DNA of 64,000 nucleotides, taken from positions 6,108 through 70,107 of the forward strand of contig JBDRWW010000008.1 in NCBI GenBank assembly GCA_039802605.1, in the 5' to 3' direction. This DNA comes from a candidate division WOR-3 bacterium. Its GTDB lineage: Bacteria; Hydrothermota; Hydrothermia; LBFQ01. The notes beneath the pieces are model-generated. The model was not told the DNA's origin, ran no database searches, and saw only the letters and a program-made list of their open reading frames with translations. Position numbers and translations under genes: made by a program. Shown here piece by piece: positions 1 through 64,000 of this stretch. How positions within the stretch are numbered: the first letter of the stretch is position 1; every line of letters begins with the position of its first letter.

Positions 1-455
1 TCCGCCACAACTTTTGGAACAAAGGGCCTTATATCCCCGCCAAGGGAGAAAATTTCTTTCACAAAGGATGAAGATAAATATGCAAACTGCTCGGAGGATA
101 AAAGGAATATGGTTTCCATATCCTCATAAAGTTTTTTGTTTATCCAGGCCATTTTTAATTCGTATTCGTAATCGGATACCGCCCTTAAACCCCTTATAAC
201 GGTTTTTACCCCTATTTTTTTAAGAAATTCAACCAACAAACCCTCAAACTCCAAAACCTCAACATTTTTTAAATGTTTAACGCTTTCCTCAATTAACTTT
301 TTTCTAACACCTAAGGGCAGTAGGGGTTCTTTGTGCCTTGGGTTTGCCACGCCTATTATCACCCTATCAAAAATCCTCGTTGCCCTTTCAACTATATCCA
401 AATGGCCGAGCGTAAAGGGGTCAAATGTCCCAGGATAAACCGCCCTCTTTAACAT
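1..455 (-). CDS. coaD: Phosphopantetheine adenylyltransferase. The C-terminus is cut by the window edge.
   Basis: Minus-strand translation from the ATG at 455 gives MLKRAVYPGTFDPFTLGHLDIVERA..., which carries the T/HxGH nucleotidyltransferase motif. It is not in the ORF track because it runs off the window. Its ATG overlaps the upstream stop (TAATG). Confidence 0.8.
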   Translation of the reverse strand, partial: MLKRAVYPGTFDPFTLGHLDIVERATRIFDRVIIGVANPRHKEPLLPLGVRKKLIEESVKHLKNVEVLEFEGLLVEFLKKIGVKTVIRGLRAVSDYEYELKMAWINKKLYEDMETIFLLSSEQFAYLSSSFVKEIFSLGGDIRPFVPKVVA

Positions 456-769
456 TAAAAAACCTCCCCACCCAAGGGTACATCCCTATCGGGCTTTATT
501 AAAACAACCCTCCCCATTTCATCCGGTACCCCAAGGACCAAAACCTCGGATATTACCCCTGCAATGTTTTTGGGTTCAAGGTTTGTAGCGCATATTACCA
601 ACCTACCCACCAAATCCTCCGGTTTGTACAGGTCTGTTATCTGGGCGGAAGATGTTTTAACCCCGTACTCTCCAAAATCAATTTTTAAAATATAGGCGGG
701 CTTACGGGTTTTTGGGTGGGGTTTGGCCTCTATTATCCTCCCCACCCTCATTTCCAGTCCCTTTATCAT
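455..769 (-). CDS. tRNA-binding domain protein (CsaA/YgjH/EMAP-like OB fold).
   Basis: MRVGRIIEAKPHP...KIDFGEYG...ICATNLEPKNIAGVISEVLVLG is the typical Myf/CsaA tRNA-binding domain. The start is probably the internal Met at 751. Confidence 0.7.
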   Translation of the reverse strand: MIKGLEMRVGRIIEAKPHPKTRKPAYILKIDFGEYGVKTSSAQITDLYKPEDLVGRLVICATNLEPKNIAGVISEVLVLGVPDEMGRVVLIKPDRDVPLGGEVF

Positions 770-1181
770 CTTTATAACCTCCTTTTTCGGGTTTCTTTGG
801 CGGTTTTCTCTTCGTAAAAACCTCCACCTTTACGGAATTCACATTATCCCACCTGTCATAAACCTTAACCTCTAAGGTGTCGGGATAAAAATCGTCCCCA
901 TTATCCGGAATATTAACCGTTGTATCAAAACCTATATCCCTTCCCTTAACGCTAAAAACACCCAATATATTCCCTCCCCTATAAACTTCAACTTTATAAA
1001 TCCCCGATGAATCCGTTGCGTTAAGCGTTAGGTTAAACTTCCCCTTTATCGTATCGCCAAAGTTTGGGGAAAATAGTATGATTTTTGGCGGGTTAAACTC
1101 CCCCTTTCCCGGGGGATTCACCTTTTTTCCACACCCCAATATTAACAACGAAATTAAAACAAAACTAAACCTTTGCCTCAA
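702..1181 (-). CDS. Putative lipoprotein of unknown function.
   Basis: The N-terminus MRQRFSFVLISLLILGCG has a lipobox. The C-terminus is Lys/Pro/Gly-rich. No recognisable domain. Confidence 0.4.
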   Translation of the reverse strand: MRQRFSFVLISLLILGCGKKVNPPGKGEFNPPKIILFSPNFGDTIKGKFNLTLNATDSSGIYKVEVYRGGNILGVFSVKGRDIGFDTTVNIPDNGDDFYPDTLEVKVYDRWDNVNSVKVEVFTKRKPPKKPEKGGYKDDKGTGNEGGEDNRGQTPPKNP

Positions 1182-2316
1182 TTTTCCATCTCAGGATGGC
1201 TCCTACGGTTCCGGAAATCGCGTTCCTCAACCTATCCGTATTTGCCATTTCAACCCTTCCACCAAGGCTTAAAACATGCTCTATGAGTTTGTTTGTTATG
1301 TCGGGGGTTAAAACAACCCTATCGGATGCACTCGGACATTCCCCAAATACCCCATAATATCCACTGGGATGGCATATAAAACCTTCCTTTGAAAAATCAA
1401 CATCTACGATTAGCGTTTCAACATTCCCCAAGAGGGCCATGTCAATAGCCGGTTGTAGTCCCTTAACGGCCATTTCAATGGCTAACATCTCCTCAAACCT
1501 TGCTGCCAACCGGTTTTCCTCCTCCCTATCCATCTGCGCTATTTTATCCAACAGGACATTATAAACCTCGTTTTTGTTTGTGGGATGCGAAAGATTGAGT
1601 TCTCCCCTATAAGTATGTTTAACATATGTGTGGAGATAGGATACCACCATTGGGATTAATTTCCTATCCAAAGAGGATAAAAAGAGGTTATCAAACCTTT
1701 CCCTTTTGTATATCTCAAATATTTCGTTTGCGACAAACTTGGCAACCCTGCTTTCCTCCTCCATTTTTAACATTTCAAAGTTTTTCGTACCTGTTGTCCT
1801 ATAAGCGGGGATGTTTCCGGCGGCGTATTTAAAGGTTGCGGGTCTTTCCGCCCATTGTGTAAAGTCGGGAGTTTCGGCTAAGGTTCTTAAACTATATGGC
1901 TCTACCATATACACGTAAAAGTGTTTTTTACCAAAATCAACGACGAGGTTTTTACCGAATTCGGTTTCAACGGCCAAAATACCCCTCTTATAAGGCTCTA
2001 CATCCACGACCAAGCTGTTGCGTATAACATAAGGTAATTGGACCACTTCCCAGTATCCTTCACTGCCGTTTGAGAATATTGCTATCCCTCTAACCGGAAT
2101 GCCCTCTTCGCTTTCCAAGTTTTTGGGGTTAGACAGAAAATCCTCTATTTTATCAAAGTCCTCATAAACCCCCTTAAATTCACCTTCATCCAAACCCTTT
2201 TCTTTTAAAAACTCTTTAAACCTCTTCACAAGGGTCTTAAACTTTACTATAAACCTTGGGGGTCTATCTGCCCTATCATCAGGCGATAAGCTGAGATATA
2301 CGCTCGTGTAAAACAT
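1165..2316 (-). CDS. eRF1/Pelota-fold protein, baeRF-like family.
   Basis: The C-terminal ...RLRNAISGTVGAILRW resembles the eRF1 domain-3 GGIGGILRY motif. No GGQ motif is present. Length is 383 aa. Confidence 0.35.
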   Translation of the reverse strand: MFYTSVYLSLSPDDRADRPPRFIVKFKTLVKRFKEFLKEKGLDEGEFKGVYEDFDKIEDFLSNPKNLESEEGIPVRGIAIFSNGSEGYWEVVQLPYVIRNSLVVDVEPYKRGILAVETEFGKNLVVDFGKKHFYVYMVEPYSLRTLAETPDFTQWAERPATFKYAAGNIPAYRTTGTKNFEMLKMEEESRVAKFVANEIFEIYKRERFDNLFLSSLDRKLIPMVVSYLHTYVKHTYRGELNLSHPTNKNEVYNVLLDKIAQMDREEENRLAARFEEMLAIEMAVKGLQPAIDMALLGNVETLIVDVDFSKEGFICHPSGYYGVFGECPSASDRVVLTPDITNKLIEHVLSLGGRVEMANTDRLRNAISGTVGAILRWKIEAKV

Positions 2317-2347
2317 AAGCGGGAATTATACCGTTGTTATGGTTATT

Positions 2348-3787
2348 CTAAAAACGCTTGAAAAACTTGATAATCCCCCTATCCGTTTTTAAAAATATTA
2401 TCCCCTTTGGAGCCTCATTTAATGAGTTATAAACCTTACCATCAACGGAATAAACCCTTAAAACCTTTCCGCAGGATTTTACGAACGATTCACCCACCGA
2501 AAGATCATCATCGTCACCCAACGGAGTGCAACTCGCAGTAGTAGCCGGACCTATGTTTTGCACATTAACCGGGGCATCGGTTATGGTTGTGGATGAGGTT
2601 CTGTCGTTCAATGTGGGCAGAGTATTATCAACCGTATAAGAAGGTGTCCATATATTTGGGGTTATTACCGCAGAATTTCCGGCGCATACCGTGCCATCGG
2701 GTAGGGTTTTTACCACAAAAAAGTCAGACCTCGTTGAAAAACCAACCAATTTATAACTGTTTCCAACGGATAAATAACCGCCATCCGGTGCAACATCCAC
2801 ATCGTTGCCCACATCCCCAAAGTTTGTTCCCCAAAATATCCTCGCCCACACCAAATTACCATTGTTATCTAGTTTCACTATTATTGCGTCCTCAAAACCG
2901 AAGGCGTCGTGAGAATACGAGAATGTATAACCAACCACAACACACCCATCATCGGGAGAATATGTGATCCCAAAACCCTCATCGTTTGAACCCCCACCTA
3001 TTAACTTTACCCATTTGATATTACCGAGGGTATCAACCCTTAAAACCACTATGTCGGTATTTCCGGAAACATCCGTATATCCCCCTACACAATAATCCCC
3101 GGAGGGTGTTTGGGATATGGAGTAAAACCAGTCCTGATTCCCTATATCAACCCTTAGAGACCATAAGGGATTACCCATATTATCCGTTCTTATAGTGAGG
3201 CCGTCTATGTTTCCCCCCGATGAAATCCTACCCGCAAACATCAGCCTACCGTTTGCATCCTCCCTAACCTCTCTAACCATTGATGGGTCGGCGTAGTTCA
3301 ATGTTTTAGACCATATGAGGTTTCCTGATGCATCAAGCTTGAAAAACCATACGGCATATCCAAAACCTACGGAATAACCCGAGGCAATCACATTTCCATC
3401 CGAGGATTGGGTTATCCAGTATGGGTAGTCATCAAAGGAGGTTCCTATATACTTGGCCCATTGGAAGTTTCCCGAATTGTCAAGGGATACAACCAATGCG
3501 TCGTATCCGGCATTCGTTGTCCTTCCCGCCAAAACATAGCCCCAAGGCGATACGGTTAAACCGTAAGCCCTATCCTCTGCGGATGTCCCTATGAGTTTTG
3601 CAAACATCATATTGCCCGTTGGAGATAACCTTACGAATGCAAAATCCCCATTTGTCCCATAACTCATCCAAATTCCACCCGCGGCATATCCGCTATCCGG
3701 GGCTATTACACCCGCATAGGCCTCATCATTTTGATTTCCACCATATCTAACCATAAAAGAAACCGCCGAAATAGTTAGTACGATCAT
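2348..3787 (-). CDS. Secreted beta-propeller (SBBP-like) repeat protein with a T9SS C-terminal sorting domain.
   Basis: There is a hydrophobic N-terminus. The motif SGN/DGN-x-x-W-(A/S)K recurs about every 50 aa. The C-terminus VLRVYSVDGKVYNSLNEAPKGIIFLKTDRGIIKFF is typical of a T9SS CTD. Confidence 0.6.
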   Translation of the reverse strand: MIVLTISAVSFMVRYGGNQNDEAYAGVIAPDSGYAAGGIWMSYGTNGDFAFVRLSPTGNMMFAKLIGTSAEDRAYGLTVSPWGYVLAGRTTNAGYDALVVSLDNSGNFQWAKYIGTSFDDYPYWITQSSDGNVIASGYSVGFGYAVWFFKLDASGNLIWSKTLNYADPSMVREVREDANGRLMFAGRISSGGNIDGLTIRTDNMGNPLWSLRVDIGNQDWFYSISQTPSGDYCVGGYTDVSGNTDIVVLRVDTLGNIKWVKLIGGGSNDEGFGITYSPDDGCVVVGYTFSYSHDAFGFEDAIIVKLDNNGNLVWARIFWGTNFGDVGNDVDVAPDGGYLSVGNSYKLVGFSTRSDFFVVKTLPDGTVCAGNSAVITPNIWTPSYTVDNTLPTLNDRTSSTTITDAPVNVQNIGPATTASCTPLGDDDDLSVGESFVKSCGKVLRVYSVDGKVYNSLNEAPKGIIFLKTDRGIIKFFKRF

Positions 3788-3821
3788 TACCCTGCATTTT
3801 AAGGTTGGGGTATTTGTTTTG

Positions 3822-4364
3822 TCAATAGAGGATTTTTATACTGTCAATTTTTAAAATTACAAGGGCACCCATATACCTAATAACCCATTTTTGGGGAAAC
3901 TTTACGGGTTCGTAAGCGTAATCCGAAACCTTAGCCGATATACCCTCCCCCCTAAACTCCTCAATCCTGTCGGAAACTATTTTTAAGTAATAGCCCTCTC
4001 CCCTTGAAATTTCCACCGTATCGGCGTATAGTTTTAATTTTAGGGGGTTAGATTCCTCAAAGACGAATTTACTTAGGGATATTAAAAATGCGCTACCGTT
4101 ATCCATTTTTACAAATATACTGTCGGACAACTTGTAAAGTTTGAAATCGCCCTCTTTTGTGTTTATAAAGAACCTAACCGTGTATTTTCCGTATGCTACG
4201 AGGTTGGGTAATTTTCTAATTTCTTCAAGAACGGTATTAACCTCTATCTCGTATATCAAAACATCCCTTTTAATTTCCGTCGCTTTTATACATCCCGCTA
4301 CGCTAAAAACTAAGGTAGAGGCTAAAATAAGCCGTGAAATATTCATACCTCCCAACCCCCACAT
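3822..4364 (-). CDS. Putative lipoprotein.
   Basis: MNISRLILASTLVFSVAGC carries a lipobox. No known domain. The likely start is the internal Met near 4346. Confidence 0.35.
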   Translation of the reverse strand: MWGLGGMNISRLILASTLVFSVAGCIKATEIKRDVLIYEIEVNTVLEEIRKLPNLVAYGKYTVRFFINTKEGDFKLYKLSDSIFVKMDNGSAFLISLSKFVFEESNPLKLKLYADTVEISRGEGYYLKIVSDRIEEFRGEGISAKVSDYAYEPVKFPQKWVIRYMGALVILKIDSIKILY

Positions 4365-6588
4365 TTATCGGATCACCCGTTGAGGATAAAAGGGCATTCC
4401 CGTCGTTTATTTGTTTCTTATACCTTAGTTTAAACCTTATATAAGCGTTTCCCATTAAGGACTTTGAAAGGGTTATATAAAATTTCGAACCCCTGTTGTA
4501 TAAAAAGTCTATTCCGTCGTCTTCAAAAACCCATAAAGAATACCCATTACTCGCCCATACACCGGAACCCATATTAATTCTCGTCCCTTCCGCGAAGGGG
4601 AATTCGTAAAAAACGCTTAAAAATCCACCGGATGAGGGGTTTAGGTTTTGGGATTTAAAATCCGAATACCTAACCTCGACACCCGCTATTGAAGATGCAT
4701 CCGTTATAAAGAACATCCTAATGGCACTTTCCGTTGATTTGCTCTTATAAGGATATCCGTACCGGATATCCTCCCTGTCTAAGTACCTCCTCCATACCCT
4801 AACCCTAAAAGACCATAGAACCCTCCACTCAACTTCCATATGCAACCTTTTATTTATCAATCCGTCGGTTTTATCCCTCCAATAGTCCAGATAAATACGG
4901 GGTAATATGATGTTTGAAAACAACCTATCCCTTACCTGAACGAAGAAACCCTCCTCGGGTTTTGGTAGGGGTAAATCCGCAACATTTGTGGCCAAGGGGT
5001 CCAAAACCCTATAAGAGTATCTGAAATCCGTCCTCTCAAATCTGTTATCCTCTTTAAAAGGCCTTGCATAAGGGTTTGTATAGTTTATCGCGTAATTTCT
5101 ATAAACAAAATCAACCGTCTTGCTACCCCTCGCCCATTTAAGGATTAAAAGATATGACGGTTTGAAATCTTTTATGTTACCCGCAATATCCCCCCTTATT
5201 TCCAAATCGTTCAACAAAGCCATGTATGTTATACCCGCATACCTCTGTGTTCTTGAAGTGTCTATTGCAAAGGAAGGGTCGTACTTCCAACCGTTGTTAA
5301 AGGTATATGAATAATAGGGTATTGTTAAGCTACCCCAATTCCCCGAGAAGGGTTTGTCGTAATCAATCTGGAAAAACATCCCACCTATACCAAAACCGGA
5401 GGTGCTTATATAGTTTATCCCTCCCCCCACAATCCTCTCATCAATGGCATCTTTAAATATACCCGGTCTGAATTCGCTTGAATAGTAAAAAAGAGGTCTG
5501 TTTGCGGTATCAACAATTGCGTCCTTTTTATCCTTTGAAAATATGAAAAAGGGCGAAAACCCCGCAAAGTTCCCCCATATCCCCAAACCTCTGAGTTTAA
5601 AGGTTTCCCCATAAACCACATCGGGTATCAAACCCCAAACCTTTTCATAAACCCTATCCCCCACGCTTTCCGATGATTCAAATATTAAACCGTTTCCAAA
5701 GGAAAACCTATAATCACCCACCAAAACCCTTAAATAATCGTTTTTAAATCCCAGAAAAACCTTGTTATAGGCCGTATAGTTTTCCCACCTGTAAAATCCG
5801 AAGTCGTATTTTTCGTAAAGTTTAAACATTCCCCTTATGGAATACCCCAATTTTGGTAATGTTTTTATATCATTAGCCTCCTCCTGCAACCTGTTGAAAA
5901 ATTCGTTTATACTCCCATCGCTCCAACCCCCTTCCCTCAAAAGGTTTATATTCCTTGAATTTCCACTAGTATCCATCAAGTCGTTTATTGATGATGCTAA
6001 AAATGAAGAGGGGTCATAGGCGTAATTGCTGGTTATTGCATAAATTGAAAGAAAACCCTTTAATGGTTTGTATTCCTCTTTAAAACTTACGAAGTTCCTC
6101 AAATTTCTATACCCGTAATAGGACAGTCCGGGGGCAGACCTCAAATCCCGTAAGGAGTTTATTTTTGTTATCTCCCTCCATTTTATAACCGATATGGCAT
6201 CTTTAAAGGATACACCGTATATGTTCATTAAATCGTAAATGTTTGCCTTGTTCGGGTTTATGGGGTTTCCACCCATAAGTATCCAATACTCCCTGCTTAG
6301 ATCGGATGGGCTTTCCTCCCTCGTGGAGTACGATATAACATCTCCAATCCTACTTCCAAGACCCGAGGTATCCAGCTCTCCCGGGGAATATAAAACCAAA
6401 GAATCCTTAACCTTTGCGAAAATCTCATCCGTTATTCCGGGTACATTTCTCAATTCATAAATGCTTTCAAAATCACCTCTAAGTTGCCTGTATTTATAAA
6501 CGCTATCCGCCAAACCCTCTGGAAATATCCTCCTTAACTCTTCAAGCGTTGCACCGTTTAAGGATATGTATGCGATTAGAAAGGACAT
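4303..6588 (-). CDS. Large Tyr/Phe/Asn/Gly-rich protein with an N-terminal helix-hairpin-helix (ComEA-like) motif and an OMP-like C-terminal phenylalanine.
   Basis: ELRNVPGITDEIFAKVKD is an HhH motif. The composition is beta-strand rich. The protein ends in ...YFSLYLSF, an OMP-like terminal aromatic. No clear signal peptide. Confidence 0.4.
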   Translation of the reverse strand: MSFLIAYISLNGATLEELRRIFPEGLADSVYKYRQLRGDFESIYELRNVPGITDEIFAKVKDSLVLYSPGELDTSGLGSRIGDVISYSTREESPSDLSREYWILMGGNPINPNKANIYDLMNIYGVSFKDAISVIKWREITKINSLRDLRSAPGLSYYGYRNLRNFVSFKEEYKPLKGFLSIYAITSNYAYDPSSFLASSINDLMDTSGNSRNINLLREGGWSDGSINEFFNRLQEEANDIKTLPKLGYSIRGMFKLYEKYDFGFYRWENYTAYNKVFLGFKNDYLRVLVGDYRFSFGNGLIFESSESVGDRVYEKVWGLIPDVVYGETFKLRGLGIWGNFAGFSPFFIFSKDKKDAIVDTANRPLFYYSSEFRPGIFKDAIDERIVGGGINYISTSGFGIGGMFFQIDYDKPFSGNWGSLTIPYYSYTFNNGWKYDPSFAIDTSRTQRYAGITYMALLNDLEIRGDIAGNIKDFKPSYLLILKWARGSKTVDFVYRNYAINYTNPYARPFKEDNRFERTDFRYSYRVLDPLATNVADLPLPKPEEGFFVQVRDRLFSNIILPRIYLDYWRDKTDGLINKRLHMEVEWRVLWSFRVRVWRRYLDREDIRYGYPYKSKSTESAIRMFFITDASSIAGVEVRYSDFKSQNLNPSSGGFLSVFYEFPFAEGTRINMGSGVWASNGYSLWVFEDDGIDFLYNRGSKFYITLSKSLMGNAYIRFKLRYKKQINDGNALLSSTGDPINVGVGRYEYFTAYFSLYLSF

Positions 6589-6600
6589 TATGCCGTTATT

Positions 6601-7614
6601 CTACGGTTGTGAGGGTTTTAACACCGCCCTAAACCTCGCCTTCCCCTTTCTAACAACATCCAAGGCCTCATTAACCCTTTCAAACCCAAAAACCTCAACC
6701 ATAGGCCTGATGTTCCACTCCTTTGCAAACCTTAATGTTTCCCTCAAAAGCTTCCTATTACCCACGGCTGAGCCCGTTATTACAAGCCTTTTACCGAGTA
6801 TTTCCCGGGGATATATCTTTATCGGTTCTTGAGCGTTCCCCACAAATGTTAGCCTTCCCCTCGGCGCAAGCCCATTTATTAACCTCTCTATTGAACCGGA
6901 CACAAAGGATGTGGTTATTATGACATCCATACCCCCCAAGTCCTTTAACCTTTTAGGAACATTTTCGTCATCATAAACGAACTCATCCGCACCGAGTTTT
7001 TTAACCAATTCTTCCTTATCTTTACTACTACTTATCGCTACGACAAATCCCCCCATCGCCTTTGCAAACTGAACCGCCAAATGCCCAAGGCCGCCTATGG
7101 AATGCACCGCAACCCTTTCCCCAGCTTTTAAACCAACCCTCCTTAGAGCCGAATATACCGTTAATCCTGCGCAAAATAACGGTGCCGCTTCCTCGGGTTT
7201 TAAACCCTCGGGAACCTTTGTTATGAAATTGGCCGGAGCCTTCATGTATTCCGCATAACCCCCTTGAACGGATATACCCGTTATTTTATACTCCGGGCAT
7301 AACTGCTCTTCCCCCTCAACACAATAATCGCAAACGCCACAAGATGAATAAACCCAAGGCATCCCCACCCTTTCCCCTATCTCAACATTTCTTACATTCT
7401 TCCCCTTATCAACCACAACCCCCACAACCTCATGCCCGGGAACAACGGGGTACCTAACTCTATCCGCCCAATCGCCATCAACTATATGTATATCACTATG
7501 GCAAACCCCACAACACTCAACCCTTATTAAAACTTCATCTTCGTTTATTTTGGGAATTTCCCACTCTTCTATAACCAAAGGCTTACCCGGTTCATAGCAA
7601 ACCGCAACCTTCAT
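6601..7614 (-). CDS. Zinc-dependent alcohol dehydrogenase (MDR family).
   Basis: GVCHSDIH is the zinc ligand motif. A structural zinc Cys cluster CGVCDYC is present. The GxGxxG Rossmann motif GGLGHLAVQFAKAMGG is present. Confidence 0.85.
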   Translation of the reverse strand: MKVAVCYEPGKPLVIEEWEIPKINEDEVLIRVECCGVCHSDIHIVDGDWADRVRYPVVPGHEVVGVVVDKGKNVRNVEIGERVGMPWVYSSCGVCDYCVEGEEQLCPEYKITGISVQGGYAEYMKAPANFITKVPEGLKPEEAAPLFCAGLTVYSALRRVGLKAGERVAVHSIGGLGHLAVQFAKAMGGFVVAISSSKDKEELVKKLGADEFVYDDENVPKRLKDLGGMDVIITTSFVSGSIERLINGLAPRGRLTFVGNAQEPIKIYPREILGKRLVITGSAVGNRKLLRETLRFAKEWNIRPMVEVFGFERVNEALDVVRKGKARFRAVLKPSQP

Positions 7615-7664
7615 AAGTTGGGAATTATAACGAGGGTAATATCATCTCTAAAACCTTTCAGCGG

Positions 7665-7670
7665 TATAAT
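7665..7670 (+). promoter_or_regulatory. Candidate -10 element TATAAT upstream of rplS.
   Basis: A TATAAT hexamer lies 10 nt upstream of the rplS ATG. There is no obvious SD, consistent with a leaderless or short-leader message. Confidence 0.25.
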
Positions 7671-7679
7671 ACCCGCATT

Positions 7680-8069
7680 ATGGAAGAGATAATCCACAAG
7701 GTTGAAGAAGAATACAAGCGTAAGGATCTACCCGAAATAAAACCCGGCGATACGGTTAAGGTTTATTGGAAGATTTTGGAAATAAAGGAAGATCCCAAAA
7801 AGAAAACGAGGGATGTTAAGATGAGGACACAGGTTTTTGAGGGTGTGGTCTTGGCATTGCAGGGTAAAGGGATAAATAAAAAGATACTCGTTAGGAAAAT
7901 TAGTTATGGAATACCCGTTGAAAGGCTCTTCCCCCTGCATTCCCCATACCTCGAAAAGTTAGAAATAGTATCAAGGGCAAAGGTTAGAAGGGCAAAACTA
8001 TACTACCTAAGGGATAAGATAGGGAAAGCCGCAAAGTTAAAGGTTTTGCGTGAGGAAAATCAAGGGTAG
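7680..8069 (+). CDS. rplS: Ribosomal protein L19.
   Basis: KPGDTVKVYWKI...RTQVFEGVVLALQGKG...SPYLEKLEIV is an L19 family signature. Confidence 0.9.
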   Translation: MEEIIHKVEEEYKRKDLPEIKPGDTVKVYWKILEIKEDPKKKTRDVKMRTQVFEGVVLALQGKGINKKILVRKISYGIPVERLFPLHSPYLEKLEIVSRAKVRRAKLYYLRDKIGKAAKLKVLREENQG

Positions 8070-8379
8070 GCTCTCGGAAGACAGGGTAGAAGGTTTTTTA
8101 AAGAATAGGGGTTTTGAGGTTTTAGCGAGGAATTATAGAAAGGTTTTTGGCGAGATAGATATAATAGCCTATAAGGATGGCGAAGTTTGGTTTGTTGAGG
8201 TAAAAACTCACAATCCAACCTTTAACCCTATGGATAAAATTGATCACAAAAAATTAAACCGAATGTTAAAGGTTGCGGGTTGCTTTATGGAGGAAAGGGG
8301 TATATCCGCACGGGCGAGGATGTTTTTGGCAATCGTTAGAGAAGAAAAGGTGGATTTTGTTGAAATAGATGCTTGGTAA
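8050..8379 (+). CDS. YraN-family (UPF0102) endonuclease.
   Basis: LARNYRKVFGEIDIIAYKDGEVWFVEVKTH. Lies in the conserved rplS-yraN context. Confidence 0.8.
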   Translation: MRKIKGRLSEDRVEGFLKNRGFEVLARNYRKVFGEIDIIAYKDGEVWFVEVKTHNPTFNPMDKIDHKKLNRMLKVAGCFMEERGISARARMFLAIVREEKVDFVEIDAW

Positions 8380-9388
8380 AATCCTCAGGTTTTCCCCAAA
8401 AAGGCTTATACTCTTTCCGGAAAAGGGGTATTTGCAGGTTAAATGGGAAAAGGGTGAATATAAAGGTGAATTTGTAAAAAATTTTGGGAACCTGGTGATA
8501 GAGGAATACGATTATCCAGCAGTTTTGTTGAAGTTTCAGGAAAGCCTTAGGGTTTTTAAAATTTACGCATTGCTTTGGTATGAGGTTGATTTTTATATAA
8601 AAAGGGGAATAAAGGTTGAAGAATTCGTTGGTGGATTGCCGGGCAGGTGGGAGGAAAATTTAAGGGGTTGGAATATAAGAACTATGCAAACATTAAACGG
8701 AAAATATTTTCTGGCTTATAAGAGGACGAATAGGGCGAGTATTAGGTTTTTGAGGGTTAAGGATGGGATAAAGAGGTTAAAGTTTCCACGCAGGATGAAT
8801 ATTTTGGCGGTTTTCGAGGGGGATTTTACATTTGAAGGGGCGGTAAGGGTTTTGAGGGAATATTTTGAAAAAGCGGGATATACCTTTAAATCGCCCGAAA
8901 TAAAAAACGGCACAATTTTCGGAAAATATTACATAAAGATTATGGGAGATTCCATACTTTTGGTGCATATTCCCCGGGCGGTTTTTAGGGTTGTGTTTGA
9001 AAGGTTTAAGGGGGGTTATCAGGTGGTAAAAAACCTATTAATGCCAATAAAACTGGATAAGATACCGGAAACCGTAAAAATCAGGTTGTCAAGGTTGGGT
9101 TTTAAATTCTCCGGGAATAGCATCATATCCGTTCCAGAACTTCCCATTTCTTTTGCTGCAAACGCCATTGAGAATTTTATAAGGGAGAGTACGGGAATAG
9201 AAGGGGAGGACGATTTTATTAAGAAACTCTCAAAGGCCCTTTCCGAAGACGCACAAATAAAGGATGTGGAAAACTTTATTTTTGAACTCTTTATGTGCAA
9301 AAACCCTTATCAAGACCCGGAAGGGAATGTAATAATAAAGCGCATATCCTTGGATGAAATTAACGAATATTTTGGGGAAAACATCTAA
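8369..9388 (+). CDS. Hypothetical protein.
   Basis: A 339-aa ORF with coding-like composition. No recognisable motif. Confidence 0.4.
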   Translation: MLGKILRFSPKRLILFPEKGYLQVKWEKGEYKGEFVKNFGNLVIEEYDYPAVLLKFQESLRVFKIYALLWYEVDFYIKRGIKVEEFVGGLPGRWEENLRGWNIRTMQTLNGKYFLAYKRTNRASIRFLRVKDGIKRLKFPRRMNILAVFEGDFTFEGAVRVLREYFEKAGYTFKSPEIKNGTIFGKYYIKIMGDSILLVHIPRAVFRVVFERFKGGYQVVKNLLMPIKLDKIPETVKIRLSRLGFKFSGNSIISVPELPISFAANAIENFIRESTGIEGEDDFIKKLSKALSEDAQIKDVENFIFELFMCKNPYQDPEGNVIIKRISLDEINEYFGENI

Positions 9389-10350
9389 AACTCCGATTTA
9401 AACATATCCAAAAACCTTTTGTCGTTCTCGTAAAACATCCTTATGTCTTCAATGCCGTATTTTACCATTGCAAACCTTTCAACGCCTATGCCAAAGGCAT
9501 ACCCCGTCCATTCATCCGGGTTTATTCCAACATTTTCTAAAACCTTTGGATGAACCATACCACAGCCCAACATCTCTAACCACTTACCCTTATAAAAAAC
9601 ATGAACCTCCATAGAGGGCTCCGTAAATGGAAAATATGAAGGTGCAAACTTTACCTTTGTTCCCTCACCGAATAACTTTTCAACAACCCTCTCGATGACC
9701 CATTTCAAATCCCCAACGCCGAGATTCCTATCAACCGCCAAACCCTCTATTTGATGGAATACGGGGGAATGCGTTGAATCAAAATCATCCGCCCTGAAAA
9801 CCTTCCCAAAAGTTGCGGCCTTTAAAGGCGGTTTGTTTTTAAGCATATACCTTATTTGAAATGGGGAGGTGTGTGTTCTTAACATTTTTCCATAATTTAA
9901 ATATAAGGACTGCTGCATATCCCTTGCCGGGTGGTATTTGGGGATGTTTAGCATTTCAAAGTTAAATTTCTCATCTTCAACCTCTGGGCTGTCTTGAATA
10001 TCAAACCCCATACTTTCAAGGACTCCGAGGATCTCCTTAGCCACCAAAAATATGGGATGGAATGCCCCCAAACCCCTATAAGGCTTTCCGGGAACGGTTG
10101 GGTCAAAAGGTTCTATTACATCCAATAGTTCTTCCCTTTTATCCTCAAAAGCCTTTTCAATCCTCTCCCTTAGTTCGTTTAACTCCTTACCTTTAATCCT
10201 CTTTTCCTCCGGTGATAAATCCTTTAAACCTTCAAGGAGTTTTTTAACCTTACCTTTCCTCCCCAAATATTCCGCCTTTAAAGAATCAAGTTCTGCGAGG
10301 GTTTTTACGGATTTTAACCTTTCTATAACCTCGTTATAGAGGTCGTTCAT
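9385..10350 (-). CDS. pheS: Phenylalanine--tRNA ligase alpha subunit.
   Basis: [18 protein letters not shown], the class II aaRS motifs and the [11 protein letters not shown]-terminus. Confidence 0.92.
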
Positions 10351-10697
10351 AGGTGTTCTTTTGCCTTTTCCACCAATTGCTCAAAAACCTTTGGTTCATA
10401 ATATGCTATATAAGCCAAAACCTTCCTATCAAGTTCAACACCCGCCTTCTTCAAGCCGTATATAAACCTTGAATAGTTTAAACCGTATTGCCTGCAAGCG
10501 GCGTTTATCCTCTGTATCCACAACCTACGGAATTCCCTCTTTTTCCTCTTTCTATCAACATAGGCATGCCTCAAAGCCTTTAAAACCGTTTCTTTTGCGT
10601 TCTTAAACCTCCGTGAATTAACACCCCAATAACCCTTGGCCAAACTTAACCAAAATTTATGCCTTTCTTGTCTATACTTTCCGGTCTTTACTCTCAT
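10347..10697 (-). CDS. rplT: Ribosomal protein L20.
   Basis: [24 protein letters not shown] is an L20 signature. No rpmI or infC lies upstream in the window. Confidence 0.92.
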
Positions 10698-10756
10698 AGT
10701 TGGGAATTCTACTCCCGATTTGTTTGTTTGTGGGTGGAGATATTGAGGGCGGAAAG

Positions 10757-10808
10757 CTTTTCAACATTATAATGCCTTCCTATGGTAATGTTAATAGATG
10801 TTGAAAAG
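10757..10808. promoter_or_regulatory. 11-bp perfect inverted repeat (CTTTTCAACAT ... ATGTTGAAAAG) with a 30-nt spacer containing TATAATG.
   Basis: Seen directly in the 198-nt intergenic region upstream of the 604-aa methyltransferase gene. Confidence 0.4.
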
Positions 10809-10895
10809 GCAGTTTATTCTGGATTATCAGATATTGTTGTTCTTCACAGAGATCGAAAGCATCTTTAAATTAGAAGGGAGCACGAGCACAAAGCC

Positions 10896-12710
10896 ATGAA
10901 TAAAATAACGGTTTTGGGAAAAATCAAGTTTGATTTAAGAGATCCCGATGAGGCATATCTTGCCCAACACGAGTTATCCGCAATTTTAGATACAGAAGTG
11001 ATTCCCGTAAAAACCATCCCGGCGCTCTTTAAAAATTATCCGTTCAACAAGTTAAATGACGATATAATTCACATAATCACCCGCCATCTATATCTCGGTG
11101 AAATACAGGGATACATAGCGGAAGTTAATACCGTTGATGCCAACAAATTGATATTACAGCCTGCCCTTTTTAAGGAAATATATCTCCTAATAGAAACCGA
11201 TAAGGATGAAGGAGAAATTAAACAAATTCTTTCCCTTTCCAATGAAAATTTATACCAGCTGTTTACATCTCGGTTAGAAGATGGTAAAAAGATTATTGTA
11301 GTAAGATTACTGCCTATACAAACCATATTTGAGTATGTCACAGATGTAAAAAAGTTGCCCGCTGTGGCTATTACTCCCAAAAAATCTAAAAACTGGGATG
11401 AGTATTTTGCTGAAAAAGAGGAGGGTATAGAAAGGGGTTTAGATGAACTATTAGAGCATCTAAGGAATAACCATTTCCGTGCACCGCATCTTGGATTGGG
11501 GAAAAGACATATTGGTGATTTTATAGATTGGGCATCTACGGATTTAAGAAAACCTTTCCTACATTACCTACATAAGTATAAGGGAAAGGGAGATCCAAGA
11601 ATATCCAGGGCTTTGATAAATTTGTTAAAAGTAAAAAAAGGTGATACGATTTTGGACCCTTTTGCGGGTTCAGGTGCTTTTATAGCGGATGCTCCAACAA
11701 TGGGTTTAAACGCTATTGGTGTTGAAATCCTGAAAATCGGGAAGATTATTTCGTATGTAAAATGCGATTTGAATTATAATATGTCGGAACTAAGAAAAGA
11801 AATAGTAAATCTTTTTTCAAAGGTTGATAGAACCGGGCAAGATTTGTTTGGATCTAACCTTGACGAGGATATAGAAAAAGTTAGAACAAAATTGAGAAAA
11901 CACGCAGGAGAAACGGCATATTTTAGAAATATCTTCCCACACTTACAGAAGATAATATATTTGAAAAATGAAATAGAACGGATACAGAATAAAAAAATCA
12001 GGGATTTTCTCCTTGTTTTGCTTAGTCAAAAAATCGTAGAATTTTCCGAGAAAAAGTATTCCAATAATTTCGTCGCCTCCTTTCAAAGTTATGTTGAAGA
12101 TAGATACCTTACCTTATACGCCACTTTGAAATTGGCAGAGAAATTAGGTGTAAATATAAACGATGGAAAGGTGAATATAATAAGAGGCGATTCAACTCGG
12201 ATGGATTTTATAGAAGATAATTCCATAGATGGAATATTGACTTCGCCTCCCTATTTTGACGCCTTGGATTATATTGGAAACAACATTATCTCAATAATCA
12301 TACTGGGATTTGATGATGACCTGAATTTTGGTTCAACCAAAGATTATTACTCAAAATTTGAAAAATACGATTTAAATATGCCAGAATCAAGCAAAGACCT
12401 AATCAACCTGCTTAAAAAATCCAAAAGATCTACAAAAGCCGAAATAGTGGAAAATTATCTCAAAATGATGAAATTGTCTTTTAGAGAATGTTACAGGGTT
12501 CTAAAACCTAAAAAATTCTATGCAATGGTGGTTAGCAAATATCATAGTTGGGTTATAAACGGAGAAGAACGAAAAATAGAGACATCAAAGGTTTTGGCCG
12601 ATTTGGGATTATCCGAAGGCTTTAAATTGGTTGGGATAATCCAACATGGCTTATCAAAGGCGGATAAGGGGAAAATAAATATAGAAGATATATTGATATT
12701 TCAAAAATGA
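10896..12710 (+). CDS. SAM-dependent N6/N4 (or N2-guanine) methyltransferase with an unknown ~250-aa N-terminal domain.
   Basis: Motif I is DPFAGSGAFIADA at about aa 260. A (D/N/S)PPY-type motif IV, ILTSPPYFDALDY, is at about aa 449, giving the I->TRD->IV order. A post-motif LKPKKFYAMVV segment follows. The gene is AT-richer than its neighbours. Confidence 0.55.
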   Translation: MNKITVLGKIKFDLRDPDEAYLAQHELSAILDTEVIPVKTIPALFKNYPFNKLNDDIIHIITRHLYLGEIQGYIAEVNTVDANKLILQPALFKEIYLLIETDKDEGEIKQILSLSNENLYQLFTSRLEDGKKIIVVRLLPIQTIFEYVTDVKKLPAVAITPKKSKNWDEYFAEKEEGIERGLDELLEHLRNNHFRAPHLGLGKRHIGDFIDWASTDLRKPFLHYLHKYKGKGDPRISRALINLLKVKKGDTILDPFAGSGAFIADAPTMGLNAIGVEILKIGKIISYVKCDLNYNMSELRKEIVNLFSKVDRTGQDLFGSNLDEDIEKVRTKLRKHAGETAYFRNIFPHLQKIIYLKNEIERIQNKKIRDFLLVLLSQKIVEFSEKKYSNNFVASFQSYVEDRYLTLYATLKLAEKLGVNINDGKVNIIRGDSTRMDFIEDNSIDGILTSPPYFDALDYIGNNIISIIILGFDDDLNFGSTKDYYSKFEKYDLNMPESSKDLINLLKKSKRSTKAEIVENYLKMMKLSFRECYRVLKPKKFYAMVVSKYHSWVINGEERKIETSKVLADLGLSEGFKLVGIIQHGLSKADKGKINIEDILIFQK

Positions 12711-12779
12711 ACGAAAACAAATCTGTTATTCAAACGGTAGGCCTGTAAAGAGGTTATTATAGTGTTTTGATTTTATCCT

Positions 12780-12986
12780 TTGGTTTCACCCTTAAAATAT
12801 CCATTTATGGGAAACATTATAGGGTATTTGATAATAGCGCTTTTGGGGGTGTTGGTTTGGGGGCATAACTGGGGTGTTAAAATAATAGATGTTGGTAGGG
12901 ATTGGCCCGTCGTGCTTATATTGGTGGGTGTATGGGGGATAATAAGGGAAATTTTTAAAAACCGTAAATCTCCCCCAAAACCTTAA
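12780..12986 (+). CDS. Small two-TM membrane protein (hypothetical).
   Basis: A 68-aa ORF with two hydrophobic helices. It could be spurious. Confidence 0.3.
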   Translation: MVSPLKYPFMGNIIGYLIIALLGVLVWGHNWGVKIIDVGRDWPVVLILVGVWGIIREIFKNRKSPPKP

Positions 12987-14034
12987 CTATCCTCTTTGCG
13001 GTTTTACCATCCCATAAAGGTATCTCCGTATTTTTAAACTTACCGAACTTTCTTTCAACCGCACCCGGTAAATCTTTTAGATTTTCCACGAGTTCGTTTG
13101 TTCCGAGTTTTATGGTTATAGGCCTTTCGGTGTTTGGCCTAAGGGTTATACAAGGTATCCCCAAAAAGGATGTCTCCTCCTGAATCCCTCCGGAATCCGT
13201 TATAACTAGCCCGGCACCCAGCATAAGGGATAAAAATTCAGTATATCTTAAAGGCTGAACGGTTGTAAATTTGGGTTTTAAACCCAATTCTTCAAGGTTT
13301 TTCCGCGTTCTCGGGTGTACGGGTAATATTATTGGGAATTTTTTTGAAATTTCGTTAAAGGTATGAACAATTTCCTTCAACCTATCGGGATTATCGACAT
13401 TTGAAGGCCTATGTAATGTTGAGACTATATAATAACCCCTTTCAAGTCCAAAACTTTCCCATACCTTTAAACTTTCCGCCCTAGGCAAAGCGTGTATGAG
13501 GCTGTCTATCATTATATTGCCCACCGTGAAAATCCCTTTTGGATCCTTTCCCTCTTTTAAAAGGTTTTCCGTGGCATCATAAGAAGGTGAAAATAGGTAA
13601 TCGGAAAGTGCATCCGTCGTTATCCTATTAATCTCCTCGGGCATACTCCAATCCCCACTCCTCAAACCCGCCTCAACATGGGCCAACCTTAAGCCCAAAT
13701 GCTTTGCCGAAACCGATAGGGCTAAGGTTGAATTAACATCCCCAAAAACCACAACAAGATCCGGTTTTAAATCCTTTAAAACATTTTCCGAAAGGGAAAT
13801 AATCTTTGAAATCTGCTGAACATTCGTATCGGAACCCACACCCAAATATATATCCGGTTTAGGTAGGTTAAAGTCCTCAAAAAAAGCCTGCGATAGCTCG
13901 TAATCGTAATGCTGACCCGTATGCAATATAATGGGGTTTATACCCCTATCCTTTAAGGTATAATAAAGGGGAAAGAGTTTTACAAAATTTGGCCTTGCAC
14001 CCGCAACCAATAAAACTTTAAAATTCGTATTCAT
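12955..14034 (-). CDS. wecB: UDP-N-acetylglucosamine 2-epimerase (non-hydrolysing).
   Basis: NFVKLFPLYYTLKDRGINPIILHTGQHYDYELSQAFFEDFNLPKPDIYLGVGS. The start is placed at the internal MNTNFK, so the ORF-track N-extension is rejected. Confidence 0.85.
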   Translation of the reverse strand: MNTNFKVLLVAGARPNFVKLFPLYYTLKDRGINPIILHTGQHYDYELSQAFFEDFNLPKPDIYLGVGSDTNVQQISKIISLSENVLKDLKPDLVVVFGDVNSTLALSVSAKHLGLRLAHVEAGLRSGDWSMPEEINRITTDALSDYLFSPSYDATENLLKEGKDPKGIFTVGNIMIDSLIHALPRAESLKVWESFGLERGYYIVSTLHRPSNVDNPDRLKEIVHTFNEISKKFPIILPVHPRTRKNLEELGLKPKFTTVQPLRYTEFLSLMLGAGLVITDSGGIQEETSFLGIPCITLRPNTERPITIKLGTNELVENLKDLPGAVERKFGKFKNTEIPLWDGKTAKRIVKVLGEIYGF

Positions 14035-15322
14035 CGTACAAATTGGGTAATAAAACCGTTTTTCCCTTAAAGTTCTCCCGTAAGGATTCCCTCGCCTCGT
14101 CTTCACCATGCACCAATATCAAAACATCCGGGTTGGCCACTTTTATCCATTCAACCAAATCATCCTTACCCGCATGCGATGAAAATCCGTTAATGGTATA
14201 GATTTTTATATTCACATCGTACCAATTTCCCAAGATATAAACTTTCTTCTCGCCATCCAATATTCCCCTTCCCAATGTACCCTTTGCCTGATAACCCACA
14301 AAAATCAAGGAGTTGTTTGGATCTTCTATCATATGCTTTAAATGGTGTATAGCCCTTCCCCCCGTTAGCATTCCCGAACCCGCCAATATTACCAAACCCG
14401 TGCTTATACCGTTAAGCCTTTTTGATTCTTCGACGGTTTTTGTGATGAGGAGGTTTTTCATTTTAAAGGGATTTCCCCGTTTTACCATTTCCCCCATCTC
14501 TTCGTCGTAGCATTCCGGAAACCTTAGGAACTCTTCCAGAATCCTTTCGGCCAACGGACTATCAAGGACGACCTTCCACTCAGATGGCCATAAAAGATTA
14601 TCCTCCCAAAGTTTGAAAATATAGAGTATTTCCTGCGCCCTTTCAAGGGCAAATGTGGGTATTAGAACCTTTCCATAAGGTAAGGTTTCAAAAATTGCCT
14701 TTTTCAATTCTTCTATGGACTCCTTTATCGGCTTGTGATTTCTATTACCGTATGTTGATTCGCATATAAGTATATCCGTTTTGTCGGGCGGTGAAGGGTC
14801 TCTTATTATGGGCTTGTTTTTATTCCCCAAATCACCGGAAAAGGTAAATCTTTTACCCTTATACTCAAACTCGTAAAATGCCGAACCGAGAATATGACCG
14901 GCATCCTTAACCCTAAACCTTAAACCGTCTATCTCGTATTCCCGGTTATATTCAACGAATTTTACGGGTAATTGCAAAGTCTTTTCCAAATCCTCTAAGG
15001 AATAAAGGGGATTGTCCTTGTCCATAACCTCATAAGCATCCGATAATATATGCCGAACCAACGACCATGTGGCCCTATGGGTGATAACTTCACCCTTAAA
15101 ACCGTTTTTTACGAGAACGGGCAACCTCCCAACATGGTCAAGGTGGGAGTGTGTTAAAAATATGTATCCTATTTCTTCAATACCTTCGGGAACCTCAGTA
15201 TTTTTTTCCTCGTAATCACCCTGAAAATAACCCGCATCTACTAAGAACCTTTTTTTATCAATTTCAACCATATGCATTGAGCCCGTAACGCAACCGGCCG
15301 CACCGTAAAACCCGATTTTCAT
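14018..15322 (-). CDS. MBL-fold metallo-hydrolase, beta-CASP family (RNase J/CPSF-like).
   Basis: HSHLDHVGRLP is the HxHxDH motif. The C-terminal FSSHAGKDDLVEW beta-CASP motifs are present. Confidence 0.7.
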   Translation of the reverse strand: MKIGFYGAAGCVTGSMHMVEIDKKRFLVDAGYFQGDYEEKNTEVPEGIEEIGYIFLTHSHLDHVGRLPVLVKNGFKGEVITHRATWSLVRHILSDAYEVMDKDNPLYSLEDLEKTLQLPVKFVEYNREYEIDGLRFRVKDAGHILGSAFYEFEYKGKRFTFSGDLGNKNKPIIRDPSPPDKTDILICESTYGNRNHKPIKESIEELKKAIFETLPYGKVLIPTFALERAQEILYIFKLWEDNLLWPSEWKVVLDSPLAERILEEFLRFPECYDEEMGEMVKRGNPFKMKNLLITKTVEESKRLNGISTGLVILAGSGMLTGGRAIHHLKHMIEDPNNSLIFVGYQAKGTLGRGILDGEKKVYILGNWYDVNIKIYTINGFSSHAGKDDLVEWIKVANPDVLILVHGEDEARESLRENFKGKTVLLPNLYDEYEF

Positions 15323-16434
15323 ATTTTACCATTTATTATTTCTTCCGCCCTTTTCCTCGCCCAATCATCCGCCTCCAAATACTCGGAAAATTTCTTTGCG
15401 TTTTTAAAGGGGTTTTCCTCCATTACCCTTTCAACCACATCCGTTATCCCGTAAAAACCTATCTTCCCTTCCAAAAAGGAATACACCGCAACCTCGTTTG
15501 CGGCGTTCAAAACGGCGGGATATGTTCCCCCCAATCGTAAGGCCTTGTAGGCCAAATCCAAAGCTGGGAACTTTTCCTTATCAACGGGTAATAGTTCAAG
15601 GTTCCCGTAATCAAAAGGTTCAATCTGTGTTTCAACCCTTTCGGGATATGTTATAGCGTACTGTATTGGTATTCTCATATCGGGTTTGCTTGCGTGGATT
15701 TTTAAGGAGTTGTCCCTCAACAAAAGTATGGCGTGTATCACCGATTGGGGGTGTATTCTTACATCTATTTCTTCGGGCGATAGGTCAAATAAAAAGTGGG
15801 CTTCTATCAATTCAAGGCCTTTGTTCATAAGGGTTGCGGAATCTACGGTTATCTTTTTACCCATTTTCCAAGTTGGGTGTTTTAGAGCATCTTCCGGTTT
15901 TGCCCTTTCTATTTCTTCCCTTTTCCAATCCCTAAAAGGCCCACCCGATGCGGTTAATATCAGTTTTTTAACCTCATCCCTCTTTACGCCTTGAAACAAC
16001 TGAAATGCGGATGAATGTTCCGAATCCACGGGTATAAGTTCCCCAAATTTTACCACTTCCTTAACAAAAGGGCCAAAAGAAACCAATGTCTCCTTGTTTG
16101 CGAGGGCAACCCTTTTCCCGGATTTTAAAGCCTCTATCGTTGGGAAAACCCCAATTGTTCCGTTTGTGGCAACTACAACAACATCCGCATCCGGAAGCGT
16201 TGAAATCTCAATTAAACCATCTTTACCGTAATAAACCTCCACACCCGAAGGGGGTTCGGCCTTTCCCGTAATGGCTACCTTCTTCACGCCGAATTCTTTA
16301 ACTATTTCCGCCAAGGTTTGGGTGTTGTCATGAACGGATACGGCTAAGAGGTTTAGGTTTAGCTTTCTTATAACATCTAAGGTTTGCCTACCTATGGAAC
16401 CGGAAGCCCCGAGTAATACTATGTTTTTACGCAT
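15319..16434 (-). CDS. dxr: 1-deoxy-D-xylulose-5-phosphate reductoisomerase.
   Basis: LLGASGSIGRQTLDV is the N-terminal NADPH motif. Dxr family architecture. Confidence 0.9.
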   Translation of the reverse strand: MRKNIVLLGASGSIGRQTLDVIRKLNLNLLAVSVHDNTQTLAEIVKEFGVKKVAITGKAEPPSGVEVYYGKDGLIEISTLPDADVVVVATNGTIGVFPTIEALKSGKRVALANKETLVSFGPFVKEVVKFGELIPVDSEHSSAFQLFQGVKRDEVKKLILTASGGPFRDWKREEIERAKPEDALKHPTWKMGKKITVDSATLMNKGLELIEAHFLFDLSPEEIDVRIHPQSVIHAILLLRDNSLKIHASKPDMRIPIQYAITYPERVETQIEPFDYGNLELLPVDKEKFPALDLAYKALRLGGTYPAVLNAANEVAVYSFLEGKIGFYGITDVVERVMEENPFKNAKKFSEYLEADDWARKRAEEIINGKI

Positions 16435-18152
16435 ATACCCAATTCCTTTAACTGCTCCTCGCTTACCTCGGATGGTGCGTTTTCAAACAAAGCAACACCG
16501 TTTGCGCTTTTTGGGAAAAGTATAACTTCCCTAATGGATTCCTCACCTGCGCACATAGCAACCATCCTGTCTATTCCGAGGGCTATGCCGCCGTGGGGTG
16601 GAGCACCCATTTCAAGGGAATACATTAAAAACCCAAACCTCTCGTTTATATCCTCGTCCTTCAAACCTATAATCCTCAAAAGCCTCCTCTGTAAATCCGC
16701 ATTATGAACCCTTATTGATCCGGAACCCAATTCAACGCCGTTTATAACCAAATCGTACTGCTTCCCCCGAATTTTTAGCGTCAATTCCTCTAATTCTTCC
16801 GTACTTCCCGTCTTAATCGCGTTTTCAACCCTTTCAAGTAGTTGCAAATCTTCCTCATAAGGGGAGGTAAATATGTGGTGTGCGGGTTCTATCACGTTTT
16901 CCTCTTTGTTCCAATAGAATAATGGGAAATCCACAACCCAAAGCCCAGCCCAATGCCGTTTCTTCTCCAAAAACTCCTTACAAATTATATTCCTGAAATC
17001 TCCCAAACCTTCCAAAAATTCCAATCCCTTGCCCGCAAAGACAAAAAGGGTTTTACCATCGTTTTCCCGGATTTCCTCCTCGTTTAAAAACTTGGAGAAG
17101 TTTCCCGAAGCCTTACCATTTTCAATTTTCGCATACATAAACCTAAAATCTTCCAATAGTTTGTCTATTCTGCTTCTCGGAATGTTGGAGGGAACCCTCA
17201 AAACCTTCACCTTTCCACCGCTTTCTATAATGCTTTCAAAAACCCTTATCCCCCTCCCCTTTACCCTTTCCGTCCAATCCTCGTATTCAACATCATACCT
17301 CAAATCCGGCTTGTCCGACCCGTATTTTTCCATACTATCAAGATATGTTATAACCGGCAATGGGGACTTTAAATCCGCATTGCCAAACCTATTAAAAACC
17401 TCTACTACCAGCGGCTCAACGGTTTTTATAACATCGTATATTTCCGAAACAAAGGACATTTCAACATCCAACTGAGTAAATTCGTATTGCCTATCCGCCC
17501 TTAAATCCTCATCCCTAAAACACCTCGCTATTTGGAAATACTTGTCAAAGCCGGCGGCCATTAAAACCTGTTTATATAGCTGTGGTGATTGTGGCAATGC
17601 GTAAAATTTACCCTTATGCAGCCTTGAAGGTACCAAAAAATCCCTCGCCCCTTCCGGTGTGCTCTTTGTAAGTATCGGTGTTTCCATTTCTATAAATCCA
17701 AGGTTTGCCATATAATTCCTTATAAACAGGATGATCTCGTGCCTCAGGATTATATTTCTTTGCATCTTAGGCCTTCTCAGGTCTATAACCCTATGCCTTA
17801 ACCTAGTATCCTCATGTACATCAATTTTATCCTCGGGTAAAAAGGGTAGGGGTTTTGTGGTATTTAAAACCTCCCAGTTCAATGCATATATTTCAACATC
17901 ACCGCTTTTCATTTTTGGATTTACTTCTTCCGTAGGCCTTTTCCTAACCTCACCCTCAACCTTCAACACATAGCCCAATGCAACATTTGGCCTTTTCCCC
18001 TCAAAAACTACCTGAACATCTCCGTACCTATCCCTCAAAACCACAAAGTTTAACTTACCTATTTCCCTTAAAGATACCACCCATCCCGCCACAACAACCC
18101 TTTTGCCAACCAATTCCCCATTTATCTCTCCGCATGTATGGGTTCGGTGCAT
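16419..18152 (-). CDS. aspS: Aspartate--tRNA ligase.
   Basis: MHRTHTCGEIN...VVVAGWVVSLREIG. Class II motifs FRDEDLRADRQYEFTQLD and GGIALGIDRMVAM are present. The start is moved to the internal Met at 18152. Confidence 0.9.
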   Translation of the reverse strand: MHRTHTCGEINGELVGKRVVVAGWVVSLREIGKLNFVVLRDRYGDVQVVFEGKRPNVALGYVLKVEGEVRKRPTEEVNPKMKSGDVEIYALNWEVLNTTKPLPFLPEDKIDVHEDTRLRHRVIDLRRPKMQRNIILRHEIILFIRNYMANLGFIEMETPILTKSTPEGARDFLVPSRLHKGKFYALPQSPQLYKQVLMAAGFDKYFQIARCFRDEDLRADRQYEFTQLDVEMSFVSEIYDVIKTVEPLVVEVFNRFGNADLKSPLPVITYLDSMEKYGSDKPDLRYDVEYEDWTERVKGRGIRVFESIIESGGKVKVLRVPSNIPRSRIDKLLEDFRFMYAKIENGKASGNFSKFLNEEEIRENDGKTLFVFAGKGLEFLEGLGDFRNIICKEFLEKKRHWAGLWVVDFPLFYWNKEENVIEPAHHIFTSPYEEDLQLLERVENAIKTGSTEELEELTLKIRGKQYDLVINGVELGSGSIRVHNADLQRRLLRIIGLKDEDINERFGFLMYSLEMGAPPHGGIALGIDRMVAMCAGEESIREVILFPKSANGVALFENAPSEVSEEQLKELGICVKT

Positions 18153-19242
18153 AAGTAGGAATTGTAAGGAAGACATTCTCCCAACATTTAACCGACTCCT
18201 CAACAAAGGTTTTAACCGCCCAATCCTTTAAAACTTTACCGATTTCAACAACCCTTTCCCTTGATGACAGCAAATCCCTTAACCTTTGAGTTAAACTTTC
18301 AAAGTTTCCACAGTGTAGGTTAAACCTTTCTAAAACCTCCATATTAACATAAAGGGTTAAAACCGGTGTTCCGCATAAAAAGGCCTCTATAATTACATTC
18401 GGTATACCTTCGCTTTCGTAATTAGCGGTATGAACCAAAATCCACGATTCTCCCAAGAGTTTTAAAACCTCCTCCCTTTCCATCTTTCCCAAGAATTTCA
18501 GGTTATCGGGTTTATCCATTATCAATTTTTCGTCTCCGTATCCAACCATTAAAAACTCGTATTCCGGAAATATTTCGGCCAATCTCAAAAATACCCCCGG
18601 ATTTTTGTTCTCATCAAATCTCCCAACCCATATAACCTTCGGTTTTTCGGATTTATCCGGAACATTTTCGGGTAATTCCTGTATATTTTTGCACATCCTA
18701 ACATCCTTCCACCAAAACCTCCTTTCCGCCTTTGCCCTTTGCTCCTCGTTTTGAGCCACAACAACATCACACCCTTCCAACCCTATGTTTATAATAACAT
18801 CAAGTAGCAAACCAAAGGGGAGTAGGTATTTTTTTCTGTTGTAAAGAAACCTTGAAAACTTTAAAAAATCTACCCCCTCCAAGGCATTTGAACTCCAAAC
18901 GAACTTTGAAGATATAAGGATTTTTGACAAAAAGCCAACGAATGTTAAAGAACTCCTGCCCCTTTGGAATACGCACACCGGTTCTAATTCCAAAACCCTT
19001 TTTAAGAATATGGGTATCTTTTGTATTTCAAACCTAGGGTTTGGGAGGTAATGAACCGTTAAACCATCCTCATCCACAACCTTCCAAACCTTACCTTTAT
19101 CGCTTGTTGATACCAAAAGGTGGGTCTCTGCCTTTTTCGAAACAACCCTTGCTATGTTATACACCTGCAAATGCGAACCGGTTATAAAAGCGCTCTTGTC
19201 ATAAGGATGGAAATCCGATAAAAAAACGAACCTACCCCGCAA
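18055..19242 (-). CDS. Glycosyltransferase family 4 (GT-B fold).
   Basis: EGIPNVIIEAFLCGTPVL is the E-x7-E region. The C-terminal tail overlaps aspS by about 98 nt. Confidence 0.75.
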   Translation of the reverse strand: MRGRFVFLSDFHPYDKSAFITGSHLQVYNIARVVSKKAETHLLVSTSDKGKVWKVVDEDGLTVHYLPNPRFEIQKIPIFLKRVLELEPVCVFQRGRSSLTFVGFLSKILISSKFVWSSNALEGVDFLKFSRFLYNRKKYLLPFGLLLDVIINIGLEGCDVVVAQNEEQRAKAERRFWWKDVRMCKNIQELPENVPDKSEKPKVIWVGRFDENKNPGVFLRLAEIFPEYEFLMVGYGDEKLIMDKPDNLKFLGKMEREEVLKLLGESWILVHTANYESEGIPNVIIEAFLCGTPVLTLYVNMEVLERFNLHCGNFESLTQRLRDLLSSRERVVEIGKVLKDWAVKTFVEESVKCWENVFLTIPTYAPNPYMRRDKWGIGWQKGCCGGMGGIFKGNR

Positions 19243-19897
19243 TTTTCCTCTTTATCCTTTTTAAAGTTTGTAAAGGATCTTTATCCTCCGTTATTTCCCT
19301 ACCCAAAACTATAACATCGTCTTTCCTCATCCATTTTAAACTTTCAATTCCTGTGGCAAAATGATGGTCATCCATTTCCCTTTTAATCCTAACACCCGCA
19401 ACCACTAGGTTTAAACCTTTAAAGTTCTTTCTTATATACCTCGCCATTTTCCCCGGAACGACCGCACCCCAAGCACCGGTTTCGGCCGCAAGCCTACACA
19501 GGTTTATAACAACCCCCTTTGCACCCTTTTTAAAGATCCTACCCGCCCAATCCTCCGAAATACTCGTCATTAATGTCACTACGGCTATGTTTAAATCCGG
19601 ACGCTCATCTATTGCCCTTTTTATCATATCGTATCCACCTAAGCCGTTTAGGGTTAGAAGTTCAACTTCGGGAATTTCTTTAAGCGATAGGGACACAACG
19701 GAGGGAATATCGCTTAGTTTTAAATCCAGAAATACTTTAACACCATCCCTTATGAGGGCCTCAACCTCATTTTTCCCCTTCCCCAAATATAAAGGCAGAC
19801 CAACCTTAAACATATCGGCCTCTTCCCTTAAGCTTTCAACAATTTTAATCGCATTCTTCCAATCGTTTGTGTTAAGGGCTATACATATACGGGTCAT
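19232..19897 (-). CDS. pyrF: Orotidine-5'-phosphate decarboxylase.
   Basis: ICIALNTNDW...KVGLPLY...VFLDLKLSDIPSVV matches the DxKxxDIPNT motif. The start is at the internal MTRICIAL. Confidence 0.7.
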   Translation of the reverse strand: MTRICIALNTNDWKNAIKIVESLREEADMFKVGLPLYLGKGKNEVEALIRDGVKVFLDLKLSDIPSVVSLSLKEIPEVELLTLNGLGGYDMIKRAIDERPDLNIAVVTLMTSISEDWAGRIFKKGAKGVVINLCRLAAETGAWGAVVPGKMARYIRKNFKGLNLVVAGVRIKREMDDHHFATGIESLKWMRKDDVIVLGREITEDKDPLQTLKRIKRKIAG

Positions 19898-20735
19898 ATT
19901 CGTAAATTTTTGCATAAACTTCTCCCAATTCCAAAACCTTGTCAACGAAGGCCTCGGGTAGCAATTTGATCTCCCCCTTAGTCTTAATTACAACACCTAT
20001 AAATACCCCCTTGTATCCAACGGCTGGAATATATACACCGCCTTTGGTATAGAACACGCTCATCCATATACTCGTATCCTTATTTATAAGTTTTTTGGTC
20101 TCCTCAACACCCTCTTTCCCGGTAAATTCCCTTGGTTTTATGAAGAAGGGCAGATTAACACTTAAAGCCACTATATGATCTACCGGAACCATTTTGGCCT
20201 CTTCCTCGGGAAAATCTTCCAATTTTATTTCTTTGATGCCATTCTCATAGGAAAAGCCCAATATAATCCTCCCCAATATTACGGAAATGGCCTTATTGCC
20301 ACTTTGTAAGAAGAATGTGTTTTTTGGCAAAGAGGATTTTAATTTTTTAACATCATCCGCTGACAAAACTTTGGGAATTCCTACGGGCATTTTTAGGAGC
20401 ATTTCAACTTCCTCCCCCGTCGGTATCCTTTTGCCAATATTTTCTAATTTTGATAAATCCCTAAAAACTATCTTGTGGATTATTTCCTCGTTGGGTATAA
20501 ACACTTTAACGGGTGCATCGGTTAAATCGTATTTCCTAACAATACCCTTTGGCCATTCAAATATTTTTTCAAGATTATCCAAGGATGAACCCCAAGTACT
20601 TTCCAAGCCTATTATATTGCCATCCTTCATATACAAAATCACAACACCGTATCCCCTATCGGGTGGGGGGATTATATGAAATTTACCGCTTTCCTTCCTT
20701 TTTGAGGCAAAATACAAAATCACAGAAGGGTTCAT
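19872..20735 (-). CDS. Hypothetical protein.
   Basis: A 287-aa ORF with no recognisable motif. Confidence 0.4.
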   Translation of the reverse strand: MNPSVILYFASKRKESGKFHIIPPPDRGYGVVILYMKDGNIIGLESTWGSSLDNLEKIFEWPKGIVRKYDLTDAPVKVFIPNEEIIHKIVFRDLSKLENIGKRIPTGEEVEMLLKMPVGIPKVLSADDVKKLKSSLPKNTFFLQSGNKAISVILGRIILGFSYENGIKEIKLEDFPEEEAKMVPVDHIVALSVNLPFFIKPREFTGKEGVEETKKLINKDTSIWMSVFYTKGGVYIPAVGYKGVFIGVVIKTKGEIKLLPEAFVDKVLELGEVYAKIYEYDPYMYSP

Positions 20736-20789
20736 TACACCATATATTATAAGGGCGAGTGGGAAACGCCTAAGAGGTTTTAGTTCTAT

Positions 20790-22418
20790 TCACCTGATTA
20801 TAACCTTGTAAATTCTATCGGTTTTCACCATATATACGCCCTTTGGAAGTTTAACCTTCCCGCTGCCTTCAAATATTAACCTACCCTGAGGTGTGTATAT
20901 CTTTGCATTGGTATTCAGGATAACGGTATTGCCCTTAATATTAAAAGGCTCTTTGGATATATGCCTTTCCGATACCGCGATGGAAGTTATTATATCGGCC
21001 CTTGACCTCGGTAAGAGTTGGTATGTGGTTCCGTATTGCCCCACTATTCCTATAATTGAAACGCTGCCGGTTGGTATAGCCATACCGGGTATATCCGTAT
21101 CCGCATCTATCCTTACCACCAAGTTGTCTATACCGTCGGTTACCTGATAGTTTGTATTACCCGTAAATGTTCCACTTGTAGTAAATTGCACATTGTCAAT
21201 CCTTACAAGCATACCCTCGTATGTTTCGCCTATATCCGCAATTGTTAAAACCAACGGCGAAGGTACCCCAACAAATGAAATCGTACTATAAGCCCTAAGG
21301 TTAATTAGTTCCCTTAAATTGAAATATGTGGTTAAAATGCCCGCAACGGCTACCGCCTTCCCCAAAGATGTATCCCCAAGATAGTCGTTGTGAAAGTTTA
21401 TATCAAATACCGCTATGCCCCCAAAGTTTGAAGAAAATGTCGGATAATCCTGAATGTATTCAGGCCTGTTAAAAGTGTTTGCCGTTAATACACCCTTAAC
21501 CTGAACCGTATCGCCATCGGATAACATCCTGGCCTCATAAATCGTTTTAAACCCTTGAACAACATAATATACAGGCGTTATGGTTGAATCCCCAGCATTA
21601 TCCTTTGCCACACCGTAAAACTTCGTCTTTGAGTAAAAGTTTGGCGCGGGTATCGTTGCAACATACACACCGGCGGTATCCAAAGTGGCGCTTACTACCG
21701 TTGGAGTTGAGGAGTTATACCAGTAATACACATAAACCCCAGTTATGCTACCGTCGGAATCCGTTGCGCTGAAATACACATTTACGCTTTGGTTGCTATC
21801 GGGGTTTAACGGGTCAAAGGATAAAAGGCTAATTGAAGGCGGGTTGTTTGATGCCGAATTATATACCCTAACAACATCAAGCCAGAAGTATTTATTAGTG
21901 CCCGGAGAACCACCATCGTTTGCGTTTTTAAACCTGAACCTTATTTTTATGCTGGTCCCGTCGTACGCATCAAGGCCTATTAATACCCGCCTCATGACGT
22001 TTATCGTGTCCCCACCGGCATTAATAAACCATACAGGGGTGGCAAGGCTTGGATCCCCATTTGGTAAAACATCAACAAAAACCGTATCGTTAGGCCCCAT
22101 ATTGCTCGAAGATTGGCTAAAACGGAAGTAAAAGGATAGGGTTTCGGGCCCCGCGTATGTTGAAAGATTTATAAGGGGTGATGTTAATGTTATTTGCCCG
22201 GCACCCGCCGATGATGTATCGCTTACCAAGACCCTAGCATAGTAAGAGCCAAAATCCGGACCAGGCGATGTTGAGTAAGCATTTCTGGACCAAAAAACCC
22301 TTGCCGTCCTCGTTGTATCCCATCCGCTGGGTGGAACGGAAACCTCAAACCCTTCGTCCAACAAATACGCACCGTATAATGGGAACGAAACCAAAAGCAT
22401 TAAAGAAAACCTTTTCAT
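20790..22418 (-). CDS. Secreted protein with a T9SS C-terminal sorting domain.
   Basis: The signal peptide is MKRFSLMLLVSFPLYGA. The C-terminus IYTPQGRLIFEGSGKVKLPKGVYMVKTDRIYKVII is Por-CTD-like. Confidence 0.6.
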   Translation of the reverse strand: MKRFSLMLLVSFPLYGAYLLDEGFEVSVPPSGWDTTRTARVFWSRNAYSTSPGPDFGSYYARVLVSDTSSAGAGQITLTSPLINLSTYAGPETLSFYFRFSQSSSNMGPNDTVFVDVLPNGDPSLATPVWFINAGGDTINVMRRVLIGLDAYDGTSIKIRFRFKNANDGGSPGTNKYFWLDVVRVYNSASNNPPSISLLSFDPLNPDSNQSVNVYFSATDSDGSITGVYVYYWYNSSTPTVVSATLDTAGVYVATIPAPNFYSKTKFYGVAKDNAGDSTITPVYYVVQGFKTIYEARMLSDGDTVQVKGVLTANTFNRPEYIQDYPTFSSNFGGIAVFDINFHNDYLGDTSLGKAVAVAGILTTYFNLRELINLRAYSTISFVGVPSPLVLTIADIGETYEGMLVRIDNVQFTTSGTFTGNTNYQVTDGIDNLVVRIDADTDIPGMAIPTGSVSIIGIVGQYGTTYQLLPRSRADIITSIAVSERHISKEPFNIKGNTVILNTNAKIYTPQGRLIFEGSGKVKLPKGVYMVKTDRIYKVIIR

Positions 22419-22421
22419 AAG

Positions 22422-24407
22422 ATGGGTATTTTAAGGCCGCTGGGCAAAGTCGCAAGGGTTTTAATTCCACTATACAATATTTACCCGGAAAAACCCATGA
22501 AAAGGCAATCAAATAGGATAAATTTTAGAAAAGGTCCGAGGTGTTTAGGGCCTATTTCCAACTTGGAGGAACAGGTAAAACCGGATTGGTGGAGGAGGAT
22601 TTTCAACTCCATATATCTAAAAACCGACGCGGATGTCGTGGATGACCAGAGGATAACCAAAAGGGAGATAGACCTGTTTTCGGAGATCCTAAACCTCTCG
22701 CCGGAAGATAGGATTTTAGACCTGTGTTGTGGTCATGGGAGACATTCCCTTGAACTTGCTAGGAGGGGTTTTCGCAATGTTGAGGGTTTAGACCGCTCGC
22801 ATTATCTAATCCAAAAGGCCAAATCTCAGGCAAAAAAGGAAAATTTAAATGTTAGGTTTAGGGAAGGGGATGCGAGAAAACTACCGTATCCACCGGATAC
22901 ATTTGATGTGGTTCTAATTTTGGGGAATAGTTTTGGATATTTTGAAACCGTTGAAGATGATTTAAGGGTTTTGAGGGAGGTTTTTAGGGTTCTCAAACCA
23001 TGGGGTAGGTTACTCATTGATGTCGCCGATGGTGATTATCTAAGAAACAACTTTCAACCTAGGTCTTGGGAATGGATAGACAAAAAACTTTTCGTTTGTA
23101 GGGAGCGTTCCCTATCAATGGATAAACAGCGTTTAATATCAAGGGAAATAATCACGCATGTTGAGAAGGGGGTTATAGCGGATCAGTTTTATGCCGAAAG
23201 GTTATACACAAAGGAGAGTATTGCGGAACTATTAAAAGAGGCGGGTTTTAGCGATATAAAGTTTCACGGGGAAATATCCCCAAACTCCCAAAGGAATCAG
23301 GATTTGGGAATGATGGAAAGGAGGATTATCGTAACCGCCGTAGCCAGAAAGGAATGGACACCCATTAAAACAAAAAAGAAAAAGGAGATAAAGAATGTCG
23401 TAGTAATCCTTGGAGATCCTACAAAACCCGACCCGTTGAAACCCTTAGGTATCTTTGACGATGACGACTTTTATACCATAGATAAACTAAAGGACGCCCT
23501 TAGGGAATTAAAGGGTTACAATTTCACATATCTTAACAACCACGATACCCTTATTTCCGACCTTATAAAAATGAAAAACAAAATAGACCTCGTTTTTAAC
23601 CTTTGCGACGAAGGTTATAACAACGACCCTAGGAAGGAATTACATGTCCCGGCGTTATTGGAAATCCTTGATATACCGTATACAGGTTCCCCTCCCCAAT
23701 GCCTTGCGTATTGCTATGATAAGTCCCTGGTTCGCGGTATTGCAAAAGAAATGGGTATTCCCGTTCCCGAGGCTTACTTTGTAAATCCGGAAGACACCGC
23801 ATTTGAGCTCCCCTTCGGTTTTCCCGTTATAGTCAAACCCAATTTTGGGGATTCGAGCTTTGGGATTACGCAAAAGAGCGTTTGCAATAATGTAGAGGAA
23901 TTGATAAATGCCATATCCGACATTAGGGAAAAGTTCGGTTATGATAAGCCGATCTTGGTTGAAGAGTTCCTGACGGGAAAGGATTTAACCGTGGGAATTA
24001 TAGGAAACCCACCGGATGACTATACGATTTTACCTATAATTGAAGAGGATTATTCGGCCCTTCCGCCGGATCTTCCAAAGATATGCGGCTATGAGGCCAA
24101 ATGGCTCCCGGATTCGCCTTATTGGAAGATCAAATCCATCCCGGCCAACCTACCCGAAAATACGGAAAAGTTTATTGTAGAATGTTGTTTGAAGCTCTTT
24201 GAAAGGTTGGGTTGCAAGGATTATGCCCGTTTTGATTGGAGGCTTGATTCTGAAGGTAATCCCAAACTCCTTGAAGTTAACCCAAACCCGGGTTGGTGTT
24301 GGGATGGCCACCTCGCAAAGATGGCAAATATAGCGGGAATATCCTATGCCGATATGCTAAGAATGATATTGGAGGCAGCGGAAAAGAGGTTAAATTTAGC
24401 CCGTTGA
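22422..24407 (+). CDS. Fusion protein of an N-terminal class I SAM methyltransferase and a C-terminal D-Ala-D-Ala-ligase-like ATP-grasp domain.
   Basis: LDLCCGHGRHSLELARRG (motif I) and FDVVLILGNSF are the methyltransferase motifs. PVIVKPNFGDSSFGI...LLEVNPNPG is the Ddl/ATP-grasp part. The start is probably MKRQSNR near 22497. Confidence 0.6.
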   Translation: MGILRPLGKVARVLIPLYNIYPEKPMKRQSNRINFRKGPRCLGPISNLEEQVKPDWWRRIFNSIYLKTDADVVDDQRITKREIDLFSEILNLSPEDRILDLCCGHGRHSLELARRGFRNVEGLDRSHYLIQKAKSQAKKENLNVRFREGDARKLPYPPDTFDVVLILGNSFGYFETVEDDLRVLREVFRVLKPWGRLLIDVADGDYLRNNFQPRSWEWIDKKLFVCRERSLSMDKQRLISREIITHVEKGVIADQFYAERLYTKESIAELLKEAGFSDIKFHGEISPNSQRNQDLGMMERRIIVTAVARKEWTPIKTKKKKEIKNVVVILGDPTKPDPLKPLGIFDDDDFYTIDKLKDALRELKGYNFTYLNNHDTLISDLIKMKNKIDLVFNLCDEGYNNDPRKELHVPALLEILDIPYTGSPPQCLAYCYDKSLVRGIAKEMGIPVPEAYFVNPEDTAFELPFGFPVIVKPNFGDSSFGITQKSVCNNVEELINAISDIREKFGYDKPILVEEFLTGKDLTVGIIGNPPDDYTILPIIEEDYSALPPDLPKICGYEAKWLPDSPYWKIKSIPANLPENTEKFIVECCLKLFERLGCKDYARFDWRLDSEGNPKLLEVNPNPGWCWDGHLAKMANIAGISYADMLRMILEAAEKRLNLAR

Positions 24408-24502
24408 TAAATCCAATACTTTGATCTGGCCACCATAAGGCACTTGGAAAGGACAGTAGAAATAGCCAATCTTCGCGTCCGCAAAGATACCATATCTGGT
24501 AG

Positions 24503-25744
24503 CTATGTCCCCTCTTTCCAAGTCCTCATAAGTTGTGCTTCCGAAGGTTTGTCAATCTCCACACCCAAACTTTCCAACTTCCTCCTGGCAACCTCATAAT
24601 CCAATTCATCAGGGAGTTTATAAACCCTTTTCTCCAAGTTTTTCCAATTATCCTTTATATACAAAACTGCCAATGCCTGATTTGAGAAGGACATATCCAT
24701 AACCTCGGCCGGGTGTCCCTCGGCGGCCCCCAAATTGACAAGCCTACCATCCGCCAAAAGATAAACCTTTTTGCCATCCTTAAAAACATACTCCCTTAAA
24801 TTGGGTTTTATCTCCTTAACTTCAACGGATAAATCCTCCAAGTCCCTTTTATTTATTTCCACATCAAAATGCCCGGCATTCGCCAAAATAACCCCATCCT
24901 TTGCAACTTCTAAGTGTTCCTTTCTAACAATATCGGGTTCTCCCGTGGCGGTTATAACCAAATCCGCCTCCTTTATTGCCTCCCCCATAGGTTTAACATA
25001 ATAACCGTCCATATAAGCTTCAAGGGCCTTTATGGGGTCTATTTCCGTTATTACAACCTTACAACCCATACCCTTTAACCTCATGGCTATTCCCTTACCA
25101 ACCCATCCATAACCCGCAACAACCGCCGTTTTCCCGGCGAGTAATATATTCGTAGCCCTTAAAATCCCATCAACCGTACTCTGCCCGGTACCGTACCTGT
25201 TATCAAACAGGAACTTCGTATATGAATCGTTAACCGCTATTATCGGATATTTTAAAACCCCTTCCTCTTCCATCTTTCTAAACCTTACAACTCCCGTTGT
25301 GGTTTCCTCCGTTCCTCCCCATATATCCTTCCACGCTCCGGATTTATGGGCTTCAACGGTTAAATCCGCACCATCGTCAAGGGTTATATGCGGCTTAAAT
25401 TCAAGGCAGGAATAAATATCCGAGTAGTATTCCCTTTCGCTTTCCCCCCTCGTTGCAAAAACTTCAATGCCGTAGTATTTTACCAAAGCGGCGGCAACAT
25501 CGTCCTGGGTTGATAAGGGGTTTGATGCGCATAACCTAACATCCGCACCGAGGGATTTTAGGGTTATTACGAGATTGGCGGTTTCGGTTGTTACATGCAG
25601 GCAAGCCGCTATCCTTATACCTTTCAAGGGTTTTTGGTTTTCGTAATCGGCTCTTATGCTATTCAATACGGGCATTCTGCTTGAAGCCCATTCTATCCTT
25701 TTCTTTCCAATATCCGCAAGGGAAATATCCTTAATTCTTGACAA
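24503..25744 (-). CDS. ahcY: Adenosylhomocysteinase.
   Basis: IRIAACLHVTTETANL is typical, and the NAD-binding GYGWVGKG motif is present. The start is reassigned to TTG at 25744. The first 39 codons in the ORF track are tRNA read-through. Confidence 0.88.
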   Translation of the reverse strand: MSRIKDISLADIGKKRIEWASSRMPVLNSIRADYENQKPLKGIRIAACLHVTTETANLVITLKSLGADVRLCASNPLSTQDDVAAALVKYYGIEVFATRGESEREYYSDIYSCLEFKPHITLDDGADLTVEAHKSGAWKDIWGGTEETTTGVVRFRKMEEEGVLKYPIIAVNDSYTKFLFDNRYGTGQSTVDGILRATNILLAGKTAVVAGYGWVGKGIAMRLKGMGCKVVITEIDPIKALEAYMDGYYVKPMGEAIKEADLVITATGEPDIVRKEHLEVAKDGVILANAGHFDVEINKRDLEDLSVEVKEIKPNLREYVFKDGKKVYLLADGRLVNLGAAEGHPAEVMDMSFSNQALAVLYIKDNWKNLEKRVYKLPDELDYEVARRKLESLGVEIDKPSEAQLMRTWKEGT

Positions 25745-25745
25745 A

Positions 25746-25819
25746 TGGGCGCGGGAGGACTCGAACCTCCGACCTCCGGTATGTGAGACCGGCGCTCTAA
25801 CCAACTGAGCTACGCGCCC
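25746..25819 (-). tRNA. tRNA-Val (CAC).
   Basis: Hand-folded cloverleaf: acceptor GGGCGCG/CGCGCCC, anticodon arm CCGGU-CUCACAU-ACCGG, T-loop TTCGAGT. Confidence 0.8.
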
Positions 25820-25824
25820 AGAAA

Positions 25825-25898
25825 TCGGGGTGCCGGGATTTGAACCCGGGACCTCTTCCACCCCAAGGAAGCGCGCTACCAGGCTGCGCTACACCCCG
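25825..25898 (-). tRNA. tRNA-Pro (GGG).
   Basis: Acceptor CGGGGTG/CACCCCG, anticodon arm CTTCC-TTGGGGT-GGAAG, T-loop TTCAAAT. Confidence 0.8.
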
Positions 25899-25909
25899 AT
25901 GTTTTTAAG

Positions 25910-25984
25910 TCGGGGCGCCCGGATTTGAACCGGGGACCTCCTGCTCCCAAGGCAGGCGCGCTAACCAGACTGCGCTACGCCCCG
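25910..25984 (-). tRNA. tRNA-Pro (TGG).
   Basis: Acceptor CGGGGCG/CGCCCCG, anticodon arm CCTGC-CTTGGGA-GCAGG. Confidence 0.8.
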
Positions 25985-25995
25985 CCCTTTATAAA

Positions 25996-26069
25996 TCGGG
26001 GCGAGAGGACTTGAACCTCCGACCTCCCGGTCCCGAACCGGGCGCGCTACCAGGCTGCGCTACGCCCCG
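25996..26069 (-). tRNA. tRNA-Pro (CGG).
   Basis: Acceptor CGGGGCG/CGCCCCG, anticodon arm CCCGG-TTCGGGA-CCGGG. Confidence 0.8.
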
Positions 26070-26082
26070 GAGGTTTTAAAGG

Positions 26083-26156
26083 TGGTCCCGGGAGGATTCG
26101 AACCTCCGACCTCGCGGTTATCAGCCGCGCGCTCTAACCACCTGAGCTACGGGACC
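26083..26156 (-). tRNA. tRNA-Ile (GAT).
   Basis: Acceptor GGTCCCG/CGGGACC, anticodon arm CGCGG-CTGATAA-CCGCG, T-loop TTCGAAT. Confidence 0.8.
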
Positions 26157-26180
26157 ACTTGGAAGGTGGATATTATAAAG

Positions 26181-26993
26181 TTGAAAAGGTTTTATCAACC
26201 CGATAATACACGCTTGAAGTATTTAAGGCTTTTGCTATTGTTTTGGAAGACCTCTTTGAAGGTTGAAACGGAATACAGGTTAAACTTTTATTTTGCCGTA
26301 ATTAGCAGTTTTATAAACTTTGTGGGTAGCGTTTTTGGTTTAAGCGTATTTTACAAAATCACAAATACCCTTGGAGGTTGGACGTTTGAGGAGGCGTTGG
26401 TGGTTATGGGTATTTTCATCCTCATAGAGGGCTTTTCCCAGTCCGTTTTAAACCCGAATTTAAATTATATTGTGGAATATGTTTGGAAGGGCACGCTTGA
26501 TTTTGTTTTGTTAAAACCCGTAGATAGTCAATTCTATCTATCTTTTAGGAACTTTTCAATTTGGGGTATACCCAACGCCTTATTCGGTTTGGGGTTAATA
26601 ATTTACGGAGCCCTTAAATTGAAGGCCGGCTTGTTGGACATAATAACGGGAATATTTGCCGTTTTCATTTCACTGTTGATACTTTACAGTATATGGTTCG
26701 TTTTGGGCAGTTTGAGTATTTGGTTTGTGAAGATTTACAATATAACTTTTGTTTTGAGGCAGCTGATAGAAGCGGGGAGGTATCCGATAACCGCCTATCC
26801 AGAAGTTTATAGGTTTATATTCACATTTGTGGTACCGGTTATATTTTTAACAACCGTACCGGCAAGTTTTATAAAGGGTGGTGGAAAAACGATTTCGCTT
26901 ATTATTTCGATGTGCGTAGCGGTATTTTTGTTCGTTTTTAGCAGGATTTTCTGGAATTTTGCAAGGAGGCATTATTCAAGCGCATCAAGCTGA
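26181..26993 (+). CDS. ABC-2 family transporter permease (DUF990/ABC2_membrane_6-like).
   Basis: KGTLDFVLLKPV is the family signature and multiple TM helices are present. The ORF-track N-terminus (MVPGGFEPPTSR...) is antisense tRNA read-through. The start is probably TTG near 26181-26214. Confidence 0.5.
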   Translation: MKRFYQPDNTRLKYLRLLLLFWKTSLKVETEYRLNFYFAVISSFINFVGSVFGLSVFYKITNTLGGWTFEEALVVMGIFILIEGFSQSVLNPNLNYIVEYVWKGTLDFVLLKPVDSQFYLSFRNFSIWGIPNALFGLGLIIYGALKLKAGLLDIITGIFAVFISLLILYSIWFVLGSLSIWFVKIYNITFVLRQLIEAGRYPITAYPEVYRFIFTFVVPVIFLTTVPASFIKGGGKTISLIISMCVAVFLFVFSRIFWNFARRHYSSASS

Positions 26994-28856
26994 TTCTTTG
27001 GATTTCTGATATTCCGCTATTATCTTCTGCTGTAAGTCCTTTGGAGCCTCTTCGTAATGTGAAAACTCATACCTTATCCAACACCTACCCTTTGTTATGG
27101 ATCTTAGGGGAACTATGAGGTCATAAACATTTTCTGCGGGAATTTGTGCGCTTATTCTTTGGTAATCCCTTTCGTACGGCTCAAAGCCGAGTATCCTGCC
27201 TCGCCTCGCATTTACCTCCCCTATTATATCCCCCAAAAAGCTTTCGGGGGCGTATATCTCTACGGTGTATATGGGTTCAAGTATGTAAGGGTCCGCGCCT
27301 GCTGCCGCCTCTTTAAAGGCCAATGTTCCGGCAACTTCAAAGGCAAAGTTTGAAGAATCCACCGGGTGATATTTGCCGTCATAAAGCTCAACCCTAACAT
27401 CTATTACGGGATAACCCGCTATCACCCCTTCCGCCATAGCCTTCTTTATACCGTTTTCAACTGCCGGAATGTATTCTTTTGGTATGGCTCCCCCGAATAT
27501 GGAGTTTTTAAACTCGTAGTTTTGTCCCCTCGGCAGGGGTTCAATTTTTATCATTGCAATTCCGTATTGACCCCTTCCACCCGTTTGTTTTACAAACTTA
27601 CCCATACCCTGCGAGGGTTTCCTTATTGTTTCCCTATATGGAATCCTGGGCCTTGCCAGTTCAACCTCAACCCCGAATTTGGCTTTCAGTTTTGAAATTA
27701 TGCTGTTTGCGTGGGTTGTCCCCTGACATTTTAATAAGTGTTGGTGCAATTCAACATCGTATTCGTACGAAAAGGTTGGGTCTTCTCTCAAAAGCCTGTG
27801 TATTGCCTCGGAAATCTTTTCTTCATCGGATTTACCCTTGGGTCTAATGGCCACAACATAGGGCTTAAATACATCCTCAAAGGGTTCAAAGTTAAAACCA
27901 TTGCCGTTTGAGGTCAGAATATCGCCTATTTCGGCATCTTTCAATTTTGGTAATAGTATGAACTCGCCCGCCTTAACCCTTTCCACCTCTATCCTTTCCC
28001 TTCCAAAGGGTACATATAGATGAGAGATTTTTTCTTTATTTCCCGTTCTCTTATTAACCAACTCTATACCCTTGGATATTTCTCCAAAGGCACGGGCATA
28101 AAACTGTTCCCCCATGGATGGGTCAAATGTGGACTTAAAAATCACCGCAATGGGGGACTCTTCTCCCTTATGCGGTGGCATAAAATGAACCATAAAGAAC
28201 AACAAGTGCCTAATGTCGGCTTCATTTTCAACAAAGAATACGGGGTGAATGTGGGTTGTGGTTAATGCCTTTTCCATAACGGAAAACAGTTCCTCCCTAC
28301 TTATATCATGCCCTTCAAGGAATTCCTCTAAAAGTTTGTCATCCATCGAAATTATCTCTTCCTTAAAGTCTTCCGTAAGGTTTTCAAGGTTGAAGGGTTT
28401 TCCCGGAGGGGCAAAGGGTTTGGTATCGGGTCCGGCGAGTTCTTGTAGCACTTTTAAGGTGCCCTCCCAATCACCGGAGGAATACTGGGTTATAACAAAA
28501 CCCGAGGGTATGTTGTACTTTTGAGCCGTTAAATACGCGGCTTCAACGGAGGCATCCAAACCAGACCCCGCCTTTATAAAAATCATTGCCACATCGGCCA
28601 TCCTTATAGCCCTTTGGGTTTGGGGCATAAACTCTATAAATCCCGGCGTATCTATAAAGTAAAAATGGTCTTCGCTTTCTATATGGGAAAACACCTTAAC
28701 CGTTGTGGTTGAACCCCTATCCTGTTCATCCGGCTCAAAGTCTAAATATTTCGTTTCAGGCTTTGGTATTTTTTTTGCCATATACAATATACCCGCAAGG
28801 GTATGCGTTTTACCGGATAAAGGCTGTCCGGCGAATACAACGCTTTTAACCTTCAT
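26985..28856 (-). CDS. Elongation factor G paralog (EF-G-like GTPase with degenerate G1/G4 motifs).
   Basis: G1 is AGQPLSGKT and G3 is DTPG, but there is no NKxD. Domains IV/V are strongly EF-G-like (GGRGQYG, HPVDSSNFAFEVAG). Length is 623 aa. Confidence 0.7.
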   Translation of the reverse strand: MKVKSVVFAGQPLSGKTHTLAGILYMAKKIPKPETKYLDFEPDEQDRGSTTTVKVFSHIESEDHFYFIDTPGFIEFMPQTQRAIRMADVAMIFIKAGSGLDASVEAAYLTAQKYNIPSGFVITQYSSGDWEGTLKVLQELAGPDTKPFAPPGKPFNLENLTEDFKEEIISMDDKLLEEFLEGHDISREELFSVMEKALTTTHIHPVFFVENEADIRHLLFFMVHFMPPHKGEESPIAVIFKSTFDPSMGEQFYARAFGEISKGIELVNKRTGNKEKISHLYVPFGRERIEVERVKAGEFILLPKLKDAEIGDILTSNGNGFNFEPFEDVFKPYVVAIRPKGKSDEEKISEAIHRLLREDPTFSYEYDVELHQHLLKCQGTTHANSIISKLKAKFGVEVELARPRIPYRETIRKPSQGMGKFVKQTGGRGQYGIAMIKIEPLPRGQNYEFKNSIFGGAIPKEYIPAVENGIKKAMAEGVIAGYPVIDVRVELYDGKYHPVDSSNFAFEVAGTLAFKEAAAGADPYILEPIYTVEIYAPESFLGDIIGEVNARRGRILGFEPYERDYQRISAQIPAENVYDLIVPLRSITKGRCWIRYEFSHYEEAPKDLQQKIIAEYQKSKESA

Positions 28857-28980
28857 ATTCGGGTTATTCTACGGCGGGAAATTTTTTTATAATGGGCGAG
28901 CATCGCCAATAATTTCATCACAACTTCCTAAGAGTAGCCGAGAGGTTTTCTCTTCCCCGATCGGAAAAACTCCGTACCTT

Positions 28981-29005
28981 AAGACTTTTTTGCCTCTTTG
29001 CATCA
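28981..29005. repeat. 25-bp direct repeat copy 1 (AAGACTTTTTTGCCTCTTTGCATCA).
   Basis: Identical to 30595..30619. It flanks the restriction-modification cassette. Confidence 0.9.
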
Positions 29006-29075
29006 TATTCCAAATTAACATATTCCGTATATGCCGGCTTATACGCCGTTTCGCCTATCATTTTCACCTGGAAAT

Positions 29076-29943
29076 TCAAACAGCTTTCTTTATTCTCCTT
29101 TCTGCCAATTTTACATATTCTTCCTCTATCTCGTACCCCACATAATGCCTTTTCGTTTTTATGGCAGCAATAGCTGTTTGGCCACTTCCCATAAAGGGAT
29201 CTAAAACAACCTCACCTTCAAAAGTGTAAAGTTGGATTAATCTATAGGGAAGTTCTACCGGAAAAGGAGCGGGGTGTCCTACCTCTTTGGCCGATACGGC
29301 AGGGAATGTCCAAACGCTTTTTGTGAATTCAAGAAATTCATCTCGTGTAATCGCACTTTTTCTTTTATTTGGATTTTTCCGAGAAAAAGTTCCCTTTGAA
29401 AAAACTAAGATATATTCGTGAATGTCTCTTAATGTCGGATTTGTAGCCGAGCACCAACTTCCCCATGCAGTAGATGGGCTGGCAGAAGGGCCTTTATTCC
29501 ATATAATTTCCCCCCTCATTAAAAATCCCAAGTCTAGCATATCTTTAATGATATACGCGTGAAGGGGAATATATGGTTTCCTGCCCAGATTTGCAACATT
29601 AATACAAACCCTGCCTCCTGGAACAAGTACTCTATAAACCTCTTTCCATACTCTCTTTAAGAATTCAAGATACTCATCAAGTGTTAAATCCCTATCATAC
29701 TCTTTTCCCACATTATAAGGGGGCGAGGTTACAACCTAGCTCGTCCATCTTTTCGGAGGATTTGCAGAAAATCCTGTCAAGAAAATCTGGGGGAATGGGA
29801 TTTTCTACATATTCCACTTTTTGTTCTTTGGGTAATCCTTCGTACAACCTGCTTGAGTAGAATTGGGTAGAATCATGGCTTATCCTACCTGGGGAACCAA
29901 AAGAACTCGTTCTGGTGCCTTTTTTTCTTTTGCTCGTTTTCAT
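29076..29943 (-). pseudogene. Frameshifted beta-class N4/N6 DNA methyltransferase (PF01555-like).
   Basis: The C-terminal part is HPAPFPVELPYRLIQLYTFEGEVVLDPFMGSGQTAIAAI (motif I). Upstream in the same frame, VVTSPPYNVGKEYD (motif IV) follows a TAG. The N-terminal segment ...RIFCKSSEKMDEL sits in another frame (ORF 29713..29943). This implies a 1-nt indel near 29735-29745. Confidence 0.7.
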
Positions 29944-29991
29944 TTTAATATTCCCTCCAATAATCTATCCATCTTTTGTAAGGATTGTAAT

Positions 29992-30526
29992 CTATCTTTG
30001 TTTTCCGCCAGTTGATTCTAGAGCTGATAATGCTTTTCTACTTATTTCTACACCTCTTGGATTTGTACCTGGCTTAGGGAGTTTGATATATTTATTTCTA
30101 CCTATCCTATCAAAAAGTTTCTGTTGTGCCTCTACGGGGATGTAGTAAAAACCTCCTACACCTCCCCAATTAATTTGAACTAATAAAATATCACAGCGTG
30201 GATAATAGGTCTCTCTGAATTCTCTTGCCTTCTGAGTATCCACTAAATCCCTTACCAGTTATTGTTTTAATAGATATTGGTTTGCCAAATAATTTTACAT
30301 CAACCTCAGGTTCTGTAATTGGAATCTCGGTTTCAACATTTTCTTCTCCGAACTTATAGATAAGTAGGGCGATAATTATTCTTTCCCGGAGAGACCCAAC
30401 TTCCATTCCAATTTTTCCCGCCCTTGAACTTTCCAATTCTGCAATTTGAAATAAATATGGCAGCTTATTTTTTATTCTATTTACAAGTTCTTTATCTTCA
30501 AATATTTCTGCTAATCTACTTGACAT
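29992..30526 (-). pseudogene. Putative restriction endonuclease partner, split into two frames (111-aa and 83-aa ORFs overlapping at 30191..30243).
   Basis: Two same-strand ORFs overlap by 53 nt in different frames directly upstream of the methyltransferase. There is a strong AGGAGGA SD before the ATG at 30526. No family motif was recognised, so the endonuclease identity is inferred from context only. Confidence 0.3.
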
Positions 30527-30594
30527 CTTCTATTCCTCCTGTGTGGGGAATGGCGTAATTTATATCCCCCATAAGCCGAATATTATAATCCCGA

Positions 30595-30619
30595 AAGACT
30601 TTTTTGCCTCTTTGCATCA
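30595..30619. repeat. 25-bp direct repeat copy 2, including the reverse gyrase stop codon.
   Basis: Identical to 28981..29005. It begins exactly at the rgy TGA when read on the minus strand. Confidence 0.9.
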
Positions 30620-33600
30620 AAAACTTGAAAATACCTTATACAATTCCCGTAGCGTGTCCATATACTCCTTCTTCCCCTCTTCAATCTCATCCATTTCCTT
30701 TTCCAACTTCCTCGTAAAATCCTCACTAACATATTCATCAAACCGCGACTTTAAAAACCTATAAACGCTTATACCCAACTTTGTCGGGAACAAATACCCC
30801 CTCCTTTCAATCACATAACCCCTTTCAAGTAATGTCTGGACTATCTGGGCGTATGTTGATGGCCTTCCCAATCCCCTCTTCTTCATTTCTTGTATTAATG
30901 TTCCCTGGGTATAGGGTAGGGCTTTTGAAACCTTAGAGAACTTAACACCCTTTATAGTTATATCACCCTTTATTGCGGTTATGTTTTTGAGAACCAGGTT
31001 ATAGCCGTCCTCAACGATTTCCTTAACTATTTCCTCCACATGGGCAAAGCCGTTAAATGTTATTATTAAATCTGCCATTTTAACCTTTGCGGGTTTCATC
31101 TGGGAGGCTATGAACCTGTTAAATATAAGGGAATAAACCCTTAAAGCGTTCTTTGGATCTTCAAGTTGTATGCTGCCTATGTTCAACATTAACCTTAATT
31201 CATCCGGCGTTATGGGTCTTGTGGGCCTTATACATTCATGGGCTCCCCCTTCCCCCCAACTCCTCGGATAAAACATGTCTTCGCCGAACACCTTTTCAAT
31301 ATACACCTTTGCGACGGAATACTTACCCACATCCGAAACCCTCGTTGAATCCGTTCTGTGATATGTAATCACACCGTTTTCAAACAGGTCTTGCAAAACT
31401 TGCATTGTTTTTTGCGCCGATAGTTTGAGTTTTAAACTCGCGTCCTGTAATATCGTATCCGTGGTGTAGGGTGGTGGTGGCGATTTTTCCTCCTCCCATT
31501 CCTTACCCCAAAAAGCCCTAAACCTTTCCGGATGATTTTTCATCTCATAAACAAGGGATTTGTCTTCAACCGTAAAGGAAAAACTTCCAACTTCCGTTTC
31601 AACGATTACTTTATCAATCTTCTTTTTAAACTCGTATGCCCTCTCTATTATCCAACCCAAAACGGGTGTCTGTACCCTTCCCGCCGATAGGTTTTTCCTG
31701 TTATATTTATCCCATAAAATCCTTGAAAGCGTAAAGCCAACCCATCTATCCGCTATCCTCCGGGTTATCTGCGCCTTAACCCTATTAATATTAAACTCTC
31801 TCAGTTCCTCCAAGGATTTCCTAAAAGCCTTTGGCGTTATCTCGTGGAATTCAGCCCTATAAATGTTTTTGTTGTAAGGTGATAAAAGTGCGTATATATC
31901 ATAGGCGATTTTTTCGCCCTCCGCATCGGGGTCCGTTGCCACAAAAACTTCATCCACTTCGTACGATACCCTCCTTAAAGATTCAACAATATCCGCCTTA
32001 TCGTCAATTTCTCCTCCTTCACACGATTTTAACAAATACTCCTTTTCCGTGTGCTGCTCGCCGGTTTTCTTACACCTCTTTATGGTATCATAAATCCCCA
32101 CAAAATCACCATTATTCTCCAAAACCCCAAAGAATCCCCCTTCCGTTTTTAAATCCAATATATGCCCCAAGGAAGCGGTAATGGAGAGTATCCTGTCCCC
32201 AAGCGGAATTTCGTAAAATATTGAGTTTTTAACCGTCCTCATCTGGGGTTTCCCGAAGAAGGAAGCAATTGTTCTTGCCTTATTTGGCGATTCCACTATT
32301 ACCAATGTGGTTTTAAAAACATCCCTCAAATTCCCGGTAATGCCCCCTTTAATCACCCTCTTGGCCATCTCCCTATCCCTATCTATTTCCTCTAAAATCC
32401 CTTTTAAATTTAGCTTATCAAACTCCTGAAAGTCAATATCCATAACATGGAAATAGTAGGTTAGGCGTTTTTTAAGGCTGTTTATGGATTTCTTATCCCA
32501 ATACAAGACCAAACTCAAACCCTTTGTCAAACCCCCGGCAACCAACCTTGATGTTCTACCGCTGGCCTGAATATATGTTGAAACATCCGCCACAGTAATA
32601 TACATCTCCCCGTTTATGTATTCCAAGGATACATCCTCCGATTCGTTTAACTTCTTTATAAAGTTTCTATCTTCAAACTTTTTCGTTATAAAATCGTAAA
32701 TTTCTAAAACCTTTTCCTTTATCTTAGGATATTTATCCAGTTCCTCCGCCTTGATTCCCCCGTATTTACGCAGATATCTAATATATGGCGAAACCCTTAT
32801 CTTTTCATCGTCATCCAAAATGGAATAAATACCCACCAATAGGTTTAATGTATTTGCGGGTGAAGGCTGAACCTTTACGGGGAATACAAACTTTGGAACA
32901 TCCAAGAAAATCGCATATCTTATTATAGCCGGCAAGTCTATACCCCTAACGAGTGGATTACCTATATGTGCCAACCCAACCGCCAAATCAAATTCTCCCC
33001 TCTCCATTTCATCGTATAAATCCTTGGGTTTCTTTTCCGTATAACTCAAAACATTGAATCCCCTTTCCCTTAAAAACTTGACCACCACATCTATAACATC
33101 TTTTCCATACCTTGCGGATACGAACAATAGCCCGCCTTTCCCGATTTTCTCAACAATTTCGGGAATTGTATTCAAGGCATCCTCAAAACCCTTAACCTCT
33201 TTAACGCTATCAACAACATTCCTAACCGTGCTAATAGCCCTTTGTATATCAAACCCCAAAAGTTGCCTAAAAAGCATCACACGTTTGGTTTTCGGTTTAA
33301 GTGTTGCGGATGATATTATTAGAACACCTTTGTGTTTCCTATTCCTTATCTTTTCCAAGGCCTCATAATCTTTTTCCGTTTTGTTATCTTTTAGCGCCAG
33401 TTTGATTTCATCATCCGAGAAACCCAATATATGGAAAATCCCGTCTATGTTTTTTGAGCCCTTTAAAAACGAATCCGTATCATCAACAAAAATAAAATCA
33501 AAATCGTGGTTCTTTATGTTTTCCAAGTTCCTGTGCAAAAACATATTTGTTCCTATAAGGATATCAAAATCGCCGGAAATTATACCCTCCTTTTCCCTTT

Positions 33601-34063
33601 TCCTTCCCCTATACAACACCACTTTTTTATCGTATCCCAACTTGTTTAAAAATTCAACAATCCTATCGTATGCCTGTTCTGCCAATAGTTTTGTGGGGAA
33701 AATCAAAAGGGATCTCTTCGCCAATATGGATATTACTATTCCGAATGTGGTTTTTCCAACACCCGTAGGGGCAACTATTGCAAAAGAATTACCCATAAAA
33801 TACCTTTTAGCCCAAGTTTTCTGTAAAGACCACGGTTCAAAACCTATGCATCTTTTAAACACATCGGAAAAATATACGAGTTTATCTTCAACTTCGCACA
33901 TTTCCTTTAAGCCTTGAACTTTCCCAAAGTTTATCAAATCTTTGCATATGTTATCCGTATATTTGGGTAGGCATTTATAACACGGCAAACCCTTTACCAA
34001 TCTATCATCCGTAATTGGGCCACCACAATTCGGGCAACCGTTGTTTATTATGAAGATACTCAC
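30617..34063 (-). CDS. rgy: Reverse gyrase (N-terminal Zn finger, SF2 helicase-like domain, type IA topoisomerase).
   Basis: The N-terminal finger is CPNCGG...CYKC, Walker A is APTGVGKTT, and the TOPRIM is TLVIVESPNKARTIASFFG, as expected for the type IA topoisomerase core. Length is 1148 aa. Confidence 0.92.
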   Translation of the reverse strand: MSIFIINNGCPNCGGPITDDRLVKGLPCYKCLPKYTDNICKDLINFGKVQGLKEMCEVEDKLVYFSDVFKRCIGFEPWSLQKTWAKRYFMGNSFAIVAPTGVGKTTFGIVISILAKRSLLIFPTKLLAEQAYDRIVEFLNKLGYDKKVVLYRGRKREKEGIISGDFDILIGTNMFLHRNLENIKNHDFDFIFVDDTDSFLKGSKNIDGIFHILGFSDDEIKLALKDNKTEKDYEALEKIRNRKHKGVLIISSATLKPKTKRVMLFRQLLGFDIQRAISTVRNVVDSVKEVKGFEDALNTIPEIVEKIGKGGLLFVSARYGKDVIDVVVKFLRERGFNVLSYTEKKPKDLYDEMERGEFDLAVGLAHIGNPLVRGIDLPAIIRYAIFLDVPKFVFPVKVQPSPANTLNLLVGIYSILDDDEKIRVSPYIRYLRKYGGIKAEELDKYPKIKEKVLEIYDFITKKFEDRNFIKKLNESEDVSLEYINGEMYITVADVSTYIQASGRTSRLVAGGLTKGLSLVLYWDKKSINSLKKRLTYYFHVMDIDFQEFDKLNLKGILEEIDRDREMAKRVIKGGITGNLRDVFKTTLVIVESPNKARTIASFFGKPQMRTVKNSIFYEIPLGDRILSITASLGHILDLKTEGGFFGVLENNGDFVGIYDTIKRCKKTGEQHTEKEYLLKSCEGGEIDDKADIVESLRRVSYEVDEVFVATDPDAEGEKIAYDIYALLSPYNKNIYRAEFHEITPKAFRKSLEELREFNINRVKAQITRRIADRWVGFTLSRILWDKYNRKNLSAGRVQTPVLGWIIERAYEFKKKIDKVIVETEVGSFSFTVEDKSLVYEMKNHPERFRAFWGKEWEEEKSPPPPYTTDTILQDASLKLKLSAQKTMQVLQDLFENGVITYHRTDSTRVSDVGKYSVAKVYIEKVFGEDMFYPRSWGEGGAHECIRPTRPITPDELRLMLNIGSIQLEDPKNALRVYSLIFNRFIASQMKPAKVKMADLIITFNGFAHVEEIVKEIVEDGYNLVLKNITAIKGDITIKGVKFSKVSKALPYTQGTLIQEMKKRGLGRPSTYAQIVQTLLERGYVIERRGYLFPTKLGISVYRFLKSRFDEYVSEDFTRKLEKEMDEIEEGKKEYMDTLRELYKVFSSF

Positions 34064-34071
34064 GGCGGGAA

Positions 34072-34692
34072 TTATAAAGAGGGTAGGGAAAAGACCTTAC
34101 ACTTTATAATACTTTCCCCATCTCCTTCAAAAAACCCTTTACCCAACCTAAATTCTCCCGGAAATGAAATACCGAAAATTTCCCCATTTTCCGAAAAGAA
34201 AACCGCAGAATTTAATGGCAAAAATACCGTTGCAACCTTTAACCCCTTATCCAATAAACCGGTTTCAAGGAGATTTAGTATAACTTCCACTTTCCCCTCA
34301 CCGCTAAAAACTTCATATCCTTTGGTCAAAACCCTTTCAAATATTTCCCTAAATCCACCCGGAAGTAAATCCATTAACCCCTTTTCATCCTTTGGTAAAT
34401 TTTTCCTTATATTCTCTATCATCTCCTCCACTTCCTTTTGATCAATTCCAATAATTGGATACCTTAAATCTTCATCGGATACTGAAAGCTCCTTAATATA
34501 GGCATAAGGCCATTTTGCTATTTCTAAGAGGTTTTTCTTCCCCGCCCCCTGCATTCCCTCAATCCACCATATTTTACCCTTGCCCCCCAAAAACTCGTAA
34601 AAATCCCCATTGGGTCCCCTTAAAAGAAACTTTTTAACCATATCTCCTTGGGATACATCTTTAAGGAAAACTATTGGAGAGTATATCCTCAT
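34072..34692 (-). CDS. Hypothetical protein.
   Basis: A 206-aa ORF. Its ATG overlaps the upstream tatA stop (ATGA). It sits 8 nt upstream of rgy. Confidence 0.4.
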   Translation of the reverse strand: MRIYSPIVFLKDVSQGDMVKKFLLRGPNGDFYEFLGGKGKIWWIEGMQGAGKKNLLEIAKWPYAYIKELSVSDEDLRYPIIGIDQKEVEEMIENIRKNLPKDEKGLMDLLPGGFREIFERVLTKGYEVFSGEGKVEVILNLLETGLLDKGLKVATVFLPLNSAVFFSENGEIFGISFPGEFRLGKGFFEGDGESIIKCKVFSLPSL

Positions 34693-34845
34693 TTGTTTCC
34701 ATCTTCGCCTTCTTCCATAGCCTTTTTAAACTCTCCGATGGCCCTTCCCAAACCCTTTGCCAATTCGGGTAGTTTTGAAGGCCCAAAAATTATTAAAACT
34801 ATTAGAAAAATTATTAAAACCTCTTGAAACCCCAAGTTAAACATT
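34690..34845 (-). CDS. tatA: Twin-arginine translocase TatA/E family protein (second copy, 51 aa).
   Basis: Hand translation gives MFNLGFQEVLIIFLIVLIIFGPSKLPELAKGLGRAIGEFKKAMEEG.... It is below the 60-aa ORF-track threshold. Confidence 0.6.
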
Positions 34846-35043
34846 CTATCCCTCCTTGTTTTCCCTTCCCTTTTCCTTTAATTCTTTTTTCTCCTCTTCG
34901 TCGTATTTACCCTCTGCGGCCTTCTTAAACTCCCTCATGGCCTTACCCATCCCCCGGGCGAGTTCCGGCAACTTTGTTGAACCAAACAAAAGCAGGATAA
35001 TCAGGAATATTACTATTAGTTCTTGAGGTCCAAGCCCAAACAT
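34846..35043 (-). CDS. tatA: Twin-arginine translocase TatA/E family protein.
   Basis: MFGLGPQELIVIFLIILLLFGSTKLPELARGMGKAMREFKKA. Confidence 0.8.
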   Translation of the reverse strand: MFGLGPQELIVIFLIILLLFGSTKLPELARGMGKAMREFKKAAEGKYDEEEKKELKEKGRENKEG

Positions 35044-35055
35044 ATTATTCGTATT

Positions 35056-35952
35056 CTAAGGCTGAAAATAGTGCTTATAGCCCGAAAGTAGTGGCAATAA
35101 TTTTTTGGGAAAGATCTTATAATTAAAACCGGCTAAAAGCCCCAAAACCCTAAAAGCGTTTTCCGCAATGGCATATGGTATCCAAAAGGGGGCATTCTCG
35201 CTTAAATATTCCATCTGCGAAATAATAAACCTTAAAGTATCCCCCCTTCCCCCGTATCCCCTTAACCATTTGTTCTCCGCATAAAATACCCCAATGGAAA
35301 AATATCTCTGAAAGAGCTTAAAAAGGGAATATTCGTGGGCGTGTATAACCCTGGCTTCGGCGTTATACATTATTTTGTATCCCCTTAAAACCAGCTTTGC
35401 TGCAACTATTAAATCCTCGGATAGTATAACCCTTGGAAACCCTCCAACTTCTAAGAGTTTTTCCTTTAAGTATGCGCAGCAAACATTTGAATTTGAGAAG
35501 GTTCTAAGTCCCCATTTTTTAACATCTTCCTTACCCCTTACCTCCGATTGCGGTGGATATGAAAACGATCTGAAAAAAACCTCCGTGGGTCTTGTCCCTT
35601 CTGGTGGTATATGCCGTGCGTATGACAATACAACTTTCCCTTCAACTATTGGTTTTATTAAAACTTCAAGGGTTTTTTCGTTTTCCGGTAGCGCATCCTG
35701 CGAGAAGAAAACCACAATATCCCCTTTTGATAAACCAACACCCAAATTTCTGGTTAATCCGTGATTAAAATCCCTTTCATCAATTGATACAAATACATCG
35801 GCGAGGTTTTTTGCTATTTCCGGGGTTTTATCCGCCGATGAGGAATCTATAACTATAATCTCGGGTTTAACGGTTTGTCCCCTTAACGATAATAGCAGTT
35901 TTTCTATGTATTCTTCGGCATTACGGGTGGGTATAATTACGGAAATCCTCAT
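35056..35952 (-). CDS. Glycosyltransferase family 2.
   Basis: The N-terminal ISVIIPTRNAEEYIEKLLLSL matches the GT-A N-terminal ISVIIPT-type motif. A DxD-like segment is present. Confidence 0.8.
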   Translation of the reverse strand: MRISVIIPTRNAEEYIEKLLLSLRGQTVKPEIIVIDSSSADKTPEIAKNLADVFVSIDERDFNHGLTRNLGVGLSKGDIVVFFSQDALPENEKTLEVLIKPIVEGKVVLSYARHIPPEGTRPTEVFFRSFSYPPQSEVRGKEDVKKWGLRTFSNSNVCCAYLKEKLLEVGGFPRVILSEDLIVAAKLVLRGYKIMYNAEARVIHAHEYSLFKLFQRYFSIGVFYAENKWLRGYGGRGDTLRFIISQMEYLSENAPFWIPYAIAENAFRVLGLLAGFNYKIFPKKLLPLLSGYKHYFQP

Positions 35953-36314
35953 TTAATCTTATTGGGCCTTAAGATTTTAAAACTTTTATCCACATACACA
36001 TGGGTAGTATAACCCTCCGCAAGTTTATCTTCCCCCCTCCAAACCTCATAATAAAACCTGAATTTAATACCCTCTTGTTTGAAATCCACCCTAACCTCTA
36101 TCTCGTCCCCAAAGTATGCGGGTTTTAGATATTTAACATACACCTCTATAACGGGTACAAGTATACCATCCTTTTCCATCTTGTGATAAGGTTTCCCCAT
36201 ATATTCCATAAACGCAACCCTCGCCTCTTCAAAGTATATGACATAGTTTGAATGGTGGACTATCCCCATCTGATCGGTTTCGGCGTATCTAACCCTTATT
36301 TTGTGTTTGAACAT
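35949..36314 (-). CDS. Acyl-CoA thioesterase (4HBT/YbgC-like hotdog fold).
   Basis: VRYAETDQMGIVHHSNYVIYFEEAR. Confidence 0.8.
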   Translation of the reverse strand: MFKHKIRVRYAETDQMGIVHHSNYVIYFEEARVAFMEYMGKPYHKMEKDGILVPVIEVYVKYLKPAYFGDEIEVRVDFKQEGIKFRFYYEVWRGEDKLAEGYTTHVYVDKSFKILRPNKIK

Positions 36315-36657
36315 CTATCAATTGGGATATATTCCCCTCAAGTTTGGCGCCCTCTTCAACCACGAGTATTTTACACCTCAAATCCCCTTTAAATATAGCG
36401 GTGTTTTGAAATTCTAACCTTTCACCTATAATAATATTCGTTATAATCTCCCCCATACATAATAAACTACCGACCTTTATCTCTTGCGAACGAATCTTTC
36501 CATTTTTTCCCAATATCAATTCACCCTTTACATCCAAGTTCCCCTCTATCACACCTTCAACCACACCGCTACCCTCAACACTAATATCCCCCTTTATCAC
36601 GGTTCCTTTTCCCACATAAAGTTCCGTACTACTGAAATCCCTTTTCTTTCTAAACAT
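36289..36657 (-). CDS. Bactofilin.
   Basis: Repetitive beta-helix motifs: VIKGDISVEGSGVVEGVIEGNLDVKGELILGKNGKI. Confidence 0.8.
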   Translation of the reverse strand: MFRKKRDFSSTELYVGKGTVIKGDISVEGSGVVEGVIEGNLDVKGELILGKNGKIRSQEIKVGSLLCMGEIITNIIIGERLEFQNTAIFKGDLRCKILVVEEGAKLEGNISQLIDVQTQNKG

Positions 36658-37121
36658 TAGAACAAACCCCTCCCACCAAATAATAGAATTATCCCTTTAC
36701 TTATTTGCGCCAGTTTATAAACGATTAAAGAGTTTTCAACCGGAAACCTAAACTGGGGTATGGACATCAGCGCCAATCCTATGATTCCAACAAATAGGCT
36801 TGATTCAATTAATGCAAATATCAATCCTCCAACGGGGTCAAGGGTTCCAAACGAAAAGTTCAACTTCAAAATCTGGGCCAAAAATTGTATTCCCTGATGA
36901 ATTATTATAAAAATTATCACAAAGGCAACCATAGACCTGATCTTGGGATCCGAAAAGAACTCCAAACTATTGGAAAAGGATGGGGTTAATATGGAGGCGC
37001 CTATTACGGCAACTATAAGGGCCACCAGTGCCCAAAACTGACTACCAGCCTTTGACCTAAACCCTTGAAAGGCGGAAAACCCTATAAAGGCCAATGCTAC
37101 GATATCTAAGATCCCCGTCAT
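36657..37121 (-). CDS. CvpA family membrane protein.
   Basis: The N-terminus is ILDIVALAFIGFSAFQGFRSK. Four TM helices. Confidence 0.7.
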   Translation of the reverse strand: MTGILDIVALAFIGFSAFQGFRSKAGSQFWALVALIVAVIGASILTPSFSNSLEFFSDPKIRSMVAFVIIFIIIHQGIQFLAQILKLNFSFGTLDPVGGLIFALIESSLFVGIIGLALMSIPQFRFPVENSLIVYKLAQISKGIILLFGGRGLF

Positions 37122-37148
37122 TGAGTGGGAATTATACCTCCGGAAAAT

Positions 37149-38411
37149 TTATTCATTACCCCTTACAAAAAATCCCCTTAAAATCCAAAACATTACAACA
37201 AGCAACGATGAAGCTATGAGGTTGATATTTAAGGCGTTTTCAAACCCCACGAACTTCGCCAAAATGTCGTTCCACAATCCCATAAGTATAACTGTGGATG
37301 TAAATGTTAGGGCATTAACTATATCCTTTAAAATAACAACCCTACCTATGTAATCCGATGTGGAATATTTTTGGAAGACGGTTTCCGCCGCTATAAACCC
37401 GAGAGATGTAAATATACCCCCTATTGCGAATAACGGGGATAGTATAAGCAGGTTTGATGTTAGGGCAATTCCCAATAGGGTTAAACCCAAAACAAAAACC
37501 GAATTCCACAACAACTTATACTCCCTCCCCTTCAATATCCTCCCCGCCAAATACGAACCCAAAAACAAACCCAAACCGTAAATCCCCCCCATCAAACCCA
37601 ACTGGGCGGTACCGGTATGCCATATCTTTTGCAGCTTAACTATACCAAGGATATATGTTATGGCCCCTACATACGATATTAGTGCGGTTGCTATTAACGA
37701 GTAGAGTAGGATTTTTCTCTTTTTAACAAACTTTAACCCTTCGGATATGGAATGTATATAGCTTATCTTAGCCTTTATTTCCGATTGTGGTTTGATATAT
37801 TCGCCATCGCCCTGTATAAATACCAAAAGGATTGCGGATATTAAAAAGCTTAATCCGTCCACGAATAAACCCACCTCCCACCCCTCAAAACCATAGGATT
37901 TCCATAAATACCTATCGGATATGATTCCCCCGAATAGAATACCCAAACCCGTGGCTATTCTACCCCAAAAGCTTAACATACTGTTTAAAACCGCGAGATT
38001 GCTTTTATCACCCGCTATATGAACCACTATTCCGTTTTTTGCGGAATTGAACAAAGCCGTAAAGGTAAAGGTACAAAAAACGATTAAATAAGCCACCCTA
38101 AAATCCTTAAACGATTTAAAGAGAAATATTAGCGAGATTACGAGTAAGGCCCTTGCCAAATCGGAAACTATCATTACGATCTTTCTGTTGAACCTATCCG
38201 TTATTGCCCCGGCAATTGGGCCAAAAAGTACAACGGGTATAACCGTCCAAAAGGCTAAAAAGGAATACTCCGAAGAACCCATTGCATGCGTTCCCAACAA
38301 ACTCAAAATGGCCATGTTGTTTATACGATCCCCAAACTGTGAAACGGCTTGTGAAAATGTAAATAAAAAAATATTACGATTTTTTAGAAGTTTTACCTCC
38401 TGTATGGGCAC
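37149..38411 (-). CDS. MFS transporter.
   Basis: A 12-TM hydrophobic profile. GPIAGAITDRFNRK is an MFS loop 2-3 motif. Confidence 0.7.
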   Translation of the reverse strand: MPIQEVKLLKNRNIFLFTFSQAVSQFGDRINNMAILSLLGTHAMGSSEYSFLAFWTVIPVVLFGPIAGAITDRFNRKIVMIVSDLARALLVISLIFLFKSFKDFRVAYLIVFCTFTFTALFNSAKNGIVVHIAGDKSNLAVLNSMLSFWGRIATGLGILFGGIISDRYLWKSYGFEGWEVGLFVDGLSFLISAILLVFIQGDGEYIKPQSEIKAKISYIHSISEGLKFVKKRKILLYSLIATALISYVGAITYILGIVKLQKIWHTGTAQLGLMGGIYGLGLFLGSYLAGRILKGREYKLLWNSVFVLGLTLLGIALTSNLLILSPLFAIGGIFTSLGFIAAETVFQKYSTSDYIGRVVILKDIVNALTFTSTVILMGLWNDILAKFVGFENALNINLIASSLLVVMFWILRGFFVRGNE

Positions 38412-38412
38412 G

Positions 38413-39261
38413 CTAAACTTTTAAATGCCTAATATTTAAGGTTAAAACCGGTATATGCGACCTTGAAATCACCCCTTCCGCGACGCTGCCAAAAATAACC
38501 CTTTGGATTCCCGTCCTTCCATGGCTACCTATAACCAAAAGGTCGTAATGATTCCTCTCGGCGTAATCCACGATCGCACCCGCATAATCCAAGGTTGGGG
38601 AGAATGAAACCTCAATAACCTTTTCCGCACCTTCAAAATCGGGCATTTCTTTCATTATCTGGTTTATATAAGCCTCCTTTTCCTTAGGGTCTATTACAAA
38701 ATCCACAACTATGGCGTGGTATAGGGTTATTTTCCCCCAGTTGGCAATTTTTGGTAGAAAGTTTATAATGGTTTGTGTGGCGGATGAAAGATCAACGGCC
38801 ACAAGTATTTTTTCCAATTTTATATGTGGAAACCTAAGGGTTATAACCGGAATGGGACTTTCGTGTAAAAGGGCTTTTGCAAATGAACCTATGAGAAACC
38901 CCTTTACGCCGGATAATCCTTTGGTACCCACACATATGAAATCCGCCTTAAACAATTCGGCTTCTTTTATCGTTTCGTTTATCGGATCCCCTATTGCAAG
39001 TTTTGAGGAAACCTTTAAGCCCTTTGCCTTTAACTTTTGTTCCCATTCTACGAGGCTTTGTTCCGCATTTTCCTTAGCCTTCTCCCAGGCGTTTATCATG
39101 CCGGCAAATTGGGAGACAAACGGACCGTACATACCACCTATGTCCGGGAATACATGCAGGAGTAAAATTTCCGTATCCTCTCTTTTTGAAACCGCATTTA
39201 TGAAACTTTCAACATACCTGCTATTCTCCGAAAAATCCGTTGCATAAACCAATCTTTTCAT
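38413..39261 (-). CDS. Universal stress protein (tandem UspA domains).
   Basis: Two UspA-like halves, each ending in a G-x2-G-x9-G-S motif (VIGSHGRTGIQRVIFGSVAEGV). Confidence 0.8.
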   Translation of the reverse strand: MKRLVYATDFSENSRYVESFINAVSKREDTEILLLHVFPDIGGMYGPFVSQFAGMINAWEKAKENAEQSLVEWEQKLKAKGLKVSSKLAIGDPINETIKEAELFKADFICVGTKGLSGVKGFLIGSFAKALLHESPIPVITLRFPHIKLEKILVAVDLSSATQTIINFLPKIANWGKITLYHAIVVDFVIDPKEKEAYINQIMKEMPDFEGAEKVIEVSFSPTLDYAGAIVDYAERNHYDLLVIGSHGRTGIQRVIFGSVAEGVISRSHIPVLTLNIRHLKV

Positions 39262-39845
39262 TTTCCCCCCTTTAAATTTAAAAGCTTTTCTTTAACCTCA
39301 TCCAACTCGTTTATCAACCTCTCTATTTCGCCATAAGCCTGTTGTATTATCCTATCGGCCGTAGCCTTTGCTATTTTTAAAACTTCCGAAGGGGTTTCGG
39401 AGGCTTTCTTGCCCTTCAGCTCTTCGTTCTCCTTTAAAAGTTCTTCAAACTTTTGATTTAACAGTGTGTATTCGTTTTTAAGTTTGTTGTACTCCTGCGT
39501 GATTTTCTCCAAAGCCTCTTTATACCTTTGCAATTCTTCGGATGAAGCGCTTCTCTTTTCCAACTCCTCCAATTTCTTCCTCAACAACTCGTTTTCCTGT
39601 TTTAAGAGCTCTATTTCATCCTCCTTTTTCTCAACCTCAGCTTTGATTTCTTCTATATCCAATAGGTCCAATTTCAGCTGGGCGAGTTCGGCCTCCAATT
39701 CGTTTTTCTCCTTTATGAGGCTTTCCATCTCCTTTGCAATCTGGTCCAAGAACTCCAAAACCTGGTTCTTATTAAAACCCCCAAATAGCGCCCCCTTAAA
39801 ATGGGCGTTCCTAATATCGTTTGGTTTAATCCTTGCCATAATCAT
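39258..39845 (-). CDS. DivIVA domain protein.
   Basis: The N-terminal IKPNDIRNAHFKGALFGGFNKNQVLEFLDQIAKE is followed by coiled coil. Confidence 0.75.
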   Translation of the reverse strand: MIMARIKPNDIRNAHFKGALFGGFNKNQVLEFLDQIAKEMESLIKEKNELEAELAQLKLDLLDIEEIKAEVEKKEDEIELLKQENELLRKKLEELEKRSASSEELQRYKEALEKITQEYNKLKNEYTLLNQKFEELLKENEELKGKKASETPSEVLKIAKATADRIIQQAYGEIERLINELDEVKEKLLNLKGGK

Positions 39846-41068
39846 CCTCCTTTTCTTTCTATAACCATTTCCCTTTCTTTTCCAACGGAAACAAAGGTTA
39901 TGGGCACTCCGGTAATCTTTTCCACCTCTTCAAGCATATCCGTCCAAGAAGGATAATCCTTATAAATGGGCTTAACCCTATACCAATCTTCGGAAAAAGG
40001 TGGTGGGTAGTTGAGTAAAGTTCCGGATAAATCGTAAGATATTGCCGCCCTAAATATCCCCACCTTTTCAAGTACATCTATCTTGGTGACGAATAAATCC
40101 GTACAACCGTTGATTATACAAGCATACCTTATCATAGGTATATCCAACCAACCACACCTCCTAGCCCTACCCGTTGTTGTGCCGTATTCCCCTCCTATTT
40201 CTTTTAACATTTCACCCGTTTCGGACAACTCTTCCGTTGGGAATGGCCCCTCACCAACCCTTGTTGTATAGGCCTTAAAAACCCCTATTATCCTTTTTAT
40301 TTTCCAAGGGGCTATTCCGGCTCCAACCGTTGCCCCTCCGCTTATGGTATGCGAGGATGTAACAAATGGATATGTCCCAAAGTTTATGTCCAAATATGTC
40401 CCCTGTGCCCCCTCTAAGAGTATTCTCGCCCCCGTTTTTTCAAGTTCTTCAAGTAAAAGAACAACATCGCGGACAAAATCCTTTACATAATCCGCAAAAT
40501 CCGATAAAAATCCGTATAAATAATCGTAATCAAAAAACTTCTCACCGTAAGACTCAACAACCCTTTTGTTAAATTCATAAGCCCTTAGCATATATTCTTT
40601 GAGGTAAGAGGGTCTTAAAGTATCGCCTACCTTTATGCCAAACCTCGCATATCTATCCCTATTTGTTGGACCTATACCGCGTTTGGTGGTACCTATGGGT
40701 TTTTCCGAATGTTTTTCAAAAAGCCCATCTTCTAATTTGTGATAGGGCATAACTATATGTGCCCTGGGGTCTATAAACAACCTACCCCTTAAATCCCCCA
40801 CATGTTTTTTAAGGTTTTCAACTTCGGATTTAAACACCTCGGGGTCTATGACAACGCCGGGGCCTATAATACCTATCACATCTTCCCTCAGCAACCCCGA
40901 AGGTAGTATGTGAAAGGAAAATTTATTACCATTTACATATACGGTATGGCCTGCGTTCGCACCCCCTTGAAACCTTACAACCGCATCGTAATCCTTGGCA
41001 AGGAAATCTATAACCTTTCCCTTCCCCTCATCTCCCCATTGCAATCCCACTATTGCCGTATATGACAT
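39842..41068 (-). CDS. purA: Adenylosuccinate synthetase.
   Basis: GLQWGDEGKGKVIDFLA is the P-loop. GIGPTNRDRYAR is present. Confidence 0.92.
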   Translation of the reverse strand: MSYTAIVGLQWGDEGKGKVIDFLAKDYDAVVRFQGGANAGHTVYVNGNKFSFHILPSGLLREDVIGIIGPGVVIDPEVFKSEVENLKKHVGDLRGRLFIDPRAHIVMPYHKLEDGLFEKHSEKPIGTTKRGIGPTNRDRYARFGIKVGDTLRPSYLKEYMLRAYEFNKRVVESYGEKFFDYDYLYGFLSDFADYVKDFVRDVVLLLEELEKTGARILLEGAQGTYLDINFGTYPFVTSSHTISGGATVGAGIAPWKIKRIIGVFKAYTTRVGEGPFPTEELSETGEMLKEIGGEYGTTTGRARRCGWLDIPMIRYACIINGCTDLFVTKIDVLEKVGIFRAAISYDLSGTLLNYPPPFSEDWYRVKPIYKDYPSWTDMLEEVEKITGVPITFVSVGKEREMVIERKGG

Positions 41069-41089
41069 AAAGGGTATTTTAAGGGTGAA

Positions 41090-41401
41090 TTAGTCTATGG
41101 GTTCTCCGCATTTCTTGCACACCCTTTTCTTCTCACCATTTACAAATGTGAAACCCACCCTTGTGGGCCGCCCACACTTTGGACATATCAGTTTTAGGTT
41201 TGAGATGTGTATGGGTGCTTCTTTTTCCACTATTCTACCGGGCCCCTCTGGACCCCTTTTTTCATGCTTCTTAACCAAGTTTGCACCTTCAACAATAGCC
41301 CTTTCCTTTTTTGGGAAAACCTTTAAAACCTTACCGGTTATACCTTTACTCTTCCCGCTTATTACCAAAACCGTGTCCCCCCTCTTAATTTTTCTTGCCA
41401 T
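41090..41401 (-). CDS. rplX: Ribosomal protein L24, zinc-ribbon (C4) variant.
   Basis: The KOW motif is [18 protein letters not shown]. The C-terminus [31 protein letters not shown] has CxxC...CxxC. Confidence 0.9.
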
Positions 41402-41787
41402 TACAACACCTCCGGGGCAAGGGATACTATCTTGGTAAACCCTTTATCGCGGAGTTCTCTCGCAACGGGTCCAAATACCCTTGTACCCTTGGGTTCCCCC
41501 GCTTGGTTGATGAGAACAACGGCGTTGTCCCCAAACCTGATATAAGAACCATCCCTTCTTCTAATTTCCTTTTTAGTCCTAACTATCACGGCTCTATGTA
41601 CTTCTCCTTTCTTCACAGGGGAGTTGGGGGCGGCCTTTTTTATGCTAACAACCACCACATCTCCAACCGTAGCCGCAACCCTTCCCCCCTTCCTACCGCT
41701 ACCCTTTAAAACCTTTATTATTAAAGCCTCCTTTGCCCCCGTATTATCCGCAACATTAACATATGAGAGTTCAGGAAGGTTCTTCAT
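41401..41787 (-). CDS. rplN: Ribosomal protein L14.
   Basis: [19 protein letters not shown]...[10 protein letters not shown]. The start is placed at the internal MKNLPE. Confidence 0.9.
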
Positions 41788-42082
41788 TTTGCATAACCTC
41801 CTTTGCAATTTCCTCCAAAACGGGCGCCTTCCTTATAATCCTTACAAGCCTCCACCTCTTCAACTTTGAAAGGGGTCTAGTTTCCATAACCTCTACAAAA
41901 TCCCCCACTTTACTCTCGTTATTCTCATCGTGGACATAAATTTTCTTGCGCTTTTTAATGTATTTGTGATATTTGGGATGCTCCACGATTCTATAAACTA
42001 CAACCACGCGGGTTTTGTTCATTTTATCGCTAACAACCACACCCCTTAAAACCTTCCTTTTACCCCTTTTAACCTCGCTCAT
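41771..42082 (-). CDS. rpsQ: Ribosomal protein S17.
   Basis: [20 protein letters not shown]...[24 protein letters not shown]. Confidence 0.92.
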
Positions 42083-42282
42083 AGTTTAACCCCCTTTTCC
42101 CTTAAAACCGTCAATACCCTGGCTATTTCCCTTCTGTAATGCCTTATAAGGTTTTTATCTTCAAGTTGCCCCAGTTTTCTCTTAAACCGGGCATCCCTGA
42201 GTTGGGCCTTCAAAACCTTTAACCTTGCGGTTAGCTCTTCAACCTCCAATTGCCTCAACTCTCGTGCCTTTGTTGGTTTCAT
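42079..42282 (-). CDS. rpmC: Ribosomal protein L29.
   Basis: ELRQLEVEELTARLKVLKAQLRDARF. Confidence 0.9.
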   Translation of the reverse strand: MKPTKARELRQLEVEELTARLKVLKAQLRDARFKRKLGQLEDKNLIRHYRREIARVLTVLREKGVKL

Positions 42283-42698
42283 CGGAACACCTCCCCTGCC
42301 TTTACGATTTTCGTTTTAACGGGGAGTTTGGACGCGGCTACGCGTAGAACTTCCATGGCTTCCTCCTCTCCCACGCCGGTTATTTCAACTATGACGGTAC
42401 CCGGTTTTACGAAGGCAAACCACCCCTCAACATCGCCTTTGCCGCCACCCATCCTAACCTCTGCGGGTTTTTTGGTATAAGGTCTGTGGGGGAATATCCT
42501 TATCCAGAATTTCGCCTTTTTGCCTATCCCCCTAACTATCGCCACCCTCATTGCTTCAATCTGATTTGAAAATATCCTGCCGTATTCTAGGCTCTTTAAA
42601 CCGTAATCGCCAAACTCTACCTTGTTCCCACTTGTGGCTATACCTCTTAACTTTGGCCTATGCTGTTTCCTCCACTTAACCTTTCTGGGTTGCATCAT
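42279..42698 (-). CDS. rplP: Ribosomal protein L16.
   Basis: MMQPRKVKWRKQHRPKLRG...FGDYGLKSLE. Confidence 0.92.
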   Translation of the reverse strand: MMQPRKVKWRKQHRPKLRGIATSGNKVEFGDYGLKSLEYGRIFSNQIEAMRVAIVRGIGKKAKFWIRIFPHRPYTKKPAEVRMGGGKGDVEGWFAFVKPGTVIVEITGVGEEEAMEVLRVAASKLPVKTKIVKAGEVFR

Positions 42699-43360
42699 GG
42701 CAGTTCCTCCTCACCTCCCCTTAAAATATCCCCTTTATAAATCCAAACCTTAACGCCTATGGTTCCCCACTTTGTAAATGCGGTGTCGTAGCCGTAATCT
42801 ATATTTGCCCTAAGGGTTTGGAGGGGTACCCTCCCCTTGATATACCATTCCTTTCGTGCTATTTCCGCTCCTGCTATCCTACCCTTTACCTGTACCCGTA
42901 TCCCCTTTGCCCCCAACCTCATAGCGGCAAAGACGGCCCTCTTCATTAACCTCCGGTGATACGCCCTCTGTTCCAGCTTTCTCGCTATGTTGTACGCCAC
43001 CAACTGGGCATCCAATTCGGGTTGTTGGATTTCCCTGTATTCCACCATAATTTCTTTACCGAATCTCTTCTTCAAGGCTTCCCTTAAACCCTCTATGCTC
43101 TGCCCCTGTCTACCGATTATAACCCCTGGCCTTGCCGTGTATATTATTGCGGTTGTGATGTTTGCCGTGCGCTCTATAACTATCCTTGAAATTTGGGGGT
43201 CGTTTGGTGAGGATTTGTAATAATCAACTATGAACTTCCTTATATGGTAATCTTCAAGGAGGTTTTGGACATATTCCTTTTTGGTTTCCGCATACCATGT
43301 GGATTGCCAAGGCCTAAAATAGCCGGTTCTTAAACCAATTGGATGCGCCTTCTGTCCCAT
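42695..43360 (-). CDS. rpsC: Ribosomal protein S3.
   Basis: MGQKAHPIGLRTGY is the KH domain. GAKGIRVQVKGRIAGAEIAR is present. Confidence 0.92.
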   Translation of the reverse strand: MGQKAHPIGLRTGYFRPWQSTWYAETKKEYVQNLLEDYHIRKFIVDYYKSSPNDPQISRIVIERTANITTAIIYTARPGVIIGRQGQSIEGLREALKKRFGKEIMVEYREIQQPELDAQLVAYNIARKLEQRAYHRRLMKRAVFAAMRLGAKGIRVQVKGRIAGAEIARKEWYIKGRVPLQTLRANIDYGYDTAFTKWGTIGVKVWIYKGDILRGGEEELP

Positions 43361-43783
43361 TTATTTCCCCTCCTTTACAACAAATACCGTTATATGCGAA
43401 GTCCTCCTCCTAAAAATCCCGTTCCCCCCAAAACGGGCGGGTTTAACCGCGGGCTTCGGTATTTTCCACATGGGGCCTTTATCAACCTTAACCAAACCTA
43501 TACGGAGGGTGGGGTAGAGGTCATCAACCCTTTTATCTGGTTCAAATTTATCCCTGTAAGAGGCCACGGCCGCCCTTAAAACCTTCCTCATAATCCTTGC
43601 CCCTTTCTTCGGTGTGAATTGTAGGATATAATCGGCTTCCTGTACATTCATGTTCCTTATAAGGTCCGCTATGAGTTTCATCTTCTTTGGGGATATTCTC
43701 GCCCTCCTCAATATGGCGATGCCACCCAACTTTTTCAATTCCGACCTGGGAAGCCTTCCAAAGTCCGTTATTTGGGTTTTCAT
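43361..43783 (-). CDS. rplV: Ribosomal protein L22.
   Basis: [16 protein letters not shown]...[11 protein letters not shown]. Confidence 0.9.
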
Positions 43784-44064
43784 TTCTTATCCACCTTCTT
43801 TCCTTCTTTATCCTTATGGCCTCCGAATGTGCGCGTGGGGGCGAATTCTCCGAGGCGGTGTCCAACCATATCCTGGGTGATATACACGGGTATAAACTTC
43901 CTACCGTTATGAACCATAAATGTCAAACCTATCATCTCCGGTACTATCATAGAAGCCCTTGACCAGGTTTTTATAGGGGTTTTGTCCCCCGTTTCCAAAG
44001 CCCTTTTAACCTTTTTCATCAATTTTGGATCAACATAAGGCCCCTTCTTTAAACTCCTACCCAT
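43780..44064 (-). CDS. rpsS: Ribosomal protein S19.
   Basis: [12 protein letters not shown]...[32 protein letters not shown]. Confidence 0.92.
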
Positions 44065-44067
44065 ATT

Positions 44068-44916
44068 TCACTCCTTTGAACCGTAACCTATTCTCCTCCT
44101 CTTGACTATAAACTCGGAAGAGATTTTCCTCGGATTTCTGGTCTTTACACCCCTTGCCAGCTTACCCCAAGGCGTCTTGGGTATTTTACCCTTTGTCCTA
44201 CCCTCTCCACCTCCATGCGGGTGATCTACGGGGTTCATAGCCACACCCCTTACAGAAGGCCTCCTACCGAGCCACCTGCTCCTTCCAGCCTTTCCGAGAG
44301 TAACGTTTTCATGATCCACATTTGAAACTTGGCCAATGGTTGCATAACAATCGGGGTGGAATTTCCTGATCTCTCCGGACGGAAGTTGCACATAAACCCA
44401 GTTTTCATCTTTTGAAAGTATAACGGCCTGAGTTCCAGCCGCTCTAACGAGTTGTCCGCCTTTCCCGGGGATAATCTCCAAATTGTGGATAGGTATTCCC
44501 TCCGGTATTCTACTCATCGGTAATGCGTTACCCGGCCTTATAGGGGCATCCGGACCGGATATAACTTCATCTCCCACCTTTATACCTTCGGGTGCCAATA
44601 TGTACCTCTTTTCGCCATCTTTATACGCAACCAAGGCGATAAACGCGGTCCTATTGGGGTCGTACTCTATGGATTTTACAACACCTGGAATTCCGTTTTT
44701 ATCCCTACGGTAGAAATCCACCAGACGGTACTTCCTCTTATTCCCACCTCCCCTATGCCTTACCGTTATCTTACCCTGATTGTTCCTCCCGGCCTTTTGC
44801 TTTTTGGGTTTTGTTAAAGATTTCTCGGGTTCTTCCTTTGTAATATATGCCGAGTAATCTATAACACTCATAAACCTCCTGCCGGGAGTTGTGGGTTTAT
44901 ACCTCTTAACCGGCAT
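44068..44916 (-). CDS. rplB: Ribosomal protein L2.
   Basis: [16 protein letters not shown] and the other L2 signatures. Confidence 0.92.
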
Positions 44917-44917
44917 A

Positions 44918-45214
44918 TTAAACCTCCAAGTCTATTTTATAACCCTCTTCAAGCGTAACTACGGCCTTCTTGTACGAAGATGTATAACCGACTTTTAGCC
45001 TATTCCTCAATCCCCTTTTCGGTTTGGGTTTAACTACCATGGTATTCACCTTCTTTACCTTAACCTTGAAGATCTTCTCGACCGCCTCTTTTATCTGCCT
45101 CTTGTTCGCATCCTTGTGGACTATGAATATATACTTGTTTTGAGTATCCCTCAAATTTAAAGCCTTTTCCGTAATTACGGGCTCTATGATTATATCTTCA
45201 TAAGTAAGCTTCAT
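44918..45214 (-). CDS. rplW: Ribosomal protein L23.
   Basis: The size and the PVITEKA...KYIFIV...KVKKVNT pattern fit. Confidence 0.88.
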
Positions 45215-45834
45215 TTCAACAACCTCCCCTTCAAAACATCAATCGCACCCCTTTCTATGAAAACATGCTCGGACCAAAGGACATAATAGGTGTTCACCGT
45301 ATCGGCTGGTAAAACTTCAACATCCTCTATGTTCCTCGCCGATAGGTAAAAGGTCCTGTTGGCGTTTTCCGGAACGAAAAGGATATTCCCATCAACCCCA
45401 ACACTTTTAATCAGGTTGGCGACAACCTTGGTTTTAGGGGTTTCCATATTGAAGCTTTCCACGACATATATCCTGTTGTTTTGAGCCCTATCGCTCAAAG
45501 CCATTCTTAAAGCGAGGTTTTTAACCTTTTGTGGGAGTTTAATGTAATAATCCCTAGGCCTCGGCCCGTGCGCCTTACCGCCGCCTACGAATATAGGGGC
45601 ATACCTATCCCCATGCCTCGCCCTACCGGTGTGCTTCTGTGGCCATATTTTCTTGCGGGAACCCACAACCTCACCCCTTGTTTTGGCCTTGTGTGTTCCC
45701 TGCCTTTGGTTTATCAGATAAGCCCTTACGACTTCCCATAGGACATGCCTATTCGGTTCAATTCCAAAAATATCTTCGGGAAGTTCCATTTCGCCGGTTT
45801 TCTCACCGATTATATTGTAAACCGGTGCCTTCAT
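45211..45834 (-). CDS. rplD: Ribosomal protein L4.
   Basis: [25 protein letters not shown]...[13 protein letters not shown]. Confidence 0.92.
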
Positions 45835-46493
45835 ATCACCCTCCCGTATTTATAAACCGCCGGCCTTACAAACACATAACCGCCCTTGTGCCCGGGAACG
45901 CCACCTTTTACGAGCAATAAGTTGTGTTCTGGGATTATCTTAACGAGTTTTAGGTTTAATATGGTGACGGTTTCGTTTCCGTAATGACCCGCCATCTTTT
46001 TACCCTTCCAAACCCTTGCGGGGAATGTGTGTTGTCCTATTGATCCGGGTCTCCTGTGGAATTTTGAACCGTGAGCGGCGGGACCACCCGAGAAATCCCA
46101 CCTCTTTATCACACCGGCAAAACCCCTTCCCTTTGTTTTACCCTGAACATCCACAACTTCTATCCCCTCAAAAACTTTTACATCCAAACCCTCACCTATG
46201 GGGAATTTATCCAAGTCGTTGGTCTTTACCTCATAAAATTTGGTGGGATATAGTTCCCTTTCCCCCAATTGTTTTTTAACAAAACCCAAAACCGCCCTTT
46301 TTATCTTTTGAGGGGGTTTAAAAAAGTATCCCACTATAAGGGCGTTATAACCATCCCTTTCCTTTGTCCTATACCCCACAACTATGTTTTCGGGTATTTG
46401 CAAAACCGTAACGCCTACGGGTATTGCCAAGGGTTCCCCCTCGGGTTGAACATAAACTTGCGTCATACCCAACTTTTTGGCCAAAACCCTCAT
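45831..46493 (-). CDS. rplC: Ribosomal protein L3.
   Basis: KKLGMTQVY...GKTKGRGFAGVIKRW. Confidence 0.92.
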   Translation of the reverse strand: MRVLAKKLGMTQVYVQPEGEPLAIPVGVTVLQIPENIVVGYRTKERDGYNALIVGYFFKPPQKIKRAVLGFVKKQLGERELYPTKFYEVKTNDLDKFPIGEGLDVKVFEGIEVVDVQGKTKGRGFAGVIKRWDFSGGPAAHGSKFHRRPGSIGQHTFPARVWKGKKMAGHYGNETVTILNLKLVKIIPEHNLLLVKGGVPGHKGGYVFVRPAVYKYGRVI

Positions 46494-46498
46494 TGAAT

Positions 46499-46810
46499 TT
46501 ACTCCTGCAATAACTTAACCTTAACATCCACGCCGGGAGGTATGTCTATCTGGGAGATCTTATCCATGGTTTCAGGTGTTGCGTTTGAGATTTCTATTAA
46601 CCTTGCATGTCTCTTTAAAATGAAATGCTCTTGTCCCCTCTTGTCAATATGAGGACCCCTAATTACGGCAAATAGGGTTTTGCGCGTTGGTAGGGGGATC
46701 GGCCCGGATACCGTTGCCCCCGTGGATCTGGCTGTCACAACGATTTGTTTTGCAACCCTATCCAACACCGCGGGATCAAACGATTTCAGTTTTAGCCTAA
46801 TCTTATCCAT
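46499..46810 (-). CDS. rpsJ: Ribosomal protein S10.
   Basis: IRLKLKSFD...SGPIPLPTRK...HIDKRGQEHFILKRHARLIEI. Confidence 0.92.
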   Translation of the reverse strand: MDKIRLKLKSFDPAVLDRVAKQIVVTARSTGATVSGPIPLPTRKTLFAVIRGPHIDKRGQEHFILKRHARLIEISNATPETMDKISQIDIPPGVDVKVKLLQE

Positions 46811-48027
46811 TATTCAATGATTTCGGTTATAACCCCGGCTCCAACCGTTCTTCCACCCTCGCGTATTGCAAACCTCAAACCCCTTTCTATTGCAACGGGA
46901 TATATGAGTTCTACCTCCATCTGTACATTATCGCCGGGCATTGCCATCTCCCTACCGTCTGCGAGTTTGATGGTTCCGGTAACATCCGTTGTTCTGAAAT
47001 AGAATTGGGGCCTATAACCGTTGAAGAAGGGGGTACTCCTTCCACCCTCTTCCTTTTTCAGGATATAAACCTCCGCCTTAAACTTCCTGTGAGCCTTTAT
47101 TGAGCCGGGCTTTGCCAAAACCATACCCCTCTCAACATCATCTTTGCTAACACCCCTCAAAAGGGCGCCTATGTTATCACCGGGTATGGCCTCATCCAAA
47201 ACTTTGCGGAACATTTCTATGGATGTAACCACGGTTTTCAGGGGTTCATCGCGGAAGCCCACTATTTCAACCTCATCACCGGCTTTTAATATACCCCTTT
47301 CAACCCTTCCCGTAACAACGGTTCCACGACCCGTAATGCTGAATACATCCTCTACGGCCATTAGGAACGGTTTGTCTATCTCCCTCACGGGCTCGGGTAT
47401 ATATTCGTCCAAGGCCTCCACGAGTTTAAGTATGGCCCCGGCCCCTATGGGATCATCAAAATTGGAAGGGTTTTGTAAGGCCCTAAGGGCAGAACCCCTT
47501 ATGACCGGAACCTCATCACCCGGATATCCGTATTGGTTTAATAGATCCCTAACCTCAAGCTCCACAAGGTCCAAAAGTTCGGGGTCATCAACGAGGTCAA
47601 CCTTGTTTATAAACACCACTATCGCCGGAACATTTACCTGACGGGCCAAGAGGACATGCTCCCTTGTCTGGGGCATTACGGAGTCTACTGCGGAAACCAC
47701 GAGAATAGCACCATCCATTTGTGCGGCTCCGGTTATCATGTTTTTGATGTAGTCCGCGTGCCCGGGGCAGTCTATGTGGGCGTAGTGGTATTTATCCGAT
47801 TCGTATTCCACATGCGCTATGTTTATCGTTAGGATTTTCGTTTCGTCTTTCCTCGCTATCTTTGCATCCGCCTTTGCAACCTCGTCGTAGCTCTTGGGTT
47901 GGGCCTTACCCTTGGCGGCCAAAACATGTGTTATTGCCGCCGTTAGAGTGGTTTTACCATGGTCTATATGCCCTATGGTGCCAACATTTTTATGCGGTTT
48001 TGTCCTAACAAATTTCTCCTTCGCCAT
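46810..48027 (-). CDS. tuf: Elongation factor Tu.
   Basis: [41 protein letters not shown] and NKVDLVDD. There is a strong AAGGAGGT SD 9 nt upstream. Confidence 0.95.
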
Positions 48028-48046
48028 TTTCCTTACCTCCTTTAAA

Positions 48047-48118
48047 CTGCGGGGCAGGGACTCGAACCCCGATCTCCTGATCCAGAGTCAGGCGTGTTGC
48101 CAATTACACCACCCCGCA
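48047..48118 (-). tRNA. tRNA-Gln (CTG), with U1:A72 and discriminator G.
   Basis: Hand-folded: acceptor UGCGGGG/CCCCGCA, anticodon arm CCUGA-CUCUGGA-UCAGG, T-arm CGGGG-UUCGAGU-CCCUG. Confidence 0.7.
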
Positions 48119-48190
48119 ACAAAAATGAGCGGATATTATAAGGCTGAAATTCTTAAAGTGTAGGGGGTTTGATTTTGGGGTTACAAGTTT

Positions 48191-48916
48191 TCAAGGGCTT
48201 TGACTCGGGTTTGTTTTTTGAAAAAGTATAGCGCCCATATAAGTTTTTAAGTTCTCTATTTTTACCTCTGGATAAGCCACCTTGAAAGATTTAATAAGGC
48301 TGTTTTCGGACAGTGGCGGATAGTTTTCAAACATAAACCTTAAAAAATTCCGCACCTCATCATCCTGCGAGTAAACCATCATAAAAGGCATGATTATGTT
48401 AAAAAACATCTCTTCCTTCCTTGATAACCCAATGCCTTCAAAATTCATTATGCTTTTAAGAGAATTTTTGAGGTTTTTACTCCCTATCCCTGACTTTATT
48501 CTCTCCAAAAAGAAATTCACAAGGCCGCATTCAGTAGTTTTTGATAGAAGAACCGATATACCCTTAATTCTTTTCTCCGGAAAATTTGTAGGTCTTATCC
48601 CTTTGTAAATCCATACGGATTTATCCATCCTCAACGAGAAATCAAAGTCCTCCGGCAAGCCATTTTTATCATCTATAAATCCCGCTCTATACAAAAGTGC
48701 TTTTTCTATAATGGATTTTTCTTTTAGTTTTCTTATTTCTGCGTATGGAGTAATTAAAGCGAGTTCAAGGAAATTCACCTTGTTTTTGGGATAACCAAGT
48801 GAAAGCATAATTTCTCTGTAAATCGCTTCATCGGGAAGGGCAATTTTGAGAAGATTTTTCATCCTTTGCTTTTTGAGTTCAAGCCACTTGTCACCAAGAT
48901 AATTCAGGTCAATCAT
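48191..48916 (-). CDS. Hypothetical protein, the last gene of the AT-rich defence operon.
   Basis: A 241-aa AT-rich ORF co-directional with the HEPN gene, 23 nt downstream of it. No recognisable motif. Confidence 0.45.
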   Translation of the reverse strand: MIDLNYLGDKWLELKKQRMKNLLKIALPDEAIYREIMLSLGYPKNKVNFLELALITPYAEIRKLKEKSIIEKALLYRAGFIDDKNGLPEDFDFSLRMDKSVWIYKGIRPTNFPEKRIKGISVLLSKTTECGLVNFFLERIKSGIGSKNLKNSLKSIMNFEGIGLSRKEEMFFNIIMPFMMVYSQDDEVRNFLRFMFENYPPLSENSLIKSFKVAYPEVKIENLKTYMGAILFQKTNPSQSP

Positions 48917-48939
48917 AAATTTAGTTTCTTGGTAGAATT

Positions 48940-49344
48940 TTACTTTAAGTCTTCTTCTTTTACGGAGAGTTTTTTAAAAATGAAATCTTTTACTTTTTTT
49001 GCTATATCAAATGCCTTTTTCGCTTCATCAAGCGTTGGTGTATAAAATTCATCAGGATACCTTATCTCAACTGCGTAAAATGTAAGGTCTCCCACATCTA
49101 ATTCTTCAAACTCTTTATCCTCTTCACTGCATAGCTTCAAGAGAAATTCTAAATTATGAGTCCTGCCAAAATCCTTATTTTTAAAAGTAAGATATGCTTT
49201 TAATGCTTTTTCTACAAATTGTTGAGCGTGGAAACATACACTGCTTGTTACAATATCTTCTTCTGGCAATCTAAACTCATTTTCAATTGTCTTATAATCT
49301 TCAAGGGCTTTGAGCAGCCATTTTTTAACTCTTTCATCTATCAT
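48940..49344 (-). CDS. HEPN domain protein (toxin-like component of an MNT/HEPN pair).
   Basis: 134 aa, alpha-helical, with a GRTHNLEFLL (R-x-H-N) HEPN-like motif. It has a 4-nt overlap with the upstream nucleotidyltransferase gene. Confidence 0.6.
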   Translation of the reverse strand: MIDERVKKWLLKALEDYKTIENEFRLPEEDIVTSSVCFHAQQFVEKALKAYLTFKNKDFGRTHNLEFLLKLCSEEDKEFEELDVGDLTFYAVEIRYPDEFYTPTLDEAKKAFDIAKKVKDFIFKKLSVKEEDLK

Positions 49345-49679
49345 ATTTCAATTCCTTCTTTTAAAGCCTCTCTCGTGACCGAACCCGGAAAGTCTTTATA
49401 ATATTCCGTTTCTTTTTGTGACTTTATTACTATATCGGATGGAATAAACATCTCTGCTAAAACTTTCCTTATGGTTTTTGCAATTTCTCTTTTTTCCTGT
49501 GTGTTCAAATCACTCCTAACAATAATTAAAATGTCCCAATCGCTATTTTCTTTATAATCACCTCTTGCTCTTGAACCAAATAGAATGATTTTCAGGACAT
49601 CAATCCCTTTGCCTTCAAAAATTTCTTTTACTTTCTTTTTGATAATTTCCTTCATATCCTCTTTCCCCTTCATCTTCAA
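49341..49679 (-). CDS. Minimal nucleotidyltransferase (MNT, Pol-beta superfamily).
   Basis: ILFGSRARGDYKENSDWDILII matches the GS-x9-13-DxD signature. It overlaps the MTase stop and the HEPN start by 4 nt each. Confidence 0.75.
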   Translation of the reverse strand: MKMKGKEDMKEIIKKKVKEIFEGKGIDVLKIILFGSRARGDYKENSDWDILIIVRSDLNTQEKREIAKTIRKVLAEMFIPSDIVIKSQKETEYYKDFPGSVTREALKEGIEI

Positions 49680-52600
49680 ACACTCCTCGCTTTTTCTAAC
49701 CTTGTTTTTACAAGTTCGGCAACTGCCCAGTAAACCTCTTTTCGTTCTTCTTCGGTTAATCCAAGGGCATCAAAGATAATGTCATCAAGGGCTTTTCTAT
49801 CGGGCAATGGATTTGGCTCCTGCTTACGGATGGGTTTTGATGGGTCAAAGCCGAGTTCGGTGAAGATGGAGTAAATTGGACGATTTAAAAAATTATCCCC
49901 CATATGAAAATTGCTAATATTTAAAAACAAACACGGAAAACGAATAAGGTCTATTTTCACCAAACGGATAGCACCACCCCCCAATCCTTTCCTTCCAAGA
50001 ACTTCAATAAAAAAGGCAGTTAGCGTAGAGTTTAACAACAAACATAATGATTTGTTATCTATTTTTTTTCCTGTTATACCATAAAAATTATGCTCAAATG
50101 GTAAATTATCTAAATTGTAATGACATAGATGTTTATCTCCACGCAAATCAGGCCATAACAATGGGGCTCTTCTAATTTCATATGGAACGGATTTTACTTT
50201 TACTACTGAAACAGCATCCTCTTTTTTTAGTAAAATTTTACTAACTTCTTTGGGAGTTTTAAAAACAGGTGAATATTCGTCAGCATTAAAAGTATCAGTT
50301 ATTCTTTTGTAATACTTTCTATTGTTTCCTGTAATAATTCCTGATTTAACCTCTGCAATATCTCCCAACCTAACCAATTTTCCTTTCCCTTTTTCCAAAA
50401 TCTTAAAGTAAATCTCCGGAGCCCTCAGATACTTTCCGCCCCATTTGTTGCCAATGTAGGGCGGGTCAAATTTTACCACTTCAACACCTTCCTGTAAAAG
50501 TTCTTTTTTAGTTTTCGGATAAATTCTGAAATCTTCATCACCAAAAACCGGTTGATTTGCGCTCTCAATTTTTTTGATAACCTGCGCATTACTTACATCT
50601 TCAAAGGGCTTTTTGAAGGCAACAAATTTTATTGTGTAATCATCAAGTTTATTTTCAGGTCTTTGGATTAAAACAATTACCGTATTAACATCTGCTTGCT
50701 TGAATGACCTTTTTGCAAGATTGTCAAAAATATAGATTGGCCTCATATTTTTGAGGAGAAACTCCTGAAGTCCAGCGCCATATCCCACATCAAGCCAGGA
50801 ATTGGAGTTTATAAAGCAAAATATACCGCCGGGACGAAGTAAAGACAGTCCCTGATAGTAAAAATAAACATAAAGGTCGCTTTTTCTGTCAATTTTTGTG
50901 ATATTATTCCACACGATTTTAACCGATTGAATTAGTTTTTCTTTATATTCTCTCTTTATTTCTCTCCATTCTTCTTCGGAATATTGGTTTTTGTTTTCAA
51001 GTGGTGGAGCAATCAGCTCCTGTCTTACATAAGGAGGATTACCAATAACTATATCAAAACCGCCATTTTGGGAAAAGGCCTCAACAAAATCAAGCTCCCA
51101 GAGAAAGTAATCTTTTTGAGTTTTTTGCCCTATTTTACTTAGCAATGAACTGTAATTTTTAAGTTTCGTTTTTTCCTTCTCTATAAGAGCTTCAATCTTT
51201 TTTACTTGTTCCTTATCGGTTCTTTCGAACCCATACAAATCCCGCTGAGATGTTAAGAAGCGGAGCTGATTTTCGTAGCTCTGTATTGTCTTTTTCACCT
51301 CATCAATCTTTGATTGAATAATCTCTTTAAAGATTTCCTGTTCAAAATTTTCAATTTCTTTAAGTTCTTTTAAATCGGCGCTTATTAAACCGGAAAAGAA
51401 TTTGCTTTTTCTTTCCACAAGCTGTAATATTTTATCTCTGATTGGTTTGGGGATATAACGCATCTCGCTTCTGAGGTTTATATGAACCCCTGCAATTTCC
51501 TGAATGAGTGAATCCCCCTGACGGATTTTAAACGAAAGATTTGGCAAAAGAGGTTTTGTGTAAATATCCATATATTTTTCGTCTGTTTCTATGATTAATG
51601 AAAGCCACAATCTCAACTCACCCACCATTACAGCCCAATCCTTAACATCCACACCGTAAAGGTTTTCAAGAATAATTTTTTGTTTCAAAGCGAATAAGTT
51701 TTCTTCCCTGTTTTCAAGGTATCTTGTTATTTCCTGATGAAGTTCAACGAGAATATTCATCATTCCAACAAGGAATGAGGCGGACCCAACGGCTGGGTCA
51801 ACAACTTTTACTTTGTCAAGTTTTTCTTTAATTTTAATGAGTTCATCTCCGCTAAGCGATGAAACCTTGTTATGAGGGTCAAAGATAAAGTCAATTATCT
51901 TTTCCTTTGAAATTTTTGTCTCGTTGGCAAGGTACTCAACAAGAGACATTCTGCACATAAAGTCAATTTCAACTCTTGGAGTGTAAAAAATTCCCGCTTC
52001 GCCTCTCTCCTCTTCTGCAATTAAGGATTCATAAACTTTGCCAAGCATTTCTGGATCAACCGCAACTTCAACATCCACAGGCAGTGATTCATTAATCGTA
52101 AAGTTGAATGTCTCAAGAAAACCTTTTTTCAAATCATTAGGGTCTGGCTCAAACAACCATTCAAAGACACTATCCGGAACATCAAACCCCAATTCATCCA
52201 ATTCGGTGCGTGAGAATAGACCGCCGTTCAGAAAGGGCATAATGCTAAAAGATTCTCTGATGTCCTCGGGTAAATCTGGATGCAAGTATTGCAATTTTTT
52301 ATTGAATGCTCCAAAAAATAGACTTGAAAGCCATTGTGAATAAAAGACATCCTTTTTTCCGTTCTTTTCTCGCCAATCTTTGTATTTGAGCCAAAGATTT
52401 TTCATATAATTTTTATCCTGCACATAATCCTTCCATTTAAACCAGCCCTTTCTTTGTAGGAAATAAAGGAACATAATTCTTGAAAGCAGCAGCTGAGCAA
52501 ATGAGTGTTTTTTCTGATAAGGAACATCATATTTAGAAAGGGATTTAATTAGAACTTCCTTTAAAGCATGTTTGTAAGCTTCAAAGAACTCCTCCGTTAC

Positions 52601-53197
52601 AACCTCAACATTAAAGGCCTCTTCCAAATCTTCCAGCGTTGGATACTTATTGCTTTCCAGCAAAGGCAAAAATCTACTCTGCGCCGTGTGGCTCTTTTCG
52701 TTTTTACCCACCAAAAAGGAAAACCTTTTTGCAGGCGTAAGCTCCTCTTTACCCCTAAGCTTTCCCGTTGGAGTTTCAACTAATTTATAATCCACTTTTA
52801 CAAGGGAAAATCTCCAATCTTCTCCATTGGGAGGGACAAAAGCCACAAGTGCGGCATCCTTCTTAGAGTCTGTTCCCAATTTACCTTGTAGGTATTCTGC
52901 TACAAAGTTTCTTTGAGCTGTCCGGGCGCGATACAATGAAGTTTCCCTTTTCAATCTTACGATCAAAATATCAATGATGTGCTCACCATTGTTTGGTTCA
53001 TAGCGTCCTAAACGCTCCCATGACTCTATGAAATCAAGATACTTTTCCTTTACACCCTGAATTCCACTTCTTGGAGGGATTGCCTTTTCCCTATTATAAG
53101 TTTTCAGAAGATTGAGTATAAATTTTTCAAAACGTTCCCTATCAAATGGATTTTCAAAGGTTTCAACTATTAACCTTTTTGCCTGTTCCCTGTTCAT
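49676..53197 (-). CDS. Large gamma-class N6-adenine DNA methyltransferase of the Eco57I/MmeI/PglX (Type IIG-like) family with a long C-terminal putative target-recognition region.
   Basis: GIFYTPRVEIDFMCRMSL is the FYTP motif X. VVDPAVGSASFLVGM is motif I. FDIVIGNPPYVRQE is motif IV. The helical-linker-like segment FAQLLLSRIMFLYFLQRKGW is present. About 450 aa follow NPPY. There is a strong AGGAGGGGG SD. Confidence 0.75.
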   Translation of the reverse strand: MNREQAKRLIVETFENPFDRERFEKFILNLLKTYNREKAIPPRSGIQGVKEKYLDFIESWERLGRYEPNNGEHIIDILIVRLKRETSLYRARTAQRNFVAEYLQGKLGTDSKKDAALVAFVPPNGEDWRFSLVKVDYKLVETPTGKLRGKEELTPAKRFSFLVGKNEKSHTAQSRFLPLLESNKYPTLEDLEEAFNVEVVTEEFFEAYKHALKEVLIKSLSKYDVPYQKKHSFAQLLLSRIMFLYFLQRKGWFKWKDYVQDKNYMKNLWLKYKDWREKNGKKDVFYSQWLSSLFFGAFNKKLQYLHPDLPEDIRESFSIMPFLNGGLFSRTELDELGFDVPDSVFEWLFEPDPNDLKKGFLETFNFTINESLPVDVEVAVDPEMLGKVYESLIAEEERGEAGIFYTPRVEIDFMCRMSLVEYLANETKISKEKIIDFIFDPHNKVSSLSGDELIKIKEKLDKVKVVDPAVGSASFLVGMMNILVELHQEITRYLENREENLFALKQKIILENLYGVDVKDWAVMVGELRLWLSLIIETDEKYMDIYTKPLLPNLSFKIRQGDSLIQEIAGVHINLRSEMRYIPKPIRDKILQLVERKSKFFSGLISADLKELKEIENFEQEIFKEIIQSKIDEVKKTIQSYENQLRFLTSQRDLYGFERTDKEQVKKIEALIEKEKTKLKNYSSLLSKIGQKTQKDYFLWELDFVEAFSQNGGFDIVIGNPPYVRQELIAPPLENKNQYSEEEWREIKREYKEKLIQSVKIVWNNITKIDRKSDLYVYFYYQGLSLLRPGGIFCFINSNSWLDVGYGAGLQEFLLKNMRPIYIFDNLAKRSFKQADVNTVIVLIQRPENKLDDYTIKFVAFKKPFEDVSNAQVIKKIESANQPVFGDEDFRIYPKTKKELLQEGVEVVKFDPPYIGNKWGGKYLRAPEIYFKILEKGKGKLVRLGDIAEVKSGIITGNNRKYYKRITDTFNADEYSPVFKTPKEVSKILLKKEDAVSVVKVKSVPYEIRRAPLLWPDLRGDKHLCHYNLDNLPFEHNFYGITGKKIDNKSLCLLLNSTLTAFFIEVLGRKGLGGGAIRLVKIDLIRFPCLFLNISNFHMGDNFLNRPIYSIFTELGFDPSKPIRKQEPNPLPDRKALDDIIFDALGLTEEERKEVYWAVAELVKTRLEKARSV

Positions 53198-53232
53198 TTT
53201 TACCCCCTCCTTGTTTATTTTTGTTTTTTTCG

Positions 53233-56200
53233 TTAACTTTGTATTTTCTCATTTTCTACCCCCAAATATAAGGATAATATAACTTCCTCCTTTTCTTTTC
53301 TCTTTTCTCCCTTTTTGTCATATCTTCTGATAAAATCGGGTGGAATCACCTTTTGAAGAATGGCGATTACTTTCTGGGGATCTTTCATCTCACTTCCAAG
53401 ATTTTCTAACCCTTTAAGGGCTCTTCTAACGGTATTTTTAGGTATAGATCTAACCTCAAGGCTAGTTATCAAATCCCTTATGTATTCTTTCTGATCCTCG
53501 GTAAACGATTTGGAATTTTGAATTGCTTTCAGTGTTTTGAAAAGTTCATCAAAAATGTTCTTACCACGCTTATGGTTTCCAATTATTACTCCTTCCGAAA
53601 ATGCTTCTTTTTTGTTTTTTTTGAGTAATTCATAATAGTCTTGAAGCGGTAGATTTACCCTTTTTTCATCCGGTGAGCTTTCAAGAATTTTTGCGGCGGT
53701 CAGAAAATCAACTTCAACCGTCTTTTCTTTATCCGATAATAAGAATTTCATAAGTTTCCCCTTCCTGAAAAATGTAAGAAGCGAACCCGGTTGAGCGATG
53801 TCTTTGAGGTTTTCCGAAAACACTTTGGATGTGCGCGCTTTTTTAGGAAGTCGTTTTATTTTTTCAAAAAGTTCGGGGTTCTTATACCGTATCTCCTCAA
53901 TAATTTTTAAGTATTTCAGCTCGCTCTCTTCAACCCCTTCATCTTCTTCAATAATGGTTTTCCTGGAAAGGAGTTTATCAAAAAGTTCGTGCGAAGCTAT
54001 GGGTTCCCCTTCCGTCAAAATTGCGGAATCGCCTCCGAGTAAGGTCAGGAACGCTTCTATTTTTGACCGAGCTATTTTTGTAAGTTCAATTTCGGATTCC
54101 GCCTGTTTTGTTGGGAAAAAGTTAAATGTATAAATCCTATCAAACTTTGTATCTATGCGATTCACCCTTCCAACCCTTTGCATAAGCCTTACCGGATTCC
54201 AAGGTATGTCGTAATTTATAACTATATTTGAGCGGTGGAGATTAACGCCTTCCGAAAGGGTTTCGGTTGAAACTAGAATTCGGTAATCGTCTTTTTGGTT
54301 TTTTGCCCTTGCATCAAAATTTTCAATAACCTTATCCTTTACATATTCCGGTGATTCGCCGTGAAACAAAAGGACTACTTCCCCAAACCTTTCCTTTATT
54401 TTCGCGGTTAGATACTCCGCGGTTTCCTTTGATTCCGTGAAGATTATAATTTTTTTATCTTTAAGAATGGGGTTATTTTCTAACTCGTATAAAAGTTTTT
54501 CAATTTTCGGGTCCCTTTTTATTCCTTCCCACATTGATTTTATTTGATTTAGAATTTCAAGGTCGTTTTGCAAGTCCTCTTCCAATTGTGGTGTGAAATC
54601 CGAGCTTGGAAATCTTCTAACTTTTCCCTCATCAATGAGTTTCTGAATCGCTTCATCGTCTCCCTTTTCAACGAGATCAAAAACCTTGTTTATGTAATCT
54701 TTACCTATATATACATTTCCTTTTTGATATTCACTGATGAACATTTCGTATGAACGAATAAACCTTTCAATAGTTTTTCTGAATGCATAGAAACTACTTT
54801 CAAGACGCTTTACGAGGAGAACCTTCATAAATCCACCCAAATTTCGTTGAGCCTGCTCTTCGTATGGAATACGTTCTTTCAAGTATAGCAATGGCATATA
54901 ACGGGCATATTTGAAATCTTGGGTTATAAGCTCAACGGTTTTCATAAAGATTCTATCTTCTTCATCGTTGAGTTGATAATAAAAAGGTTTTGGATCTTCA
55001 ACCTCCGGAAATTTTATATTGTTTTTCTCAAGGTCTTCTTTAAAGTATTTCTGAATTTCAGACCTAGTTCTTCTTACCATAATATATTTGAGGACTTTAT
55101 CGCGTATCTCTCTCGCATTTTCTCTTGATATTTCTAAGAACCTGTTGTAATCTTTATGACGATAGGCCTCTTTTAACCTTTTTTCAAGCCCATTGAAGAA
55201 ACTTTCAAGGTCTGGAACACCGGGAATTGTGCTTTTTTTGGGGCTTTGGAAGAGTTTTATCTGGGCGAGTATATCTTTTGGAGAGTTATTGTAAGGTGTG
55301 GCGGAAATTAGTATTATCCTCTTATTACGACAGATTTCAAAAAGTTTTTCGTAGCTTATTGTTGATTCATTTCTAAATCGGTGGGATTCGTCTATGATAA
55401 TATTCTTATATTCCCTTTCTTGCACCAATTTTTTTGCTTCATCAAGTTTTCCAATAGATATAAATTCTGCTGGAATACGGAAATCGGAAAACACATTTGG
55501 CCAAGAACCCGGATTATTCCTGTTAAGTAGCGAAGGCGGCGCTATAACGAGCGTCCTACCATCAAGCTGCTTGGCAAGCATGGCGGCAATATATGTTTTC
55601 CCCAAACCTACCACATCCGATATAAAAACGCCTCCATACTCCTCCAATATTTTTTTAGCGTTTAAAACCGCTTGTTCTTGATATTTCAACCTTTTAAAGC
55701 CCTCGGGTAAGAAGTCTAAGAATATATCGTCGGTTTCTGATAAATCATCTTTAAAGTACTCGTATAAAAATTTGAGATAAAGTTCATAAGGTGTGATATT
55801 TTTATTAAACCAAGTCCTCTCATTTATAGTTCGCAGGTATTCCTCATTAACATCAACGGCATTTTCCCACAATTCCTCAAATTTTTGCAATGCAAACTCG
55901 TAATCCGCACGGTTTTTCAGTTCAACATTGAATTCAAGATTATCTTCAAGACCCGATTTTGTGAAATTGCTTGAACCGGTAATAACTCTGCCAACATCCC
56001 TATCACCCTCTTTGAATGTAATAATATACACTTTTGCATGGATTTTTCTTGAAGGATAGGCCCTTATTTGCAATTTCCCTTCTTTTATCCACTCAACAAA
56101 CTTGCGAATACCCTCTTCAACATGTAAATCATCTTCGGAATTTGTCATTTCATCTTCTATCAACCTTTCTACTTCTTGTTTGGTTTCGTGCTCCGATATT

Positions 56201-56415
56201 AAATTAAATGTTTTCCTATCCGTTCCTATTCCTATGAGTATTCTAATCCTTTCCGCATTCTCCAAAGCCTTATATAACGCGTGAAAACCGCTTATATAAA
56301 AGTACGCGACAATGCAATCAAAATATCTGCAATCTTTTACCAACTGCACAAACCTGTCCCTTAAAGTTTTGCCCCCCTCATTCACTATAAAGGTTAAATC
56401 CAAATCCTTAACCAT
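53233..56415 (-). CDS. PLD-family nuclease domain fused to an SNF2-type SF2 helicase (1060 aa).
   Basis: The N-terminal HKD motif is HAKVYII...GSSNFT. The helicase motifs are I VVGLGKTYIAAMLA, II IIIDESHRFRN and III LISATPYNN. There is an about 300-aa C-terminal extension of unknown function. Confidence 0.75.
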   Translation of the reverse strand: MVKDLDLTFIVNEGGKTLRDRFVQLVKDCRYFDCIVAYFYISGFHALYKALENAERIRILIGIGTDRKTFNLISEHETKQEVERLIEDEMTNSEDDLHVEEGIRKFVEWIKEGKLQIRAYPSRKIHAKVYIITFKEGDRDVGRVITGSSNFTKSGLEDNLEFNVELKNRADYEFALQKFEELWENAVDVNEEYLRTINERTWFNKNITPYELYLKFLYEYFKDDLSETDDIFLDFLPEGFKRLKYQEQAVLNAKKILEEYGGVFISDVVGLGKTYIAAMLAKQLDGRTLVIAPPSLLNRNNPGSWPNVFSDFRIPAEFISIGKLDEAKKLVQEREYKNIIIDESHRFRNESTISYEKLFEICRNKRIILISATPYNNSPKDILAQIKLFQSPKKSTIPGVPDLESFFNGLEKRLKEAYRHKDYNRFLEISRENAREIRDKVLKYIMVRRTRSEIQKYFKEDLEKNNIKFPEVEDPKPFYYQLNDEEDRIFMKTVELITQDFKYARYMPLLYLKERIPYEEQAQRNLGGFMKVLLVKRLESSFYAFRKTIERFIRSYEMFISEYQKGNVYIGKDYINKVFDLVEKGDDEAIQKLIDEGKVRRFPSSDFTPQLEEDLQNDLEILNQIKSMWEGIKRDPKIEKLLYELENNPILKDKKIIIFTESKETAEYLTAKIKERFGEVVLLFHGESPEYVKDKVIENFDARAKNQKDDYRILVSTETLSEGVNLHRSNIVINYDIPWNPVRLMQRVGRVNRIDTKFDRIYTFNFFPTKQAESEIELTKIARSKIEAFLTLLGGDSAILTEGEPIASHELFDKLLSRKTIIEEDEGVEESELKYLKIIEEIRYKNPELFEKIKRLPKKARTSKVFSENLKDIAQPGSLLTFFRKGKLMKFLLSDKEKTVEVDFLTAAKILESSPDEKRVNLPLQDYYELLKKNKKEAFSEGVIIGNHKRGKNIFDELFKTLKAIQNSKSFTEDQKEYIRDLITSLEVRSIPKNTVRRALKGLENLGSEMKDPQKVIAILQKVIPPDFIRRYDKKGEKRKEKEEVILSLYLGVENEKIQS

Positions 56416-56502
56416 ATTATTTAAAGGTAAAGGCGTATATTATAAAGTTGGTATCCCCCCTTTCCCATTGAAAATACTTTTTCACCCTTATAATATTGTA
56501 CT

Positions 56503-57429
56503 GTGTTTTCAATAGTTGTTCACGGCGGCGCCGGGGAATGGAAAGAGGATATGTTAAATGAGGCAAAAGATATCTTGGTTTATTCTGCGGAAAAAGGCAT
56601 TGAAGTTTTAAAAGATGGTGGAAAACCAATAGATGCGGTTGAGGAAGCCATAAAGGTCTTGGAAGATAGCCCCATATTTAACGCCGGAACGGGTAGCGTT
56701 TTAAGCATTGACGGAAGCGTTGAGATGGATGCCTGTATTGTTAATGATAATCCCCTTTTAATGGGTTCCGTAATAGGGGTTTCAAATGTAAAAAATCCCA
56801 TATCCTTGGCCAGGATAGTGGCGGAAAGGACATCGCATCATATAATGTACGGTAAGGGGGCGGAAAGGCTTGCCGATATTTTTCAACTTCCAAAAGCGGA
56901 TGTAATAACCGAACGGTCCAAAGAGAGGTTGGAAAGGGTAAAGGAAAAAATATTTAGGGGTGAATTGGATTCTTACGGGTTTATGGAAAAGACGGCGGAA
57001 CTTATAAGGAAATATCCGGAACTCTTCATAGGTACGGTTGGGGCGGTTGCTACGGATGGAATATCCGTATGCGCCGGAACATCAACGGGGGGCACATCTA
57101 TAAAGCTTCCGGGCAGGGTTGGGGATACACCCATACCCGGGGCGGGAACCTGGGCGGAAAGGGGGGTTGGGGCATCCGCTACCGGAATAGGGGAGGGTAT
57201 AATTAGGGTTTTATTAACTAAGAGGTTTTGCGATTTTGTCCTAATGGGAATGAAACCGGAATATGCCGCAAAATCGGCCGTAAGTTTAACGGATTATCCG
57301 GTTGGCATAATAGGCCTTGATAAATTTGGAAATGTGGGTGTTTATTATAACACCCCTTATATGCCCGCGGTTTATATGGTTTTAAAGGAAAATAAAAAGG
57401 AGGTAAAGGTATATGGAATACACCTTTGA
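56503..57429 (+). CDS. Isoaspartyl peptidase / L-asparaginase (Ntn hydrolase, plant type).
   Basis: FSIVVHGGAGEW, and GTVGAVATD includes the autoproteolytic Thr. Confidence 0.85.
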   Translation: MFSIVVHGGAGEWKEDMLNEAKDILVYSAEKGIEVLKDGGKPIDAVEEAIKVLEDSPIFNAGTGSVLSIDGSVEMDACIVNDNPLLMGSVIGVSNVKNPISLARIVAERTSHHIMYGKGAERLADIFQLPKADVITERSKERLERVKEKIFRGELDSYGFMEKTAELIRKYPELFIGTVGAVATDGISVCAGTSTGGTSIKLPGRVGDTPIPGAGTWAERGVGASATGIGEGIIRVLLTKRFCDFVLMGMKPEYAAKSAVSLTDYPVGIIGLDKFGNVGVYYNTPYMPAVYMVLKENKKEVKVYGIHL

Positions 57430-57847
57430 AACCACAACGAGGGTTTTGGTACTTGATGAGAGGGTTTATAAGGGGAAATCCCGTATGTACCTATGCGCAT
57501 CCGAGGATTTGGGGCTTATAAGGGTAGTTGGTAAGGGGCTGTACATGTTGGGAACCTTTGAGGTCTATATAAAAAAGAGCCGCACATTATACTACCTTGA
57601 AGAGGCAAAACCCATATACGATTACAGGCATGTCCTAAGGAACCCTGTGGTAGTTGAGGCGTATTCAAAGATTTTTAGCACTTTGGACGGGCTTGAGGGT
57701 GAGAAGGAAAACCTGTACGCACCCCTTCTTACCGTTTTGGACAAGCTTGAAAGGGAACCCAGCAACGTTTCTCAAAAAATTTCGCAGCTTTTGAAGGAAG
57801 CAAAGGATGACCCCAAGAGGTTAATAAACGAACTATTGTTGATATGA
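57413..57847 (+). CDS. Hypothetical protein.
   Basis: A 144-aa ORF. No confident motif. Confidence 0.35.
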   Translation: MEYTFETTTRVLVLDERVYKGKSRMYLCASEDLGLIRVVGKGLYMLGTFEVYIKKSRTLYYLEEAKPIYDYRHVLRNPVVVEAYSKIFSTLDGLEGEKENLYAPLLTVLDKLEREPSNVSQKISQLLKEAKDDPKRLINELLLI

Positions 57848-58743
57848 GGGGTTTTGCGTTTCCGGGTCAGGGGAGCCAATATGTGGGAATGGGAAAAGTT
57901 TTATACGAAAAACACGGTTTCATAAGGGACTTGTACGACTATGCCGACAGGATTTCCGGAAAACCCATTAAAGAACTCTCGTTTTTCGGACCCGAAACGG
58001 AACTCGTAAAAACCGAAAACACCCAACCGGCGATATTTGTATATTCTGCCGCCTTACTTGAACTCGTTAAAAGGGATGGTATATCCTACGATGTTGTGTT
58101 CGGGCATAGTCTCGGTGAATTTACCGCCTTGTACGCGGCGGGGGTTTTCACATTTGAGGAAACATTGAAGTTGGTAGTTAAACGGGGTGAATTAATGGGT
58201 AGGGCCAAAGGCGGAAAGATGGCTGCCGTAATAGGTCAAAACGCTTACGATATATCCGAAAAAGTCTTATCGGAAGTTGGGGTGGAGAAAACCGTAATAG
58301 CAAATATCAATTCCCCTTTACAAGTTGTCATATCCGGCGAAGAGAATGAGGTGGATAAAGTTATTTCCGTTTTAAAGGAGAGGTATAATACCTTGAGGGT
58401 TATACCTTTAAAGGTTAGCACCGCCTTTCATTCACCGTTAATGGATGGTGCCGCAAGGGAGTTTGCAGAGGTTTTAGGAAGCGCTCATTTTTCCGAACCC
58501 AAGGTACCCGTTATAATGAACTCCACGGGTAAAGTTGCGAGAAACTCGAGGGAAATTTACGAGGCTTTAAGGGTTCAATTGAGATCATCCGTCAGGTTCA
58601 TTGATATGATAAATACGGCTTTGGATATGGGGGTTGATGAGGTTTGGGAAATAGGGCCTAAAAAGGTTTTATGCGGATTGATCTCCCAAATTACCGATAG
58701 GATAAAAACCGCGTCGGCGGAGGAAATGTATGCCCAGGGTTAA
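57844..58743 (+). CDS. fabD: Malonyl CoA-ACP transacylase.
   Basis: FPGQGSQYVGMG and GHSLGEFTAL. Confidence 0.9.
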   Translation: MRGFAFPGQGSQYVGMGKVLYEKHGFIRDLYDYADRISGKPIKELSFFGPETELVKTENTQPAIFVYSAALLELVKRDGISYDVVFGHSLGEFTALYAAGVFTFEETLKLVVKRGELMGRAKGGKMAAVIGQNAYDISEKVLSEVGVEKTVIANINSPLQVVISGEENEVDKVISVLKERYNTLRVIPLKVSTAFHSPLMDGAAREFAEVLGSAHFSEPKVPVIMNSTGKVARNSREIYEALRVQLRSSVRFIDMINTALDMGVDEVWEIGPKKVLCGLISQITDRIKTASAEEMYAQG

Positions 58744-59206
58744 AAAGGCCGCCGTATGCATAATGTTTAAAGATTTATCCGTTTTGCTGATTAAGAGGTC
58801 GGAAAACCTATCGCAACATGCCGGGGAAATAGGATTTCCGGGTGGTATGGTGAAAATCGGGGAATCCCCATTAAACGCCCTTTTGAGGGAAATTGAGGAG
58901 GAATTGGGTTTAAAGCCCGTTGATTATAGCATCGTTGGGGAGTTAAAGCCCGTTAAAACCGCCGTTACAAACATTAAGGTATATCCGTATGTGGCAACCA
59001 TTTCCCATGAAATAATTATTAAGCCTTCTAATGAAATAGTTGCTTGGGATTTCATACCCCTTATAGATCTAAGGCCTTTGGTTTATACGGATTTTGTGGA
59101 AACGAGGTTGGGGACGGTGTGGGGTGCAACCGCGAGGATTATAAGGAACCTGTTTAAAGAGGGTAGGAAATTTTTACCCGAGATATTTTCAATCATCCCG
59201 GAATAA
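58730..59206 (+). CDS. NUDIX hydrolase.
   Basis: The Nudix box is GFPGGMVKIGESPLNALLREIEEELG. Confidence 0.8.
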   Translation: MPRVKKAAVCIMFKDLSVLLIKRSENLSQHAGEIGFPGGMVKIGESPLNALLREIEEELGLKPVDYSIVGELKPVKTAVTNIKVYPYVATISHEIIIKPSNEIVAWDFIPLIDLRPLVYTDFVETRLGTVWGATARIIRNLFKEGRKFLPEIFSIIPE

Positions 59207-59248
59207 ACCTTCAATAAGGAAATCCGTCCAGAGGTATAATACCCGCTT

Positions 59249-59629
59249 ATGAACGAATTGAGGATTGATTTGGGCGATTTAAGGAAAAAAGCGCAGGAGG
59301 TTAAAGAGAGCGGTTATACATACTTTTCCTTTATGACGGCCGTTGATAGCGGCAAAAATTTAACCCTTTATTATAGGTTGGCAAACCTTGAAAACAATTC
59401 CGAGGTTTGGATAGTTGTGGAGAATGTCCCATATGATGCCGAAGTCCCCTCCCTTTACGACTTATTTGAGGGTGCGGATTGGCATGAAAGGGAGTGTTAT
59501 GACCTTTTTGGGGTTAGGTTTTCCGGACATCCCAACCTTAAAAGAATCCTTTTACCCGACGATTACGAAGGTCATCCGCTTTTAAAGAGCTTCCCCATAG
59601 ACGCACCCTATAAAGATTATAGGGACTGA
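59249..59629 (+). CDS. NuoC-like protein (complex I 30-kDa subunit family), solitary.
   Basis: [39 protein letters not shown] matches the PF00329 core. Confidence 0.7.
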
Positions 59630-61188
59630 TGAAGTTTGTATTCATAACCGGTGGCGTTCTATCCTCTTTGGGTAAGGGTATAACTACGGCCTCGTTGGGT
59701 TTGCTGTTGAAGAGTAGGGGTTTAAGGGTAACCCTTGTAAAAATAGACCCTTATCTCAACTCCGATGCGGGAACAATGAACCCTTACCAACACGGCGAGG
59801 TATTTGTTACGGACGATGGCGGGGAAACGGATCTTGATATAGGGCATTACGAGAGATTCCTAGGGGAAAACCTATCGAGAAAAAACAACATTACGGCCGG
59901 TCAGGTATATCACGAGATAATACACAAGGAGAGGAGGGGGGATTTCCTAGGGGCAACCGTTCAAGTTGTACCACACCTTACGAACCTTATAAAGGAAAAA
60001 CTGAAAGATATAGCAAAGGATTACGATTTATGCTTGGCGGAAATAGGGGGAACCGTCGGGGATATAGAGAGTTTGCCCTTTTTGGAAGCGGCAAGACAGA
60101 TGGGGCTAGAAGAGAATAGCTTCTACATACATGTTTCTTATGTACCCTTTGTAAGGTCTGTTGGGGAGCAGAAGACAAAACCAACCCAACATTCCGTTCA
60201 AAAGTTGAGGGAGATAGGGATACAACCGGATGCAATAGTTTGCAGGGGTGAATACCCCTTAACGGAGGATGCTAGGTCAAAAATAGCATTGTTTTCAAGT
60301 GTCCCTATAAGGGCGGTTATAAGCGCCTACGATGTTGAAAATGTTTATAGGATACCCTTTATTTTAGCGGAGCAAGGTTTGGACGATTTGATCCTAGAAA
60401 AACTCGGAATAAGGACATATTTCAAAAGGGATTTGTCCGACTGGGAAAGGTTTGTTAATAACCTTGAAAGTGCCAAAAGGGTTAAAAAGGTTGCGATAGT
60501 TGGGAAGTATGTTGAGGTTAGGGATGCTTATAAAAGCCTTATAGAGGCTATAACGCACGCAGGGGCGTATACGGGGATAAAACCGGAAATAAAACTTATA
60601 GATGCCGTCGAAATAGAGGAAAAGGGGGCGGATGGTGTTTTAAGGGATTACGATGTAATCATAATAGCGGGTGGCTTTGGGAAAAGGGGAATAGAGGGTA
60701 AAATAAAGGCCATAGAGTACGCTAGGAAGAACAAAAAACCCATATTGGGTATATGCTTGGGGATGCAGTTGATGACGGTTGAGTGGGCGAGAAATGTTTT
60801 GAACTGGAAGGAGGCGCATAGCGAGGAGTTTGATAAAGATACACCTTATCCCGTGATACACCTCTTACCCGACCAGAAGGATAAACCCTTGGGTGGAACA
60901 ATGAGGCTTGGGGGGCAGGATATAAAATTAAAACCGGGAACTTTTGTCCATTCCTTATACGGTAAGGATGTTATAAGGGAAAGGCATAGGCATAGATACG
61001 AGTTTAACAACTCTTATAGGGAAGAGTTTGAAAAGAGCGGGCTTGTGATTTCCGGGGAAGTTGATGGGCTGGTTGAGATTATAGAATGGCCGGAACACCC
61101 GTTTTTTATAGGGGTTCAATTCCATCCGGAATATTCATCAAAACCCCTAAATCCGCATCCCCTATTCGTTAAACTCCTCTCCTTGTAA
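59629..61188 (+). CDS. pyrG: CTP synthase.
   Basis: KFVFITGGVLSSLGKGITTASLG, and the glutaminase domain has GICLGMQ. Confidence 0.95.
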   Translation: MKFVFITGGVLSSLGKGITTASLGLLLKSRGLRVTLVKIDPYLNSDAGTMNPYQHGEVFVTDDGGETDLDIGHYERFLGENLSRKNNITAGQVYHEIIHKERRGDFLGATVQVVPHLTNLIKEKLKDIAKDYDLCLAEIGGTVGDIESLPFLEAARQMGLEENSFYIHVSYVPFVRSVGEQKTKPTQHSVQKLREIGIQPDAIVCRGEYPLTEDARSKIALFSSVPIRAVISAYDVENVYRIPFILAEQGLDDLILEKLGIRTYFKRDLSDWERFVNNLESAKRVKKVAIVGKYVEVRDAYKSLIEAITHAGAYTGIKPEIKLIDAVEIEEKGADGVLRDYDVIIIAGGFGKRGIEGKIKAIEYARKNKKPILGICLGMQLMTVEWARNVLNWKEAHSEEFDKDTPYPVIHLLPDQKDKPLGGTMRLGGQDIKLKPGTFVHSLYGKDVIRERHRHRYEFNNSYREEFEKSGLVISGEVDGLVEIIEWPEHPFFIGVQFHPEYSSKPLNPHPLFVKLLSL

Positions 61189-62522
61189 TGTTTTGGACGC
61201 TAAACCCCATTTGGTTTTATGTTGGGCTTGGGGGAGTTTTAGCGGTTATATTTATCCATACCGTTGCCAATAGGCTGGCACCTAAAATACAATTCTCATG
61301 GGTGGGTTTCTTTGATACCGGTGTAACTAGGGCATCCTTACTCTTAAAGGTAAGGGATTATCTGGTTTTGCTTTTGAGATGCTTAACGGTTTTATTGCTC
61401 TTTTTAATTTTGGCAAAGCCTTTTCTCTATAACGGAAAACCGCCGAGGGAGATTTGGGTAAAGGATATACCATTTGATAAGGTGGCAGAGATATATAAAA
61501 AATGGGGGGAATTTTCCGAAATCAGATTCTCGCCCTCGCAAAACCCCAAGGGTAAGGTTGCATTGGTGGGTGTTTGGAACGAAATACCTCCGGTTGAGTA
61601 CGAGGTTTGGTCTTCCGAAGGTTCTTGGAAAATTCTAAGCGTTGATGCGGATATGGATAGGATAAAAATCGTTATAAAAACGGGTAATTTACCCGCAAAA
61701 TTGAATATAAACCTCCAATCTCCAAAAACGACTTTGTCGGATGAGATTGAACTACCAAAGGATACGGTTTTTATATACTCCGCTTCCGGAAACTTTACGG
61801 GAGAAGTTATCATAAACATCGGGAATTTAACCCTTTACGATTATGTCCTTGAACAAGGCGAAAGGGGAAGGGTTTACGGTAGGGGAATGGACGGCGAGGT
61901 AGTTTATTACGCTTTAAAAACCACAAAGGCAAATTTAAGGGTCGGTGTTGATACGGTTTTTGATGGATTAGATGTGGTTTTTACGAAGGAATGCAAAACG
62001 CTTGATGGATTGGGTTTAAATTACGAAAGGGGTTTGGTTGAATTTCTATTCCCGGATAGTGGATGCGTTTTTAAAAGCGGAAAGCCGTTATTATACGATA
62101 AGAGGGGGAATTTGGTGGGTGTTGAGTACAAGGGTTTAAAGGTTTTCGGCTTTTCTCCCACATATACCGGGTGGGGATTTACACCGGAATTCCTCAGGTT
62201 TTTATCCGTTTTTTCAAAGGATATTTGGAAGGTTTATGCCTTTGTTGGCGATAGCGTAAAACTTGGGGATAACTACACCATAAAGGGTAAAACATCTATA
62301 TGTTGCCCCGATGTTTTTAGGGGCGAGCTTCCGGGGATATATAGGGTTTATAAGGGAAACGACCTAAAAGGTGTAATCGTTGTGAATGAAAAGGTGGGTT
62401 TGAGGATACCGGAACCACCCAAACCTTTAAGCGACCATATAAAAATAGCCCTTATCCTCGTGGTTTTCCTTGAAATACTTTTAACCCTTTCATCCTTAAA
62501 ATTTCCCATATGGAAAGGGTAA
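61188..62522 (+). CDS. Membrane-anchored hypothetical protein (N-terminal double-TM domain).
   Basis: Two N-terminal TM helices and one C-terminal TM helix. No catalytic motif. Confidence 0.45.
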   Translation: MFWTLNPIWFYVGLGGVLAVIFIHTVANRLAPKIQFSWVGFFDTGVTRASLLLKVRDYLVLLLRCLTVLLLFLILAKPFLYNGKPPREIWVKDIPFDKVAEIYKKWGEFSEIRFSPSQNPKGKVALVGVWNEIPPVEYEVWSSEGSWKILSVDADMDRIKIVIKTGNLPAKLNINLQSPKTTLSDEIELPKDTVFIYSASGNFTGEVIINIGNLTLYDYVLEQGERGRVYGRGMDGEVVYYALKTTKANLRVGVDTVFDGLDVVFTKECKTLDGLGLNYERGLVEFLFPDSGCVFKSGKPLLYDKRGNLVGVEYKGLKVFGFSPTYTGWGFTPEFLRFLSVFSKDIWKVYAFVGDSVKLGDNYTIKGKTSICCPDVFRGELPGIYRVYKGNDLKGVIVVNEKVGLRIPEPPKPLSDHIKIALILVVFLEILLTLSSLKFPIWKG

Positions 62523-63727
62523 AGAGGATTTTAACGCCAACGGTTATAGTATCCGCCTTCGGCTACTTTGTTGATATTTTTGACTTGGTATTGTTTTCCA
62601 TTTTGAGGGTTCCGAGTTTAAAGGATATAGGGTTAAGTCCGGAGGAGATTTTAACGAAAGGGGTTTATATTTTAAACGCCCAAATGGCTGGGTTTATGGT
62701 GGGTGGTATATTGTTTGGGATTATTGGGGATAAAATAGGGAGAAAGCAGGCTTTGTTCGGCTCAATATTAGTATATTCAATTGCCAATATCCTTAACGCC
62801 TTTGTATTTGACCCTTGGTCTTATATGGTTATTAGGTTTTTTGCGGGTTTGGGTTTGGCGGGTGAATTGGGTGGAGCCATAACATTGGTTAGCGAAACGC
62901 TTAGTAAAGAGGATAGGGGTTGGGGTACAACCGTCGTCGCATCCTTTGGAATATCCGGGGCAATTTTTGCCGGACTTTTTGCGGAGGTTTTACATTGGAG
63001 GGTGATATATATAATCGGTGGGATCTTGGGTCTTGTGTTGTTGTTTTTCAGGTTTAGGGTTTATGAATCCCTTATGTTTGAAAAGGTTAAGAGGTTAGAT
63101 GTTAAAAAGGGAGATTTGATTTTACTCTTTTCATCTTCCGAAAGGGTTTTTAGGTTATTTAAGGTTATGCTCGTGGGCTTGCCCATATGGTATTCCGTGG
63201 CGATCCCGGTGGTTTTATCTCCGGAAATGGCCAGGGTTTTAAATGTCAAAGGGGATGTTCATGCTAGTATAGCCGTTGCGGTTAATTATGCGGGTATAGC
63301 CCTTGGGGATTTCATAAGCGGAAGTTTAAGCCAGGTTTTAAGGAGTCGTAAGAAGGCTATAATAATATTCCTGTTTTTGCTTATTGCCTTCTTATGGCTT
63401 TATTTTTCTTTAAGGGGAATATCAAATACAGCCTTTTACTTCCTTTGTTTTATCCTCGGAATTGGCGCCGGTTATTGGGTTGTTTTTATAACCACGGCTG
63501 CCGAGCAATTCGGGACGAATTTAAGGGCCACCGTTGCCACAATTACCCCTAACTTTATACGGTTCTCGGTCGTTCCCATAACATCATCCTTTCTGGCCTT
63601 AAAGCCACATTTTGGAATGGTTGGTGCAGCCATTATGGTGGGTGCGGTGTGCTTTGCAATTTCGTTTATTTCTTGGTTTTTCCTTGATGAGACATTTGGG
63701 AAGGACCTGGATTATGTTGAAGGGTGA
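62510..63727 (+). CDS. MFS transporter.
   Basis: A 12-TM profile. GDKIGRKQAL is an MFS loop motif. Confidence 0.7.
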   Translation: MERVKRILTPTVIVSAFGYFVDIFDLVLFSILRVPSLKDIGLSPEEILTKGVYILNAQMAGFMVGGILFGIIGDKIGRKQALFGSILVYSIANILNAFVFDPWSYMVIRFFAGLGLAGELGGAITLVSETLSKEDRGWGTTVVASFGISGAIFAGLFAEVLHWRVIYIIGGILGLVLLFFRFRVYESLMFEKVKRLDVKKGDLILLFSSSERVFRLFKVMLVGLPIWYSVAIPVVLSPEMARVLNVKGDVHASIAVAVNYAGIALGDFISGSLSQVLRSRKKAIIIFLFLLIAFLWLYFSLRGISNTAFYFLCFILGIGAGYWVVFITTAAEQFGTNLRATVATITPNFIRFSVVPITSSFLALKPHFGMVGAAIMVGAVCFAISFISWFFLDETFGKDLDYVEG

Positions 63728-63799
63728 AACGGAATAAATTATGGGTGCGCTAAACCCACCATAATTAGGAATTTTTTCAACATTAAAATGCTTTTATTA

Positions 63800-64000
63800 T
63801 GGCAATAACAGCATTAATAACATCCTTGCCGCTGGAAGGTATAACCCCAAAGCCCGATAAAAGGGCTGGGAAGATATACGAGGAAGGTATAAGGATGCTC
63901 TTCACACAGAATGTAGGGCAAATACCGAACCACGAGGTAGTCTTCTACACAATACACCCAAGCGTTGTGTATGTTCTAAGGAACGGGAAAATAAACATAA
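63800..64000 (+). CDS. Hypothetical protein (5' part; continues beyond the window).
   Basis: The ATG at 63800 gives MAITALITSLPLEGITPKPDKRAGKIYEEG..., open to the window end. Confidence 0.3.

What the first reader, a model, noticed from the sequence alone, without database searches (positions are those of the whole stretch)
28981..30619. A decayed Type II restriction-modification cassette flanked by perfect 25-bp direct repeats is inserted exactly at the reverse gyrase stop codon.
AAGACTTTTTTGCCTCTTTGCATCA occurs at 28981-29005 and again at 30595-30619. The second copy begins precisely with the TGA of rgy when read on the minus strand. Between the copies lie about 1.59 kb of AT-rich DNA. It carries a beta-class N4/N6 methyltransferase whose TSPPY motif-IV segment is separated from its upstream N-terminal part by a 1-nt frameshift. 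It also carries a small upstream partner gene split into two overlapping frames, which I presume to be the restriction endonuclease. The arrangement looks like a recently acquired mobile restriction-modification unit that duplicated its 25-bp target and has since been inactivated in both genes. Two independent frameshifts in 1.6 kb could also be homopolymer sequencing errors. In that case the cassette would be an intact restriction-modification system with an unusual insertion signature.
Basis: seen in the sequence. Interest (0 to 1): 0.65.

Follow-up and report, generated by a model that had tools for sequence, protein, structure and literature searches.

The report
Decaying integron-type ThaI restriction-modification cassette
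A two-gene restriction-modification cassette of a kind that moves between archaea and bacteria was inserted long ago at the end of the reverse gyrase gene and is now decaying by small deletions; the 25-bp repeats around it are real but are not the footprint of that insertion.

Summary
The perfect 25-bp direct repeat is real: two copies, none expected by chance. It brackets a dead Type II R-M pair, a ThaI-family (CG/CG) endonuclease and a beta-class SPPY methyltransferase.

The "frameshifts" are neither 1-nt slips nor sequencing errors. Other assemblies of the same species carry longer alleles. Against these, the window allele has a 23-bp deletion in R and a 20-bp deletion in M, on top of fixed 28-bp and 26-bp 3' deletions. 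Six haplotypes coexist in a nearly clonal population.

Three relatives with 67-68% identical reverse gyrase (rgy) show the empty site: rgy TAG, 10 bp, then the ATG of an EF-G paralogue. So this is an insertion. A sister species (rgy 93% identical) carries the same insertion intact, as diverged as its flanking genes, so the insertion is old.

The ancestral rgy stop survives as a relic beside EF-G, about 100 bp beyond the right repeat, and the sister species lacks the right copy. The 25-mer is therefore not a target duplication.

Elsewhere the same R-M pair (80-89% identical in ANME-type archaea, Thermoplasmata, Atribacteria and others) sits in co-oriented arrays bounded by attC-like hairpin sites. 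It is an integron-type gene cassette, here stranded and decaying. This is known biology; interest is modest.

The parts
30617..34063 (-). Reverse gyrase (rgy), 1148 aa. Its present C-terminus (...KVFSSF) and TGA stop differ from the ...(R)EFLQP-TAG end of relatives without the insert.
   Evidence: (zf_Rg, DEAD, Toprim, Topoisom_bac)
30595..30619 (-). Left copy of the 25-bp direct repeat. It starts with the rgy TGA. The sister species has a diverged orthologue here (5-bp indel, 1-bp indel, substitutions).
30559..30594 (-). Spacer between the left repeat and the cassette start. It is the remnant of an upstream attC-like element. The window species lacks 24 bp here that in the sister species carry the L'-R' half (GGGGAGTTTGTGTATCCTCGTTTA).
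   Evidence: (weak CM hit on L024 11356-11436, E 0.11)
30527..30558 (-). Start of the conserved cassette (TTACGCCATTCCCC...AGGAGG...), including the ThaI ribosome-binding site. In unrelated contexts, homology begins here, at G|TTA(T/G)(A/C)CGCCATTTCGC.
30191..30526 (-). ThaI-family endonuclease, N-terminal fragment (111-aa ORF). It keeps the equivalents of Met47, Glu54, Asp82 and Lys93. It is cut off by a 23-bp deletion at about 30240, between AGTGGA repeats.
29945..30243 (-). ThaI C-terminal remains: the 83-aa ORF 29992..30243, then an out-of-frame relic of the last ~23 codons (29945-30016). A 28-bp deletion at about 30018, present in every assembly of this species, shifts the frame.
29713..29943 (-). 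Methyltransferase N-terminal fragment (76-aa ORF). It contains an A8 tract near its start that is A7 in one allele.
29076..29711 (-). Methyltransferase C-terminal fragment (211-aa ORF, PF01555). A 20-bp deletion at about 29736 puts a stop directly before VVTSPPY. A 26-bp deletion at about 29087, present in every assembly, truncates the tail (295 vs 311 aa).
29025..29055 (-). Surviving 5' half (R''-L'') of the cassette's own attC-like site, GGCGAAACGGCGTATAAGCCGGCATATACGG. It is near-identical to the same box in unrelated arrays.
   Evidence: (only 5.5 bits: no longer a detectable site)
29006..29024 (-). Start of the lineage-specific block that replaces the centre and 3' half of the attC seen in the sister species.
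28981..29005 (-). Right copy of the 25-bp repeat. It lies inside the inserted DNA and is absent from the sister species.
28882..28980 (-). Remnants of further inserted DNA: a short second cassette and a second attC-like element in the sister species. The window has lost stretches of 15-24 and 97 bp here.
28857..28881 (-). Relic of the ancestral rgy 3' end: ...CCG TAG plus the AATAACCCGAAT spacer directly before the EF-G ATG. It matches CAACCGTAGAATAAACCGTATG in the empty-site relatives.
26985..28856 (-). EF-G-like GTPase (623 aa), the ancestral downstream neighbour of rgy.

Best explanation
The interval is the decaying remnant of an integron-type gene cassette, part of a small attC cluster without an integrase.

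**What it carried.** The cassette held a ThaI-like (CG/CG) restriction endonuclease and a beta-class, probably N4-cytosine, methyltransferase.

**Insertion.** It entered the last codons of rgy in the common ancestor of this species and a sister species. This separated rgy from the EF-G paralogue that originally followed it by 10 bp, and rgy acquired a new stop codon at the junction.

**Decay.** In the sister species both genes are still full length. In the window's species the insert has lost DNA through many 15-36-bp deletions and one of 97 bp.
- The endonuclease was hit first. A 28-bp deletion, present in every assembly, removes the C-terminal dimerisation helix; a 23-bp or a 22-bp deletion followed in some lineages.
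- The methyltransferase then became dispensable and was lost independently by a 20-bp deletion (the window allele) or by 1-nt indels.

**The 25-bp repeat.** It is not the insertion footprint. The left copy is ancestral DNA at the rgy-insert junction. The right copy lies in a lineage-specific block that replaced the centre of the cassette's attC site. It is most simply a later, short copy of the left sequence, made by templated patch repair or short gene conversion during decay of that hairpin-prone site.

**Shown:** gene identities, deletions, polymorphism, empty site, age of the insertion, attC family and cassette boundaries in other genomes.

**Inferred:** the mode of the original insertion, the order of R and M loss, and the mechanism that made the right 25-mer.
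For: 1. **Gene identity.** PF15514 hits both ThaI fragments and PF01555 hits the methyltransferase. The intact orthologue aligns residues 1-209 to ThaI, PDB 3NDH, at E=5e-91. The active-site and intercalating residues fall in the retained N-terminal fragment.
2. **Deletions and polymorphism.** Fifteen loci from other assemblies, whose rgy and EF-G proteins are identical to the window's, all carry the cassette and both 25-mers. Alleles differ by deletions of 23, 20 and 22 bp and by two 1-nt indels. Across 23.4 kb of these assemblies there are only about 15 SNPs. The only other large deletion is 16 bp, in the gene upstream of rgy.
3. **Empty site.** In L025, L026 and L028, rgy ends ...LQP-TAG and EF-G starts 10 bp later. 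The window and the sister species keep CCGCCGTAGAATAACCCGAATATG in front of EF-G.
4. **Age.** The sister species (L017, L024) has ThaI of 210 aa and a methyltransferase of 311 aa at the same junction. Nucleotide identity to the window is 92.1% (ThaI) and 90.2% (MTase), against 91.4% (rgy) and 90.3% (upstream genes). There is 1 indel in 11.3 kb of housekeeping DNA and 16 in the roughly 2-kb insert, nearly all of them deletions in the window lineage.
5. **Integron-type cassette.** ThaI homologues of 209-210 aa at 80-89% identity occur in Methanophagales, Alkanophaga, Thermoplasmata, Desulfofervidus, Atribacteria and Cloacimonadota. The R+M pair sits in many unrelated contexts. Shared DNA runs from about 30 bp upstream of the ThaI ATG to about 36 bp past the methyltransferase stop. 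The flanks are a repeated element with ATAAC...GTTAT cores, and two loci (L034, L037) carrying an identical ThaI protein diverge right after GTT. The R''/R' plus L''/L' structure is 80.6% paired, against 19-45% when slid, with 6 compensatory pairs. The covariance model finds further co-oriented copies in arrays L033 and L037, four sites each. A tyrosine-recombinase remnant lies directly upstream of the cassette in L029. Archaeal integrons, integrase-less attC clusters (CALINs) and R-M cassettes are described in PMC9668308.
6. **The 25-mer.** The sister species has no significant right copy: local alignment does no better than shuffles. No direct repeat flanks the cassette there. No other part of the window-specific block has a second copy in the 64 kb.
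Against: - The covariance model finds no significant attC in the window or in the longer alleles of this species. Only a 31-nt half-site remains, so the integron origin rests on other genomes.
- No integron integrase was found in the window or next to an intact array. The L029 recombinase fragment cannot be told apart from Xer-type enzymes.
- The left element between rgy and the cassette is only weakly attC-like (E about 0.1).
- The origin of the right 25-mer was not demonstrated. Only two species carry the insert, so loss of a right copy in the sister species cannot be excluded.
- The rgy relic is short: 11 identical nucleotides plus partial matches.
- The two 1-nt indel alleles come from metagenome-assembled genomes and could be consensus errors. 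That would weaken the inferred order of R and M loss.
Confidence: 0.65

Rival explanations
1. A self-contained mobile R-M unit inserted at the rgy stop codon and duplicated a 25-bp target (insertion with long target duplication). The two copies are that footprint.
For: A perfect 25-bp direct repeat brackets R+M, with 0 expected by chance. Empty sites exist in relatives. R-M units flanked by long target duplications are a described class (PMC2853133).
Against: - The empty sites have only 10 bp between rgy and EF-G, and nothing alignable to the 25-mer.
- The relic of the old rgy stop lies about 100 bp to the right of the right copy, so that copy is inside the inserted DNA.
- The sister species shares the insertion and the left sequence but has no right copy.
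- The two copies are identical, although the left copy differs between the species by two indels and substitutions and the locus is about 9% diverged.
- The conserved mobile unit in other genomes ends about 37-55 bp inside the left repeat and about 33 bp inside the right one.
Confidence: 0.1
2. The two 25-mers are homologous parts of two attC-type repeats that flanked the cassette in the donor array and came in with it. The sister species later lost or overwrote its right copy.
For: In donor-type arrays, neighbouring attC sites share short identical stretches at similar distances from the genes. In L033, a 12-bp repeat lies 43 bp before the ThaI ATG and 47 bp after the methyltransferase stop; in the window the distances are 68 and 70 bp. 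The 25-mer contains GGCAAAAAAGTCTT, which resembles the attC motif CGCAAAAACTTCTT / CGGCAAACTTCA.
Against: - The sister species' downstream attC is the canonical form (46 bits) and matches the same cassette's attC in other genomes. The window's version departs from it after the L'' box, so the window state is derived.
- The right 25-mer follows a complete R''-L'' box rather than occupying the same position as the left copy does in its element.
- Perfect identity over 25 bp is unexpected after about 9% divergence.
Confidence: 0.15
3. The cassette is ancestral to the whole clade and was deleted in the 67-68% relatives. The apparent frameshifts in the window are assembly or sequencing artefacts.
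For: Only one direction of change can be seen directly. Metagenome-assembled genomes can carry indel errors.
Against: - Three separate relatives have an intact rgy terminus and stop abutting EF-G. The window retains a displaced copy of exactly that terminus, which is the signature of insertion.
- The same R-M pair is 80-89% identical across archaea and bacteria in unrelated contexts.
- The 23-bp and 20-bp deletions recur identically in an NCBI assembly and two independent run assemblies, and they are not homopolymer changes.
Confidence: 0.03

Closest known systems
ThaI restriction-modification system (Thermoplasma acidophilum; R.ThaI structure PDB 3NDH, CG/CG blunt cutter)
   Same: The intact orthologue aligns end to end with R.ThaI (E=5e-91). 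The equivalents of Met47, Glu54, Asp82 and Lys93 are conserved. The gene order is R then M, with a beta-class methyltransferase overlapping the R stop.
   Different: In the window both genes are broken. [quoted passage not shown] M is split just before motif IV. CGCG specificity and the type of methylation are inferred, not measured.
Integron gene cassettes and CALINs (clusters of attC sites lacking an integrase), including archaeal integrons (Ghaly et al. 2022, PMC9668308)
   Same: In other genomes the R-M pair is a discrete unit. It begins at G|TTA..., and ends in an imperfect-palindrome site with ATAAC/GTTAT cores and a covarying inner stem. It sits in co-oriented arrays of such sites. It is shared across domains. 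R-M genes are a common cassette cargo.
   Different: Here the cassette sits between two housekeeping genes, not in an array. No integrase is nearby. The attC sites are degraded beyond detection in the window. Integrase-mediated capture was not shown.
Insertion of R-M units with long target duplication (Furuta et al. 2010, PMC2853133, which cites the original H. pylori report)
   Same: R and M together are flanked by a perfect direct repeat with no transposase, and an empty site exists in a related genome.
   Different: The repeat does not align with the empty site, is 25 bp against a criterion of more than 30 bp, lies partly inside the inserted DNA, and is missing from the sister species that shares the insertion.
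Decay of R-M systems with the endonuclease lost first, leaving solitary or dead methyltransferases (established knowledge of post-segregational killing by Type II systems)
   Same: Every allele has a truncated R gene. M-inactivating mutations occur only on backgrounds where R already carries the 28-bp deletion, alone or with the 23-bp one. Alleles with a dead R and a full-length M exist.
   Different: What stands out here is several independent loss alleles coexisting in an otherwise nearly clonal natural population. Enzyme activities were not tested.

Membership tests
Type II R-M system, ThaI family | Endonuclease with the ThaI fold or sequence family | tested here: met
   PF15514 hits both fragments (E=4e-44 and 2e-31). 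The intact orthologue matches 3NDH at E=5e-91 over residues 1-209.
Type II R-M system, ThaI family | Catalytic and intercalating residues (Glu54, Asp82, Lys93, Met47) present | tested here: met
   The aligned positions M41, E48, D76 and K87 of the orthologue are conserved and lie in the window's N-terminal fragment.
Type II R-M system, ThaI family | Adjacent cognate DNA methyltransferase | tested here: met
   PF01555 N6_N4_Mtase with TSPPY lies immediately downstream. The same pairing is seen in all 9 other contexts examined.
Type II R-M system, ThaI family | Intact, expressible R and M genes in this window | tested here: not met
   R carries 23-bp and 28-bp deletions; M carries 20-bp and 26-bp deletions. 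Each is split into two ORFs.
Type II R-M system, ThaI family | CGCG cleavage and protective methylation | not testable with these tools
   Inferred from homology only. CGCG is under-represented in the window (observed/expected 0.50), but several other palindromes are rarer still.
Integron gene cassette / CALIN | attC site: imperfect palindrome with R'' (..AAC) and R' (GTT..) cores and an inner L''/L' stem | tested here: met
   Met for the family in related loci: 80.6% of cells paired against 19-45% when slid, with 6 compensatory pairs. Hairpin folds reach z=-3.7 and -4.4 for two members. In the window only the R''-L'' half remains.
Integron gene cassette / CALIN | Cassette boundaries at the G|TT crossover when the same cassette is seen in different arrays | tested here: met
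   L034 and L037 share the cassette and its attC and diverge right after ...AAAC(C)GTT. Upstream homology among contexts begins at GTTA(T/G)(A/C)CGCC.
Integron gene cassette / CALIN | Arrays of co-oriented cassettes separated by attC sites | tested here: met
   There are four model hits each in L033 and L037, all on the + strand, 0.1-1.9 kb apart.
Integron gene cassette / CALIN | At least two detectable attC sites at this locus in the window | tested here: not met
   With filters off, no hit better than 10.5 bits is found in 28700-30800, and none falls at the flanks. The sister species has one clear site (46 bits) and two weak candidates.
Integron gene cassette / CALIN | Integron integrase (IntI with its specific extra domain) adjacent to an array | tested here: inconclusive
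   A 72-aa C-terminal tyrosine-recombinase remnant lies directly upstream of the cassette in L029. It matches NF040815 at 1.5e-19 and TIGR02249 at 4.6e-17, but XerC/D equally well.
R-M insertion with long target duplication | The repeat aligns with a single copy at the empty site of a related genome | tested here: not met
   The empty sites have a 10-bp spacer and no similarity to the 25-mer.
R-M insertion with long target duplication | Duplication longer than 30 bp (criterion of PMC2853133) | tested here: not met
   The identity is exactly 25 bp.
Transposon / IS-borne R-M | Terminal inverted repeats and a transposase | tested here: not met
   There is no flanking inverted repeat above chance and no further ORF with a family hit between rgy and EF-G.

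The most novel reading that the evidence does not exclude
The repeated, independent knock-outs of R and then M in a nearly clonal hot-spring population could reflect active selection to shed a CGCG restriction barrier rather than neutral decay. The perfect 25-bp repeat could be a functional by-product, for example a substrate for integrase-independent excision or re-mobilisation of a stranded integron cassette. That would be a route by which cassettes leave non-integron sites.
Probability: 0.08. Interest if true: 0.55.

Novelty: new member of a known kind. Interest (0 to 1): 0.3.

Why it matters
- It corrects an attractive but wrong reading. A perfect direct repeat around an R-M pair is not necessarily a target duplication.
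- It gives a clean natural example of the R-M life cycle. An integron-type cassette shared between archaea and bacteria was captured next to an essential thermophile gene, was kept intact in one species, and is being dismantled in its sister, with six alleles coexisting.
- The alleles form a ready-made natural series for testing whether R must be lost before M. They could also serve to follow methylome change in hot-spring populations.
- None of this is conceptually new.

Tried and rejected
- **Sequencing error.** Rejected. The deletions are 20 and 23 bp, not homopolymer changes, and recur in independent assemblies.
- **Compositional anomaly.** Rejected. The cassette's GC lies within the window's spread.
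- **JGI metagenome scan for closer relatives of rgy.** Only a 29% identical hit was found. The reverse gyrase homologue search shows nothing between 93% and 68% identity, so no closer empty site is available.
- **A diverged right copy in the sister species.** Local alignment scores were no better than shuffles. No flanking direct repeats were found there.
- **Direct repeats flanking the same R-M pair in seven other contexts.** Nothing above 12 bp was found.
- **A source elsewhere in the 64 kb for the rest of the window-specific block around the right 25-mer.** None was found.
- **A longer degraded duplicate of the rgy 3' end at the right side.** A collinear 10-mer, GAATATGTTA, was considered, but such matches are at chance level.
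- **Microhomology at the deletion junctions.** It is clear only for the 23-bp deletion (AGTGGA). The 20-, 22- and 28-bp deletions show none.
- **Promoter or terminator role for the 25-mer, or a known RNA family.** Nothing above background was found.
- **Plasmid or phage carriage of ThaI.** There was no match in either collection.
- **A weak attC-model hit at 55759-55832(-).** At 16 bits and E 0.11, it was treated as chance.
Full report
**Observation**

The 25-mer AAGACTTTTTTGCCTCTTTGCATCA occurs exactly twice in the 64-kb window, at 28981-29005 and 30595-30619. There are no further matches at up to three mismatches, and none are expected in shuffles. The identity ends exactly at 25 bp on both sides.

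Reverse gyrase is 30617..34063 on the minus strand, and its TGA is the first triplet of the left copy. An EF-G-like GTPase is 26985..28856(-).

Between the copies, Pfam identifies two genes:
- A split N6_N4 methyltransferase, as 76-aa and 211-aa ORFs.
- A split ThaI-family restriction endonuclease, as a 111-aa ORF covering profile positions 1-89 and an 83-aa ORF covering positions 97-171 of 203.

The interval is not compositionally unusual. Its GC is 0.381 against a window mean of 0.411 +/- 0.032.

**The "frameshifts" are deletions and are polymorphic**

Exact-protein look-ups of rgy and EF-G returned 16 loci from NCBI metagenome-assembled genomes (GCA_0398024xx-028xx) and independent run assemblies. 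All have identical rgy and EF-G proteins. Fifteen span the whole rgy-EF-G interval, and each of these carries the cassette and both 25-mers. Several source assemblies contribute two of the loci.

Their alignment shows how the window allele differs from the longest allele (ThaI 185 aa, methyltransferase 295 aa):
- 23 bp are missing from ThaI, between two AGTGGA repeats.
- 20 bp are missing from the methyltransferase. This removes PDNSIHL and places a stop directly before VVTSPPY.

The window allele is shared by L005, L009 and L015. Six haplotypes are distinguishable, counting the longest allele, the window allele and these four:
- the 23-bp deletion alone;
- the 23-bp deletion plus A8 to A7 near the methyltransferase start;
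- a single-G deletion in the methyltransferase alone;
- a separate 22-bp deletion at the ThaI 3' end.

Across 23.4 kb these assemblies differ by only about 15 SNPs. The only other large deletion is 16 bp, in the hypothetical gene upstream of rgy. Sequencing error is therefore excluded for the two large deletions. It remains possible for the 1-nt indels.

**It is an insertion, and an old one**

Three relatives with 67-68% identical rgy (L025, L026, L028) keep the same gene order. In each, rgy ends ...LQP-TAG and EF-G starts 10 bp later. The window and a sister species retain CCGCCGTAGAATAACCCGAATATG directly in front of EF-G. That is the displaced last codon, stop and spacer of the ancestral rgy (window 28857-28881).

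The inserted DNA therefore spans about 30616 to about 28882. The right 25-mer lies inside it, about 100 bp from its right edge.

The sister species (rgy 93% identical; L017, L024) has the same insertion at the same junction, with full-length genes: ThaI 210 aa and methyltransferase 311 aa. Nucleotide identity to the window is:
- 92.1% for ThaI and 90.2% for the methyltransferase;
- 91.4% for rgy and 90.3% for the upstream genes.

The cassette is thus as old as the species split.

The same comparison shows one indel in 11.3 kb of housekeeping DNA and sixteen within the roughly 2-kb insert. Nearly all are deletions in the window lineage, of 15-36 bp and one of 97 bp. They include a 28-bp deletion at the ThaI 3' end and a 26-bp deletion at the methyltransferase 3' end, both present in every assembly of the window species.

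**What the genes are**

The intact orthologue aligns over residues 1-209 with R.ThaI (PDB 3NDH, E=5e-91). The published structure paper (PMC3025569) reports that:
- ThaI cuts CG/CG with blunt ends;
- it uses Glu54, Asp82 and Lys93 at the active site;
- it intercalates Met47;
- many of its dimer contacts are made by domain-swapped C-terminal helices.

The window's N-terminal fragment keeps the catalytic positions. Every allele of this species lacks the C-terminal helices in frame. I infer that the endonuclease was already crippled by the 28-bp deletion. This fits the one allele in which the methyltransferase is frameshifted while ThaI carries only that deletion.

The SPPY form of motif IV points to N4-cytosine methylation. 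This rests on general knowledge of beta-class enzymes and was not tested.

**The cassette is of integron type**

ThaI homologues of 209-210 aa at 80-89% identity occur in Methanophagales, Alkanophaga, Methanospirare, Thermoplasmata, Desulfofervidus, Atribacteria and Cloacimonadota. In nine contexts examined, the R+M pair is intact but its neighbours differ.

DNA shared with the window or sister cassette runs only from about 30 bp upstream of the ThaI ATG to about 36 bp past the methyltransferase stop. At those edges lies a repeated element of about 65-98 nt. It begins ...GGCGTATAAC and ends ...AAACGTTA. Two loci (L034, L037) that carry an identical ThaI protein diverge immediately after GTT, and upstream homology among contexts begins at GTTA(T/G)(A/C)CGCC.

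Evidence that this element is a structured recombination site:
- Ten such elements align as a family.
- An R''/R' plus L''/L' structure is 80.6% paired, against 19-45% when the partners are slid, with six pairs showing compensatory change.
- Two members fold clearly better than shuffles; others do not.
- A covariance model finds additional co-oriented copies in L033 and L037, four sites each.
- A tyrosine-recombinase C-terminal remnant sits directly upstream of the cassette in L029, though it cannot be told apart from Xer-type enzymes.

This matches the published description of bacterial and archaeal integron arrays and CALINs, in which restriction and methylation genes are common cargo (PMC9668308).

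At the locus studied here:
- In the sister species the downstream site is still recognisable (46 bits).
- In the window only its 5' half survives (29025-29055), and the model finds nothing significant.

**The 25-bp repeat**

The left copy is orthologous between the two species, with a 5-bp and a 1-bp indel and substitutions. The right copy sits in a block (28941-29024) that replaces the centre and 3' half of the canonical attC seen in the sister species.

Further observations:
- The sister species has no significant right copy and no flanking repeat.
- No other part of the window-specific block has a second copy in the window.
- The empty sites contain nothing like the 25-mer.
- Two copies that are identical after about 9% divergence of the locus also argue for a later origin.
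- By the criteria of Furuta et al. (the repeat aligns with the empty site and exceeds 30 bp), this is not an insertion with long target duplication.

I conclude that the right copy is most likely a secondary short copy of the left sequence, created during decay of the hairpin-prone attC region in the window lineage. The mechanism (templated patch repair or short gene conversion) is inference.

Two alternatives remain possible at lower probability. The copies could be remnants of two similar donor-array sites, or of an original duplication that the sister species lost.

**Verdict**

What is there is a stranded, decaying integron-type ThaI R-M cassette, with a well-resolved series of loss alleles in a natural population. 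It is a new member of known kinds and of modest interest.

Noticed in passing
window 34072-34692 (-), hypothetical 206-aa gene immediately upstream of rgy: This gene is also polymorphic among the near-identical assemblies. It is intact (206 aa) in the window, called as 160 aa in L002/L003, and split into 116+85 aa (L004) or 116+72 aa (L016). In L004 the split is caused by a 16-bp deletion. It has no Pfam family. A shorter homologue (144-145 aa) sits at the same position in the 67-68% relatives.
   Followed up: partly
whole window: Several 4-bp palindromes are strongly avoided: observed/expected is 0.08 for ACGT, 0.20 for TCGA, 0.37 for CTAG, 0.38 for GATC and 0.47 for CATG. CGCG, at 0.50, is only moderately depleted. 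This suggests a long history with several other restriction systems.
   Followed up: no
window 29918-29943 (-), 5' end of the methyltransferase gene: An A8 homopolymer lies within the first ten codons and is A7 in L001/L007. This could be slipped-strand (phase-variable) switching of the methyltransferase, or an assembly error.
   Followed up: no
L024 13103-13345 (sister species, between the R-M attC and EF-G): There is a short non-coding second unit, followed by a weak second attC-like element (ACAGCGGGCAC...CCCACCCAAATT...; only 5.4 bits with the model). In the window most of this has been deleted (28882-28940).
   Followed up: partly
L029 3235-3450 and L034 2799-2969: Fragments of tyrosine recombinase genes lie directly upstream of the ThaI cassette: a C-terminal HxLRH...LLGH...Y region in L029 and an N-terminal ...KWHPKEKHWSFP... 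piece in L034. These may be decayed integron integrases, with the R-M pair as the first cassette.
   Followed up: partly
window 25746-26156 (-) and 48047-48118 (-): A cluster of five tRNA genes explains the GC spike (0.55-0.60) seen in the composition profile. A sixth tRNA lies at 48047-48118.
   Followed up: yes
window 55759-55832 (-): There is a weak match to the attC-like covariance model (16.3 bits, E 0.11, GC 0.27). It was not checked against the ORF calls and is probably chance.
   Followed up: partly
L001-L016, genes downstream of EF-G (ABC2_membrane_6, AdoHcyase, a 636/661-aa methyltransferase-ligase fusion): Called lengths differ among the near-identical assemblies: 245, 270, 303 or 331 aa; 413 or 452 aa; 636 or 661 aa. 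The causes were not traced; 1-nt indels among the variants may account for some. These may be real variants or consensus errors in the assemblies.
   Followed up: no

What the first reader, a model, noticed from the sequence alone, without database searches (positions are those of the whole stretch)
48191..56415. AT-rich four- to five-gene operon: PLD-nuclease/SNF2-helicase fusion, MmeI/PglX-family N6-adenine methyltransferase, MNT/HEPN pair and a 241-aa unknown. This is a candidate uncharacterised ATP-dependent defence system.
All five genes are co-directional on the minus strand and tightly packed. The helicase-MTase gap is 35 nt, the MTase/MNT and MNT/HEPN junctions overlap by 4 nt, and HEPN and the 241-aa ORF are 23 nt apart. 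The 1060-aa protein combines an HKD (PLD) nuclease motif with SNF2 helicase motifs I-III, so it could serve as an ATP-driven translocating nuclease. The 1173-aa protein has the FYTP...DPAVGSASFL...NPPY signature of Type IIG/BREX-PglX adenine methyltransferases plus about 450 aa downstream that could be a target-recognition domain. Together this looks like a split Type ISP/IIG- or DISARM-class-1-like restriction system, but it lacks DrmA/DrmB, PglZ and BrxC, and it carries an embedded MNT/HEPN module. The block is visibly AT-richer than the flanking tuf and asparaginase genes and sits next to tRNA-Gln, a typical island location. I am not certain this exact gene combination has been characterised experimentally.
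Basis: partly seen in the sequence, partly recalled or inferred. Interest (0 to 1): 0.82.

Follow-up and report, generated by a model that had tools for sequence, protein, structure and literature searches.

The report
Two-gene helicase-nuclease/methylase restriction system
This AT-rich island holds a widespread but experimentally uncharacterised two-gene restriction-modification-like defence system: an ATP-driven motor-nuclease paired with a sequence-reading DNA methylase. It also carries a passenger toxin-antitoxin pair and a small accessory protein that, in the loci examined, occurs only with this system.

Summary
Five co-directional, tightly packed minus-strand genes lie at the stated coordinates, in the most AT-rich 8.2 kb of the window (GC 0.358 vs 0.419).

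The functional unit is smaller than five genes. The conserved core is the PLD(HKD)-SNF2 helicase plus an Eco57I/MmeI-like N6-adenine methyltransferase with a swappable target-recognition domain (TRD). In 56 of 58 informative genomes, spanning more than 20 phyla, the methyltransferase lies directly downstream of the helicase.

The MNT/HEPN pair is one of many toxin-antitoxin, Abi or defence cargoes that insert inside these operons. One relative even holds a pAgo-SIR2 system there.

The "241-aa unknown" is a short DUF2851 protein. It is rare among these systems, but all 11 informative DUF2851 loci carry the system. Its fold weakly resembles HhH-GPD DNA glycosylases.

A near-identical sister strain differs only by a replaced TRD cassette.

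The closest characterised relative is MANTIS (Gao_RL, BREX-related type 2). This locus lacks MANTIS's DUF499 ATPase and DUF3780 protein, and also lacks DrmA/B, PglZ and BrxC.

Best reading: a split, Type ISP/Type III-like ATP-dependent restriction-modification system. It is a new variant of a known kind, seen before only in passing.

The parts
53233..56415 (-). Gene 1: PLD(HKD) nuclease - SNF2-type SF2 helicase fusion, 1060 aa. This is the predicted motor-nuclease (R-like) subunit.
   Evidence: Pfam PLDc_2, ResIII, SNF2-rel_dom and Helicase_C. Full-length match to PADLOC C3a139 'HKD+Snf2', E 8.4e-52. About 67-82% identical homologues across many phyla. 558 relatives in the species-level genome set.
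55867..56286 (-). PLD/HKD nuclease domain (aa 44-183). The single HKD motif H126-x-K128 ... G147-S-S-N150 is encoded at 55966-56040.
   Evidence: The motif residues are invariant in alignment A1. One HKD motif per chain implies a dimer forms one active site, as in Nuc, BfiI, SauUSI and MtsD (established knowledge; MtsD structure in bioRxiv 10.64898/2026.09.23.753747).
54154..55689 (-). SF2/SNF2 ATPase core: N-lobe aa 243-463 (Walker A GLGKT 270-274, DESH 342-345, SATP 371-374) and C-lobe aa 638-754 (QRxGRxxR 746-753).
   Evidence: all motif residues invariant.
53236..54018 (-). Conserved C-terminal region of the helicase (aa ~800-1060) with no Pfam match. It has no hypervariable segment, so the helicase carries no obvious specificity domain.
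   Evidence: Many invariant residues across A1. No family hit. A role in docking the MTase is inferred only.
49676..53197 (-). Gene 2: gamma-class N6-adenine DNA methyltransferase with its own TRD, 1173 aa. This is the predicted M~S-like specificity subunit.
   Evidence: Pfam Eco57I, MmeI_Mtase and N6_Mtase. PADLOC REase_MTase_IIG PDLC03596, E 1.6e-120. Lies downstream of the helicase, co-directional, in 56 of 58 informative loci.
52703..53197 (-). MTase N-terminal alpha/beta domain (aa 1-165). It is family-specific and very highly conserved (R62, D76, R92, Q95, R96, N97, K113, D127-W-R-F-S131, K134, R158, E167, H170). Function unknown: candidate helicase-coupling module or degenerate/cryptic nuclease.
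51848..52690 (-). Helical pre-MTase domain (aa ~170-450), of the kind seen in MmeI, PglX and Type I HsdM.
50588..51847 (-). MTase catalytic domain (aa ~451-870): motif I DPAVGSASF (aa 467-475) and motif IV NPPY (aa 720-723, nt 51029-51040). FYTP (aa 404-407) lies just upstream, in the preceding part.
49859..50348 (-). Variable TRD cassette (aa ~950-1113). It is replaced by an unrelated-looking 685-nt allele in a strain that is otherwise 99.5-99.8% identical.
   Evidence: blastn of the window against L157. Protein alignment shows 27% identity between the alleles, and there is no silent copy in the window. The C-terminal half of the family is hypervariable (mean divergence 0.75) and uncorrelated with the helicase.
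49676..49791 (-). Conserved MTase 3' tail module (...EEERKEVYWAVAELVKTRLEKARSV*), ending in AAGGAGTGTTTGA. Its AGGAG lies 9 nt before the ATG of the next gene, where an RBS would sit. In other loci extra copies of this module mark cargo junctions.
   Evidence: 88-90% nt identity across phyla against about 73% for the rest of the gene. Alignment A5. nhmmer finds 59 of 162 sequences with a copy and 13 non-redundant loci with 2-3 copies.
49341..49679 (-). Gene 3: minimal nucleotidyltransferase (MNT), the predicted antitoxin of an MNT/HEPN pair. The probable true start is the ATG at 49673. Embedded cargo, not core.
   Evidence: Pfam NTP_transf_2/Polbeta, E about 2e-13. PADLOC PDC-S09. MntA model 36.9 bits, below its 60-bit cut-off. 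MNT+HepT/HEPN pairs recur at varying positions in related operons.
48940..49344 (-). Gene 4: HEPN domain protein, the predicted RNase toxin of the pair. Embedded cargo.
   Evidence: Pfam HEPN PF05168, E 2.6e-22. HEPN modules embedded in R-M operons are an established pattern (PMC3710099).
48191..48916 (-). Gene 5: short-form DUF2851 protein, 241 aa and all-alpha. A rare accessory that, in the loci examined, occurs only with this system. It is usually the last gene of the block, or directly upstream of the helicase.
48133..48149 (-). Host promoter-like motif TTTCAGCCTTATAATAT upstream of tRNA-Gln/tuf. It marks the right-hand edge of host sequence.
   Evidence: 10 copies in the window against 1.0 expected.
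56480..56496 (+). The same host promoter-like motif (TTTCACCCTTATAATAT) upstream of asparaginase. It marks the other island boundary.

Best explanation
This is a horizontally acquired defence islet. Its working core is a two-subunit, ATP-dependent restriction-modification-like system.

The 1173-aa protein is the specificity and modification subunit. Its C-terminal TRD reads a short, probably asymmetric, DNA sequence. Its gamma-class N6-adenine methyltransferase marks host sites, probably on one strand only.

The 1060-aa protein is the restriction subunit. It probably dimerises to assemble one HKD (PLD) active site, as single-HKD nucleases do. It uses its SNF2-type ATPase to move on or remodel DNA, and it cuts DNA whose sites are unmethylated. 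It has no variable domain of its own, so it must be targeted through the methyltransferase. The conserved N-terminal modules of the methyltransferase are the most likely contact.

The MNT/HEPN pair is a passenger toxin-antitoxin module. It may give addiction or a back-up abortive response, as in other R-M operons.

The DUF2851 protein is an optional accessory of this system, possibly a DNA- or modified-base-binding factor.

Shown here: the domains, the intact catalytic motifs, the conserved linkage, TRD hypervariability and swapping, and the variability of the cargo.

Inferred: defence function, hemimethylation, complex formation, dependence on translocation, the mode of cleavage, and the roles of DUF2851 and of the MTase N-terminal domain.
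For: 1. Domains and intact catalytic motifs in both proteins.

2. Linkage. Of 58 helicase loci from the genome scan with at least 2.5 kb of downstream sequence, 56 have the MTase downstream on the same strand. In 35 it lies within 150 nt. The two exceptions are decay products: an orphan helicase, and a locus with only a TaqI_C remnant.

3. A bare two-gene insertion between housekeeping genes in Thermocrinis minervae.

4. The pairing persists at about 25-35% identity on Parabacteroides, Thermus and Allomeiothermus plasmids. In the latter two the MTase ends before the TRD region and is followed by a separate hypothetical ORF.

5. Division of labour. The helicase is about 70% identical across phyla with no variable segment. 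MTase residues 1-560 are conserved, while 560-1173 are hypervariable.

6. Helicase distances correlate with MTase aa 1-170 (r 0.48, Mantel p 0.001) and aa 171-560 (Spearman 0.59), but not with the TRD (r 0.05, p 0.23).

7. Two WOR-3 strains are 99.5-99.8% identical over 16 kb and differ only by replacement of the TRD cassette. This is the signature of specificity diversification in R-M systems.

8. Low GC, and neighbouring or embedded genes that are overwhelmingly TA, Abi or defence genes.

9. Mechanistic analogy to characterised systems: MANTIS pairs a dimeric PLD-SF2 effector, MtsD, with a site-reading, hemimethylating MTase, MtsC (bioRxiv 10.64898/2026.09.23.753747). Type ISP and Type III enzymes work similarly (PMC3874165, PMC4490356).
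Against: There are no experimental data for any member. I found no methylome motif, no phage assay and no evidence that the two proteins form a complex.

In MANTIS the MTase needs a DUF499 AAA+ ATPase and MtsB to load on DNA and turn over. Both are absent here, so the analogy may not transfer.

The MTase N-terminal alpha/beta domain has many invariant polar residues. It could itself be catalytic, which would change the division of labour.

The co-variation of helicase and MTase (r about 0.5) is modest, and any two co-transferred neighbours would show some.

I could not run PADLOC or DefenseFinder system-level rules, and I could not consult REBASE.
Confidence: 0.7

Rival explanations
1. The 1173-aa protein is a self-contained Type IIG restriction-modification enzyme whose N-terminal alpha/beta domain is its nuclease. 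The PLD-SNF2 protein is then an accessory or a second, independent effector. One possibility is a SauUSI-like ATP-dependent nuclease aimed at DNA the IIG enzyme cannot handle. Another is a translocase that boosts cleavage.
Confidence: 0.13
2. This is a BREX/MANTIS-like exclusion system that is incomplete on its own. It would need an unlinked host ATPase or loader, or it would block phage replication without cutting DNA. The PLD domain would then act in regulation or on another substrate.
For: Partial homology of the MTase to PglX and DrmMI, and of the helicase to DrmD, BrxHII, HmaA and the 'phospholipD_antiphage' model. In MANTIS, MtsC needs MtsA and MtsB for methylation, and MtsD cleavage has not been reconstituted in vitro (bioRxiv 10.64898/2026.09.23.753747).
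Against: No DUF499/BrxC, DUF3780, PglZ or DrmA/B gene lies in the island, and the flanks examined (40-64 kb, plus the 7-15.5 kb low-GC stretch) encode housekeeping functions and one unrelated DNA methylase. The cargo census of 45 related operons lists none of these families among its 25 most frequent. The system travels as a bare two-gene unit into very different phyla, which argues for self-sufficiency. The HKD motif is invariant.
Confidence: 0.09
3. All five genes form one integrated system. MNT/HEPN would be a guarded back-up effector, PrrC-like, released when the R-M core is inhibited. DUF2851 would be an obligatory third core component.
For: Tight packing and co-direction. The same five genes sit at the same site in a sister strain. 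MNT+HepT/HEPN is among the commonest embedded cargoes. DUF2851 was found only with this system in informative loci, and the linkage survives gene-order permutation. The PrrC-hsd precedent (PMC3710099).
Against: Most helicase-MTase pairs have neither gene. Only 1 of the 80 genome-scan loci has DUF2851, and 35 of 56 pairs are directly adjacent with nothing between them. The position and identity of the cargo vary freely.
Confidence: 0.2
4. This is not a defence system. It would be an epigenetic regulator (an orphan-like MTase) coupled to a SNF2 remodeller or repair nuclease that acts on host DNA.
For: SNF2 proteins such as RapA act on host transcription complexes (weak RapA-like hits). Phase-variable Type IIG-like MTases can regulate genes (PMC9881135 context).
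Against: Foreign composition. Patchy, HGT-like distribution with about 70% identity across phyla. TRD swapping between near-identical strains. A defence-rich neighbourhood and cargo. An invariant nuclease motif.
Confidence: 0.03

Closest known systems
MANTIS / Gao_RL (DUF499-centred BREX-related type 2 system)
   Same: An N6-adenine MTase that reads the target (MtsC), paired with an effector that has an N-terminal single-HKD PLD nuclease fused to an SF2 helicase-like ATPase (MtsD, dimeric). It works as an R-M-like system against unmethylated DNA. It is the only experimentally studied system whose effector has this architecture alongside a methylase.
   Different: MANTIS needs a DUF499 AAA+ ATPase (MtsA) and a small DUF3780 protein (MtsB; written DUF3870 in the preprint) for methylation and restriction. 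Neither is present here. Homology is partial: NCBIfam 'phospholipD_antiphage' gives 152 bits against a cut-off of 1100, and PADLOC HmaA and PLD_Helicase match only the helicase C-lobe. The MTase here carries a unique N-terminal alpha/beta domain.
Class 1 DISARM (DrmA, DrmB, DrmC, DrmD, DrmMI)
   Same: It combines a SNF2 helicase (DrmD), a PLD nuclease (DrmC) and an Eco57I-like N6-adenine MTase (DrmMI). Partial HMM matches to DrmD and DrmMI.
   Different: There is no DrmA or DrmB (the DUF1998 pair), which defines DISARM. Here the PLD is fused to the SNF2 protein. DrmD scores 150.7 bits against a cut-off of 610.
Type ISP restriction-modification enzymes (LlaGI, LlaBIII)
   Same: The same functional modules in the same logical order: nuclease, SF2 translocase, gamma-class N6A MTase, TRD. 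They read asymmetric sites, hemimethylate, and cleave in an ATP-dependent way (PMC3874165).
   Different: Type ISP is a single polypeptide with an Mrr-type PD-QxK nuclease. Here the modules are split over two proteins, and the nuclease is of the unrelated PLD/HKD type.
Type III restriction-modification (EcoP15I Mod/Res)
   Same: A two-gene layout in which the Mod subunit holds specificity and methylates one strand, and the Res subunit is a helicase-nuclease that depends on Mod for targeting (PMC4490356).
   Different: Mod is a beta-class MTase, and Res has a C-terminal PD-(D/E)xK nuclease and a non-SNF2 motor. This is analogy, not orthology.
Type IIG/IIL enzymes (MmeI, Eco57I) and BREX PglX
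   Different: No recognisable MmeI_N or PD-(D/E)xK nuclease. PglX models score 38-66 bits against cut-offs of 400-900. An obligate helicase-nuclease partner is not a feature of Type IIG.
SauUSI / NgoAVII / CglI-type PLD + helicase restriction enzymes
   Same: A PLD nuclease coupled to an SF2 ATPase, with a single HKD site formed by dimerisation.
   Different: SauUSI is a Type IV enzyme with its own modified-cytosine-reading TRD and no methylase. NgoAVII and CglI have separate R and N (helicase) proteins and m5C methylases (from established knowledge; not tested here).
HEPN/MNT (type VII) toxin-antitoxin modules and PrrC-style effectors embedded in R-M operons
   Same: MNT followed by HEPN, abutting or overlapping reading frames, embedded in an R-M-like operon (PMC3710099).
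   Different: The HEPN is of the PF05168 family, not HepT (PF01934). The MNT scores below the MntA cut-off, 36.9 against 60 bits. Toxin-antitoxin activity is untested.

Membership tests
Class 1 DISARM | DrmA helicase and DrmB (DUF1998) present in the locus | tested here: not met
   The island holds only five genes and none has DUF1998 or DrmA architecture. The flanks are tuf and asparaginase.
Class 1 DISARM | SNF2 helicase is an equivalog of DrmD | tested here: not met
   NF038317 DISARM_DrmD scores 150.7 bits against a cut-off of 610, and covers only aa 437-854.
BREX (types 1-6) | PglZ phosphatase and BrxC/PglY ATPase present | tested here: not met
   Absent from the island and from the flanks examined.
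BREX (types 1-6) | MTase reaches a PglX model cut-off | tested here: not met
   The best hit, BREX_6_MTaseX, scores 65.7 bits against 900. BREX_1 scores 58.4 against 500.
MANTIS / Gao_RL / BR type 2 | DUF499 AAA+ ATPase (MtsA) in the operon | tested here: not met
   There is no such gene in the island. It is also not among the 25 most frequent families in the 90 embedded genes of 45 related operons.
MANTIS / Gao_RL / BR type 2 | Small DUF3780 protein (MtsB) in the operon | tested here: not met
   The three small proteins here are MNT, HEPN and DUF2851.
MANTIS / Gao_RL / BR type 2 | Effector with an N-terminal HKD nuclease fused to an SF2 helicase | tested here: met
   PLDc_2 at aa 44-183 followed by SNF2/Helicase_C. 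However, NF042964 scores only 152 bits against 1100, so this is a homologue and not an equivalog.
Type ISP R-M | A single polypeptide carrying nuclease, translocase, MTase and TRD | tested here: not met
   There are two separate ORFs with a 35-nt gap. No fused form appears among the fetched loci or the 150 listed N-domain representatives.
Type ISP R-M | Mrr-type PD-(Q/E)xK nuclease | tested here: not met
   The nuclease is PLD/HKD.
Type IIG R-M | MTase and TRD in one chain (gamma-class, Eco57I/MmeI-like) | tested here: met
   Pfam Eco57I at E 1.1e-28. PADLOC REase_MTase_IIG at E 1.6e-120. Variable C-terminal TRD.
Type IIG R-M | Endonuclease domain in the same chain | tested here: inconclusive
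Type III R-M | Beta-class Mod MTase, and a Res subunit with a C-terminal PD-(D/E)xK nuclease | tested here: not met
   The motif order FYTP ... DPAVGS ... NPPY is gamma-class. The nuclease is an N-terminal PLD.
Restriction-modification systems in general | Site-specific methylation protects DNA from the cognate nuclease | not testable with these tools
   This needs methylome sequencing and restriction assays.
Type VII HepT/MntA toxin-antitoxin | MNT reaches the MntA model, and the toxin is a HepT (PF01934) RNase | tested here: not met
   MntA_antitoxin scores 36.9 bits against 60. The toxin is HEPN PF05168. It belongs to the same superfamily pairing but is not this equivalog.
HhH-GPD DNA glycosylase superfamily (for DUF2851) | HhH-GPD fold | tested here: inconclusive
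HhH-GPD DNA glycosylase superfamily (for DUF2851) | Conserved catalytic Asp about 20 residues after the HhH hairpin | tested here: not met
   The G161-I-G163 hairpin is conserved, but positions around 183-187 are variable in the 46-sequence alignment.

The most novel reading that the evidence does not exclude
The helicase-MTase pair, together with DUF2851, could define a distinct minimal defence platform with two unusual properties.

First, it would achieve methylation-based self/non-self discrimination with a PLD-SNF2 effector but without the AAA+ loader that MANTIS and BREX need. The MTase's unique N-terminal domain would do that job.

Second, the interval between the MTase's highly conserved 3' tail and DUF2851 would act as a dedicated cargo bay that captures and exchanges other defence cassettes, from toxin-antitoxin pairs up to a whole pAgo-SIR2 system. 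The ~110-nt tail module would serve both as a recombination anchor and as a ready-made translational-coupling adaptor. In this reading DUF2851 would be a glycosylase-like reader of modified phage DNA.
Probability: 0.15. Interest if true: 0.8.

Novelty: new variant of a known kind. Interest (0 to 1): 0.6.

Why it matters
Methylation-based defences that use ATP-driven effectors (Type I, III and ISP enzymes, BREX, DISARM, MANTIS) are central to phage and plasmid exclusion. How they couple site recognition to restriction is still being worked out.

This family would be the simplest such arrangement with a PLD-SNF2 effector: two genes and no loader ATPase. It is extremely widespread, with at least 558 species-level genomes in more than 20 phyla, including CPR bacteria.

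It would therefore make a tractable minimal model for asking three things: what MtsA/BrxC-type ATPases add in the larger systems, how a TRD-bearing MTase hands over to a motor-nuclease, and whether hemimethylation plus site orientation is enough for self-recognition.

The swappable TRD with conserved flanks suggests easy re-programming of specificity.

The cargo-bay pattern, and a repeated MTase-tail module at cassette junctions, may explain how defence islets assemble inside R-M operons.

The family is frequent in thermophiles, which also makes it a possible source of thermostable enzymes.

Tried and rejected
1. Terminal inverted repeats. The 17-nt inverted repeat exactly at the two island edges (48133-48149 / 56480-56496) looked like transposon ends. 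It is the host's promoter consensus TTTCAsCCTTATAATAT, with 10 copies in the window against 1.0 expected, including one upstream of the tRNA cluster at 26 kb. Rejected.

2. tRNA-Gln as an integration site. The island lies on the 5'/promoter side of the tRNA. There is no integrase and no tRNA-derived direct repeat. Not supported.

4. A Rosetta-stone fusion of helicase and MTase. None appeared among the fetched loci or the 150 listed N-domain representatives, whose maximum length is about 1340 aa.

5. L106's 2474-aa ORF with an N-terminal DUF2851 domain. I hoped it would reveal a functional partner, but the rest has no Pfam match.

6. The two loci without an MTase (L020, L038). They are decay products and not a different architecture.

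7. Phage-borne copies. Only 3 distant partial hits. Plasmid copies are at most 35% identical.

8. GC-skew sign change at about 56.4 kb as a replication origin. Skew tracks gene orientation throughout the window, so it is uninformative.

9. A silent TRD cassette near the gene as the source of the swap. None in the window.

10. The afdb50 fold library was unavailable. Foldseek against the PDB did not independently confirm the DUF2851 fold.

Full report
**The observation**

Every predicted domain is present:
- the 1060-aa protein has PLDc_2 (aa 44-183), ResIII/SNF2-rel (aa 243-463) and Helicase_C (aa 638-754)
- the 1173-aa protein has Eco57I, MmeI_Mtase and N6_Mtase
- the small ORFs are an MNT nucleotidyltransferase and a HEPN protein
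- the "241-aa unknown" matches Pfam DUF2851

The flanks are tuf, tRNA-Gln and asparaginase.

The block has GC 0.358 against 0.419 elsewhere. That is lower than any other 8.2-kb window and about 3.4 sd below their mean.

The host is a candidate division WOR-3 MAG, with 100%-identical proteins in the database.

**The conserved unit**

Helicase homologues are unusually conserved, about 67-82% identical in WOR-3, Aquificota, Thermodesulfovibrio, Petrotoga, Bacteroidota, Verrucomicrobiota and others. The HKD, Walker A, DExH and motif VI residues are all invariant.

A scan of one genome per species found at least 558 relatives, and I fetched 80 loci. Of the 58 with at least 2.5 kb downstream, 56 carry a homologue of the MTase downstream on the same strand. 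In 35 it lies within 150 nt. In 21 it follows a 0.15-2.1 kb insert. The two exceptions are an orphan helicase and a locus that keeps only a TaqI_C remnant.

In Thermocrinis minervae the two genes alone are wedged between housekeeping genes.

The pairing persists at 25-35% identity on plasmids. Parabacteroides has the same adjacent pair. In Thermus and Allomeiothermus the MTase ends before the TRD region and is followed by a separate hypothetical ORF, so specificity may sit on its own subunit there.

So the system is helicase-nuclease plus MTase.

**Division of labour**

I compared 55 MTase partners with a median of 35% identity. Residues 1-560 are conserved and residues 560-1173 are hypervariable.

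Pairwise distances of the helicase correlate with those of MTase aa 1-170 (r 0.48, Mantel p 0.001) and aa 171-560 (Spearman 0.59). They do not correlate with the TRD region (r 0.05, p 0.23).

A second WOR-3 genome (L157) has the same five genes at the same chromosomal site and is 99.5-99.8% identical over 16 kb. The one exception is window 49859-50348, where 490 nt are replaced by 685 nt encoding an alternative TRD. The two alleles share 27% identity and are flanked by identical sequence.

This is the behaviour of an R-M specificity module under diversifying selection. The helicase has no comparable variable part, so it must get its targeting from the MTase.

**The MTase N-terminus**

An AF2 model of aa 1-450 has mean pLDDT 82, and about 85-97 over aa 1-140. 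It shows an alpha/beta domain (aa 1-165) followed by a helical domain.

The domain carries many invariant polar residues (R62, D76, R92, Q95-R96-N97, K113, D127-W-R-F-S, K134, R158, E167, H170) but no canonical PD-(D/E)xK arrangement. It has no sequence match to any solved structure.

An exhaustive search found it in 680 cluster representatives. Among the 150 best hits listed it is always N-terminal, either in proteins of about 1000-1340 aa or in shorter entries that may be fragments.

I read it as a family-specific coupling or regulatory module. It may be a degenerate nuclease fold. A cryptic catalytic role is not excluded.

**The cargo**

Genes embedded between or after the two core genes vary freely. 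A census of 90 embedded genes in 45 loci gives:
- AlbA_2/HATPase_c_4 ATPases (9)
- MNT (7) with HepT (5) or HEPN (2)
- DUF2283 (5) and DUF4258 (3)
- AbiEii (4) and DUF6922 (4)
- Bro-N (4)
- SIR2 (3) with Piwi (2)
- DUF5131, DUF559, Ymh, M78 peptidase, AAA_21 and AAA_13

One locus (L158) has a whole short-pAgo + SIR2 system between the MTase and DUF2851.

The window's MNT/HEPN pair is therefore typical passenger cargo. This fits the established pattern of HEPN modules inside R-M operons (PMC3710099). A PrrC-like functional coupling remains possible but is untested.

**DUF2851**

The short (~240 aa) form is 92% identical to that of Hydrogenobacter thermophilus TK-6. There the order is helicase, MTase, DUF5131, MNT, HepT, DUF2851, and then leuS.

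Only 1 of the 80 genome-scan loci has it, so it is rare among these systems.

The reciprocal test is clean. I fetched 70 metagenomic DUF2851 loci. All 11 with at least 6 kb of upstream context carry the system: 9 have the MTase upstream, and the other 2 have the helicase and MTase immediately downstream. Gene order permutes between HEL-MT-...-DUF, MT-...-DUF-HEL and DUF-HEL-MT.

A role in binding DNA or modified bases is a hypothesis only.

**An unexpected repeat**

The last ~116 nt of the MTase gene (49676-49791) is 88-90% identical at the DNA level to Hydrogenobacter, Desulfurella and another bacterial locus. The rest of the gene is about 73% identical and the helicase 65-73%. The DUF2851 gene is 91.9% identical to Hydrogenobacter's. 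The 3' part of the island is therefore mosaic.

Thirteen non-redundant loci have 2-3 co-directional copies. The orphan copies lie in the cargo region and often end within a few nt of the next gene's start codon. The AAGGAG of the tail sits where an RBS would be.

I cannot tell whether these copies are scars of cassette exchange by homologous recombination, remnants of spare TRD cassettes, or a selected translational-coupling adaptor.

**Comparison with known systems**

The helicase's best PADLOC match is C3a139 'HKD+Snf2', full-length at E 8.4e-52. That profile comes from a survey of genes found near type III CRISPR loci and has no functional work behind it (PMC6546367).

DrmD, BrxH, HmaA, DpdE and 'phospholipD_antiphage' match only parts of the protein and fall far below the curated cut-offs. 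PglX and DrmMI models likewise fail for the MTase.

The BREX-related type 2 system has an HKD-SNF2 effector plus an N6-MTase, but it is defined by a DUF499 ATPase and DUF3780. Studied experimentally as MANTIS/Gao_RL, it needs both for methylation and restriction. Neither is present here.

One paper notes in passing a 'Cj0031-like Type II R-M CDS with an adjacent PLD + SNF CDS'.

I found no named or characterised system with this gene content. REBASE could not be consulted.

**Verdict**

This is a genuine, compositionally foreign defence islet. The best explanation is a split Type ISP/Type III-like ATP-dependent R-M system (confidence 0.7). It is a new variant of a known kind: widespread and uncharacterised.

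The main rival is an autonomous Type IIG enzyme with an accessory helicase-nuclease (0.13).

Noticed in passing
window 49676-49791 (-); L085 7867-7980 and 9295-9328; L158 16834-16943; L089 2710-2821; L101 3623-3736; L123 9311-9420; L128 578-689 and 3630-3713; L151 4148-4260: A ~110-nt MTase 3' tail module ending in AAGGAGTGTGTGA is far more conserved at the DNA level than the rest of the operon. It recurs as orphan, co-directional copies inside cargo regions, and these copies often end within a few nt of the next gene's start codon. It may be a recombination anchor or a translational-coupling adaptor for cargo cassettes.
   Followed up: partly
window 49859-50348 vs L157 11871-12555: Two WOR-3 strains are 99.5-99.8% identical over 16 kb and differ only by replacement of the MTase TRD cassette (490 nt against 685 nt, 27% aa identity). 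There is no silent donor copy nearby.
   Followed up: yes
L158 13133-15622: A complete short-pAgo (Piwi) + SIR2 defence system is embedded between the MTase and DUF2851 of a related operon. An MNT/HepT pair lies between the helicase and the MTase in the same locus.
   Followed up: partly
window 48133-48149 (-), 56480-56496 (+), 26170-26186 (-), 12784-12800 (+) and six more: A 17-nt motif, TTTCAsCCTTATAATAT, recurs 10 times in the window against 1.0 expected by chance. The perfect copies lie just upstream of tRNA-Gln and asparaginase, and another lies upstream of the tRNA cluster at 26 kb. It is probably this organism's promoter (extended -10) consensus.
   Followed up: partly
window 10896-12710 (+): A 604-aa N6_N4-type DNA methylase lies in a second, milder low-GC stretch (8-14 kb, GC 0.37-0.39) among housekeeping genes. 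No partner endonuclease was looked for.
   Followed up: no
L004 13838-17665 and L085 3630-7856: Some MTase partners (1275 and 1408 aa) carry a Pfam Y1_Tnp (IS200-like HUH) hit inside the MTase. Five embedded cargo ORFs also hit Y1_Tnp. The meaning is unknown.
   Followed up: no
L106 1-7422: A 2474-aa ORF running in from the contig edge has a DUF2851 domain at aa 37-263 and no other recognisable domain. It is followed by an SLT transglycosylase gene.
   Followed up: partly
L088 9070-9768 and 10559-11260: Two DUF2851 genes lie in tandem in one operon, separated by an orphan MTase-tail copy and one cargo gene.
   Followed up: no
window ~56400-56500: GC skew changes sign here, from negative on the left to positive on the right. 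The change coincides with divergent gene orientation. Skew tracks coding strand throughout the window, so this does not identify an origin.
   Followed up: partly
window 49671-49679: The MNT ORF as listed starts at a TTG that overlaps the MTase stop. An ATG two codons later (49673), 9 nt after an AGGAG, gives the 110-aa product called in the sister genome and is the likelier start.
   Followed up: partly
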